From: Adineta vaga
Taxonomy: Eukaryota > Animalia > Rotifera
Length of the DNA stretch: 64,000 nucleotides
Assembly (NCBI GenBank): GCA_021613535.1
Contig: CP075495.1
Location: 2,294,001 to 2,358,000 of the forward strand
Direction: 5' to 3'
A program made the position numbers and the translations under genes. Under the pieces are notes generated by a model, which did no database searches, had not been told where the DNA came from, and saw only the letters and a program-made list of their open reading frames with translations. Positions 1 to 64,000 of this stretch are shown here, in pieces (positions within the stretch are counted from its first letter, which is position 1; every line of letters starts with the position of its first letter).

Positions 1-255
1 ATTACACGAAACTATACATTAAAACGATTCCAATAAATTCGTTTTTTTGTATCGATAGGACTTTATGTATTCATATAATAAATGTTTATTAGTTTATTCA
101 TTAGTATTCATTTTTCTTCTAAAAAAATAAAATATTTATAATTAATTTTCTCTGTTATTAATTATTTTATTAAGAGAAAAGCATTTGAAGGTATAGATTA
201 TCAAAAAGATTCTATATTGCGGATGGTCTCTCTTGAAATATGAACAACGTCTATT

Positions 256-380
256 ATAACGGGTGAGTCAAAACGAATGGTCTTCTTAGTATTTTCCGTG
301 TAACTCATTCATTTTTCAGTGCTTAAGAAAAAATTTTTTTACCGAAAGATTCCTCGTGAGACTCTCTACAAAATGTATAT
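256..380 (+). mobile_element. Possible Tc1/mariner-type MITE terminal fragment
   Basis: TAACGGGTGAGTCAAAA resembles TA-CAGGGTG-type Tc1/mariner ends; no partner end seen in the window. Confidence 0.2.
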
Positions 381-865
381 ATTTTTATTGTCTCAAATGA
401 TCTCCATTATTTTGTGACATGTGATACAATCTATTCATCTAAGAACTATAACTTTCAAAGAGTTTTGCTTTTATCTGAAAAGAAAACACTTATAATTAGA
501 ATAAACTTTAGTTTACAGATTGAAATTTAATATTTTGTTTTCGAAAGTTAATACATATTTAAACAATAACATCTGAGCTGTGTTCTCATATAACTAAGTT
601 GCCAGATCAATTCGTCTCACTATTGGGACAAGCTAAAAATACCTGTCCTCCAAAGTCGAGGGCTAAGTGAGTCGGCACGACGAGCGTTACTTGTTAAAAA
701 TGGAATAAAAAAGTGAAATGAATTTATAATTCGATTCTAAATTTGTAAATTTAACGAATAATTAGCAATACATCAAATTCTGTTCTTATGATTATCATTT
801 TCTTCTTTAGATAAACATCGGTTAAATGGATCATGAATTGTTGTTAAAATAATAAATATTAAAAG

Positions 866-927
866 TAGGGATGTCACTTTTGCGTTTCGTTCTGAATAAT
901 GGGAACGGGGAACGCTGACACCCCTGA
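866..927. mobile_element. Tiny hAT-like MITE / internally deleted element
   Basis: TAGGGATGTCA (866-876) and TGACACCCCTG (916-926) are a 9/11 inverted repeat resembling hAT termini; internal GCGTTTCGTTC / GAACGGGGAACGC also pair; near-direct 8-mers flank it (ATTAAAAG 858-865, ACTAAAAG 928-935). Confidence 0.5.
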
Positions 928-1130
928 ACTAAAAGAATACTGATGATTATGTTAGATAAATTTTGACATTTTTTCTTTATAAATCGAGTATCTTTAATAA
1001 ATATTATTGTTCTTTCTAAAGATACACAAGCATGTAGCCATTGATTCATTAAAAGACAAATTAACAGAAGGAAATCTAATCTTGAGTGAGGATGTGGGTG
1101 AGAGTATGTCTTCTTCAATCTAATTCTCGC

Positions 1131-2455
1131 TTAACAATTGAAATAAAGCATGACACCGTCGGATTGTTTAGCAATGATATCGATTTTATTGTCGCCATTC
1201 AAATCACTTGCAACTGCTAATATTTGAGAGGTTGCCGAAATAATTTGATAGGTAATTTTAGAACTAAAAATACCATTACCTTCATTAAAAAGAATACTGA
1301 TGTTGATATCAAGACTATTGGCAACAACTATATCAGGTTTGCTGTCATGATTAATATCAATAATGGTAAGAGATGTTGGAAAATAACCAACTGAATAAGT
1401 AAATTCAGATGAAAAAGTACTATTACCTTCTTTAAGAAAAATAGCGATTGTGGCCAATTCAGCATATCTAACAATAATGTCAGGTTTGTTATCGTTGGTC
1501 AGATCGGCTACGGCTAATGATGCTGGTGTAGTTTTGAGTGAATAAGTTATTGGAGAAAAATTACCAATACATGTATTATAAAGAATAACAAAATTGGGCA
1601 AAGACCGAACGAGAACAACAATATCAAGTTTTCCATTGTTATTCATATCGTTTACAGCAACTGGAATTGGACTAGAACCAATGGCGTACTGTGTTTCATT
1701 TACGAATGTCCCGTCGCCAAGATTAAGAAGAGTACAAACTTTTGTCGCACTCGGATGAGAGCCTCCGATCGCAAGATCGGGTTTGTCATTATTATTCACA
1801 TCCATTATTAGTATGGAGCTTGCATGGGTATCGACTGCGTAAGCAACCTCCTTCATGAATTTTCCATTTCCTGAATTGAGAAAAATAAGAATGTTAAGAT
1901 TAGCTCGTAGTCCAACAATAAGATCGGGTGCTTTATCATTATTTAAATCGGCCACAATTACTCCGTATGGAATATTATTAAGTAAATATTTAGTTTCATT
2001 TAGAAACGTTCCATTGCCAGCGTTGAAAAGAACAACAATATCGCCATGGAATTTGCCGTAGGTAACTGCAATGATATCGAGTTTTCCATCGATGTTTATA
2101 TCAGCAATTGTGACTGCATTTGAACCAGTAATCGAATAAATTGTTGGATTAGTAAACATACTGCTGCAAACTACCAAATAGAAAAAAGAATCCATATTTT
2201 TCTATATTGGTATACATCAATATTCAATTGTTGATTTTATTCAACTTTTCAACACAATTAAAGCTAGAAATATTAAAACTCGTATAATATATTACTGACC
2301 ATTTTCTGACAATGTTAGTGTTGTTGATATCGTTGTTATGAGTGTTCATATTGAGGTTGTCGAGGTGTGCATTGCTGTTAATTACGATGTAGAAAATATG
2401 ACTGTTTCTGTTGTTGATGATGATGATGAGGAGGAGGAGGAGGAGAAGACTAGCT
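1131..2455 (-). CDS. FG-GAP/VCBS repeat (beta-propeller) protein; upstream Ser/Thr-rich exon carries stops
   Basis: ORF 1131-2195 has about 7 D-x-N-x-D-x-K-x-D-I repeats with LNxGNGTF motifs. Acceptor at 2171 (exon from 2170); phase-compatible upstream exon 2455-2300 (SSSSS..TT) contains in-frame TAA and TGA. Confidence 0.8.
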
Positions 2456-3890
2456 CTATAGTAAAAAAAGATCAATATGAAACAAAAAAAATAGTAAGAT
2501 GTTCGTTGAAACTTTGCAATTGTCGATTAATTATTAGTATCTCTCTTGATATCCAACAATTACTCATTGTTTTATCATTCATTGACAACATGATTGTATA
2601 AGATTAAACGGAAAATCACCTGTTGTGAACATAACTTCTGCAGATGTCCTTCCATTTTTTATTAACAGAGCAGTTGTTTGACTAATTAGTCCTATTGTTA
2701 TTATTTAAACACAGATAATAATAAAACATTTGATCCACATTGATTTTCTTCTTCGAAATTGTCCACATCTATAAAAAAAAGTCAAAGATTTGTTATTGCT
2801 ATAATGAATAATAAACGTACAGTGAACTTGAATGAATAAGCGATGTTTGTGTTGAATTAGAATTAACTGAATCAGGCTACAATAAATAGATAAAGCAATA
2901 AAGATTCCTTTTATGTTATTTTCTTAATAAATAAATTACATAATCAAATCCTATTCTGTTGTTATTCATATTTAATTCTGTTTGAAATGAAATATTTTAA
3001 TAAACTGACAAAAGTAACCAAAATTCAGAAAAAAAAGCATAGTGAGAAGAGAAAATATATCATTGTCCTCTTATCAGCCAAAGTAATGAATAACATATGA
3101 AGAATAGGTTTCTTATTCTATATAGTCTCAAATAAAATAGAGAGTTTTTTACCAGAACAGATGAGAAAAATATTAACAGATATTCAGGTAGGTAGGAAAA
3201 TCAACATTACAAAAATTCAGCACAGAATTTCTGGAAAAGATTTACACTATTTCATACAATAGTATATTTTGTTCAAATAAGTGTTTTCAATGAAAAATAG
3301 TGATTGACCCATTTCGACTAAGAAATCGAGTACAATAGACAAAGACAAATAATATCAAGAGTTTTGCACTAAAATCTGTTTCATTGCATATTTCAGTGAA
3401 AGAACTAACGATATGGATATAATCCTAAAAATATCTTTTACAAATTATTTGATCAATAATGATTTCATATTAGTGATGATCAGTTTCAGGTTTACTATGT
3501 AAGCCATTATCAACATCAATTTATTGTGAGATAAAAAAAATTGATTCCCATCGATACCATCAAGATTCAATAAATGATTGAGAATTGATGAATAAAGTGT
3601 GGAATCGATACAGCTTGTCAAGTTCGACTTAAAACGGGTGACATTTGAACTGAAATGAATATATCCCATACGTCTTAATGTATAGTTTTCTTGAGGATAT
3701 GGGTGTAATTGATGATAGGATACTCATACCCTCGTGTCGATAAATTTATACTATTCAATATGATGTTAAATTAGTTACAGCAGTGATGCAAATACAAAAA
3801 CTAACATTATTCTTTCATAAAAGTTTTCAGTTCGATTACACAATAAATATAAAGGAAGTAAATAGCTTTACTCTTTCATTTATTTATTAA

Positions 3891-5320
3891 ATGTCGAAAA
3901 TATTAATGCTCGGTCTTTTTCCTACTGAAATACTTCATTATATATTCGAATATTTGTCAGCTTATGATATTCTATATGCATTTGATGGTCTCAATCGACG
4001 TATTGATGCGGTTTTACATAATTACGATAAATATGATTTTATTTGCCAATCAATTTCTCCTGAACAAATTCGATCATTTACATTATCCGATGCTGAGGAC
4101 ACAGTTCGACAAATTAATTTCTTCTTTCGATCGTTCTACATTCGACGACTTGTTAATCTCAAGTCACTAACATTAAACGAAATTGGTAAACAAGATTGGA
4201 ATAAACTTGCTTCTAAACTTCATTATTTAACTAATCTAACATCTCTGTCACTTATATCTTCCTGTCCACTTTCATATCCACCATCTGACGAAAAATTATC
4301 GCTAAAATCTTTAACTTGATGTCAATGTACTATAGATGAACTGCATCAATGGTTACTATGTACACCAATGCTAATCAATTTAGACGTTAAATTATATAAT
4401 ACTCTATCAAAAATGGCGAGTCCAATTGCAACGGATATTCACCGATTGAAAATCGAATTTTCATGAATGTACAAAATGAAATTTGAAGATCTTGAACTCT
4501 TATTTACTTATATGCCAAAATTAGAAATTTTAACATGTATTATGACCAATGAATACGATTTGACTTGCGATATTGAATGGAAAAAGATCTTATTGAAAAA
4601 TGTTTACCACAATTGAAAGAGTTTCGTTTTAAATATCAGACAAATGCAGATGAATATGTTACAAGATTATGGGAAACATTTCAAATACTTTTCTGGTTAG
4701 ACGAACATCAATCGGTCATACATTATAATTTTCATATGCCTAAGATTCTCAAAGATTGGTACAACTTCAATGCTCATCTGTATACATTACCTTATTGTGA
4801 TGAGGAATTTCATTTGGCTACGACAACAACATGTTTTACAAATGCTTCAAAATATGAATATCAATCAATTAAACATTTAAATTTACATGTTAATTCGAAA
4901 TATTATTCTCATCTGCTCGAACATTTTTATTTTCCTAATCTTGATTCATTAACAATTACTTCTACACATACTTCAATACCATTTATTGAATTTATTAATC
5001 TTTCTCAACTTAAACATTTAACTATTGAATCGGACAGTATAAGTTCAAAACAACTTTTCTCGCAAATTTTCTTACATACGATTAATTTTCAATCATTGAA
5101 ACTATCCTGGCGTCTTCTAACAGAATTAACTCAAAATTTTAGTAATCAACGAATATGTTCAATACTACAGAAACAAATTAAATCTTTACATTTATATAAG
5201 CGTTGTACATTTAAAAATGAAAAAGATGACCAGAATCCAATCGAAAAATTGATCGAAATATTTTCAGAAAATCTCGAGAAAATCAATATAGAATTTCTTA
5301 ATTCACTCTGTAGATCTTAA
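3891..5320 (+). pseudogene. F-box/LRR protein pseudogene
   Basis: N-terminal F-box (FPTEILHYIFEYLSAYDILYAF) and LRR-like LKSLTL repeats. Coding-like sequence continues through TGA at 4317-4319 and a second TGA near 4464, then frameshifts near 4580 into ORF 4577-5320. Confidence 0.8.
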
Positions 5321-5695
5321 CTGTAACGAGTAAATTGAGTTGGTATGCACACTATAAATAAGTATGTTCTTTCCTGCTTGTTAGACATAGGAAAGTTCCA
5401 AGTTCGAGTAGCTCATTGTATTTGATATTGCCGTACAGATCGTGATAGAGTTGAGTAACCCATCAAACATGTTGCAAAAGCAGTTTTATTCATTAAATCT
5501 GAACTATTTTGTCTAGCTTCTGAAAGTATGAAAATGAATATCAATAAATTTAAAATTCTCAACAACTAAATTTTGATTTATTTACATTTCGAAAATAATT
5601 CAATATATTAAATTTTATTCTCGAATTAACAATTAAAAATGACGACAGTCATACTCGATTGCAAACTAAGTTACAGTAGATTCTTTTGGAATATT

Positions 5696-6076
5696 CTATG
5701 GATCAATACGAGTAAATAGATTTGGCATAGCTGCCCGTTGTAGGACTTGATTTGTTGATTGCGGTACGGGTTGTGCTGATAATGAAAATTGTAACGGATA
5801 GCAATTTTTTAATAATTCCGCCAGATCAAAACGTTCTATTTTTTGCAAACGTTCAATTAGATAATTAACATTATCCATAGCAATTTTTCGTCGATCAAAC
5901 AATGCTTCCCAGATATCAGTCATTGGCGCGGCATTATTTCTCTCGACAACTTCAAGAACTCTACGTGGAACATCTTCACAACCAATAATAAAACATAGAC
6001 GTTTTCGTTCATCATTAGTTAACTGTTGATCAATCTTTAATAGAAGTGAACGTAATCTAAAATCAGCTCGTGCCAT
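5696..6076 (-). CDS. Single death effector domain (DED) protein
   Basis: FRLRSLLLKIDQQLTNDERKRLCFII...LFDRRKIAMDNVNYLIERLQKIERFDLAELL fits a DED including the RxDL motif; intronless; ATG at 6076. Confidence 0.8.
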   Translation of the reverse strand: MARADFRLRSLLLKIDQQLTNDERKRLCFIIGCEDVPRRVLEVVERNNAAPMTDIWEALFDRRKIAMDNVNYLIERLQKIERFDLAELLKNCYPLQFSLSAQPVPQSTNQVLQRAAMPNLFTRIDP

Positions 6077-6186
6077 CTTCAATAAAAAAAAGAAGAATAA
6101 CGAAAGAAAGAATCAATAAGCAAAAAGAAGAATCTGATCAAAGAAAAATAAATGGGATAAAAATCAAACAAAAAAGGCAAAATGAA

Positions 6187-9100
6187 TCACTGAATAGTAG
6201 GAACATCTGATTCTTGATGACGAAAATGTAAATTAAATAATGATTTAAACATTTCTAATTCATCTTTTTGTTCATTGGATTGAGCTAAAGCACTTATTGT
6301 TGTTGAACGTTGAAAATACTCTTCGAAGAATGTATAAACAGTAAAGAAAAGTATCTTCTGATTTGATGTTGTTGATGATAGAAGTTCATCAGCTTTAATA
6401 GCTGTTTCAAGAAGTTTACGTGCTAATGTTCGAGTAATAGGAATATGATCAATACAGAATTGAAGAGCTTCAACTATAAAATAATTTCCAAGAAGAATTT
6501 CTAAAATTTCTTCATTCGCATTTGTTAAACGTTTGAGCATATCAAGTGCCAATTGTGTTGTTGGTTGTTGCGTATTGGAAAGAGATAGAAGAAGACAAGC
6601 TAATACAAAACAAACATATTGTTTATTTTTTACACTTTTTTTTTCTATTCAAATTTCATCGATAGATTAAGTAATCTAGGAAACTTTCGTTTTCTCTGAT
6701 CGAAGAGTACAACCATATGAGTCATCGCTACGTTTGAAGAATGTGAAATACAATACTTTGAGAAAGGTAATCTCTGATAATGTCATATGCTCTTTAAGTT
6801 AGAGTTTACATATAGAAAAACTAGGGAATAAACTTTAAAAATATTAAGATTTCTATCATCACAAGATCTATTCTTACCAAGTTGTAGCGAATCCGTCAAA
6901 ACTTGATATTGAATTAATTGTTGAAGTTGAAAAAATTGATTATTTTTAACTAATAAATTGACTAATAATTCATAAATAAAATATTGAACAGGTATATTAT
7001 AATCATTTAATGAACGTATATATTCAATAATAATACTAGTTGGAAATTTAAATGATTGACTTTGATCATAATTATTTAATGTTGTATCATTCGATGTAAT
7101 TGATAATGAACGACGATAGGTTGTTGAACTTCCTATTGTTGATATTGATACAATTGTTGAAAATAATGAAAGAACAGAATAAATATCTGTTTGATCTAAT
7201 AAAGGACGAACTGGGGAATTTTCAATAAAAACTCGATTGATTCGATCAATTATTTCAATCCATAAATCTAAAACATGACTGGAACTGATATTGGATATAT
7301 TATTTGAATCGATTTCAACAGGTGTTATGTTATTTGTCAATAAAGTTCGTAATAAAGTCAATATAGATGCTTTTCCATTGGCACGTCGTAATAAAATATC
7401 AATTAGAAGTAAACGATCAGATATGATATCAAGTAAATAATCTAAATTAATTAATAAACACCATAAACATCCTAATTTCACATCAATGATTATATTTGGT
7501 AAGAAAACAATCCAATTCGATGAATACAGTTCGATTGTTGTTGATGATGTTGATATAGTTGATGAAAGTAATTGCCAATTAACATTAACAGGTTGTATTG
7601 ATTGTTGAGAAAGTAAAGGTTCATGAATAGTTTGAAAACCATCATATTGTGATGTCGATTTATCTTCAATATCATAAATATAACATGATGTTGTTGGTTG
7701 ATGATGAATTAAGATTAAATTATCGACAACATTTAATGCACATCGACCATGTAAGTTTAATCGTAAGATATGACGTTTTTGAGCTGGTTTATGATCATCT
7801 TCGATTTGATAGAGAACAACTTCGATTGAACCTTGTCCTAAAAGAAAGAACTAACTTTGTTTGTTTTTGTTTTTTATGTTAGAAAAGAAGATCAACGAAC
7901 CAGCAACTCGAAATAATTGTCGAACAATGAAAAGATATGATTTGCCATAAATATTTGCTAACATACAATCACGTTCAGTTAATTCATTACATCGTTTACT
8001 TGTCGATTGATTTGATGCGTTCGATGCAGTTGAATTCGAACGTAGATTTGTTACTTGTGGTAAATCAACTTCAAATTTGGGTAGTTTAGTTAATTGTTGC
8101 TGTTGAGTTTTATGAAATGAATATGGAATTAATGAATTACCTGCTGCCGTACCAGCTGATATAAGTAAAAGATTCATTTCACGTGAAAATAATTGCCAAT
8201 GTATATTTTGTATATCATAAGTTTTTAATTGTCGTAATGTTCGTTGTTTTGCAGTTAATAAATAATGTTCCAAAGATTGATCAGTAACGAAAATAATTTC
8301 TTTATCAGATAACCAATTGAAATCATATAATTTACTTGCTTTAGTTTTAGATAATTGTGAATATTCAATATTATCAGGTTGAAGAATCGTTGCTGCTGCT
8401 GTTGTTGTTGTTAGTGATGGACGACGTGGTGATGTAGGTAACGGTGGAATAGATGGAAAATTAAGAAATTCAACTGAATTGGAATTTCGTTTGATTGCTA
8501 GAACCGATAGATCAGAATTGAATTTTATCGATTGAATTGCACCTTTATCTTCAAGACGAAACGAATACGCTTGTTCATGACGATGACCTTTGACAGTTAC
8601 ACCTAAAATAAAACAAAACAAAATATATTTATTTGTTTTAAACAATGTTTGAGATGTTTTTCAATATCATGTGAAAAAGAATGATTTTATCCATCCAACT
8701 ATCTTACAACAATTTCATCATCATTTGAGTAAATTGGTTTGAGATTTGTTAACCAAATATCTTCAGGAATTTGTTCAATTGTTGTTTTATTTAATAGATT
8801 TTTCTTTTGTTTATCTCGTTTAGTTAATCGAATTGATTTATCATTGACAATTGGAATATCATTTCGATCGAATGTAGTGAAAACTTGTTCATGAAATGCA
8901 TTTGTATAATTGTCAAATGATGGTAAAGATGTTTCAGTTAGAAAACTTGTAGATTGATAAATATAGAAGTATTTCTTTTCATCAAATTGTACTTCATTGG
9001 AAAATTTCTCTAAACTATTTCCGAATATACAGATTTCTTTTAATTTATCTTTCATCCAATTCGAATAGAGAAGATTATTATGAATTGGTTTTGAACAAAA

Positions 9101-9768
9101 TGGAATGTAAATCAATGATGGACGAAGAATGGTTTGACAGGCTTGATTATTCTCTTTGAAAAGTTCATATTTGGAAAAAGTATTCGTCTTTTCCAGAAAA
9201 TTATATTCATCATTCGTCCAAATTGGATCATAGAGATAAATTATTTGAATTTGTTGTTCAAATCTTTCTTCGATTAATTTCAATAATGCATATTGATATT
9301 GAGATGAAAGAGAAAGATTAAGATGACCAAGACCATAACATAGAATATCAATCGATGTCAATTGTCGACTAATCCATTGTTGAAGATAATCTTGAAGTTG
9401 TAACCAGAAATAACTCGAGCGAATCAATTGAATTTTATTTTCAAGATTCTTCAATAATTGTTTATGATCAAATGATGATGATGATGATTCGATTGTTGGA
9501 TCAATTCTCATTCGACGATTTTGTTTTTTACGTCGTGTAAAACGAAAACTATCGGTATTTTCTGCTTGTTCATAAGACATATCTTATCTGAAAAGAAAGT
9601 GATGAAAATTTATTATTTATTCTCCTTACCCATAGCACCGGAACCACGAACACAAAACAATTGTTGATTATCTTTGTCATAGAATACGCTCGTACCATTA
9701 CTAATTGGTTCGAAAATGATCGGTTGAGATGATAGTTTTAGAAAATAACTTGTTTGGTTATTTAACAT
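6187..9768 (-). CDS. RMC1: Regulator of MON1-CCZ1 complex (C18orf8/Mic1 homolog), 4 exons
   Basis: Exons 9768-9630 (MLNNQTSYFLKLSSQPIIFEP..VFYDKDNQQLFCVRGSGAMG), 8602-7901 (VTVKG..SFRLEDKGAIQSIKF), 7837-6878 (ALNVVDNLILIHHQ; LYSSNWIVFLPNIIID), 6599-6187 (ACLLLSL..LALDMLKRL). All GT-AG and in phase; match recalled RMC1 motifs. Confidence 0.92.
6652..6866 (-). ncRNA. Candidate long box C/D-type intronic RNA in RMC1 last intron
   Basis: 278-nt intron (6600-6877) versus ~55-nt norm; GTGATGA C box (6862-6856), internal GCGATGA (6728-6722), terminal ATGA (6659-6656), stems GATAGA/TCTATC and CATATGA/TCATATG. Confidence 0.45.
8699..9580 (-). CDS. SRRD: SRR1-like protein, nested in RMC1 intron 1 on the same strand
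   Basis: Intronless 293 aa ORF with ILCYGLG, SQYQYALL, LYDPIW, LIYIPFC, NNLLYSNW, IFGNS and NAFHE motifs typical of the SRR1 family. Confidence 0.88.
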   Translation of the reverse strand: MSYEQAENTDSFRFTRRKKQNRRMRIDPTIESSSSSFDHKQLLKNLENKIQLIRSSYFWLQLQDYLQQWISRQLTSIDILCYGLGHLNLSLSSQYQYALLKLIEERFEQQIQIIYLYDPIWTNDEYNFLEKTNTFSKYELFKENNQACQTILRPSLIYIPFCSKPIHNNLLYSNWMKDKLKEICIFGNSLEKFSNEVQFDEKKYFYIYQSTSFLTETSLPSFDNYTNAFHEQVFTTFDRNDIPIVNDKSIRLTKRDKQKKNLLNKTTIEQIPEDIWLTNLKPIYSNDDEIVVR

Positions 9769-9896
9769 CTAGAAATATCAAAAGATACGAGAATTTCATT
9801 TTTTTTAATAGTTTTGTCTTATAACACGAAAAAAAGGAAAAGAAGGAAAGTGTATGTAGTTTATTTTGATGAAAATATTTCGTTTCTTTTTTTAAT

Positions 9897-10392
9897 TTAA
9901 TCACGAATCAATTCAGCAATCATTCCATAGAGATAATAGAAAAATGTAATCATATAAAAACCAAGTTTAATCCAACCTTCACGTTGAGCAGTATTCAAAC
10001 TTTGAGCATTCATAATGCTTGTTGGATCATAGATACCCAAGCCACTCATCACTGGACGTGTACGAAATTTATTAAGATGATAAGCAATTAATGGCATATT
10101 GAGAAACAATGTAAACCATTGTCCACCGAGAAGAAAGAGTAGATTAATGAATATATGCGTTGCATATTCAGGAATAATTAAAGGATTTAAAGATTTACAT
10201 TGTTCAATCGGATTTTTATGATCATTTTTTAATTCATCAAATGCAATGATCTATTTTTGAAGAAAAGAAAAATTGATGATATGAGAAAGAAACAGAAGAA
10301 AGAAACCTTACATGCCATATGGCAAAAAAGATAAGTAATGCTGTAAGAATAAGTGCAGCAAGATAGGCAAATGCAACAAATGTAAAAGACAT
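9897..10392 (-). CDS. CNIH: Cornichon family cargo receptor, 2 exons
   Basis: Exon 10392-10312 MSFTFVAFAYLAALILTALLIFFAIWH; exon 10250-9897 IIAFDELKNDHKNPIEQC..IPEY..YDPTSIMN..EGWIKLGFY. Confidence 0.95.
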
Positions 10393-10807
10393 GATAAATC
10401 TGAATATAAATGTATGAGAATTGTTTGTTAACTTGTCTTTTTGTGGAATATTGGATGGACTCTAGATATCAAATGAATGAATGAGCAGTGCGAAGTAAAT
10501 ATGTATGAGTACATTTACATTAATTGGTGGATTTATATCGAATAGAATTTGAGCGCTATGATTCATCATTTGTAGACATTTGTTTTCGTCATCCTCGCTT
10601 TTGATTTGCTATTGTTAATGACAAGTTGATATGTCGTGAATGATACTGATTGGATATTCTCTTTTATGTTATTTTGCTTCTGCTAGATGCTAGTAGTCTT
10701 TACTTGTTAATGAATCAGAATTATAGTGACACGTAGCTCAAAGATTCTTTTACTTTATAAATCAACAAAATATTAACATTTATATTTATTTTTTTCTTCA
10801 GATATTA

Positions 10808-12234
10808 ATGGCTTTAAAGATCTCTTTTATATTTCTCGCTCTATTCATCTGCTTTTACTTTGTAAATATTGTTTCAACTAATGAAGAAGAATGTCAGTTA
10901 TCTCGACAGAATGACATGGTTGATGATTGTAATTGTCGTATATCTGATATTAATGAATTGAATAATCAACGTTTATATCCATTATTACGACAAATTGTTA
11001 AGAAGAATTACTTTCGATTCTTTCCTGTTAATTTGAAAAAGAAATGTCAATTCTGGCCTGATCATGGTCAATGTTCACTTCGAACATGTGCAATCAAATC
11101 TTGTCCAATTGACAAATTACCCGAAAATCTTCGTGAAACATTCAATAGTAATAAACTTATTCGTTCTGCAATGAATAAACCAGATGAACAAAAACCAGAA
11201 CAATGTCCACCTACGGATAGCAATTCATCACTCGGTGTTGTTAATAAAGATTTAAGTGCTGAACATAAACAAACAATTGAAAATTGGTTGAAATTCGATG
11301 ATATTCAATCCGATAATTTTTGTGATGTTGACGATGAAACTTCTTCGGAATTAGAATATATTGATTTATTACTCAATGTTGAACGTTTTACGGGTTATAC
11401 AGGTGAATCAACACAAAGAGTTTGGTCAGCAATTTACAATGAAAATTGTTTTTTCCTACCCGATTCGAAACCCTATTATAATCTTCGACAAAAACGTTTA
11501 AATGCAGATAAGATGTGTCTTGAAGGTCGAACATTTTATCGTCTTATCTCTGGTCTTCATTCAAGTATTAGTATTCATTTATGTGCGCAATATTTCTTTC
11601 CAGCCGTTGGCGGTGGTTATTCTGGCTCCGATGGACGATGGGGACCAAATCTTGAAGAATTTCGTCGTCGTTTTGATCCCGAAACAACAGATAGCGAAGG
11701 TCCTGCATGGTTAAAAAATCTTTATTTTATCTATTTGATTGAATTACGTGCTATCTATAAAGCACGTGATTATCTACAAAGTCAAACCTACTTTACTGGC
11801 AATCAAACGGATGATATACTTACAAAAAAATTATTAACAGAACATCTGTTTCAGGAAATTGAACCATTTGCAAATTATTTCAATGAAAATGATCTTTTCA
11901 AAAATGGGAATGAAGAATTGAAAAATGAATTTCGAGAACATTTCCGAAATATTAGTCGAATTATGGATTGTGTTGGTTGTGATAAATGTAAATTATGGGG
12001 TAAATTACAAGTGCAAGCATTAGGTAAGAAAGAAAGAAAAAAAGAGTTTTTTTTTGTGAAATTTTATTTTTTTTCTTAGGAACAACATTGAAAATTCTTT
12101 TTGCTGAAAGTCCTATTCAATTACAACGATCGGAAGTTGTTTCACTAATCAATGGTTTTACTCAGTTGTCAACGAGCATCTATCGACTTGAACATGCATT
12201 TAAGACATGTCTGAAGAACCATATTGAACTCTAA
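10808..12234 (+). CDS. ERO1: ER oxidoreductin 1, 2 exons
   Basis: Signal peptide, NYFRFFPVNL, CQFW..C, ERFTGY, FYRLISGLHSSI, RIMDCVGCDKCKLWGKLQ; intron 12024-12079; ends HIEL*. Confidence 0.96.
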
Positions 12235-12641
12235 CACAGAAGAAACAGAACGAATGGAAATTTGTTCTTTGTTTATTCTTCATTTTCTTCTTCGTCTCCT
12301 CTTCTTCTACTTCGTGGTGATAGACTCAATATGTAACTGCTTGCTTTTGCTGCTATGCCTTCCTAGTCAGTCAAAACTACCAAAAACAATGGTGATTGCA
12401 ATCAAAATTTTGAGAAGAAAAAAGCATATTTATATATCTATGACGATACTCATTGTATTCATTCATTTTATATAGATTTTATTTGCATTCCGACGTTATA
12501 TTTTCCTCCTCTTCTGCTTCTTCTTTTGTGTTGTTCTTGTTACTCAAAAAAAAAACCACTCGACTCATATTCAAAGATTTTGTATTATTTTCTTGTTTAT
12601 GAAATAAGAATACTCACCGTGACTTATATTATAGATTTAAG

Positions 12642-14241
12642 ATGGCAGCTGCTCTTACATCCACAGATACTCGTGCAAATTCAAGTAATCTTGTTAACTT
12701 TAATCCATGTCAACATACATTTGTTGCAACACGAACGAAACAAGATCATACGAATAATTCTGAACAGAATTCTTCACGTCCAACTGTTCCACGTGTATGT
12801 CGTCTTCGAACACGTGATAATGCCATGGCAATTTATGCACTTGTTGATCCAATTGATACTAATATGCTTGCATCAGATGTCAGTGTCAATATGCTTGTCG
12901 AACAATTGAGTGAAGTTTCATTTGAAGATGATTCTTATAAAGAAAAAATCAATGATATAATGCAAAAGATTTTTTATGAAATCGAAAATCGTCTATTACA
13001 TATGACATTCGATCATGCCGAAGAGAAAATTTCAACAGAACCATCAAGTGTGAGTGCAGCTGAAAAACTTTTACCTTCATTAGATGAAGCAGAATCAGGT
13101 GCATTTTTATTTGCTGCTACAGTTACACAATCATATGTTTATATCGGTTATGTTGGTATGGATATTTCTTTTCTTTTCTTTTCCTTTGATTTCCATTTGC
13201 ATTTTCTTTCAGGAACAATTCGAGCTTTTCTTATATCGAATAATAATGGTGAATTAAGTATTTCATATAATCGACCACAATTTTATCATACGGGTTCATT
13301 ACATACGATAGATAATGAAGATGAAAGTCGTCGATTGAAAAATCTTGATGTCGATTTAGATAAAATGAGAAATGAAGGTGTAGATAAGACATTATCGAAA
13401 TTTACACGTTGTATTGGGTAAATAAAATTGTTTTTCTTTTTCAAATATTGTTCTATTGATTATTTTTCTAGGAAATTATCCGATAAATTACTTTCATCAG
13501 CAGCATCAGCAAATGATGTCAATGAAGCACGTTGTAATCCATTGATATGTGAACCAACTCCTTATAAATTTAAAATAATGCCGAATGATTATGCTCTTGT
13601 TCTAATGACTGATAAACTTTATCAAATGTACTTGAAAACAGGTAGATTTCGAAAGTTTGTATAACTTTATATAAATATTATATACTTTAGGTATTGCCGA
13701 ACAAGAAATTCCATCGGATTTCTTAAATCTTCTTCGTGAATCCATGGATTCTCCGGATTCTGCTGAACATATTCTTAGTAAAATCGAACAACGATATCGA
13801 GCTCAAAATAATTCCACTCATGATGATATTGATATACAAGATATGGGTTTATTAATTCATTTTTTTCTTCAAGGAAAAACATCAAATTCATCTTCTTCGC
13901 AAACAATAAAATTAAATCATAGTCGACGTATTTGTAGTGGTGAAGTTACTGTTGATGAAGTAAGAAAATTCATTAATAAACATAAAGAAATGCAACAACG
14001 ACGAGAGAAAGATCGTCATTCATCAGCTAGTTATGGACATACACGTGAAACTCAATCATACAATAGTACAATTGAACCATATGTTCAATTTGATGTTTAT
14101 GAAAAATTAGTAAAAGATAATGATGATTTACGTCAAGCGAATGATTATATTACTGAACTTCTCTATACTCAATCAACATCGATGATTGAAGAGAAATTAA
14201 ATGAATTTCTCGAAAAACATCCATCTTTAAAATGCGATTAA
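12642..14241 (+). CDS. TAB1: TAK1-binding protein 1 (PP2C-like pseudophosphatase)
   Basis: PP2C-like motifs YIGYVG|TIRA, HTIDNEDESRRL, TRCIG, LVLMTDKLY, and C-terminal IEPYVQF resembling the TAB1 TAK1-activating PYVDF motif. Confidence 0.8.
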
Positions 14242-14362
14242 ATATATATGTTCTCTCGAAACAAAATTCAATTATTTGTTTTAAATTTTATTGTAAATTT
14301 TTCTTTATGCTTTCATTATTTTCTCCTCCATTTCAGATGTATTTGACATCTCCTAATCAGAC

Positions 14363-16481
14363 ATGCGTATTCAATCATTAACAGATAATTTTTGGTCCAT
14401 AGGTTTATTTTGTTCGGTTGTAACCGGTTTTATTGTCATTGTTTCTTGTTTAACTAAACGGCGTCGACGATATTTTCATCTTCATCGACTTGTTGACGAC
14501 ATTCATCATTTATGGCCATTTGATGATTATCTTATTCAACCAACTTTATGTAATGTTTGTTCATCCACATTATTAGCTGGTTTTCATTGTTCATCGTGTG
14601 GCATTTATTTGCATGAACGTTGTGTACGTCCTGCTCGACGACTTTATCATTGTAAACATATGACAAATACTCAAGAACAACATCAACATCAATGGACGCG
14701 TGGAAATCTACCATTAGAATCCGAATGCATGATTTGTCATCGTCCATGTGGAGCCGAACCAAGATTATGTGATTATCGATGTATATGGTGTCAACGAATT
14801 GTACATGATTCATGTATGAGAGCATTACCAACTAGTTGTGATCTAGGAGAATTTCGACAATTGATCATTCCAGTAATTTGAAGAGGTTTTCTTCTTTAGT
14901 TTGACTTATTTTCTTTTGTTTTTGATAGCCGAATGCAGTTGTTTCACGAACAGGAAATAAACAGATTGTTGGATATGCTCATTCAGTTGTTGAACGTATT
15001 TTACCATGTGAAATTGAAGATTGGAAACCATTATTAGTCATTGGTAATCGAAAATCAGGTGGAGCTAATACTGATCTAGTCTTGAATTCCTTTCGAACTT
15101 ATTTAAATTCAGTTCAAGTAAGAAATACATATCGATTATTTGTTTTCTTATTTATAACTATATAGGTTATTGACATATCAACTATTGCACCTGTTTCAAT
15201 TCTTGAATGGTGTAATTGCCTTCCAGATATTGGTTTTTATATTCTTGTCTGTGGTGGAGATGGAACTGTTAATTGGATTTTAGAAAGCATTGAAAATGCA
15301 ACATCAGGAGTAAATATTAAAATAACAATGGCAATTAATGATTTTTTTTATTTATTGCTAGATAAAACCAGCGGTTGGTATCCTTCCAATGGGCACAGGG
15401 AATGATTTAGCCCGTATTCTACAATGGGGTCATGGAGAAGATTCAGCTGTTGATGTTAGTCTCTTTCTAAAACGATTACATGCTGCTAAAGTTGTTGCAC
15501 TCGATCGGTAACGATTTTTCTACTCAAATGAATCAATTGTTTACAAAATCTTTTCTTTTTCTTAATAAGATGGTCGGTAGATATAAGTGCTACTGCTCGA
15601 CATTTTGGTGTAGCAACAGCAAGTGCACGTGTATGTATTATTCGTTGATTATTTTGGAAAATGGATTCATTTTCTTTTTTGTTTTCTTTTGATTGAATAG
15701 AATATGCGTATGTCGAATTATTTCTCTGTTGGTTGTGATGCATTGGTTACATTGAATTTTCATCGTCGTCGTGAAAAAATTCCGGAATTTTTTGCTAGTC
15801 GTTTCGTAAATAAATTACATTATTTTCATTACGGAACAGTAGATACATTCTTAAGTATGTTCTCTTCAATATATTTAGAAAAAAGACTAATTTGTTTTTC
15901 TCTTATTTAGAGGAATGTAAAGACTTACAGAACAATGTAATTGTACGTAATTCGAACTGTCTTACTCTTTCTACAATGAAATTGTATTTATGCATTTTTA
16001 GCTTGAAATGGATGGACGAATTATTGAGAATCTTCCAGCATTAGAAGGTATTTGTATACTAAATATTCCATCATGGGGTGCTGGTGTTCGTGTTTGGGGT
16101 GCAGGAGAAAATATTCCAGTGCAAAAGTAAAATAGAGAAGGGACAATTCGTCTTGTAAAAAAATGTTTGATTTTCTTTAGAATTGATGATGGTTTGGTTG
16201 AAGTATTTGGTATTTATAGTTCATTTCATATTGCTCAAATGCAAGTTGGTCTTGCCGATCCATTTCGTATTGGACAAGCTCGTCGAGTTAAAGTAATATA
16301 TTTCTTTTTCTTTCCTGTCATCATCTATTATGAAAAATTATATTCTTTTATTGTTTAGTTAACACTCAAACGTCGTTTTCCTTGTCAATGTGATGGAGAA
16401 CCATTTGAAGAAGGACCCTGTTTTGTTGACATCCAACATTTTACACAAGCAAAAATGTTAATGAACGTTTCTAGCAATTGA
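14363..16481 (+). CDS. DGKE: Diacylglycerol kinase epsilon
   Basis: N-terminal TM helix, two C1 domains, [50 protein letters not shown]; stop 16479-16481. Confidence 0.93.
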
Positions 16482-17031
16482 AACTCTTTTTTCTTGCACT
16501 TATCTTATATGTTCCGGTGATGCTTTCTACTTTATATTCTACAGCACATCTCACACTTTGGCATTTGTTTAACAGAAAAATCAAATCATAAAGTCTGAGT
16601 CTGATCCTCCACTTTTTTGTCTATATTTATCAGATAATCTATGTGTTGTTCGTGTGTATCTATGACATAATCAAGAGTTTCTATCTCTATACGTTTTATT
16701 CGATTTTACTTTTCTTTTTTTTTCGTCCTCTCAATATTGACATTTTCAAATTTTTTTTTCTTCTCTTAAAATAAAACAGTGAGTAATTTCTAACAGGTGG
16801 TATGTAACATGTATTTTTCGTGAGAAAAAAAATGCCATTGATAAGAACGCGAGATAAATACGTTTTATGCAACGAGACACAGAATGAGAGAAGAGAAAAA
16901 AAAAGTGTTCTTGAGAATGTTATTGTAATGGCATTAAATTCACTACTATATACACTATAGTATAAGCGTCTAATAAATATTTATTTTGGTAAAATAAAGT
17001 CTAACGAAACATTTTATTAGACAGACCAAAA

Positions 17032-18929
17032 ATGGATGTTGAACGACCAAAATCAGGTAGGTTTTGAGTTCGAATCTTTTTTATATGATTGTGAAACTAT
17101 AGTGTCATTCTTGTGTTCGATTCGGGTGGCTGTTGCATTTGTTGGATTTCTTGGAATGATTGCACATTATTCACAAAAGATCAGTGTTGGTATTGCACTT
17201 GTTTGTATGGTAAATCATTCAGCTATTGCTACTTCACAAAATTCTCTTGCGAAGTCATTCACACAAACGGATCTTGATTGTCCATCGTTGAATAATTCTG
17301 TTAAAATTGTAAATGAAAATGTTTTACTTGGTTTTTCTTCATTCTCAAGGAATTCTTTTGTTTTTCTCTAGGAAGGTCCATTTCCATGGACAAAAAATAT
17401 TCAAGGAATTATCTTAGGAGGTTATTTTTGGGGATATTTAATTACTGAAGTACCAGGTGGATATCTTGCTGGACGTTATGGTGCTCGATTTATATTTGGT
17501 GGAGCGATGATTATAGCTGGACTTTTTTCAGTTGTCATACCATGGGGTGCACATTTACATTGGGGAATATTTTGGTTTTTACGATTAATTGTTGGTCTTG
17601 CACATGGAGTCATATGGCCAAGTATGGCTGTTATTATGTCACATTGGGCACCGCCAAGTGAACGAGGCAAACTAGTTGGTTTTATGAATGCTGGTAAATG
17701 ACATTAGTATGAAATAAGAAGAAAATATTTTGTTTTGTTTCTTTTTTCTTATAGGTGCTCAAATTGGTAATGTTTTAACTTTATCAATTGGGGGTCTCAT
17801 GTGTTCATGGGATTTTGCTGGTGGTTGGCCTTTAATCTATTATTCGACAGGTATTCTCGGATTAATTTGGGGTATTTTTTGGATTATATTCTATGCGGAT
17901 TCACCTGGTGATCAACGTTGTATTAGTCGCGCGGAAAAAGAATATATTCTCGAAACAACACAACAACAATTATCAAATCATACGAAAAATGAATTTCAAG
18001 CTCCATGGAAAGCAATTTTAACATCACCAGCTTGTTGGGCACTTTTCATTGTTCATACATGTAATAATTGGGGTACTTACACTTTTTTAACATCCATACC
18101 CAAATATATGGCAGAAGTATTGAAATTTGACATAAAATCGGTAAGGAAGAGAAAAATTCAAGTGAAATTATTTGATTGTTTTCTTCTATGATTTAGAATG
18201 GATTGCTTTCATCATTACCGTACATTATGTTTTGGTTTAATATAAATCTCTCAGGTGCAGTAGCTGATATGCTCATTCGAAAAAAAACGTTAACTCGAAC
18301 ACAAACAAGAAAACTGTTTAATGTATTAGGAAATCTAGTTCCAGCTATATTTGTTGTTGGTTTAGCATTTATGACGTGTAAAATAAAATATATTGCCGTA
18401 GCTCTATTAACAATCGGTGTTACTTTTACGTAAGTAGAATCTATATCTATTTCATCGTTAATTCAATTTTTATATAGAGGATGTTGTTATGGAGGAGGAT
18501 TTATGTTGACAGCAAATGATGTTGCTCCTGCGTATGCAGGAATTATTTTTGGTATATCGAATACATTTGCTACTTTACCTGGTATCCTTAGTCCATATGT
18601 TGTTGGTCTGCTTACAGAAAAAGTTTGTATTTATATTTGGAAAGATTTTTGAGAGAAGAAACTATGAATATGTTTAGGATTCGAATAATTGGCGTTATGT
18701 TTTCTTTATTTGTGCAGCAGTTTATGTGATTGGAATGATTGTATTCTTATTCATTGGTTCAGGTGATGTACAACCATGGGCAGTAACAGATACAAAAAAG
18801 TCTACTATTGAAGAAGAAGCAGTACCTCTTGCCGGTAATGTTTTATTGCTTCTCTTTTTCTCGTATCTTGTAAATTATCTTCATTTAGAACCAGTGGTCA
18901 CTTCATTATCAAAAGAATCGAAGGAATAA
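17032..18929 (+). CDS. SLC17 (sialin-like) MFS anion transporter
   Basis: VGIALVCMVNH, QGIILGGYFWGY, WAPPSERGKL, GGWPLIYY, APWKAILTS, DVAPAYAGIIFGISNT, GSGDVQPWA across short introns. Confidence 0.9.
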
Positions 18930-18968
18930 TAAAAGAAAAACTCTACTATTTCATTTTCGTAGTTAGTC

Positions 18969-19521
18969 TCAATAATTTGATATTATTCTATTAATGTGTG
19001 TGTGTTTTGTACATCGAAATTTTATATGTAACAATGCATTTTTTCTGCGATGTTTCATAAGATTATCACCTGATGCATATTGTCTCCTTTTATGACTTAT
19101 TGAACTGGATGTTTTTTTAAATTTTTGTTGTGATGATATAGATTGAGATTTTGTATTAGCAATTGATTTCGATGCAACAATAGGTTTATCATTAGCAATC
19201 GGTAAAATCGTTCGACAAGGATATATAGATGGAACTTGTAAATCTAGTTTAGCATTCGATGGATCAATAGTATTTGAATTGTGTTGGTTTAATTGCTGAA
19301 GTTCAAGACGCCAGAGATCTTCAATGGCTACTTTTAATGTATATAAGGCATGTTGAAAATTTTGATAATGTGCAGATTGGAATTGAGGATCTATTTTTTT
19401 CGAGGAAAGGTTTTCAAATGTATTCAGCATCGATAATAAAATTTTTGAATAAAAAAATACTTGATAATGCGCTAAAACTTATTTCATTACGATAGAACTG
19501 TGACAAACTATCGACTGCCAT
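18969..19521 (-). CDS. Orphan hypothetical protein (apparent 1-nt frameshift near 19455)
   Basis: 153 aa ORF 18969-19430; an ATG at 19521 preceded by AG joins it if one T is removed from a T run; no recognised family. Confidence 0.4.
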
Positions 19522-20074
19522 CTATCTTTTACTATATAGATTTCGTAAGTTTTCATGGATTTGAATTGAAATGAATGCATTCAATCAAATAGCTATTATT
19601 GTTCGTAGTAAATTATATGTTTGACGAAAACGATGGTATTTTGATAAGGAGGACGCATCGTTCACTACTATATATTATATACTACTACTACTACTACTAG
19701 TTCTTATCTATTCGATGAGTCATCTAAATCTGACATCACTTATTAAAATGTGCGTTCTTCCTTTCTGTTTTTCTCTCTTCCTAGTTCTAGAGTAAAACAA
19801 TTTTATCGATACATTTATATTCATGTACAGTAATGAGAAGTCGAAACAAAGAATTGAGTTATTGATTTAGTTTTAATGGCACTATCGTTTAAGCTAAGAG
19901 ATTGATTTTTTTCATGTTGAAGTGTTTTGTATTTGTAGCAGTTGATTTCTTCGAGAATCGATGACATTTTCTAATCAAATACTCTCGTCAATATTTCCAG
20001 AAAAACATAGATGTCGTTAAAGACATTTTTTTCATGTAATGTAATATTCTAGATTTGTATTAGAGCACTTGATA

Positions 20075-21787
20075 ATGCCTCAAAATATTCCAACTGAACA
20101 TGTACGTCTTCTTCGTCAATTTGTCACATTATGTGAAGCACAGCCTGAACTACTTCAAGCACCTGAACTTGAATTTTTTCGACAATGGCTTGCTAAGTAA
20201 AGACTAAATGTTTTTTGAATATTCAATTACAATTAATTTCTATTTCTAAAACTAATGAATATTTAGATTAGGAGCAACAATTCCTGCCGAAAAGAGTCAC
20301 CATAGTTCTGAAAGCAGAGAAACACCTAATGCTGCTGCTGCTGAGGAAGCAGTACATCATCGAAAAGTCAAGAAGAAGCATCAAAAGTTGAAAGTGAACC
20401 AGAGAGTGATTTGGGTAAGTTCAATATTTTTCATGATCTCTTCGATGAATATTTATTTCTCTAGAATTGGATATGACTGGTGTTGTTGAAGGTGATCATG
20501 ATGATTCACCACAAGCCATGGGTGATCCAAATGTTGAGGTAGAATTGGATTTTTTTGAAAGAAATCATAACGAACATTGATATACATTTTTTTTACTAGG
20601 TAACAGATGCGATGTCAGAACAAGCCGATGCCAAACGAACTGAAGCGCAAGCAAAACTTTCCGAAGGTGCATTGGAAGAAGCTATTCCATTGTTTACACA
20701 AGCAATTGAAAATAATCCACAATCAGCTATTCTGTATGCTAAACGTGCGCAATGTTATATTAAACTTCAAAAACCAAATGCAGCCATACGTGACTGTAAT
20801 CGAGCTTTAGAAATCAATGAGAACTCACAGCAAGCATTGAAATGGAGAGGAAAAGCAAATCGGTAAAACAAAAAAAGACAATCTTGACATAACTTGTTCT
20901 GTTTTTTTTTTCAAGTATGTTGGGTAATTGGGAAGCGGCATACAAAGATTTCTGCAAAGCACAAATATCTGATTTTGATGAAGATGTACAAATATGGTGT
21001 AAAGAAGTTGAAGCAAATGTAGAATGTTTAATTTTTTTAAATTTTCTATATCGAAAATAATTCGATTGATTTAGGCGAAAAAAGTTACTGAACATAAACG
21101 TAAATATGAACGACGTCGAGAAACAAAAGAAGTTGAAGCTAAACGTGAACGTATCCGTAAAGCTCAAGAAGCTTATGCCAAAGCAGACCAAGAAGAAAAC
21201 GAACGACGAGCACGTGAACAACAATCACGCTTTGCTGGAGGTCAACAATATCCTGGATTTCCAGGTAATACAATTGAAATATTAGCTATTTTGTTATGCT
21301 GAACATGTACTTTTATTTAGGTGGCATGGGAGGTATGGGTGGGCCAGCAGGTATGGGTGGCGCTGATTTAGGTGGCCTAGGCTCCGTAATGAATGATCCA
21401 GAAATATTAGAAGCATTACAAGATCCCGATGTACAAAAAGCTTTTGCGGTAGGTTATAATCTTTCATTTATTTCTTCATTCTATTCATTGACTTGATGCG
21501 ATGCATTGAGATATATATATAAAACAAAAACGCATTGTCTCTTTTTTTTTGTTGAATCGATATTGAAGATCATGCTTGTTTTCTAGGACGTGAGCACAGA
21601 TCCATCGAAATTAGCTGCCCATCAAAGCAATCCTAAAGTACGCAAAGTAATGGAAAAACTTGCCAAGAAATTCGGTGGTGCAGGTGGACCTATGGGCGGT
21701 GGTTTTCCAGGTTTTCCAGGTGGAATGGACGATAATTTCGGTGGTGCGGGTGGAGCTGGTGCAGCAGATTCCAGCGATCTTGATTAA
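20075..21787 (+). CDS. ST13: Hsc70-interacting protein (Hip)
   Basis: LLRQFVTLC..PELEFFRQWL|LGATIP dimerisation domain, TPRs (LQKPNAAIRDCNRALEIN), GGM repeats, STI1 domain (MNDPEILEALQDP..NPKV); apparent 1-nt frameshift near 20344. Confidence 0.93.
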
Positions 21788-22059
21788 TTTACTTTTTTTT
21801 CTTTGACATTTTATGAACAACAAATTTTCTTTTCCTTTCATTTCTTTAATTTCATACGATCAACGATTCAAGATAGTCTTGATTTAGTCAATGACAATAT
21901 CATTTTCAGTTTTTTTTCCGATTTTTTTTTGTCTCATACAATAAAAGTACAACAATCTAAGAAAATGTATTTAAAACTAGAATGAAACAAGAATATGCGC
22001 GAAATCTTATTGATTCTTCTTTACTTCGATATGTATATTATGTTTAATTTATTATTTTA

Positions 22060-24002
22060 ATGTCAGAAAGTGACTTAGTAAATATAACTACGTCAAACGA
22101 AGATGTAGTCATAGAAAAACAACCAGATCAATTTGTGAATGATATTTCACAAGATTCAATGATAAATAATGAAGAATATCAATTTGATGTTATTGTTATT
22201 GGATCAGGACCAGGAGGTAGGTATGTGTTGTTATAATTTCATCAAGTTTATGATAAACACATGACTATATTCGATGATATTAGGTTATACAAGTGCAATT
22301 CGATGTGCACAACTTGGTAAATCCGTAGCAATCATTGAACGTGATCTTCTTGGTGGTCATGCTGTAAATTGGGGTTGTGTACCTCTCAATTCTATGATTG
22401 CATCTGCGCGATTGATTCGTTCAATTCATGAATGTGATCGATATGGTATCAATATATCATCTCATCGTATTGAATTTTCACGTATTATTCATCATCGTGA
22501 TGAAACAGTGAAAAAAGTTCGTTCTCAAATTAAAACTTTTTAGACAAGTAGTTTACGTTATGTATCATCATTCAATAACTATTTCTTTTCCTTTTTAGAT
22601 ATTCTATTCAAATATATATTGGTAATGCTAGTATTGTAAATCATCATCATGTTCGAATAGAACCAGTTCGAAAATATACCTATGCAAATGTATACGATGC
22701 TGATGGTAGAAGTCCTTATGAAACTGATGATCGTATGTCAGTCAAAACGGATATAGAAATAAGTGGCAAAAATATTATTGTAACCTACCGATAAGATAAT
22801 TTCATCCGTTACTATTTTGTTATTGTTTAGATTGCTTCGGGAGTTGAATATGGAATACCTAAATTTGTAGAAGTAAATGATAGAAAAACAATGGATCCCA
22901 CCGACTTCTTTGGTATCGAAATATTCCACAATCATTAATTATTATTGGCGGAGTATTGATTCTTAATCATATATGAACAAGTATATGTTATCATACTATT
23001 TCATAGGGTGTCTTAGGATGTGAAATTGCATCACTCTATAGTCATCTAGGTTCGAATGTTCTCTTGATCGAGAAAAATCCGCGATTACTCAAATGTATGG
23101 ATGAACAAGTTTCATTTGCAGTTGAAACATGTCTAAAAGAAATTGGTGTTGAGATTATTTTCAATGCTATTATTGAACGTATGTTCAATGGTGAAGTTAT
23201 TGTTCAATTACGTCAAACAAATACACGACGCACTGTATTCGGTACTATCGTTGTTGTTTGTACTGGACGTAAACCAACATTTGATTATGAAAACTTAGAA
23301 CAACTTGGTATTGCAATTGATCATGAACAATCAACTATTATTATTGATGAAAAAACTTGTCAAACATCAATATCATCAATTTATGCGTGTGGTGGAATTG
23401 TTTCATCATGTTGGTCTTGGGTATGTACGATCACAAGATTGAAACATAATCATATACTCTTGTCTACAATTGTAGGTACCTTGTGCAATACGTCAAGGTC
23501 ATTTAGCAGCAAATGCCATCTGTCAAATCAATGAAAATGTAAATAATCGAAACTTTCATCTCGCAACAAATCCAGCTGCACCTTTTGTTATCAATGTCAT
23601 TCCAGCAATTGCAAGTGTTGGTCAAGTACCGAAATCTCTCAATGATGTGCTCATTTATACTTACAAATTTCATGCCAATCGACGGGCTATTATTGATCAT
23701 CAAACATGGGGTTTTATTAAAATGTGGATAACATCGAATGAACCAAAGCGATTTCTTGCTGTACAACTCGTTCATGAAGCAGCAGCAGAAATAATCGAAT
23801 ATTATAGTATGATTATCTCCTTGAGTACGCTCTATATAATATATGATTATAAATATATTTGTTTGATCTTTATGTAGATATTCCATTATCTGACATTTGT
23901 CTTCTTCCATTTGCTCATCCGACTTACACTGAAAGTGTTAAAGAAGCTTGTGAATATGTTCTTGGTCAATCAATGAATTATGAAGGAAGTTATTTAAATT
24001 AA
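22060..24002 (+). CDS. Divergent dihydrolipoamide dehydrogenase-like class I flavoprotein
   Basis: FDVIVIGSGPG|GYTSAIRCAQLG, GGHAVNWGCVP, IIIASG, IIIGG|GVLGCE, CTGRKP, AHPTYTESVKEA; spliceosomal introns; single-base frameshifts near 22540 and 22920. Confidence 0.85.
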
Positions 24003-24683
24003 TAATACGAAATACATCACTATCGTTGTTTTGTTTGGGTTTTCTATGACGTTTTACAATTTTATTAGTTTGTTTTTTGAGGAATACAGAAATAGAATAA
24101 TGAAAACACAATATTTTCCTAGACAAAAGAAAAAGATTCGTATCTCCGTATATGTCAACAAAGACGATAGGAGGATTTGGATATGAGAAAAAGAACTAAG
24201 GAGAAAATGATCAATAATTGGATATAACAAGATGAACAAAAATAAACCTACACGCACATACATGTACACATATCGAATTGATTTCTTTCAAATGATATTC
24301 ATTTCTTTTATGATGACTCTTTCTATTTTGTTTATGAACTATACGAAATTATATTCCGTTTTTCTATCCATTTGACGAACAAAATGTCACAACACATATG
24401 TATATAGAAAGACGAAATAACAAGAAAAATATATGTATATATATATATGAAAAAAAACATCAATAATTTTAAAACTGATAGTTTCATCTTTTGAACGAAA
24501 TATATCTCTATATGTATGTATTCATGTATGAGGTCTAACTGAAGAAAGAAAGAAAGAAAGAAAAGAAAATAACGATGTTTGATATAAGTTTATTTGTTAT
24601 CATCAGAATAAAGAGAAGATGGTAAAACAATTTTGTTGATGCTGATGATGTCGATGAAAAGGACAAGAACATATGTCTCTCTT

Positions 24684-26962
<2,279 letters not shown>

Positions 26963-27591
26963 AGATGAAGAAAAATAAAATAGTAATGCATTCCAAATAA
27001 AGACGATCTAGAAAATAAGGAAGACAAAAATCGCTTAGCAACCATTAGAAAGAACGAATAAGAAATGGCTTGATTTAAATATCATTAAATGAATATATAT
27101 AAATAAGAAAACATGAATGTATTGATATGAGAAATAAAAAAATAATGAAGACATTCGAAGAAAACAAACAGGATAAAAACATCTGAAATGAAACGAAAAA
27201 TAATGAGTAGTCAGAGTATATCAATATGCGTAATATCGAAAGTTCTCCAACGAATACATGAGTAAGCTTGTTAAAGAAGAAAAAAATAAACCAATGATTG
27301 AATGAAGTTCTGATGGAAAAATTTAGTTATAGTCTTAAAAAAAGGAAAATACTGGAAAATTTTTAAATGAGAAATCTCATTCGTGCAAATAACTAAATGA
27401 TTCTGTTCTGTTCTTTATACGAATACTATCATATCCAACTCGACACTTTTGTATTTAATGGCGCTACAATCAATGTGACGGCTATATCCAATAAGACACA
27501 CGATCCGTTTTTTAACTGATTAAGAAAAAGAAAGACAGCAGAAAGGTTACTTTATTTTTTCTTTTCTTTTTCGATTCTTGAAGTTGAAATT

Positions 27592-30591
27592 ATGGCACAT
27601 AGTTCTTATCGTCTTCGTTGTCAGTTATATGGACATGAATCGGATGTACGTTCTGTATCAACAATAACAGAATACGATGGTATTGTTAGTGGATCAAGAG
27701 ATAAAACAGCTCGAATTTGGCGTCCAATTGAGTAAGTTTCATTGTATATTCGTGTTCAGAGAAAAAAGGAAGAAAAATAATTCTATTTAGTAAAAATTCA
27801 TTTGAACAACGAGCAGTTCTATCGAATCATACAAATTATGTTATTTCTACATGTTATATTCCACCTAATAGTCAATTTCAAGATGGATTAATTGTTACAG
27901 GTGGTAATGATAAGAAAATCTGTGTTTATTCAGCTAAACAAGGTACCTATCTATTCACATTAGAAGGACATGAACAAACAGGTAATAAGAACAGTTATTT
28001 ATCTTCTATAGTACATATCATAGTTTCTTTCTTTTTCTTCAAGTTGCATGTTTATCTTCTGTATCACAAAGTGATCTCTTATTAAGTAGTTCTTGGGATA
28101 CAACTGGACGCGTTTGGTCACTATCAACAAAACAATGCACACAAGTTTTGCGAGGTAATAATCTACATGAGAAGAAAAAAAAGATAGATCGATTTCGTTT
28201 TTCTAAATCGTTCTAGTTTTATTTTTTGTATTTCAAAGGTCATAGTAAAGCTGTTTGGGCAATACTTTCTATGGATAATATCATCTTAACCGGTGGAGCT
28301 GATAATATTATTTTAGCATGGAAAAATCAAACCAATACCCATACATATGCAGGTAAATGATTTCTTTTTTTTTATTAACAAAACACACGAACATTATATT
28401 TCAATCAGGTCATACCAATTGTGTTCGATCATTATTAGCATTGAATGCAAAAGAATTTTTATCTTGCTCGAATGATTTTACGATTAAACGATGGAATGTA
28501 ACTTCTACACAATGTTTACAAACATATGAAGGTCATACAAGTTTTGTGTATAGTATTTCAATGATTTCTGGTGAACATTTTGCATCTGTAAGTGAAGATC
28601 GTTCATTACGTCTTTGGTCATTGAATAAAAGTGATTCTATGCAAACGATTCGACTTCCATCGGGCACTATTTGGAGTGTTTGTACATTGACAAATAGTGA
28701 TGTTGTAGTTGGATGCAGGTGAATATTTTCTATTATAAGAATGTGTTTTTATTTCTTTTGTATTGATCATTTTTAGTGATGGACGTATTTGTATTTTTAC
28801 GAAAGATGAATCACGAATAGCATCAATGGAAGAAATTGCTGGATTTGAACAAGAAATTGCCTCAACTAGTATTCAAACTAAAACAGGTGATTTAGGTGAA
28901 GTCAAAATAGATGATTTACCAGATGAAGATGCATTGAAAAAACCAGGTACACGCGAAGGTCAAACTACAATGATTAATAAAGGTGGCGGTCGTGTTGAAG
29001 CATATCAATGGAATATGCTTGATCAACGATGGATGAAAATTGGTGATGTCGTTGGTTCGGCAGATAGTACATCACAAGGACAAGCATCAGCGACGGGTGA
29101 AAAGATTCTTTTTGAAGGACAATATTATGATTATGTATTCAATGTTGATTTGGATGAGGGTGTTCCATTGAAACTTCCATATAATATAACAGAAGATCCA
29201 TGGTTTGCTGCTCAAGCTTTTATTCATCGATATGAATTAAATCAAATGTTTCTTGATCAAATTGCACAATTTATTATTACAAATACCAAAGGAATGGTCA
29301 TCGATCAAAGATCATCCGATTTTGCTGATCCATTTACTGGTAAATACTTACTAACAATTCAATTTCATTACTGATGCTTTTTTCTTCAGGCGGAGGACGT
29401 TATGTTCCAGGATTGTCCATGGATACAGGCACAGGATCAAAACCTAACGCTGATCCATTTACAGGAGCTGGACGTTATGTACCAGATTCAACCAATTCAT
29501 CAACAGTTAAGAAAAGTACCAATGTCAATCAAGATCCATTTACTGGTACTGGACGATATGTTCCAAATGGAGATAACAATCAATCATCAAGGCCATTATC
29601 TGCTTCACAATCATCTGTTATAAGTAAAATATCATAGATTTATATTCAATATGAAATACTAAAATAAATTTGGTTCTTTTTTTTCTTCTTTATTTAGAAT
29701 CGGATAGAGATACTGAATTAAGTCCAACATTTCCTCAAACTCACTATATTATTATGGGTAATGCTGATACTGTGAAAATTTTAGGTAAACTGAAAGAATT
29801 CAATGAAAGTGCAGCTGGTGATGGTCTTCGTCTATCCGATACTGAATTACAGCAAATAAGCGAATTAGCTAATGGTGATATAACAAATCTTGAAATAAAA
29901 CTTAATCTTCTTTTTCAATTACTCAAATGGCCAATTGGTAAACTTTTATTTGAATTACTTTTTTTTCCATTTTATTTAATCTTTTTTTTTATTCTTTTCA
30001 GAGAAAGTCTTTCCAATCTTAGATATCATTCGTTTAGTTGTTCTACAAAAAGATGTATGCAAATATCTCTTCGAAAATGATGCTCGTTCAAATGAATTCA
30101 TTTCCCAATTATTTTCCTATCTTCGACCTGATCAATCAGCTAATATCATGTTAATATTTCGTACATTAACAAATCTATTTTCGAATGATTTAAGTGAAAA
30201 ATATTTGGTTAAAAATAGCAATGCAATTTTAGCTAAAACATTAATTAATCTTCCATTGGCGAAGAAAAATACTCAAATAGCATTGACAAATGTCATCTTA
30301 AACTATTGTATCTATGCTTATCGAAGTAATGATCAACGTCTTTCGAATTATTTATATGAATGTTATAAAGAATTTGTTGATATTCAATTTGAATCGGATG
30401 GTGCCAAACGTCTTTTACTTGCATTAGGAACGCTCTTTTTAACCAATGCAGAACTTGTTCTTAATGTTCAAACAACCTCTGATAATAGTGCGAAACGATT
30501 TTTTACTGCATTAGAAAAATCCGCATCACAATTAAATACTGAAACACTTGAATGCTTTGAACGATGTCGTGCACTTGTTAAAAATTTGTGA
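27592..30591 (+). CDS. PLAA: Phospholipase A2-activating protein (Doa1/Ufd3)
   Basis: WD40 repeats ([25 protein letters not shown]), PFU domain ([19 protein letters not shown]), DPFTGxGRYVP repeats, PUL domain. Confidence 0.95.
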
Positions 30592-30737
30592 ATTTTGACA
30601 ACAAAAAAAAGTCCATATCCTATATCTAAATAAATCCCGAAAGTCTTTTTCTTTCTTTTTTTTCTATATTAAATAAACAAAAAGCAAACATTTTCAAATC
30701 ATTGCTATATATATATATATATATTCAATCAATCTAG

Positions 30738-32258
30738 ATGTTCACATGTGTATCATCTCTGTCGACAAAAAGTAAACAACATAAATTAGATCGATTACGT
30801 CCACCATCGCCATGGACGAATGATCTTGCTGATCAAGGACGTGCTGTTTTTGTTGTACAAGCAAGTAGATCTTACTAACTTGCCATATGCTTTATGACAA
30901 TTTGCTTGTGCAACTAACTGTTTTCATAACAATGGATGAAAGAATAGAATTCTTTTTCTTTCTGATTATTAGTGTGCGGGTACAGTTGATTTAACTCATC
31001 ATGATGATGTTGATCTTTCGTATAAAAAGAAATTGTTACAATTTATATATCAATGTCAGGTATGGAAAGAAGATGAATATATGATGAATGAAAAATAATC
31101 ATCGATATCGTAGATTGAACGTCGATTACCAAAGAAATTATCTGAAAAATCGATTGTACAATTGCATATAACAACTGAACATATTACATTAGTAACTTCA
31201 CATCAAGTAAATAATTATTTATCTATAGTTCATTTTGAATATTAGATTTCAAATAGAAAACTATTCTTTCGATTCCTTCACATCATATCGTTGCTTGTTA
31301 TTATGTTGAATATGAAAAAGATCATATTGTTGCAATGAAATATGGTACAAAACACTTCTTCTCTTGTAATATCATCTTAATTCTATCTATCTAGTTTCAG
31401 CAAAAGATAAATCTTCAACTGTAGAATTAATTCTTTTTCTACTCAACGATCGACATGAAGCGGATGAATTATGTTCTTCAATGGACTATTGTTTTCGTGC
31501 AATTTATATTACAAATGAACAAAATTCTGACATAAGTAAAAAATTATCATTATTAACTTTATCACTTTCTTCTACACAACAATTACGTAATTCTATTGGT
31601 TCAACAACATCCTCATCACCATCGACAGTTCGTTCTCTCTCCGTAGCATCTGCTTCTTCTTCTTCACGTGTTGTTGTACCTGATGCTTCAATTATAATCG
31701 AAGATGATTTATCAACTCCACGACGCAGACATCGGTAACTTGTTTTAGATTCTTTCATTTTCGTACAAACAAAAACCAAACATCTTCTAGACGATTACGT
31801 ATGCGAAATGATGATCATTCACCGAATCATTCATCAACAAAAGATTCATCAAAAATTATTCATAACTATCTTCTTAATGTTTGTATAAAAATCAATAGAT
31901 ATTCTCTTTCGATAAAAATCATCTTCTTTTAGTTACAATTAGAATTGAAAACTAATGAATTAGCTGAATTTGGTAAATTATTAACTGAATGGCAATCAAA
32001 TCAATTATCAACAAAGATATTTGTTAAACAAACTGCTCGTTTATATGGTGAATCTCGACGAAATTTACTCGATGGTATATTTATCAATGATAAATTTCTA
32101 TCTATGATCATTTTCTTGAAATTCTATTTTTAGATTTACATGATTTTCTTCCAATTGATGAACAAGTATGGTTTGTTGAATATTTAGAACATTTGAAATC
32201 AAAAAAATCAATCTTATTCAGTAGTAATGAATCATTACAAGATGTCGAAACGTTATAA
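30738..32258 (+). CDS. CCM2: Malcavernin (cerebral cavernous malformation 2)
   Basis: PTB domain (ILSIPSHHIVACYYVE..HIVAMK) and C-terminal harmonin-homology domain (ELAEFGKLL..RLYGESRRNLL..DFLP..FVEYLE); intron 1 appears GC-AG. Confidence 0.85.
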
Positions 32259-32392
32259 TCATTTTTTCTCGTTTGTTTTTATTTGAAAATAAAGAAAAAT
32301 CATTCGTCTAGTAATTTGATTTGTATTTCTCAGAAATGAAGAATATTTAAACACGTGGTTCAGTTCGTTATTCATTTGAACGGTTAGAAATA

Positions 32393-35361
32393 ATGACGAG
32401 TCAAGCATTTAGTCAAGGAATTCATTTAATTGAAAAATCTGATTTTAGTTTATTACGATTATATATTGAACAGGAAGTATCGAATGCTAATTTACAACAA
32501 TTAATAGAAATAATTCAGAGTTCTAAAGATTCAGAAACATGTTTTTATCCATTTTATATTTCTATTCAATTAGATAAATGTTATCAAATATCTGGTAAAG
32601 ATCAATTCTTTTTGATGATGTTCTATTGTAAATGAAGAAATTTTATTTAGATTCATTTACGGAATTTATTCTACATCAACAAAGACGTGCAACAATCTTT
32701 GCACAACAAGTATCAATATTTGATTTGTATAAATCTCATAGATTTATTGTTCAATATGATTGTAGATTATCTATAAGAATGTCAAAAGTTTGTGTTGCCA
32801 TTCGAATCAAATTGTCATTCGATTTATTTATGATAAATTACCACCACGACCAGAGTAAATTTCATCATTTCTTTTATTTTCTCATAAACACTAAAGATCG
32901 ATCATAGATTTCGAGTATTATTCAATACATCGCAAGCAGATTTACTTTCTCGTACACATCCTGTTCGTCTTAGTGGTACTATCATTGCATCAAGTACTGT
33001 TTTACCTTACATGTATGTTCAATTAGTTTGTATATTGATTGTTATAATTATGATAAGATCATTTAGACGTGGATTAAAGTATGTATGTCACAGTTCTCTG
33101 TGTCCATTCAATGATCGAAGACGACAAAAATTTGTTCTGTTCGATATTGAACATCCGAATACTTGTAAAGTTGGAGAGTAAGGAAAATTGTATGGAATTT
33201 CTAAGTTATTTTCTATACAATTGATTTGATTTTGAGAACCATTTTGTGCGAGGGTTGTGATTTGTTCATGAATGAAGATATCAATAAACGATGGATTTCT
33301 GGTAAGGATATATTGATTTTTTTTATTAACGTATTGATAGTTTTCTATTTCTATAGAAAAACTTATTATTGCTGTGAAAATCAAAGAACCTAGAACACCA
33401 ATTCTTTCGTCAGGATATAATCTTGATTTGAATACTGTATTGTCAGATACATATACTATCGTCGTTCGTGGTAAACAATTTCTTATTTTCATGAATTGAT
33501 ATCTCTTTACAATTTTCTTTCTAGATGAATATGTTTCAAGTATACGTCTTGGGGATAAATATAATTTTATTTGCTATACTATTAATGATCCTCATTCAAA
33601 TCGAGTGATATTTGAAGTAGATATGATCGTCATAGATTCTTCACTTTTCTTTCTCTAATTTCTTAGACGTTACATTGCGAATCGATTCAACCAAATCGTC
33701 TTTCCTTACCTGATTCTATTCGTCAATTACATCATAATTTTGCTCATCACCATTCATTTAGTTTTCTTAATCTTCTATCAACACTTTTCTGTCGTATGTT
33801 TCAACTTTTCTTTTTATCGATTTCTTAAACATAATTTTATTCATAGCTCATATTCATCTGGTAAAATATTGTACTCACGTAAAAATGGGTTTAATATTAA
33901 GTCTTGTCTCATCATCACTTCATATTCTTCTTGTTGGTAATGAAAGTCGTGCTGCTGATATTCTTTGTCAAACAGCATTGAAATATTCGGAACATGGAAT
34001 TATTCATCGACAACAATATCCATTAACATTGGCATCAATGACGAAACATAAGCATCAATCATTTGCTGTTTCGGGTTTGTTAAACATCTTCTTGAATCAA
34101 TTATTGCTCAAAGATCTTCTCGTTTTAGCTGGTTCGATAGCAGTAGCGACTAATGGAATCACTTATTTGGAAAGTATTGATAATCTAAATAAAGCTCAAT
34201 TAAAACAACTTCATTCTGGTAAGAAATAGATTTATTTCGTCCTTATTTTCATTGTTTCATATAGCCTTTGAAACTAAAACACTTAGTATTGAAGTGAACA
34301 AAAGTGAAGAAGCATCAAAAATTGTCTATAGCGTACCATTTAATAGTAATATTTGGGCGTATCATGATAGTCGTTTATGGTCAAATGCGGGTCAAGTGAG
34401 CGAACCAACGCATGATCTATCACCAGCATTATCAGAGTAAACTTTTATTCTAATATCACATTGATTTTTAAAATGATAAATTTGATTTTTTATTACCAAG
34501 TGCATTTAGTTTAGTATTACCACTTGATGAAATTGAATATGAATATGGTATGAATGTAATTATTCTTTTGCTTCGTGCAATTTTCATTCACTATATATAT
34601 ATATATAGAAGAAACAATTGAAAATTATTTGGATTCAATTCTAAATATGGATGATCAACAAGAAATAGTCGATCAACAAACTAGTCAATGGATCGATGAT
34701 ATTCGTAGTGTAAATAAGGAATTAGTTCATGTTTTATTCTTTGAAATGATGTCCTAATGTTTGTTATAGTTTCTTGCGTATGTTCGAATGATGGAAATGC
34801 CTTTAAGTTATGAAGCTGAACATCTTCTAAAGAAATATTTTTGTGCATGTCGTCGAACTAAACGTACTCTTTTTTCTTACACAGAACTTCCAGCAACGAC
34901 TACTGATGTTTTGTAAGTTATTGAGTAGTAAATATGTTTTATACATTTATAAGTTATTTATTATAGAACTCAAGTATGCGAAGCAATAGCGAAATGTAAT
35001 GTACATATCGAAGCAACTGATACTGATATGATTCTTGCTATCTATCTGTTTGAAATTTCGACAATGACACGACTTGGTAAGATATTTGAATTGAAATTTC
35101 ATATTGAATTAATAGTTTATTTAGGTTGTGAAAATCTTGTCAGTGAACATTATCGATCACCACCTGTTCTTACTGATCCAGTTTTAATTGATACAGTAAG
35201 CCCTTTTTTTAATTGTCTTCTGTTTATTTTACAATAAAATCATTTTTCTTTTGTTTTAGATTGAACAGCGCATGATTTTATTTTCTCGAGACTTGACAGT
35301 TTTCTGTAATGAATACACACCTTCAACAACTCAACAATCATTATCATCCGCATTTTTCTGA
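32393..35361 (+). CDS. MCMDC2: MCM domain-containing protein 2 (meiotic recombination; Mei-218 related)
   Basis: FILHQQ, LPPRPE, LSGTIIASS, YVCHSSLCP / CEGC zinc-finger pairs, KMGLILSLV, AGSIAVATNGITYL, EHLLKKYFCACRR, DMILAIYLFE; degenerate Walker motifs as in MCMDC2. Confidence 0.8.
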
Positions 35362-35474
35362 TTTATAGCATAGACTGTTACGTGTTCGATTGAATTCAAT
35401 AAAATTCATTAGGAATAGCTTTGTCGATAATCTTGTTGTGTTTAATGAAAATGAAAGACGGCGCGTTTTAGACG

Positions 35475-37949
35475 ATGTCAGAACAAGATCGTTCAAGTTT
35501 CTTTCTTCGAGATTTTGAACCATCTGCTGTTCGACTGAAACGTAAACTTCGTTTAATTCTCAATAAAAATCTACGACAAGAAAAACTTAGTAATAAAAAT
35601 GTTACTCTCACTGAATTCATTGCTTATTTAAGTAAATCTTTTCAAAAAAATTCCTATGATTATCATTCATTTCAAATAGTATAGTTTTACTTATCATTGT
35701 CACAATTATTTGCACTGTAAATCGCGTTTCTCAAGATCTCTTCTACGCTGATAGATGTATTCGACGATTATTAATCAATAAACTTGAATTATATACAGTC
35801 AAGACCATCGATCAATTCTGGACCTATTTAGATCAATTTAATGATGAACTGTATAGTACGCATACTCCATTTCTATACAATTCGTTTGTATTATCTATCT
35901 TGTTGTATAGATAATGCTAGGCAATTGAAATCAATCACTAATAACAAGAATAAAATCTTCACACATCAAATTTTATTATCGGATGAAAACTTTATTCTCG
36001 GTAGTCCTCGTCTACGTCAAATTCGTGTTGATAATTCACAGTGTCAAATCATTAAAGATCTTAGTAAACAACCCGTTAATTGTTATGTTCCTTATGATAA
36101 ATCGAAAGAATATCGAAGTCAATTTATTTCTATCACTGGTCAAAAATATAATTATATTTCACCAAAAGCAACGGCTGCATTTGAACTAACGAATAAATAT
36201 GGTCCATATGATACAGGTGGTTTTATGTATTACTTTGATTCTGAAAAGGATATGAATCATCAAGGAATATTAAATCTAAAACAAAATGAATGGTTGAATA
36301 TAAGTACTCGAGCAGTATTTATTGAATTCATGTATTTCAATCCAAATACTGAATTATTGACGTCAATCAATATCATGTTTGAATTTTTAACTACTGGTAA
36401 AATCTATGAATGAATAAACATTTCTAAATCGAGAGAAATTTCTTTTCAGGAATGATTGAATCAAAAGATTTCTTCTATACAATTCCAATCAATAGTTATT
36501 TTTTCGGACGAAAATCATGGCTCAGCATATTTCAAGTTTTATTTATACTCTATTATATTCTCTTTACTTTTTATTATATTGCTAAGATTTCTGAACATCG
36601 TCTATGGTTCATCATGTCATCCTATTGGAATGTATATGATCTTGGTCTTCTTATTCTTTTTACAATATCGATTTCTTTCGATATTCAATATTTAATGAGT
36701 ATTTCACATAGTTTTCAATGTTTATCTTTACCAACAAATGATATTTACAAAGAATTGATTTCGTTTTTTGAAATACAAAGAAATCGTATTAATATACAAG
36801 CATATTTGATAGCAACAGTTCTCATACGTTTCCTTCGTTATTTACCACATTTTTCACATTTAATTGCCAATTTACTCAATGTCTTCTATGGATCGATTCG
36901 AAATTCCATTGGTTTTCTTCTCTTCTTCTTCTTGATTTTTATGTCTTTCGTTGTCTTTGCTACATTTCATTATGGAAATGAATTATATGAAGTAAGCGTT
37001 CATTCTAATATATAAAGATTCTCTTGATTCTTATTAGTTTCATACATTTGCATTAACTGCATACACACTCGCTCGATGTACTCTAGGTCAATTTGAATAT
37101 GATCGTGCCTATCGTGTTTCTCCAGCTTGGACTCCAGTAAGATTGTTTTTCCGTAAGATTTAATAAAAGTTTGTTTTTTTTGTTTAGATTTTTTACATGT
37201 TATATGTATGTGTCATATTTTTTGTTTTACTCAATTTACTCATTGCAGTTATCAATGAAACTTATGTATTAGGTAGACAAGAACAAAAACAGATCGAAGA
37301 TGATCTTTATGAAGAATATAGTCGTGGAAAAAAAAATCAACGATTAAATACGCTTCGTCGATCGAAACAACCAGTTCTTCAAGGAGAATTTATTCGATTA
37401 ATCAATCATTTTCTAACATTTTTCTTCAATAAATCGATTGATCTCGGTGATGGTATCGATGTTCAAAGTGATCAGGATGACAATAATGATGACGATGATG
37501 ATGATAGCATCTCATTACAAGAAAAACAAACTATAATTACAGAAAAGTTACGAAAAAGTCTTCGAAACGAAGGTTATGGACAAGAAGTGATTGAGAAATT
37601 CTTCCAGCGAGTCTTAGGTGATAGAGATAATGATGAAGACGATGATGATGATGATTTATCTCTTTTGAAAATGGAAGAAAATCAAATAATGCAGATTCTT
37701 TATGATGAATTTAAGATATTTAATAATCAATATGAAAAACTAGCACAAGATTGGAGAAAAACAGCAAAGGCTGCACGAGAATTAGTTCTTGTCAATTCAA
37801 TTGATATCGAACAAGCAACGTTGATGAAAAATCATTTGAATAATCTTGATCAACGTATTAAAACATTTGAAAGTATCATTCCGAAACTACTGAAAAATAT
37901 TGTTGAACTTTATGTAAATCGTATATCACCAAATCAAAGAAATAAATGA
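35475..37949 (+). CDS. Polycystin-2 (TRPP)-like cation channel
   Basis: ENFILGSPRLRQIRV, YDTGGF, WLNISTRAVFIEF, YWNVYDL, pore LGQFEY, LLNLLIAVINETY, C-terminal coiled coil. Confidence 0.9.
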
Positions 37950-37968
37950 AAAATAAAAATAAAATAAA

Positions 37969-38575
37969 TTAACTTGTAGCAGGAGTTATTGCAACTGATG
38001 TTGATGGAGATGGTGTTGGTGATATTGGTAATGTTACTGATGATGATGTCATAGAATCGGTTTGAACCATTAAACTCGATACAACTTGTTCGAAATGTTT
38101 CGATTTCAAATGAGTATTTGGTTCATAAAATGGATTTGATATACAATCAATGTATGCCTGATGAAGACGTTGGAAAAGTAATTTTATATCAGAGTCTTTC
38201 AAAGATATAGAAGTTGAATGTTCAAATATTAAAATAAATTTAACACGTGTGGGTGAAACATAACCATATCTAATGAAACGTTCGAGAATATGGGTGATTT
38301 AATATAATAACTATGACTTACATTTTATATTCTTCTACAGGATAGAGTAAACCAAGATAGAAATCTCTTGGATCACGATCACCACCTGGTTTAGTTAATT
38401 GATTGACTTTATCGTCGAGTATATCGATAGACGCATGAATAAGAAAAAGAAATTTCAATTCTTCAGTTGATCGTCGAAGATAGATCAAATTCTACATAGA
38501 CATAATTATCAATATAATTAACAAAATTATCTTTTAATTTACTTCTTTTATTAGAACTGCAATACAACAAGCCAT
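37969..38575 (-). CDS. TRAPPC2L: TRAPP complex subunit 2-like
   Basis: MACCIAVLIKE|..FLIHASIDILDDK..FYLGLLYPVEEYK..YGYVSPTRVKFIL..LHQAYIDCISNPFY. Confidence 0.9.
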
Positions 38576-38799
38576 TGATAAAATAAAAAGAATACGAAAG
38601 ATGAGATGAGTTGATATGATGATGAGTGTTAGCTTCTTTCTATTGGTTATCAAGATAAACTAGTAAGATAGAACTGTGTCGCCAGAGGTTAACGACATGA
38701 TTACATAGAAACCACATCGTGACAACGACTCAGTCGATGGTTGATAAAATTACTTGAGCATTATAAGTTCTTATATTCACAGGTTGATTAGTTGACAAA

Positions 38800-39207
38800 A
38801 TGTCCTTTTTTTCCAATCAATTTACTATAAAAAAAACTAAACCACGAAAATATGTTTCACGAAGTCCACTTAAATTACCAGCTGATGAGATGGCTCGTGA
38901 ATTAGGTCCACAATATGGAGATATTGATGTACGAATTGCCGATAAAAAAATTGCTTTTGATCGCGAAGATGGTGATTGGAATACTGGTAAACCAATATAT
39001 GTATGACTAGTGTGATTCGTACCAGTGTCTTTTTATTTAGAGGGTGCAGAAAGTCTAGGTGGTGGAGCATCAAGTGCTTCTGCACAAAAACTTGGCAAAC
39101 AAGTGACCATTTTACAAGAAGAAAATAATATGTTAAAACTGAAAGTTGATGTCTTATTGAATCTAGTTGCAGAATCCATTGCAGAGTTATCATCTACACA
39201 GAAATGA
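38800..39207 (+). CDS. CBY1: Chibby homolog, 2 exons
   Basis: MSFFSNQF..KKTKPRK, RELGPQYG, LQEENNMLKLKVDVLLNLVAE. Confidence 0.88.
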
Positions 39208-40351
39208 GTTTATATTGTGTGTTTCGTGTATCATTATTAAACATATTTGCGGATAGATAGATTGTTTTGTTCCATGTTTCTTTTTTATACTTTATTTGAT
39301 TAAATAAAATCACTCTTGAAACAAACAAGTTCATTCTTTTATTTGATGTAATATCTTCTGACAAGTTACAAGAGGATTCATCCCTTCTGGAATTTCTCCG
39401 GAGTTTGATGTAGAACGTTAGTCCATGTTAAGAAATTGATATTTAGGTAGCTGATGCTGGTATATACTTGTTTCAGTACAATAATTTAATTTAAATCGTA
39501 TTACGAATACCAACCTTACACCACATTATCTATATCTCTTAGTTAGCCATTGAGAAATGAACGGATATTTCCAATGTTATTATCAGGAACTAGATGGATT
39601 CGAACATCTTTACGAATGCATGACTGCCGCGCTCGAATCAACTTAAACCTAGAGACAATTCAAAGAAACATAAATGCTGCGTCAATTATTATTCAAATTA
39701 GTTATTTGATTCTAAAGAGGAGTACTGTTAGTAGCAAATTTGATTATATTAATCGAACTGCCATTGAACATATCCGAAATATTTTTAATAAATTAGAATC
39801 GGAATTGACAGACGATTACTTCCTTGAACTCGAACTTATTATTGTTCCAAACAGAGAACCATTAATTGTTGTGATATGGTAATAAATTTACAACAAAATT
39901 GTGGTATTACATATTACTAATAAAAGGCAATTCTCTCTCTTGATCGTTTATATTTCGATAGATAATAGGCGTCATTTTATTGATGAATACCTTGCTTTAC
40001 AATCACAAAAATATGTGCAAAATAAAATTGGGTATTTTCTTAAATTTCGTAGAAAAACTATCATATCTATACAAAGTAAATTCATATGGAATATCTGCTG
40101 TTTATGATTACAAATATTCATTGACATTGATAAAGAGATTGTCTTGTTATTCTATTGAATTAAAATAATTGTAAAAGAAAACATTTCTTTGTTTTAAAAT
40201 CATCGATTACGTAAACCAATCATTTTCAATTATAAAGTTTTCTTTCATTCGATAAAAGACCTTTTGACAGCTATTTGGATGATTCATTCGTTCTAACATT
40301 GTTTCATCCTTTTATTAATTCAGGTGAAAAGCACGATTGTTAATTTTTTCA

Positions 40352-43300
40352 ATGTATCCCTATGTACTTGATGGATTGACAGTGTTATTTCCATTTGAAC
40401 CTTATCAATGTCAATTGGATTATATGAAAGCAGTTGTAGAATGTTTGACGAAGGTTAAAACTTTTCTATCGAGTAATAAAACTTTATTTCATGCAGTTGT
40501 TTTCGATTTCTAGGGACAAAATGGTATTCTGGAAAGTCCAACTGGTAAGGACAAATTTTGTTTTTGCATAATTTGTTACAACAAATCAATATTGTAGGTA
40601 CTGGTAAAACTCTCTCGCTTCTTTGTGCTTCACTTGCTTGGCTTGAACAATATAAAATTCTCAACACAGATTCAAACGGTAGTATTATCTTTGAAAAATA
40701 CAACACTATTTGAGATACAAGTATATTTAGAAGCACCAGTTCAGATAATCTATGCATCACGTACTCATTCTCAATTAGCACAAGTTGTTAAAGAGTTCAA
40801 ATCAACTGGTTATAAGTATGACAAATAAGATTACTCGATATTATCCAATTTTATTTTATTTCCATTCTAGTCGTATGAAAATAACTGTTTTAGGTTCGCG
40901 TGATCAACTGTGTATTCATCCTGAAGTAAAAGCATTGGAAAATACATCCGATAAAATATCAGTATGTCGAGAGAAAGTTCGTCGAAAGACATGCCTATTT
41001 CATCGAAATTTTGAAAGTAAACTATTTTAAATGGAAATAATTCAATTAATCAAATGATTCTGTTGAATTTTTAGTGGCTAAACCTGAAGTAGTCAAATTA
41101 CCACCAATGGATATCGAAGATCTAGTCAAAGAAGGCATACAAAAAAAGTATATGAATGATTTGTAATGAAATTCAATACTATGGATTATTTTAGATTTTG
41201 TCCATATTTTGCTGCAAGAGAATTGAAAGAAAAAGCAGATATTATTTTTATGCCATATAATTATTTACTTGATGCAAAAGTATGTTAATTTAAAATCCTA
41301 CGATGAAAGTGAAGTATAATTTATTTTAGGCTCGTCGAATTCATAAAATTAATGTTCGAAAATGTGTGATTATATTTGATGAAGCTCATAATATTGAACA
41401 ACAATGTGAAGATGCTGCTTCGGTGGTAATTAGTTCATTAGATCTAGCTGGTTGTCTCGAAGATATAACTAAAGTAATGCAATGGATGATTGATTCTCAA
41501 TCATCAACAACAGCACCAGTCGACGACAATGATGAGAACAATATTGATGCAAATGGTAAATCATTTATTTGTTATCACATATATTCTTGTTTTGAAGTAA
41601 GAATGACTCTTCTTTTCTGTTTTTTTTTATAGCTTTAACAGTCACACAAGATCAAATCTGTAGTTTGAAATGTAAGTAGACATACATATTATTTGAAATG
41701 AATTTTTCGGATTTAATTTCGTGAAGTAAAAGTTATTAAATTGGAAGAATCGTTGGATAATATGAAGACAACTAAAGGAAATATACCATCACCTGGCGAG
41801 TAAGTTTAAATAAAATAGAAATTAGATTGAAGATAATTCTTACGATTAGTACTGCTTACAAATGGTTAAAAGGTTCCGATATTGATTTCAATCCACAAGG
41901 AGATATTCAACATCTATTGGATATAAATCAATTTATTGTAGCTCGATGTAAGTACAATATTCTCTATAGAATTATATATCGTTCGTTTTCTAATTTAGCG
42001 GGTACAATCTTTCGTTCAAAGGGACAATCACTTTTGAAATTATCAGAATTTATTGAAGTAAAATGAATTTCTTCGTTATTTTTTATCAGAATTTGATATA
42101 AAATTTTAATTATACTAGACGGTCTATCCATTAGATGAAAATGGTCAACCATTATTTACAATTGATATGGATGCTCATAGAAAAAGTGTTTTCAAAGTAG
42201 ATAATCGTTGTCTTTTGTATTTAACTACAATTGAAAATAACCATTTGTATCTCTAGGTCTATGTCGAAGAAGAGAGTGCTAATACTGAACAAAGACCATC
42301 CATTATTGTTGCAAAACGTTAGTAAAAAATATAATGAAATATTATCTTTTAATTGTAATATTCTCAGGACCAAAAAAAATTCATTATTGGTGTTTATCAC
42401 CTGGTTTTGCCATGAGACAACTATGTATGCAAAATACAAGATCGATTCTTTTAACTAGTGGAACACTTTCGCCAATTGATTCTTTTAAATCACAATTAGC
42501 CATGTAAGATCTCTTGAGAATTATACATAATATATGTGTATTTATTCTAGTCCATTTGATATTGTTATTCAAAACAATCATATTATTGAAGAGAATCAAT
42601 TATTTGCAGCTATTTTACCTCGAGCAGCTGGTAATAAACATATTCTCACATCTGTTTATCGAACAAGGTAATACTTAAACTTCTATCGCTTTCTTTATCA
42701 AACAGAAATACGTTGTTTTACAATAGACAAAATCCTGAATATCAAGAAGCGTTAGGTCAAACATTACATAATGTCATTAAAAATATACCCGGTGGTGTTC
42801 TTGTCTTCTTTCCTTGTTATAAAATGATTGAAGAAGTTGTTGCAACATGGAAGGTAAGTTTCAATTATTTCCGATCATCGATATAAAGTAAAATTTCTCT
42901 CATTTGAATAAAACATTTAGAATAATGCAACATTTGAAACAATGAATCAACGAAAACGAGTTCTTATTGAACAAAGAAATAAAACGAAATTCGAAAGTCA
43001 AATGAAAGAATTCAATACAATCATTGAATCTGATGAACGTGGTGCAATGTTATTTGCAGTTGCACGAGGAAAACTTAGTGAAGGCATTGATTTTAGTGAT
43101 AAATCATGTCGAGCTGTTATTATTATTGGAATTCCATTTGCACCACATCAAGATCGACGAGTAATTGCTAAAAGACATTATCTTGATGAAATGAATCGAG
43201 GAAATGTAAGTTAAACTTGATTTGTTGTATAGAGATTCAATAGTTCAGTTTTCATTCGTAATAGAAAGAAGCAAAAGCAGGCGATACATGGTATAATCAA

Positions 43301-44807
43301 CAAGCATTTCGAGCGATCAATCAATGTGTCGGACGTGTTATTCGACATCGACGTGATTATGGTGCTGTTCTATTCTTTGATCAACGGTTGTGTAGATATA
43401 GTTTATTTAGTTTTGTTGAAATGTATTATCATGTATACTTTTTTTTGTTTATAGATTTAAAGAAAATACAGATAAACTATCGAAATGGCTTTGTCCATTT
43501 GTTCATTCAGTAGATTTCACTGGCATGATGAAAGGTTTAAAAGATTTCTTTGCACAAGTTAGTTTCGTCTATTCTTCTTTTCATTGAAATCTCTATTCTT
43601 GATTTTCGATTAGTATTCATCAACTGCAATTGCTCAACAACTCAAACGTCCTGTTCAACAAGCATTCTTTGAATCTATGGGACATACAACTACGATAACA
43701 AAATCTTCCATGCAACAGACAGTATCGTCAGAAGACATTCTTCAAACAACAATAAAACAATCGAGTAAGTATTACCAATAATAGTCGTAATTAGATATTA
43801 TTTCTTCGATCTTTACAGTTGAGATTTCGATAAAACCTACGGAACAAAACACTTCAACTGAACCAAATGTTGTTCATAAATCCTTATTCGATGCAATATC
43901 TTCAACACAACGAGTAAGATGAAAATTAGCTATTGAGACTTCTATATTATATATATATTTGTAGACTGGTGTTACAACATCTGTACCAAGCATTGGACTC
44001 GATGATGTTTGTATTCTTGTTGAATCTCAACTAGATTTATTTGAATGCTTTGAAATTTTTAGAAACAACGTAATTTTGATGCAATGCTAGAATTGAAACG
44101 ACGTGATACAACACGAATAGATACATTATCAAAGAAATTTCTGTCGACAATGGGAACAGTAAATCAAGATCGCTTATAGCTTTATAGTCTATGTTGTCTC
44201 TGCTATTTAGTTTGAAGATACTTCATCAGGTTCACAAAATAACACTTCTCCAGCATCTGCATTGAATGCGAAAACTTCTGAATACAGAGAACTTCTAACT
44301 CAAGTAGTCGAATGTATGAATTCTATCTTAATCAAACTATTTAATTGTAGTTAAAATCGGCTATGCCACATGGAATCTATCCACGTTTTACACATATGTT
44401 ACAAGATCATAAAACTCATAAAATAGATCGAGAAATTTATTTGAAATTACAAACAATCTTAGTTGAAAGTCTAGCAAAAAACCATCATAAACTTTTTATG
44501 GGTAATATTGATCGATAGAATAGGAATAAATAAACTCGAACATTTCTTATAGATATGGCTCGACATATTAGTGTACAATTTCGACAAGAATACATTCAAA
44601 CAGGACAAAACTATTGTCTATCAAATAATACTCAGCAGAACAATGAAAATTTGATCAATAATAAAAGAAAAGATCTATCATCATCCAGTGATTTAGAAAT
44701 ACCTGCAGCAAAAGTAGTTAAAAGTAAGTTGTATTGTAATGATATGCTATTTGTTATATTGGGAAATTTTAGCCGGTCATAGCAATAATCCATTTCGATG
44801 TAAATGA
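40352..44807 (+). CDS. RTEL1: Regulator of telomere elongation helicase 1 (Fe-S helicase)
   Basis: [88 protein letters not shown]-terminal harmonin-like domain. Confidence 0.93.
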
Positions 44808-45364
44808 TTAATTTGATCGAACTAACCGTGTCTATGTTTCAATCTATATTGTGAAAATAAGAAATTAATATCTATTTTTGTGTCTTTATTATCGTTCATT
44901 TTGTATTTTCTATTTGTGTATAATGAAATAAAACATTCGATTATATTTCGTTGCAAGTTGAAGAAAATATTGATCACACAATACAGCACATATTGAGAGT
45001 GTGAATGTAATATGATATGACTATAGTATTTTCTGATACAATAATAAAACGAAAAATAAAAAGAATATAATATTTACGTTTTAATCCTAGATGGATTATT
45101 GTTATTTCTTTCAAGTTGAAATTGTTCTTGCGAAGAAAATCAATTACATTCTATCAAAAAAGCATAAGAAATAATCAATTCTATGGTAATGTTCTTTCTT
45201 TTTGTATTAAGTACTTTGACAACTAATGCCATCTATCTCAATTGTCCTTATGGTTAGTACAATGTCGATAACCAACATATAGTCGAGTCCTTCACTTTGA
45301 GGTTCATTTTGATGTTCTTTTCTTTTATCAGCTGTACGTCAAACAAATTTATTAGAGTTCTATA

Positions 45365-47051
45365 ATGGGCAATACATCATCAAATACTACGACAACACAT
45401 TCTAAAACATCAGAAATTGATGCTCAACAGAAAACAAAAATCTATGAACAAATTCTTTATTTATTATCCCAAGTAATAGAATTCTACTTGATTTTTGTTT
45501 TTATTACTAACTATTTGAACATATTTTAGTCATGTACTGATGATCAATTTCCTTTGAATATATTCCATCAAAAAGCAGATATATCAACTCATCATCGAAT
45601 CATTGAAATTGTATCAACTCCAAGGCAAAGTGATGAATTTTCTAATCTTTTAGTTAAACTTTATTGGAATAATCGTCCGACTATTTCTCGTGATGGTATG
45701 AATATTCATCTTTAATTACATTAAAAAGAAAGTCAACTGAATTAATATTTAGATGTAACAAAACTTATTCATGATTGTTGTATGTTCGATATAAAACAAA
45801 TTTTAGCAGAGAATGGTCACACATTTCACTCAAATATGATTGATAACGATTGTTTTACAGCATTAACAAATAGTATTAGTACATCGGCGAATTCACAAAT
45901 GGAACAGGAAGAATTTTATCATTGGGTACGTGTACAATTTCCAACATTATTCTATGGTTTGGAATTATGGCTTCGAAAACATGCAACATCAACAGAAAGT
46001 ATCAAAGGATCTGCTACGGTAAGTTTCAACAATATAATCAATCATTCCTTTTCTAATAAGCTTGTAATATTTTAGAATCGTACCTTAATGCAAATGAATA
46101 ATATTCTCAATCCAACATGGGTTTGGTTATTAACTCATCAACTTCCTATTTCATATCTTTCTGCTGACAATAGTTGTACGAATTTATTCGATCGAATGTC
46201 ATCAGTTTTGGTAAATTGTTTTTTGTTTGTTCTTCATGTATGATTTATGATTTTCTAATATCTATATAGCACGGTCGAATGTGGGATCATTTATATAATA
46301 GTCATCAAGATGGTGCAAGTTTAAATCGGTATGTAATATTTTCGATAATATTTCATTATTTTATTGATAATTTTCTTCAACAGATTTCAACATCATATTT
46401 TTGGTTATAAAGCATCGTTAGTTATGCTATTTGAAGTATCGGATGGTTATTTATTTTGTTTATGTTGTGATGAAGAGTTTAGGTATGAAAGTATTTCATC
46501 GATCTTTTTGTTTCAAATGGATCTATTGTTACTTTTCTTTTAGAGAATCACCTAAATACTTTGGTGGAATTCAAACATGTTTATTACAATTAAAACCAGT
46601 TTTTAAACTTGTTCTTGGTAAGAGAAAAAAAAGATGTGTTTCTCTCAAATATAAGTTTTCTTTCGTTTTCAGAAGGTCCACATACGATTTTTATGAATAC
46701 AAAACTACGTAGTATGTCAACACTTGGATTATGTGTTGGCCGTGATCATAGCCATACATTCTTGAATATTGATGAAGATTTCTTTAATGTCAAACATATA
46801 AATGGTGATGGTCGTCTTGTTGCTATAGATGTATGGGGTGTTGGAGGAAAGAAGAGTGCCGAAGAACAGCAAGATCTGCGTCATTGGGAAGAAAAGCAAG
46901 TGGAAAAAAGTCGAAAAGTAAGAATAACAGACGAAAATTTTCCTTATTCTCTATCGAATTATTTATCTAGGTAAAAAGATCATATGAAGAAGAAGAAGCT
47001 GTTCTAAATATGGCTGGAATTGAAACACGTCATAATAAAGATCAATTTTAA
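45365..47051 (+). CDS. TLDc domain protein (MEAK7/Rtc5-like), predicted N-myristoylation
   Basis: MGNTSS N-terminus; WDHLYNSHQDGASLNRF, KYFGG, LLQLKPVF, IDVWGVGG; C-terminal AVLNMAG. Confidence 0.8.
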
Positions 47052-47179
47052 CCTTTTTTTCTTTTAATTTCTTGTATATTTGCAATAAAGATGGATGAAA
47101 AATGGAGTGCGGACGAGAAAGAGAATTTGAGAACGACGAAAATGAAGTTAATTATTCGAAAAGTTTTAGATAGATTTGA

Positions 47180-50100
47180 ATGGCCAATGTTTTTCGACAA
47201 TTTTTACTCGATGCAGAAAATGGAGATATCAATGCAGTAAAGAGAAATATTGAAAATGGAATTGATTTAGAAACACGCGATGAAGTAAGACAGAATTATA
47301 AATGAATTAAATATATTGATTATCCACTATTCTAGGATCAACAAACTGCACTTATTTTAGCTGCACGATGTAATCATTTTGAATGTGTTAAAGTTCTTAT
47401 TGAAGCTAATGCTGATGTAAATGTAGAAGATGTGGTTAGTTCTCATCAGTATTGAAATTACTATGTTAATTATTGTTATTTTCATTTGTATCTAGGATAA
47501 TTGGACAGCTTTATTAAATGCAGCTCAGAATGGAAATATAAATATTGTTCGTATTCTTGTTGAACATGATGCACAACTTGAACATTGCGATTGTGTATGT
47601 ATAGAATGATATGGAAGAGAACATCTATGTTACATATTTCTGATTTCATAGGGGCAATTTACACCTTTAATGTGGGCAGCTTATCAGGGACATGTAAAAA
47701 TAGTGGATTATCTATTGAGTTGTGGTGCTAATGTTGATGCAATTGATGTACATGGAATATCGAGTTTAAGTTGGGCAGCTGGACGAAATTCTTCTGAAAT
47801 TGTTGCGTCGTTACTTCGTGCTGGAGCTTCACCCAATTTATGCGATAAGAATAATACAACGCCATTAATCTGGGCTAGTCGACGTGGTATGTATCAACAA
47901 ATCTATATTGAAGTAATTTGATCTTATTTATCTGTTAGGTTATACGGAGGTTGTTGATTTATTGCTGAAACATAATGCCAGTGTAAATAATATTGGAATG
48001 AAAAATATGACAGCATTACTCATGGCGACGAAAGGCGGACATACAGAAACAGCTCTTCGTCTACTTGAAAGTCGAATTATTGATATTAAAATTCAAGATA
48101 AAGTAAGACTAATAATTAAATATCGCAACAAATAATTATTGAATAGGATGGACAAACACCATTGAGTCATGCATGTGCTCAAGGTTTGACAGATGTTGTT
48201 GCTGAACTTGTTCGACGTCATGCATATGTTAATACAGTTGATAAAGTATGATATTAAATCTTGAGTAGATTTTACATAAATGAATGAATGATTGTTTTAT
48301 TTAGAATGGTGATCCAGTTCTTTTCTTTGCTGTCAAAGGTGGAAAAGAAGATTGTGTTGCGATCATATTAGAAAATCATGCTGATATCAATACAATTGGT
48401 GCTGTAAGTGTTTCTTTTTATTAGAATGTTACATTGTGAAGTATGATTTCTTATTACTAATAAGGAAAATAAAACAGCAATTTGGTGGGCAGTAGAAAGA
48501 GGTCGAATTGATGTAGTGAAATATCTTCTTCAATTTAATCCTGATGTTGAAGTTGCAGGTGGCGAAGATGATGATACACCACTTTTATTAGCAGCCAAAC
48601 GAAAACGTGTTGCAATTGTATATGAACTTATTAAATATGGTGCTAAACTATCATCGACTGATCGAGTAGGATTTTTTTCTCGTAAAATTTCTTTTTCTAA
48701 TTGATATTCAATTCTTTAGTACGGAGATAATAGTTTACATATTGCTTTACGTAATCGTAGTCGTGATATTGCTGATATTTTACTTTCTAATCCACGTCAT
48801 TCGAAATATCTCTATCGACCTAATAAACGTGGTGAAACACCATATAAAATTGATTCCAGCCTACAAAAAAGTATTTTAACTACTATTTTTGGACAACGTA
48901 TGTAAATGTCTCTTTTTGTTGAATACTGTAAAAAAAACTTGATTGATGTATTTAGGAACCTTGAATTTAAATGATGATTCGATTCTTGGTTATGATTTAT
49001 ATTCATCAGCATTAGCAGAAATTTTAAGTGAACCTTCACTTCGAACTCCTATCACTGTAGTAAGTAGAACATCATGTTTTATTCACTGTCATCATTCGAA
49101 AATTATTATGTATAGGGTCTCTATGCTAAATGGGGTAGTGGAAAATCAGCATTATTAACACATTTAAAAGGTAACATTCTTCATATCACATAATGATCGA
49201 TCATTTTTGTTTTTTTGCTTCTAGAGGAAATGTATAGTTTTGCACAATTGACAGGTATATCATCGTCACAAAACTAACTTTTTACTCTTACATGTCAAAA
49301 CTATTTTGTAGATTTTCCAACCATGAAATTTTCTCCATTACTCATCTCAGTTATAATTCTTTTTACCATAATCGTCGGTCTTCTTACTGGTTTTACAATT
49401 CATTATATTGTTGGCATATCATTGAGTGTTGCCACAGTGATTAGTATTTTGGCTTTTCTTTTTCTTATTCGATATCTACTTCGTCATAAAGATTATGTTT
49501 GGACTGCGAATATTGCCCAATTTATTAAGAAACGTTTAGAAATCTTACGATTTTTACTTCAAGTACTTTTTATGAATCCCTATATGCATCGACGTTTAAA
49601 AACAAATGATACAGTCGATTGTCAAAAAATGAAGTAAATTGAACTTGGATTCTAATCATCATTAATGAATGTTTTTTTGCAGATTTATCTATACAGAATA
49701 TGGAAAAGTTTCAACAGTCGAAGGTGATAAAGCAAGTGCTGGAATGATTGCTGAATTAGCTATAAATGTAGAAGAAACATATGGTGTTGTTGCAACACGT
49801 CTATGTCGAGCACTTCATTCAAAAGGTTTTGCTAACAGAATATATATATTTACATAAATATTTCATATGCATGAATTAGATCTAAGTCGTCATCGATTTC
49901 GATATATCTGCTGTATTCCTGCATTCGTGTTTGTTGCAATTCAAATATCTCTTGTTATAGCATTGAGCATTCTAGCTCTAATCAATGGTATGATTGAATG
50001 GAATATACTTTGAATGAATAAGTATATGTTTTATGATGATTGTAGGAATTCCAGCCAGTCATAGACCTGTAAATATGGCTTATATTTCATTGGCAAGTAT

Positions 50101-53100
50101 ACTTGGTGTTTCAATGTTATTAAGTGTTGCAACTTGGGTACGATTATTACTGGCATTGATGAAATCACCAAAATCGAAGATTATGAAATTTTCTGACAAT
50201 TCATCACGTTTGAATGATAATGCAATTTATCGATTGAAAAAAGAAGTAAATTAATGTCTAAGATTTGTCTTCAATGCGATTAATTTATTGATATTTTTAT
50301 ATTCTTAGGTTAGTCAATTATCATATATTATCAAATCTGTTGAAGCTTTTCTTGGAATTAATACACGTTTAGTCGTACTTATCGATGGTTTAGATGTTTG
50401 TGAACAACAACGTATTCTTCAAATACTCGATGTAAATTCGGCGAATTTGTTTTTTTCGAAGAAAAATTTCATTTTCTTCTCAATTTTAGCAAGTACATGT
50501 ACTTTTAACAAAAGAAAATGATCCATTTATAACATTAATTGTTTGTGATCCACATAAAATGATGCAAGATTTATCTACCAATATGCCTGTTCATTCAACA
50601 ATTGCACAAAATCAAGGTTTTGATACCAGTGTAAATGGTCATGATTACCTATGTTCAATTATTCAATTACCGATCTATTTACAATTGAATATGAGTAAAA
50701 CAAAACAAATGAAAAAAAATGCAGATGGATTTCCAAAGAAAAGACAGAATGTATATTTTTCTATGATTAGTTTTTCTTCGATATGAATACGATAGTCTAA
50801 TTTTAGACTTTGAATTATGGTGCATCAATCCTTGATGTTAGTAGTAAATCAGCAGCGGCAGCAGCGACAACGAATAAACTTCCAAAAAATAAACGACGTC
50901 GACAACGACGAGATACATTACCGAATACGAAACCTGTATGTTTCATATGCATTCTCTTTTTATCAATTGAATTCATTGTTTCATTTGATGTTAGGTAACA
51001 ACATCTGAATTAACGAATCATTTGTTACAATCCGATTATTTTCTTGATATTAATCCAAGAATTCTCCAACGATTGATTAATATCATTGGCATGACGGGAC
51101 GATTACTACGTGCTAATCAAGTTTTATTCAGTTGGAAACGACTTGGATGTTGGTCATATTTAGTCGAACAATGGCCATATCGTATTACATGGATTATTGT
51201 CTTTTATGAAGATCATGAACAAGAATATTCAGAAGATAGTGTATTGAAAACTTTATATGATAAGTATGTGTTCTTTCATTATTTGTCAAAATATGATCCT
51301 ATTGAAATGTATATTTATTCTTTTCTAGAATCAAACCATATATTCCAACAGCGAATGATCCTCTTTTAGAACTCGATCGTAATGGACGTAAATTTGAATT
51401 GTGTTTAGAACGAGGTGAACCTGTTTTAAATGTAACTGATCTAAAACAATTTCTTCCATGTACATGTAATCTTGATCCATATTTAAACAAACTTATTCGA
51501 GGTATATACTTCTAGTGTTTTTTTTTCGAAAGAAAACTTATTTTTAAATCGATCTATTCCATAGATTCTGTTGCTTATTTTTATATGAATAATTCGGATG
51601 AAAACGGTTATATCAATAGTGATGCAGCAAGATTTCTTTCTCGTCGTGATTCTACGTATGTATTTTAATTTAAAACAAAAAACAAGAAGAGATTGTTCAA
51701 CGAATACTTTATACTTTTTCATTCAGAGATTTTTATCATAATCATTATACTAATGGGTAAAATCATAAGAATAAAAGATACTATTTCACCGATGCATGAG
51801 CAGAATTTCTTTTTATTTTGCAAATTTTCTTTCGTAGATTTCATCAAAACAGAATTTATTTATTAATTGTTGTTCTTGTTGTTCTAGGTTTTCTGGTCGT
51901 AGCGGATTTTTTCAACAAGGATCTATGGGACGACGTAAGAGTGTATTACATCCACGGTTCAATCAAAATGGTCCAGATTCTTTCGGTAGGGAAGGAAAAT
52001 TTTGTAAAACAAAAGAATTACATACAACTGTTATATTTTAGGAAATCAGCATCGTCCATCTGTTGATTTTCTTTCTCAACGTTTATTTTCTCAAGTAGCA
52101 ATGAAAAAACGTGCTGATGATGAAGAAAGTCATCTTCGTACGTCATCAATGTCGTCAACATCAGCACCTGTTGTACCACCATTGATTAATTCTAAACTAC
52201 CTCGAACAACTGAAACGTCTGCAAATGTTAAAGTAAAGATATTTCATTCAAATTTTTTTCGTTCGAAATATTCATTGAAAATAATAATAGGTTGATCTAT
52301 CACCTCCATTGAGTCAGATGTCTGTCAATGATGTATGCGATTGTTTGAAGAATGATATTGTTGGTTTGAAAACATCAATGATACCAATTTATACACAAGA
52401 TTTTAATGAATATAATATTAGTGGACAAGTATTAGTAACATGTGTACTTGATGAATTAAAACAGGTAGAATTAGTCAATAGTTTCATTTGAATTTCTATT
52501 CAAACTTTTCGTTCTTAAGATTCTTTCGATGACATTTGGTGATTGGGTTTTATTTAGTAATTGGGTTGAAACTAAACGCGAAGAAGAAAGGTAAAATTTA
52601 ATTATTTATCGAATTAATAAGTCAAATCTTGTTTTTTACAGACGATCTCGATTTCATCTTCCATCTCAATCAACATCTGGCATGAATAATAACCATCTTA
52701 CTCATTCTAATCTTGATACATTCAATGAATATCAATTTTATACTGAGAATAGTGTGCTCGGTGCTGCACTCAATCGTTTAATGTCACCAACTACCGCTAC
52801 GAATTCTCTAGAAGATTCACGACCTGTTGGTACTGAAGGTGTGTCAATTGTTTCTGCACCAAAAAATGTCAAATTTCTCATACCTCTTGGTCGATCTGGT
52901 ATAACATCGAATGAAAGTACATTTGGAGTTGTTGATTCGACGACTCGAACAATAACTCATGTTAAAGATATATTTCCATTACCATCTCAATCAATACATA
53001 ATGGAGAAGAATCAGTACTTTCTTCCGGAAATTCCGCAACTATTTTTGAATCAGGACGTCGTCAAGATCAAAATGAAATGAATAAAAATGATCCTGAACA

Positions 53101-53134
53101 ACAAACACTACTTCCTGAAAAGAACTCAAATTAA
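47180..53134 (+). CDS. KIDINS220: Kinase D-interacting substrate 220 / ARMS
   Basis: Ankyrin repeats, KAP P-loop NTPase ([35 protein letters not shown]), TM helices, [21 protein letters not shown]-like domain. Confidence 0.93.
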
Positions 53135-53959
53135 TTAAATCAAATTTTTTCGACGAACTTCTCAATATTTTTCTCTCTCTCTCTCTTTACATCTAACTTT
53201 TTAACATATAGTCTTTATTTCTTTCGTTCAGTATATTTTATTTTATTGATCTCTTTTATTTCAACAGTCATAAGTTTTGTCAAATGATTCCGGTGAATGA
53301 AAAAAAAAACACAATATCAATAAACGAATTTCTATTTCAGTAACAATAATAAGATCTTCACTAATTCAATCTAAGATAAAACAATTGATTTTATGCATAT
53401 ATTTTCTGAACTAAACAAAAACAAAGGAATGTCATCGTACTTGAGCGACATCTATTTGATGTTGTTTTTTATTTTTCTATCATTTATTCTTTGATTTTTC
53501 TAAAGAAATCAAATAAGTTTGTTATAATCGGTTAATATTTTCTCAAATCTCGAATAATTCTCGACAATTGTTATTTTTCAACAATTCTCTGTTGCATTGG
53601 CAGATGACAAAGATGATGAGGAGATGATATGTGAGAGAAAGAGAGAGAGAGAGAAAGCGAGCGAGGAAAAAAGAATAAATAAACAAGTGAGGACGGAAAA
53701 GAAAAGAGACGTTAGTTAGTTCAATCCATTGGTTCACACGGTAAAAACCAAATGTTTAGAATCAGAATTTCATCATTAAGATTTTGTTTATCAATGATTT
53801 ATTTTGTCTTTACCTTTTCATCGTATTTCGTAATAATTTTCATCATTATTTTGTTTTCAATTTAAGTTTTAGAAAAAAAAAATAAATAAATTTTTAACAT
53901 CAATAACCTTTCTCTTCCTTTAAAAAAAATACGAAAAAATTATCAAGCAATAAAATAGG

Positions 53960-57376
<3,417 letters not shown>

Positions 57377-58508
57377 AAAATATCATTAACTAAATAATCA
57401 ACATCCTTCCCAATGACGCGCAATCTCATTCATCAACAATCATTTGTTACACACATGATACCTTTCTCTCTCTTTCTCTCTCTCTCTCTTCTTTTTTTTG
57501 ACAAAAACAAACTGTTTTCTTTTTCTTCGCTCTTTGTTTGATTGTTCAATGTTATGTTCGTTTCATTTCACATACTTACACCTAAACGGACCGGCGCTGA
57601 TTCGCTATTTTTTTCTCGCTCTTTTTTCTCTTTCCTTGCCGACAGCGACGGCCCACCGGTCTTCTATCGATTTTAAACTTAATTTTTTTGTTTATTTCAA
57701 TGTTTCTTTCGTTCTATCACTGTCTCTTTTTTTTCTCCTCCGTATATTTTCTTTCTCGCTCTTCATACAGTGTGTGTGTGTGCGTTTATTTAAAACGATG
57801 ATACTCGACTTTTTTTCGAAATCATATGTTTGGAAAACGATGATTTCGAAAGAGAGTGTCGTCTTTATATTTATGAAGACGCTTCTAAGCGTCATTTGAG
57901 AAGTTTGGATGTTAAATTATACGAAAACGAAATGAATGAGATAAAAAGAAAAGAATAGGAAACTTATAAAAACAACAAAAACTCCTAGGTTAATACAACT
58001 ATTCACTTAACAAGATAGATTCATTCATTGTTTTTAAATAAACTTTAAAAAAATTATTACAGTATACTTTCAAAGAAAACTTCATCTAGTTACAATCGAC
58101 ATTCATAACAGAACGTATTTAGTTATTAATGAAAACTCTGTGTTAAACGATCATTTATCTAATTTCATAATGATAATAAACTTTGTAAACAATTCAATTC
58201 AAACGAATGTGATAATATATATGTACTTGTGGATCTTTTTCATAACAAAACAATTCATGAATCATGAATTTCTTCATGTGATTTTGAGGGTCATAGATAA
58301 AAGTTGTCTTTTATTTTTCGAAAAAAATATATTATATTTCATCTGTTTTTTGTTCTTCTTCATCATTATTATTTTCTTTCTTAAGTCAGCTGCACTTTGG
58401 ATAGAAAAAAAATATCTTTAAACGACGGGAAAATAGATAAGAGATAACAATGCTTTCTCTCTGTAATATTTTCTTCATTTCACATAACTATTCACTTGTT
58501 TCAACATC

Positions 58509-59081
58509 ATGTCGTCATCAATAATGCTTGTTAGCATAATTCTTCTCGGTTTTCTTTCACCAGTTATACTCTCAAAAGATTTAAAGAAAGTTTATCAAGA
58601 TCAAATTGAAAAAGAATTTTTTGCTTCCAATGTTTATTTAACATTTGCGTATAAATTGGCTAGACAAGGTATTTATCATGGTTTTGCCAATTTTTTCTTT
58701 GAATCAGCTGAAGAAGAACGAGAACATGGTAAAAAATTTATCGATTTTTATAACGTACGCAATCAAGATTTAGCCCTTCAATCAATTACTATTAATAAAA
58801 CAATAGGAAAAATTGCAGATCTTGGTGCAATGTTAAAAGGAGCTAAACTTTTGGAAGATGACGTATTTACGAATATGCGTGAACTACGTAACTATGCATC
58901 GACGGCTGGACATTATGAAACTGTACATTTCATTGAAAAAGTCATGCTTGAAGAGCAAACAACAGCAGTAAAACAAATGCATGATATAGTTCAACGTCTC
59001 GATCGTAATAAACAAAATCCAACAATTTTATTACAAATGATGGATCAAGATTTACGAAAAAAACAAGTGAAAAAACCATAA
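58509..59081 (+). CDS. Ferritin with signal peptide (secreted type), intronless
   Basis: Hydrophobic leader; QIEKEFFASNVY, GFANFFFESAEEEREHG, LLEDDV, LEEQ motifs. Confidence 0.92.
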   Translation: MSSSIMLVSIILLGFLSPVILSKDLKKVYQDQIEKEFFASNVYLTFAYKLARQGIYHGFANFFFESAEEEREHGKKFIDFYNVRNQDLALQSITINKTIGKIADLGAMLKGAKLLEDDVFTNMRELRNYASTAGHYETVHFIEKVMLEEQTTAVKQMHDIVQRLDRNKQNPTILLQMMDQDLRKKQVKKP

Positions 59082-59615
59082 GAAAATTTCATTTTAGTTT
59101 TCTTTCTTTTTTGTTTTCTTTAATCTTTACTTTCAGTAATAAAACCTTGTATAACAAAGAAAAGAAAAGAAGAGAAAAAGAGATTTCACCGAATAATACT
59201 ACTATGTACAAGTGTTAATCTAACCAAGAAGAATGTATGAAAAGAAATAAGACGATCGAATACTGTATTGTCAAATGTATGTAGGAGGTTGCAATAGATA
59301 AGAATACGAGCATTGGATAGTAAACCGAACATCTAACCATGAGATATTTTGATCTGCGACTGGTATACGTACGGTTGGGTTTGTCACATTAATGAAATTA
59401 TAGAGTTATGAAAGGTCTTCAATGATAGATTTAGATGCTTGATGATATAACATAATAACGTCGAATTATTTCAGTCATTAAGACAAGTTATTTTCCTAGG
59501 TTGACTTGACTATTAGAAGTGTACCAGTATAACAAACAATAGATATCAAAAGGTACGTGTAAAATCGATTTCCAAACTAAAATATACTATTTAACTTCAT
59601 TTTTCTAGTGTTATC

Positions 59616-62171
59616 ATGTCCGATAACTATGCACTATTTATAATTACTATACCAAATGATTCTGATGCCGATAATTTAATGACTACAACAAAAGATACAC
59701 TTAGTATAAGTAAACCTCAATCCCGACGAGTGAGTTTTATCATATCATATACAATTCTATTTCGTATCTCTTTTCTTTTCAATTCATAGGCATCTGTTGA
59801 TACAGTCTCAGCATTGATGGTACCGGCTGCTATACCTCTTGCTATACAACCTACATTGACATCATTAGTTGAACGTAAAAGTGAACATGATATATCATTG
59901 ACTCTTCAACGAACATTTCCAATAGCAATATGTCCACTATTGAAAAATTATCTTGCCGAAAGAAATGAGTTCGATCCAGTATGGATACTTTCGGAAAATA
60001 AAAAAACTTTTCAAATAACATTTTATGTGGAATTTGGTTTTGTTAGTGATCGTATATTACATGATTTAGCTAAATTAGGTATTGGAAAACGACATGGTAC
60101 AAAAATTTTTGTTCTTCCGACGACAGTAATTTTCAAAGGACACGATGATCATGAAAATAATAATGATAGAAATGATTCCCATTCTTCATCACTCAATTCA
60201 ATTGAAGATGCACATCATACACTTGCTGATAAGTCATCACTAAATAAAAATGAAGATAATATTACATCGAATGATAATATTTTATCACGAAAAGTTCCTA
60301 AACGTATTCGTAAATCAAATTTTAAGAAAAGTGTACGAGCTCGACTTATGGTTCATCAAGTAGTTGCAAGTATTCGTGCATCATCGGCAATTACATTTGA
60401 TTTTCTTCTTCTTATTTGTCTTGCTTCAATGTTAGCAGCATTTGGTCTATTAGAAAATTCGACAGTTATTATTGTTGCTAGTATGCTCGTTAGTCCGTTA
60501 ATGAATCCAATATTAGGAATTGTATTTGGTTTATCAGTTCGTGACAATTCATTATGGCAACGTGGTCTTCGAAATGAAATTATCGGATTGATAGTTTGCA
60601 TAACTTGTGGATTTCTGCTTGGGTAATATTAGCTCGAATGACAAAAAACAAAAGTTCGTTTGTTTATTTCTTTGTTTACGATAGATTATTTACGACGTAT
60701 TTTGAAACTAAATGGGGTAGTTCATCAAGTTTTCCCACATCTGAAATGAAATCACGTGGCGATGGCAAACGACTATGGGTTGGCATACTGATTGCTTTGC
60801 CAAGTGGAGCTGGTGTAGCACTTTCTGTTCTTGGTGGAAATACCGGTAAAATTATTTGATTGAATTTGATAAACAAACAATTTGTCTTGATCTTTGTTTA
60901 CTTAGGTTCACTTGTTGGCGTAGCTATTTCAGGTAGATCAATTTCAGTCATTAAATTGTTAGTAATCTTGAAATTTTCTTTTAGCTTCTCTTCTTCCACC
61001 GGCTGTCAATTGTGGATTACTTTTTGCTTATTCATTACTCGGTAAAATTTTCTCAGATTTAGTTGCTGTTCAATCTTTACCTCTGAATGATACACATGGA
61101 TACTTCTCTTCATCATTAAATTGTCCTAAATATTATCAGAATGATTATCATCCACTTTATACATGTAATCTTGCTAATGAAACAGCAATATTAGCTTGTT
61201 GTAGTTTATTATTAACTATTGTTAATATCGTATGTATTATAATTATGGCATTAATTATTTTACGTATAAAAGAAGTTGTTCCTTTAAATCAAACCAATAA
61301 AGATATTGCTGATTTCTTTCATCATGATGTTCCTGTTGCACGTGATTATAATAAAACTATACATGAAGGTGATTTTGATTTAGAAGCTTTATCGGCAACA
61401 ACAACAACAACAACAACACCAATTCATCGTAATCCTCTTGCACGAACAATTGTTGATCGATGGAAATCATTGAAACATTCGACATCATCTCGTCATCATC
61501 AACAATCAAAACACGCTTCATCAATATCAATCAATCTTGATTTAGAATCCACTAATCATATGAATGATCTAGAATCACGACGAAAATTATTTCATTTACA
61601 AACATTTTTGAAAGAATATGATTTAGATATATTGAATACAGATGATTATGAACTAGTTAGTAATGATAGTCGAGAAAAAGTTCGGCGTCTTGTCAGAGAT
61701 TTAATTGATACATATCAAGAAATACCATTGGTATTCGTTGAACACTATCGTCTTCAACCATTTGGTACACAAACAGCATCAACAGCTAAAGAACAATTAT
61801 CATTTTATCAAGAAATTATTGAAAATTTACCACCAAAATGGCATCAAATGTATGTTTATGAACGACAGCGACGTCTTATGACAGCATGGCCATTACCATT
61901 TGATCAATCCTTTTCTGAACGTCCACGACCATTAGAAAAATATGCTCATTCAACATCCGATCCCACAAATCGAAATCATCATGAATCATTAAAGAAACAA
62001 AGTCGAAAATCTCGATTACGTTTTGCTCGACAAAATTCTGATCCAGAATCAAATATTTCATCACAAGAAACTCGACAAGTTGCTGAACAACCTATTATAG
62101 GTACACGTTTTCGTATTGCTAAACCAATTATCACTTCTCAAATGCATGGCAATGAATCAAAACTTATCTAA
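59616..62171 (+). CDS. DUF389 domain membrane protein
   Basis: SVRARLMVHQVV, LAAFGLLENS..VASMLVSPLMNPI, IALPSGAGVALS, SLVGVAISASLLPPAVNCG. Confidence 0.88.
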
Positions 62172-62345
62172 TATAAATTCTCGTTTATAGCAATGTAATA
62201 TTCTATTTGAATAAATAACTGATTTGTACTGACCTCTATCATATCTAGTAATTTGTTGGTTACATAGTTTAACTTAGTAGTTGACATCCAATATCTGAAT
62301 CTGAATGTCTATTTCATTTCTTATTACAAAGAGATAAAACATTTT

Positions 62346-63291
62346 ATGTCATCAACACGTATGAGATCATCAACTCTCGATCGTTCATTACAAAAAACCA
62401 AAGGCGATGTAAACTTTCAAGAAATTTTCTATTCAGAATAAGAATTACGTTTTCGCCTCTTGTTATTACAGGTGAATCTAAGTACATTTGCTCTACTGTT
62501 CTCGGAAATGGTACAATATTCACAAAATCGTGCGGATAGTATACAAGATCTTCAGAATAAGTAAGATTTCTTTTTCCAAATAAAATTCATGCATAGAAAA
62601 TGTATATATGATATAGATTGGCTGATTTCGGTAAACATGTTGGTGTACGTATACTTGATTTATTCTTTTTACGTAATGGAAAAGATAAACGAGAAGTACG
62701 TCTTACTGCAATGCTTGTATTTATTCAAAAACCATTTTGGAAAGTAAGATATTCGTTACTCATGATGAACGATAGAAGATATCTTTTTTTCTGCATCGAC
62801 TAGTTTTTATTCAATCGTGAAGCTGATCATCTTGAACAACATGCACAGGAAACAAAGATTTGTAAGTTCGTTGTAAAGAAAAAACAAGAAACTTCAAACA
62901 GTTATTCTATATTTGTTACTAATACATTTTCTAGATTACATTATCGAACGTGAATGTTTAGTTAATAAATTTATATCTGTTCCAAAAGATAAGGGTAAAA
63001 AATAGTCTCGAATATGAAATTAAGAAAAATATTCAATCTTGTTTTTTTCTCGTTATTAGGCACTTTAAATTGTGCATCATTTGTCGCTGGTATAGTGGAA
63101 GGTATTCTCTGTACTAGTGGTTTCGTATGTAGTTCTTGATTGTTGGACATTTCTGAGAGAAATAATTATGTTTCATTTTTAAATTTTAGACATGTAAAGT
63201 TCTTGCACATCAAGGACAACGTGGTACGACGTATGTCATTGAGTTTGCTCAATCAGTTATGGATCGTGAAACTCGATTAGATGCCAAATAA
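62346..63291 (+). CDS. TRAPPC5: TRAPP complex subunit 5
   Basis: LDRSL..|VNLSTFALLFSEMVQYSQNR, LADFGKHVG, KREVRL, LVNKFISVPK, LNCASFVAGIVEG, GTTYVIEF. Confidence 0.93.
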
Positions 63292-64000
63292 AGACGTTTT
63301 TTTTCTTTTAAAAGGAGAGAAAATACAATATTTTCATTCCGATGATGTTTAAATAAATTAAACTTCTTTGTATACGTGTGTGTTTGTAATTAAAATGATT
63401 ATTTTTTCTTTTGTAGATCTTAAATTGATAAATATCATTAACATCGATGAGAAATAAATAGAAAAGGATAAAATTTCCAATAAACATAGCATTAATTCAA
63501 AAAAGATTTATTACTGTTTTAAAATTTTTCATTTTATTATTATTCTTCATTTGAATTTATCAAGATAATAACTATAACAATTAATCTCATACTAAAGTAG
63601 TATTGTTTTCATATTTATCATGAAAATAAATACGTTTAGTATTTCATTATTCAAGTATATACTTGTTCATTGTACAAAACAATGGATACTGATCAGTGAA
63701 TGAAATTATATCATGCAAGAATATGAATTGAAGTTATTGTAAACTTCTTCACTTTTGTTTTCAATGTTAAGTATCTGTCAAAATTGAAAGTATATCTTCT
63801 GTAACAGAAAGAAAAAAAGAAATAACTACAATAATCGTTCATAAGACACTTGGGATTAATAGATAAATTCTTTTCCGTTCACTTATCAAATGTAATACAT
63901 TGATAAATTCTCTCATGAGAAAAAGAAAATATTCGTTTCGATTAATCCAAATCAGATTTGTCACATCAAAGACAGTATTCGCGCGTGCATATGTCGATGT

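Follow-up and report, generated by a model that had tools for sequence, protein, structure and literature searches.

SRRD lies as a sole-copy gene within the first coding intron of RMC1, on the same strand, in bdelloid rotifers

How can a complete gene be expressed from inside the first coding intron of another gene, on the same strand, when almost nothing but the host's own coding sequence stands upstream of it? This question is raised by a locus of the rotifer Adineta vaga, found in a window of 64,000 nucleotides (contig CP075495.1, positions 2,294,001 to 2,358,000; all coordinates below are those of the window). The sole copy of SRRD sits there within the first coding intron of RMC1, and the same is confirmed here for bdelloid rotifers; both genes are single-copy in the A. 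vaga genome (search of genome G000). The order along the minus strand is cornichon, RMC1 exon 1, SRRD, RMC1 exons 2-4 and a death-effector-domain (DED) gene. An initial annotation, made from the DNA letters alone, had described the same-strand nesting, which is borne out by the open reading frames and their Pfam domains, and the coordinates it gave all hold on the minus strand. The features are as follows.

9897-10392, minus strand: cornichon gene (Pfam PF03311, E 6e-16), first gene of the same-strand row; exon 1 10312-10392, intron 10251-10311, exon 2 9897-10250, with the joint 10250/10312 in an RNA contig
9768-9809, minus strand: end of the cornichon 3' UTR, with ATTAAA at 9809-9804 and a poly(A) addition site at 9769/9768
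9630-9768, minus strand: first coding exon of RMC1, made up of 46 codons and one further base, ATG at 9768 adjoined by AG at 9770-9769
9588-9629, minus strand: 42-nt spacer from the host donor to the SRRD acceptor, from GTAAGG to a pyrimidine tract plus CAG
8699-9587, minus strand: SRRD exon, with leader 9587-9581, ORF 9580-8699 (293 aa) and stop TAG at 8701-8699
8603-8707, minus strand: optional 105-nt intron, donor GTAAGA (GT 8707-8706), acceptor AG 8604-8603
8628-8633, minus strand: AATAAA, within the optional 105-nt intron and 24 nt short of the acceptor of RMC1 exon 2
8602-7900, 7836-6878 and 6599-6187, minus strand: RMC1 exons 2-4 (Pfam RMC1_N and RMC1_C), with joints in RNA contigs
7899-7837 and 6877-6600, minus strand: later RMC1 introns
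5696-6076, minus strand: DED gene (Pfam DED, E 2.8e-11), last gene of the row

The row has the gene layout of a spliced-leader operon, namely same-strand genes, very short gaps and an acceptor ahead of every downstream start. The gaps measure 128, 49 and 110 nt; the median distance between A. vaga genes is 0.8 kb (PMC5916493), against 110-128 nt between neighbouring genes of this row. An AG stands 0-7 nt upstream of the ATGs of RMC1, SRRD and DED and is kept in relatives. The poly(A) addition site of cornichon coincides exactly with the RMC1 acceptor TTTCTAG/ATG (the slash marks the joint), for a contig of run X5 covers 10136-9768 and then carries eight A (T8 on the plus strand) that are absent from the genome. 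At the other end of the row, the DED gene starts 110 nt past the RMC1 stop with TTGAAG/ATG immediately at its ATG, its synteny is kept in other bdelloids, and RNA contigs (X5, X9) extend from RMC1 through it.

The SRRD frame belongs to the SRR1 family (PF07985, E 1.3e-26, 93.9 bits against a cut-off of 24), residues 74-232 falling on profile positions 12-168 of 172; its orthologues, named SRR1-like, are 46-81% identical, while an exact look-up of the 293-aa protein found none on record. RMC1 belongs to the RMC1/Mic1 family, with RMC1_N and RMC1_C domains in order (PF21029 on exon 2, 84.4 bits; PF07035 on the later exons, 70.6 and 56.7 bits) and a match to the human RMC1 structure 9l0d_C at E 8e-27. 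Its N-terminus is continuous across the join of exons 1 and 2: exon 1 occupies RMC1_N profile positions 1-19 and exon 2 positions 21-119 (Pfam, E 8e-24), in the solved structures its counterpart is residues 3-45 in fly (Drosophila Mic1 8c7g_A, E 1e-5) and residues 3-43 in human 9l0d_C for exon 1, and the first residue of exon 2 is human RMC1 residue 46. The exons were searched separately and the joined pieces translated locally for a frame check; the joined form is that of the public A. vaga protein P0043, which begins with exon 1, joins the exons exactly (GSGAMG/VTVKG) and agrees in exons 2-4. Pfam, the fly and human structure alignments and P0043 thus support the earlier assignment of exon 1 to RMC1, and by these comparisons exon 1 is the true RMC1 N-terminus. 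Its protein is 78-85% identical across species despite many synonymous changes (pN/pS 0.06-0.19 among four species), and by this pattern of substitution the exon is under purifying selection. It ends at 9630 in phase 1, followed by the donor GTAAGG (GT 9629-9628), and exon 2 lacks a start codon over roughly its first 170 codons.

The space left to SRRD is narrow, since its ATG follows that of RMC1 by only 188 nt, made up of exon 1, the 42-nt spacer and the 7-nt leader. The earlier claim that no room remains for an SRRD promoter is a judgement, not an observation. The acceptor AG (9589-9588) lies 42 nt past the RMC1 donor and 7 nt ahead of the SRRD ATG (9580), and its CAG is a putative spliced-leader acceptor for SRRD. 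The opinion that 42 nt would be too short for cis-splicing was dropped: because bdelloid introns are mostly 30-100 nt (PMC5916493), cis-splicing of exon 1 to 9587 is possible. As the initial annotation had it, such a join is out of frame with SRRD, reading 46 aa and 26 out-of-frame aa up to a TGA near 9510-9508. At the 3' side, AATAAA (8633-8628) is likely the SRRD polyadenylation signal, and a donor at 8707, two codons ahead of the SRRD stop, allows SRRD to be joined to exon 2 of RMC1; in this form the frame, translated locally, ends EIV-V-TAA with the TAA at 8599-8597. Because splicing connects the 8707 donor with the acceptor of RMC1 exon 2, the AATAAA falls within an optional SRRD intron.

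The layout is not peculiar to A. vaga. A comparison with other rotifer assemblies, which the initial annotation had called for, revealed the same nesting in about ten independent bdelloid lineages (A. vaga, A. ricciae, A. steineri, D. carnosus and six further ones), and mis-assembly is excluded on this ground. The spacer from host donor to acceptor measures 37-47 nt across lineages, with a YnAG/AT acceptor in nine lineages other than A. vaga; the acceptor stands 0-36 nt ahead of the SRRD ATG, so that its position just 5' of this ATG is conserved across all lineages compared, and a contig of a relative (L008) starts exactly at AG/ATAATAG. A cis join of exon 1 to this acceptor is out of frame with the SRRD ATG in all nine measurable lineages. 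The AATAAA ahead of the exon 2 acceptor, noticed earlier in A. vaga, recurs between the SRRD stop and that acceptor in nine of ten lineages, in spacers that are otherwise unalignable; its chance occurrence in shuffled spacers has a probability of 0.01-0.2 each, and the spacer of the remaining lineage (L007) contains neither AATAAA nor ATTAAA. A donor of the 8707 type is shared by A. ricciae, A. steineri and L005 and is missing in most non-Adineta lineages; apart from D. carnosus, where GTAAGA stands 7 nt past the SRRD stop, it is confined to Adineta-like lineages, and this junction is also found in P0068, the public SRRD model of A. ricciae. The best explanation is that the layout is old, having been kept by bdelloids since before the crown group split.

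Expression was assessed on assembled contigs from four RNA runs. Both RMC1 and SRRD are covered, SRRD by contigs of all four, and the RMC1 exon 2 acceptor (AG 8604-8603) is used. An X10 contig (9399..7041) has the joint 8708/8602, with the 105-nt intron removed, whereas a 3411-nt X9 contig is unspliced over 9399..7900, lacks the later introns and continues through DED; the AATAAA-bearing intron 8707-8603 is accordingly removed in X10 and retained in X9, and many SRRD RNAs continue into RMC1 exons. A further X9 contig (9645..9485) runs unspliced from exon 1 into SRRD. Contigs therefore bridge exon 1 to SRRD, SRRD to RMC1 and RMC1 to DED, with the proviso that a contig may be stitched from overlapping molecules. 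The 9630/8602 junction is absent from the contigs of the four runs, and in A. vaga it is supported only by homology and by the gene model on public record. Holes over exon 1 may stem from allelic divergence or contig clean-up. The four contig sets lack a 9630/9587 joint but include the unspliced form, and the 278-nt RMC1 intron (6877-6600) is covered by no RNA contig. No poly(A) tail near 8610 occurs in the four sets, and an X5 contig breaks off at 8624 without a listed tail, contigs being unreliable indicators of 3' ends.

As for the spliced leader, the organism uses it: ERO1 contigs (X1, X10) open with the final 9 letters of the rotifer leader, the A. vaga leader matches the published 23-nt one (PMC3795323), and a 14-mer in which GT follows the leader 3' end is present 53 times in the A. 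vaga genome against 0-2 times for a control. In the contigs, its letters were seen only on ERO1, a neighbouring gene on the opposite strand; none is listed at 9587, 9768 or 6076 in the four contig sets, contig building being prone to clip such short ends. A scan of a metagenome collection for the leader 3' end joined to the SRRD start returned 10 matches, all due to chance and without SRRD homology.

Taken together, these data favour, with a probability of roughly 0.55, the reading that SRRD forms a cistron within an intron of an operon-like unit and is released by trans-splicing. One precursor RNA would be transcribed across the whole row, from cornichon to DED, and probably gives either RMC1 or SRRD, the either/or choice being what I infer. 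For the RMC1 mRNA, the exon 1 donor (9629) would pair with the exon 2 acceptor (8603), and SRRD would leave in a 1027-nt lariat; for the SRRD mRNA, the spliced leader would be trans-spliced at 9588 and exon 1 discarded, and for this reason the two products would be mutually exclusive per molecule. Two 3' ends can be envisaged for SRRD: a short mRNA cleaved past the AATAAA, near the exon 2 acceptor, and a long one in which the 105-nt intron is spliced or read through and RMC1 exons 2-4 serve as 3' UTR. The splice-versus-polyadenylation choice advanced at the outset agrees with the 3' signals and with the spliced and unspliced forms, yet it missed a third outcome, the splicing of the 8707 donor to exon 2; the companion suggestion that SRRD mRNA is recovered from the excised intron found no support.

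An Rfam scan of 5000-11500 (E up to 1) gave no match. One perfect 14-nt pair is formed by 9481-9468 with 8728-8715, and duplex energies are somewhat better than those of shuffled sequences in 8 species (z -0.4 to -3.3; 30 mononucleotide shuffles), which is too weak to claim an intron-bridging pairing that loops out SRRD.

SRRD might instead be an ordinary nested gene that has only DNA in common with RMC1, with its own polyadenylation signal and its own promoter in exon 1 or the cornichon 3' UTR. Such nested genes are common in animals, the AATAAA 3' of SRRD is conserved, and no contig shows a spliced leader on SRRD. On the other hand, the 188 nt between the two ATGs consist of a coding exon under purifying selection and a spacer of 37-47 nt, a capped, non-spliced mRNA would have no need of the strong acceptor found at the SRRD ATG in all lineages, and a contig extends from exon 1 into SRRD; moreover, splicing links the SRRD exon with exon 2 of RMC1, so the two genes share RNA. 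I regard this explanation as unlikely. In a different scheme, SRRD is a cassette exon of RMC1, cis-spliced at both ends (9630 to 9587, 8708 to 8602), whose inclusion would break the RMC1 frame and exert poison-exon control over the host, the SRRD protein arising by leaky scanning or reinitiation. Both flanking splice signals are present and the 3' one is used, the 42-nt intron is within the range reported for bdelloids, and the cis join would leave the SRRD ATG out of frame in the nine measurable lineages, with a short upstream ORF ending in A. vaga at 9510-9508. Against it, the four RNA runs have the unspliced form but not the 9630/9587 joint, and SRRD is the sole copy of a conserved gene whose translation would be inefficient downstream of an overlapping upstream ORF of 72 codons; furthermore, as most lineages outside Adineta lack the 8707 donor, the cassette form cannot be the conserved route to SRRD. 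Its standing is decidedly doubtful.

According to public gene models from A. steineri, from one copy in A. ricciae and from four species of Rotaria, the locus would encode a genuine SRRD-RMC1 fusion protein, with annotated lengths of 934-1052 aa and both SRR1 and RMC1 domains. The sole junction observed in RNA, however, places a stop codon two codons into exon 2, and the models contradict each other, connecting SRRD with exon 2 by at least four different routes: one translates the AATAAA spacer, another drops the conserved last 60 residues despite an intact genomic ORF, and an in-frame acceptor used inside SRRD has no pyrimidine tract. An insertion of SRRD after residue 46 would also split the RMC1 N-terminal domain, which is gap-free against the solved structures. 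The fusion was rejected for the RNA junction, the inconsistency of the models and the split domain, and is very improbable. Least of all can the layout be put down to an artefact of assembly or annotation, exon 1 being a chance ORF and RMC1 starting at exon 2. The absence of the 9630/8602 junction from the contigs would suit it; the match of exon 1 to the N-terminal 45 residues of RMC1 from fly and human, its protein conservation among synonymous changes, the long startless stretch of exon 2 and the recurrence in about ten assemblies speak against it, and as far as sequence evidence goes it is already refuted, with a negligible chance of being right.

The SRRD/RMC1 layout is a variant of known arrangements. 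In the cholinergic locus (cha-1/unc-17 in C. elegans, ChAT/VAChT elsewhere), alternative processing of one precursor with a nested gene gives either mRNA (PMC3875643), and, as here, a complete gene lies on the same strand in the first intron of its host. The cholinergic pair has a common non-coding first exon and acts in one pathway, whereas RMC1 and SRRD have no known functional link and no common 5' exon was seen, the four RNA contig sets being devoid of a joint between 9630 and 9587; RMC1 begins with a coding exon whose frame would not match that of SRRD, and the SRRD 5' end comes most likely from the spliced leader. A splice-versus-polyadenylation choice is likewise known from C. elegans unc-60 (UNC-60A/UNC-60B), where an upstream exon block has its own polyadenylation site and only splicing across it leads to a downstream block (PMC3875643). 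There the outcome is two isoforms of one protein family with a shared first exon, while RMC1 and SRRD are two unrelated proteins, and the nested SRRD exon can, in addition, be spliced to host exon 2. As in intronic polyadenylation, the AATAAA of SRRD stands in an intron (8707-8603) whose removal would compete with cleavage. The secreted and membrane forms of the immunoglobulin heavy chain arise in that manner, by intronic polyadenylation and composite terminal exons; in the present case, what follows downstream are exons of another gene, which contribute no coding sequence past one codon and a stop.

Spliced-leader operons offer a further parallel. Two reactions reportedly compete in the C. 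elegans SL1-type operon studied by Williams, Xu and Blumenthal in 1999. Operons without intercistronic regions are described in Ciona (PMC1488885). Like both of these, the A. vaga row has same-strand genes about 100 nt apart with an acceptor at each downstream ATG, and the end of an upstream mRNA coincides with the acceptor of the gene that follows (cornichon/RMC1). The cistrons of those operons are consecutive, whereas here one lies inside a coding intron of another, with the consequence that the release of SRRD would destroy the host mRNA. Rotifers are named among operon-bearing lineages (PMC12460157), and no described rotifer operon was found in the searchable literature. It is conceivable, though I would put it at less than even odds, that the locus represents an undescribed operon architecture, with a cistron in a coding intron, a trans-splice acceptor 37-47 nt past the host 5' splice site, a 3' end signal of the nested gene adjoining the next host acceptor, and a three-way competition of host donor, nested donor and cleavage for one acceptor. 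This competition would set the ratio of two unrelated housekeeping proteins, selection would have maintained it from the bdelloid ancestor onwards, and further loci of the A. vaga genome would show it too.

Public bdelloid annotations treat the locus in at least four incompatible ways. That of A. vaga has RMC1 only, SRRD not being on record in the collections searched; that of A. ricciae has SRRD and a truncated RMC1, and several differing fusion proteins are given for A. ricciae, A. steineri and Rotaria. On account of this incompatibility, orthology tables and domain-fusion inferences for rotifer SRRD and RMC1 are unreliable.

To conclude, the locus offers a natural test case for how the spliceosome chooses between cis- and trans-splicing: the 5' splice site of RMC1 meets a probable spliced-leader acceptor 42 nt on, yet its own acceptor is 1 kb away, and producing the mRNA of one protein would destroy that of the other. 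It thereby provides a well-conserved example for the still undescribed operon biology of rotifers.

The window lies at 2.29-2.36 Mb on contig 2 of the Adineta vaga genome (100.8 Mb, six contigs), in which SRRD and RMC1 are present in one copy each. Its minus strand carries a head-to-tail row, five genes by listing (cornichon, RMC1 exon 1, SRRD, RMC1 exons 2-4 and a death-effector-domain gene, DED), in which the SRR1-domain ORF SRRD is nested on the same strand within the first coding intron of RMC1.

Features of the SRRD/RMC1 row (window coordinates)
From 10808, opposite strand to the cornichon-DED row: ERO1
10392 (ATG) to 9897 (stop), minus: cornichon, intron 10311-10251
9768-9630, minus: RMC1 exon 1
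9629-9628, minus: donor GT of RMC1 exon 1
9588 (end), minus: CAG acceptor before SRRD, 42 nt past the RMC1 donor and 7 nt ahead of the SRRD ATG
9580-8699, minus: SRRD, 293 aa, SRR1 domain PF07985 (E 1.3e-26)
8707-8706, minus: GT of an SRRD donor, GTAAGA, two codons ahead of the TAG
8633-8628, minus: AATAAA, 24 nt ahead of the exon 2 acceptor AG (8604-8603)
8602-7900, 7836-6878 and 6599-6187, minus: RMC1 exons 2-4, with RMC1_N and RMC1_C domains
6076-5696, minus: DED gene

On re-checking, the donor, acceptor, ORF, AATAAA and exon limits of the initial annotation all proved right, as did its remark that a hypothetical join of exon 1 to the acceptor at 9588 is out of frame with SRRD and ends at a TGA inside SRRD; that TGA is located near 9510-9508.

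To the extent that sequence can show it, exon 1 is a genuine part of RMC1. In profile and structure comparisons run on single exons, its 46 residues alone hit the RMC1_N profile at positions 1-19, exon 2 starting at position 21; among solved structures, Drosophila Mic1 (8c7g_A, E 1e-5) aligns with exon 1 over residues 3-45 and human RMC1 (9l0d_C) over residues 3-43, residue 1 of exon 2 corresponding to human residue 46. Across bdelloid lineages the exon 1 protein is 78-85% identical, whereas SRRD of the same lineages reaches only 58-64%, and pN/pS of exon 1 is 0.06-0.19. The first ~170 codons of exon 2 are devoid of methionine, and P0043, a public 737-aa model of A. vaga, has exons 1 and 2 joined exactly as proposed (..GSGAMG/VTVKG..). 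Further downstream, RMC1 intron 3 (6600-6877) is 278 nt long against a genome median of 58, matches nothing in Rfam at E up to 1 and is covered by none of the RNA contigs of the four runs, and an ncRNA proposed for RMC1 finds no support; the intron-less RMC1 of the bdelloid locus L006 has no counterpart of it.

The order ERO1 (other strand), cornichon, RMC1 exon 1, SRRD, rest of RMC1 and DED is kept in other bdelloid assemblies.

Bdelloids with the conserved order (loci)
A. ricciae: L032
A. steineri: L033
Six further lineages (metagenome and sequencing-run data): L005; L006 and L009; L007 and L008; L010-L015; L016; L017
Didymodactylos carnosus: L003/L004, exon 1 partly recognisable, splice sites not placed

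In four Rotaria species, public models combine exon 1, SRRD and RMC1 in a single protein, which implies that the gene order is shared. The nesting is therefore older than the split of the sampled bdelloid families. The host donor (..ATGG/GTAAG, phase 1) is conserved and is followed in the compared lineages by a pyrimidine tract and AG after just 37-47 nt; the SRRD ATG lies 4-36 nt past that acceptor, which in D. carnosus abuts it. Spliced in cis to the SRRD acceptor, exon 1 would lead into SRRD in the wrong frame in each of the nine lineages measured. In nine of ten lineages, AATAAA is found in the spacer from the SRRD stop to the exon 2 acceptor (overlapping the stop in L017, absent from the L007 spacer); the spacers are otherwise unalignable, and the chance of AATAAA in shuffled spacers is 0.01-0.2 each. 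A perfect 14-nt complementarity between the 5' part (9468-9481) and the 3' part (8715-8728) of the SRRD ORF could draw the host's donor close to its acceptor; across species, scores for such duplexes are only weakly better than those of shuffles.

Expression of both genes is seen in assembled contigs from four runs (X1, X5, X9, X10), which are RNA, since their contigs lack the intron of cornichon and the two later introns of RMC1. An X10 contig of 2191 nt is made up of 9399-8708, 8602-7900 and 7836-7041, joined in that order; SRRD thus has a donor of its own at 8707, joined to the RMC1 exon 2 acceptor, which is therefore in use. The AATAAA sits within the 105-nt intron so defined. A homologous donor follows directly on the ..EIV codon in A. 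ricciae, A. steineri and L005; other lineages are without one, D. carnosus having GTAAGA 7 nt past the stop. For A. ricciae, the public SRRD model is P0068, with the C-terminus ..EIVV; its gene span, with a 90-nt intron and an end at a TGA just within RMC1 exon 2, shows that this model uses the homologous junction. A second haplotype in X1 differs at four positions around the exon 2 acceptor (8562, 8580, 8605, 8609), with the AG intact.

Unspliced RNA is also present: an X9 contig of 3411 nt runs from 9399 to 7900 unspliced and, with the later introns gone, on through DED to 5647, and X9 sequence at 9645-9485 passes from exon 1 into SRRD. Over 5647-6599, X5 and X9 contigs run unbroken from RMC1 exon 4 into DED across a 110-nt gap with no obvious AATAAA or ATTAAA. 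Upstream, the X5 cornichon contig ends at 9768 with eight A not in the genome, so that the poly(A) site of cornichon coincides exactly with the RMC1 acceptor TTTCTAG/ATG; this mRNA end (9768-9809, minus) is 35 nt past an ATTAAA. The cornichon/RMC1 boundary has the form of a tunicate-type operon junction with no intercistronic region. Holes in the RNA contigs over 9646-9924 coincide with an X10 stretch rich in allelic differences, and X1 and X10 contigs match SRRD down to 9265 before 150 nt of unrelated letters, probably a graph chimera via a shared low-complexity word.

Leader use nearby is directly evidenced by ERO1 contigs of X1 and X10, which start with CTTACCAAG and continue from 10800 onward (AG/ATATTAATG, plus strand, 10795-10810); the nine letters of CTTACCAAG are the last nine of the 23-nt spliced leader published for rotifers (PMC3795323), and ERO1 is trans-spliced 6 nt ahead of its ATG. 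The genome holds 53 copies of the leader end followed by GT, where a reversed control gives 0-2; most are in inverted pairs ~167 nt apart, presumably head-to-head spliced-leader RNA genes, with clusters on contigs 2, 5 and 6 (examples in G000, the A. vaga genome, are C1:1639465-1639645 and C5:9884354-9925971). As a hint only, the contig L008 of a relative starts exactly at the SRRD acceptor (AG/ATAATAG), the start expected if the assembly graph branches where leader-joined RNA departs from unspliced RNA.

The reading preferred here, with a probability of about 0.55, is an operon-like, tunicate-type unit, in which the end of the upstream message would be the start of the next, one cistron sitting inside a coding intron of another and a single promoter presumably serving the row. 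Joining the exon 1 donor to the exon 2 acceptor (9630/8602) would give RMC1 mRNA, SRRD being lost in the 1027-nt lariat; trans-splicing at 9588, the leader being joined at 9587, would give SRRD mRNA and discard exon 1, and the two products would be mutually exclusive. The SRRD 3' end may arise by cleavage past the conserved AATAAA beside the exon 2 acceptor; alternatively, RMC1 exons 2-4 would form a long 3' UTR with the 105-nt intron in or out, and SRRD RNA running on into RMC1 exons is seen in Adineta contigs. The four contig sets, which clip short ends and minor branches, contain no leader at 9587 or 9768, no 9630/9587 or 9630/8602 joint and no poly(A) tail near 8610, absences that for this reason carry no evidential weight. 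The observation behind the initial annotation is confirmed and its interpretation, one pre-mRNA giving RMC1 or SRRD by a choice between splicing and polyadenylation, partly supported: layout, conservation and expression of both genes stand, and the key RNA steps we only infer.

Transcription of SRRD from a promoter of its own is an unlikely alternative to this embedded cistron, and slightly less likely still is that SRRD acts as a cis-spliced cassette or poison exon. A true SRRD-RMC1 fusion protein is highly improbable, for in the X10 contig the 8708/8602 joint reads ..DDEIV-V in the SRRD frame and then meets TAA at 8599-8597. That the layout is an artefact can practically be dismissed, the identical arrangement in other bdelloid assemblies excluding mis-assembly.

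The operon context is similar to that of C. elegans SL1-type operons. It is also similar to that of Ciona operons without intercistronic regions (PMC1488885). In its logic the locus matches the cholinergic locus of C. elegans, where unc-17 lies within intron 1 of cha-1, and also unc-60 (PMC3875643). Unlike these systems, SRRD and RMC1 show no shared first exon in the four contig sets, that of the host is coding, an acceptor lies ~40 nt past a presumably used donor, and the optional last intron of SRRD shares the RMC1 acceptor and contains the likely SRRD polyadenylation signal. Rotifers are named among trans-splicing and operon lineages (PMC12460157); no description of a rotifer operon or nested cistron was found in the searchable literature.

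Public models give RMC1 alone in A. vaga, with no record of an SRRD protein in the collections searched, which may withhold records of this genome; SRRD plus an N-terminally truncated Mic1 for one A. ricciae copy and a 1004-aa fusion for another; and fusions of 934-1052 aa in A. steineri and Rotaria. The SRRD-exon 2 joins of the fusion models (P0038, P0039-P0041, P0044, P0067, P0076, P0087) are mutually inconsistent, one translating the AATAAA spacer and another cutting 60 conserved C-terminal residues from an ORF that is intact; these fusion proteins were rejected as apparent gene-predictor artefacts of a same-strand nested gene. SRRD/RMC1 is a variant of nested alternative-processing loci and spliced-leader operons that is real, ancient and neatly built.
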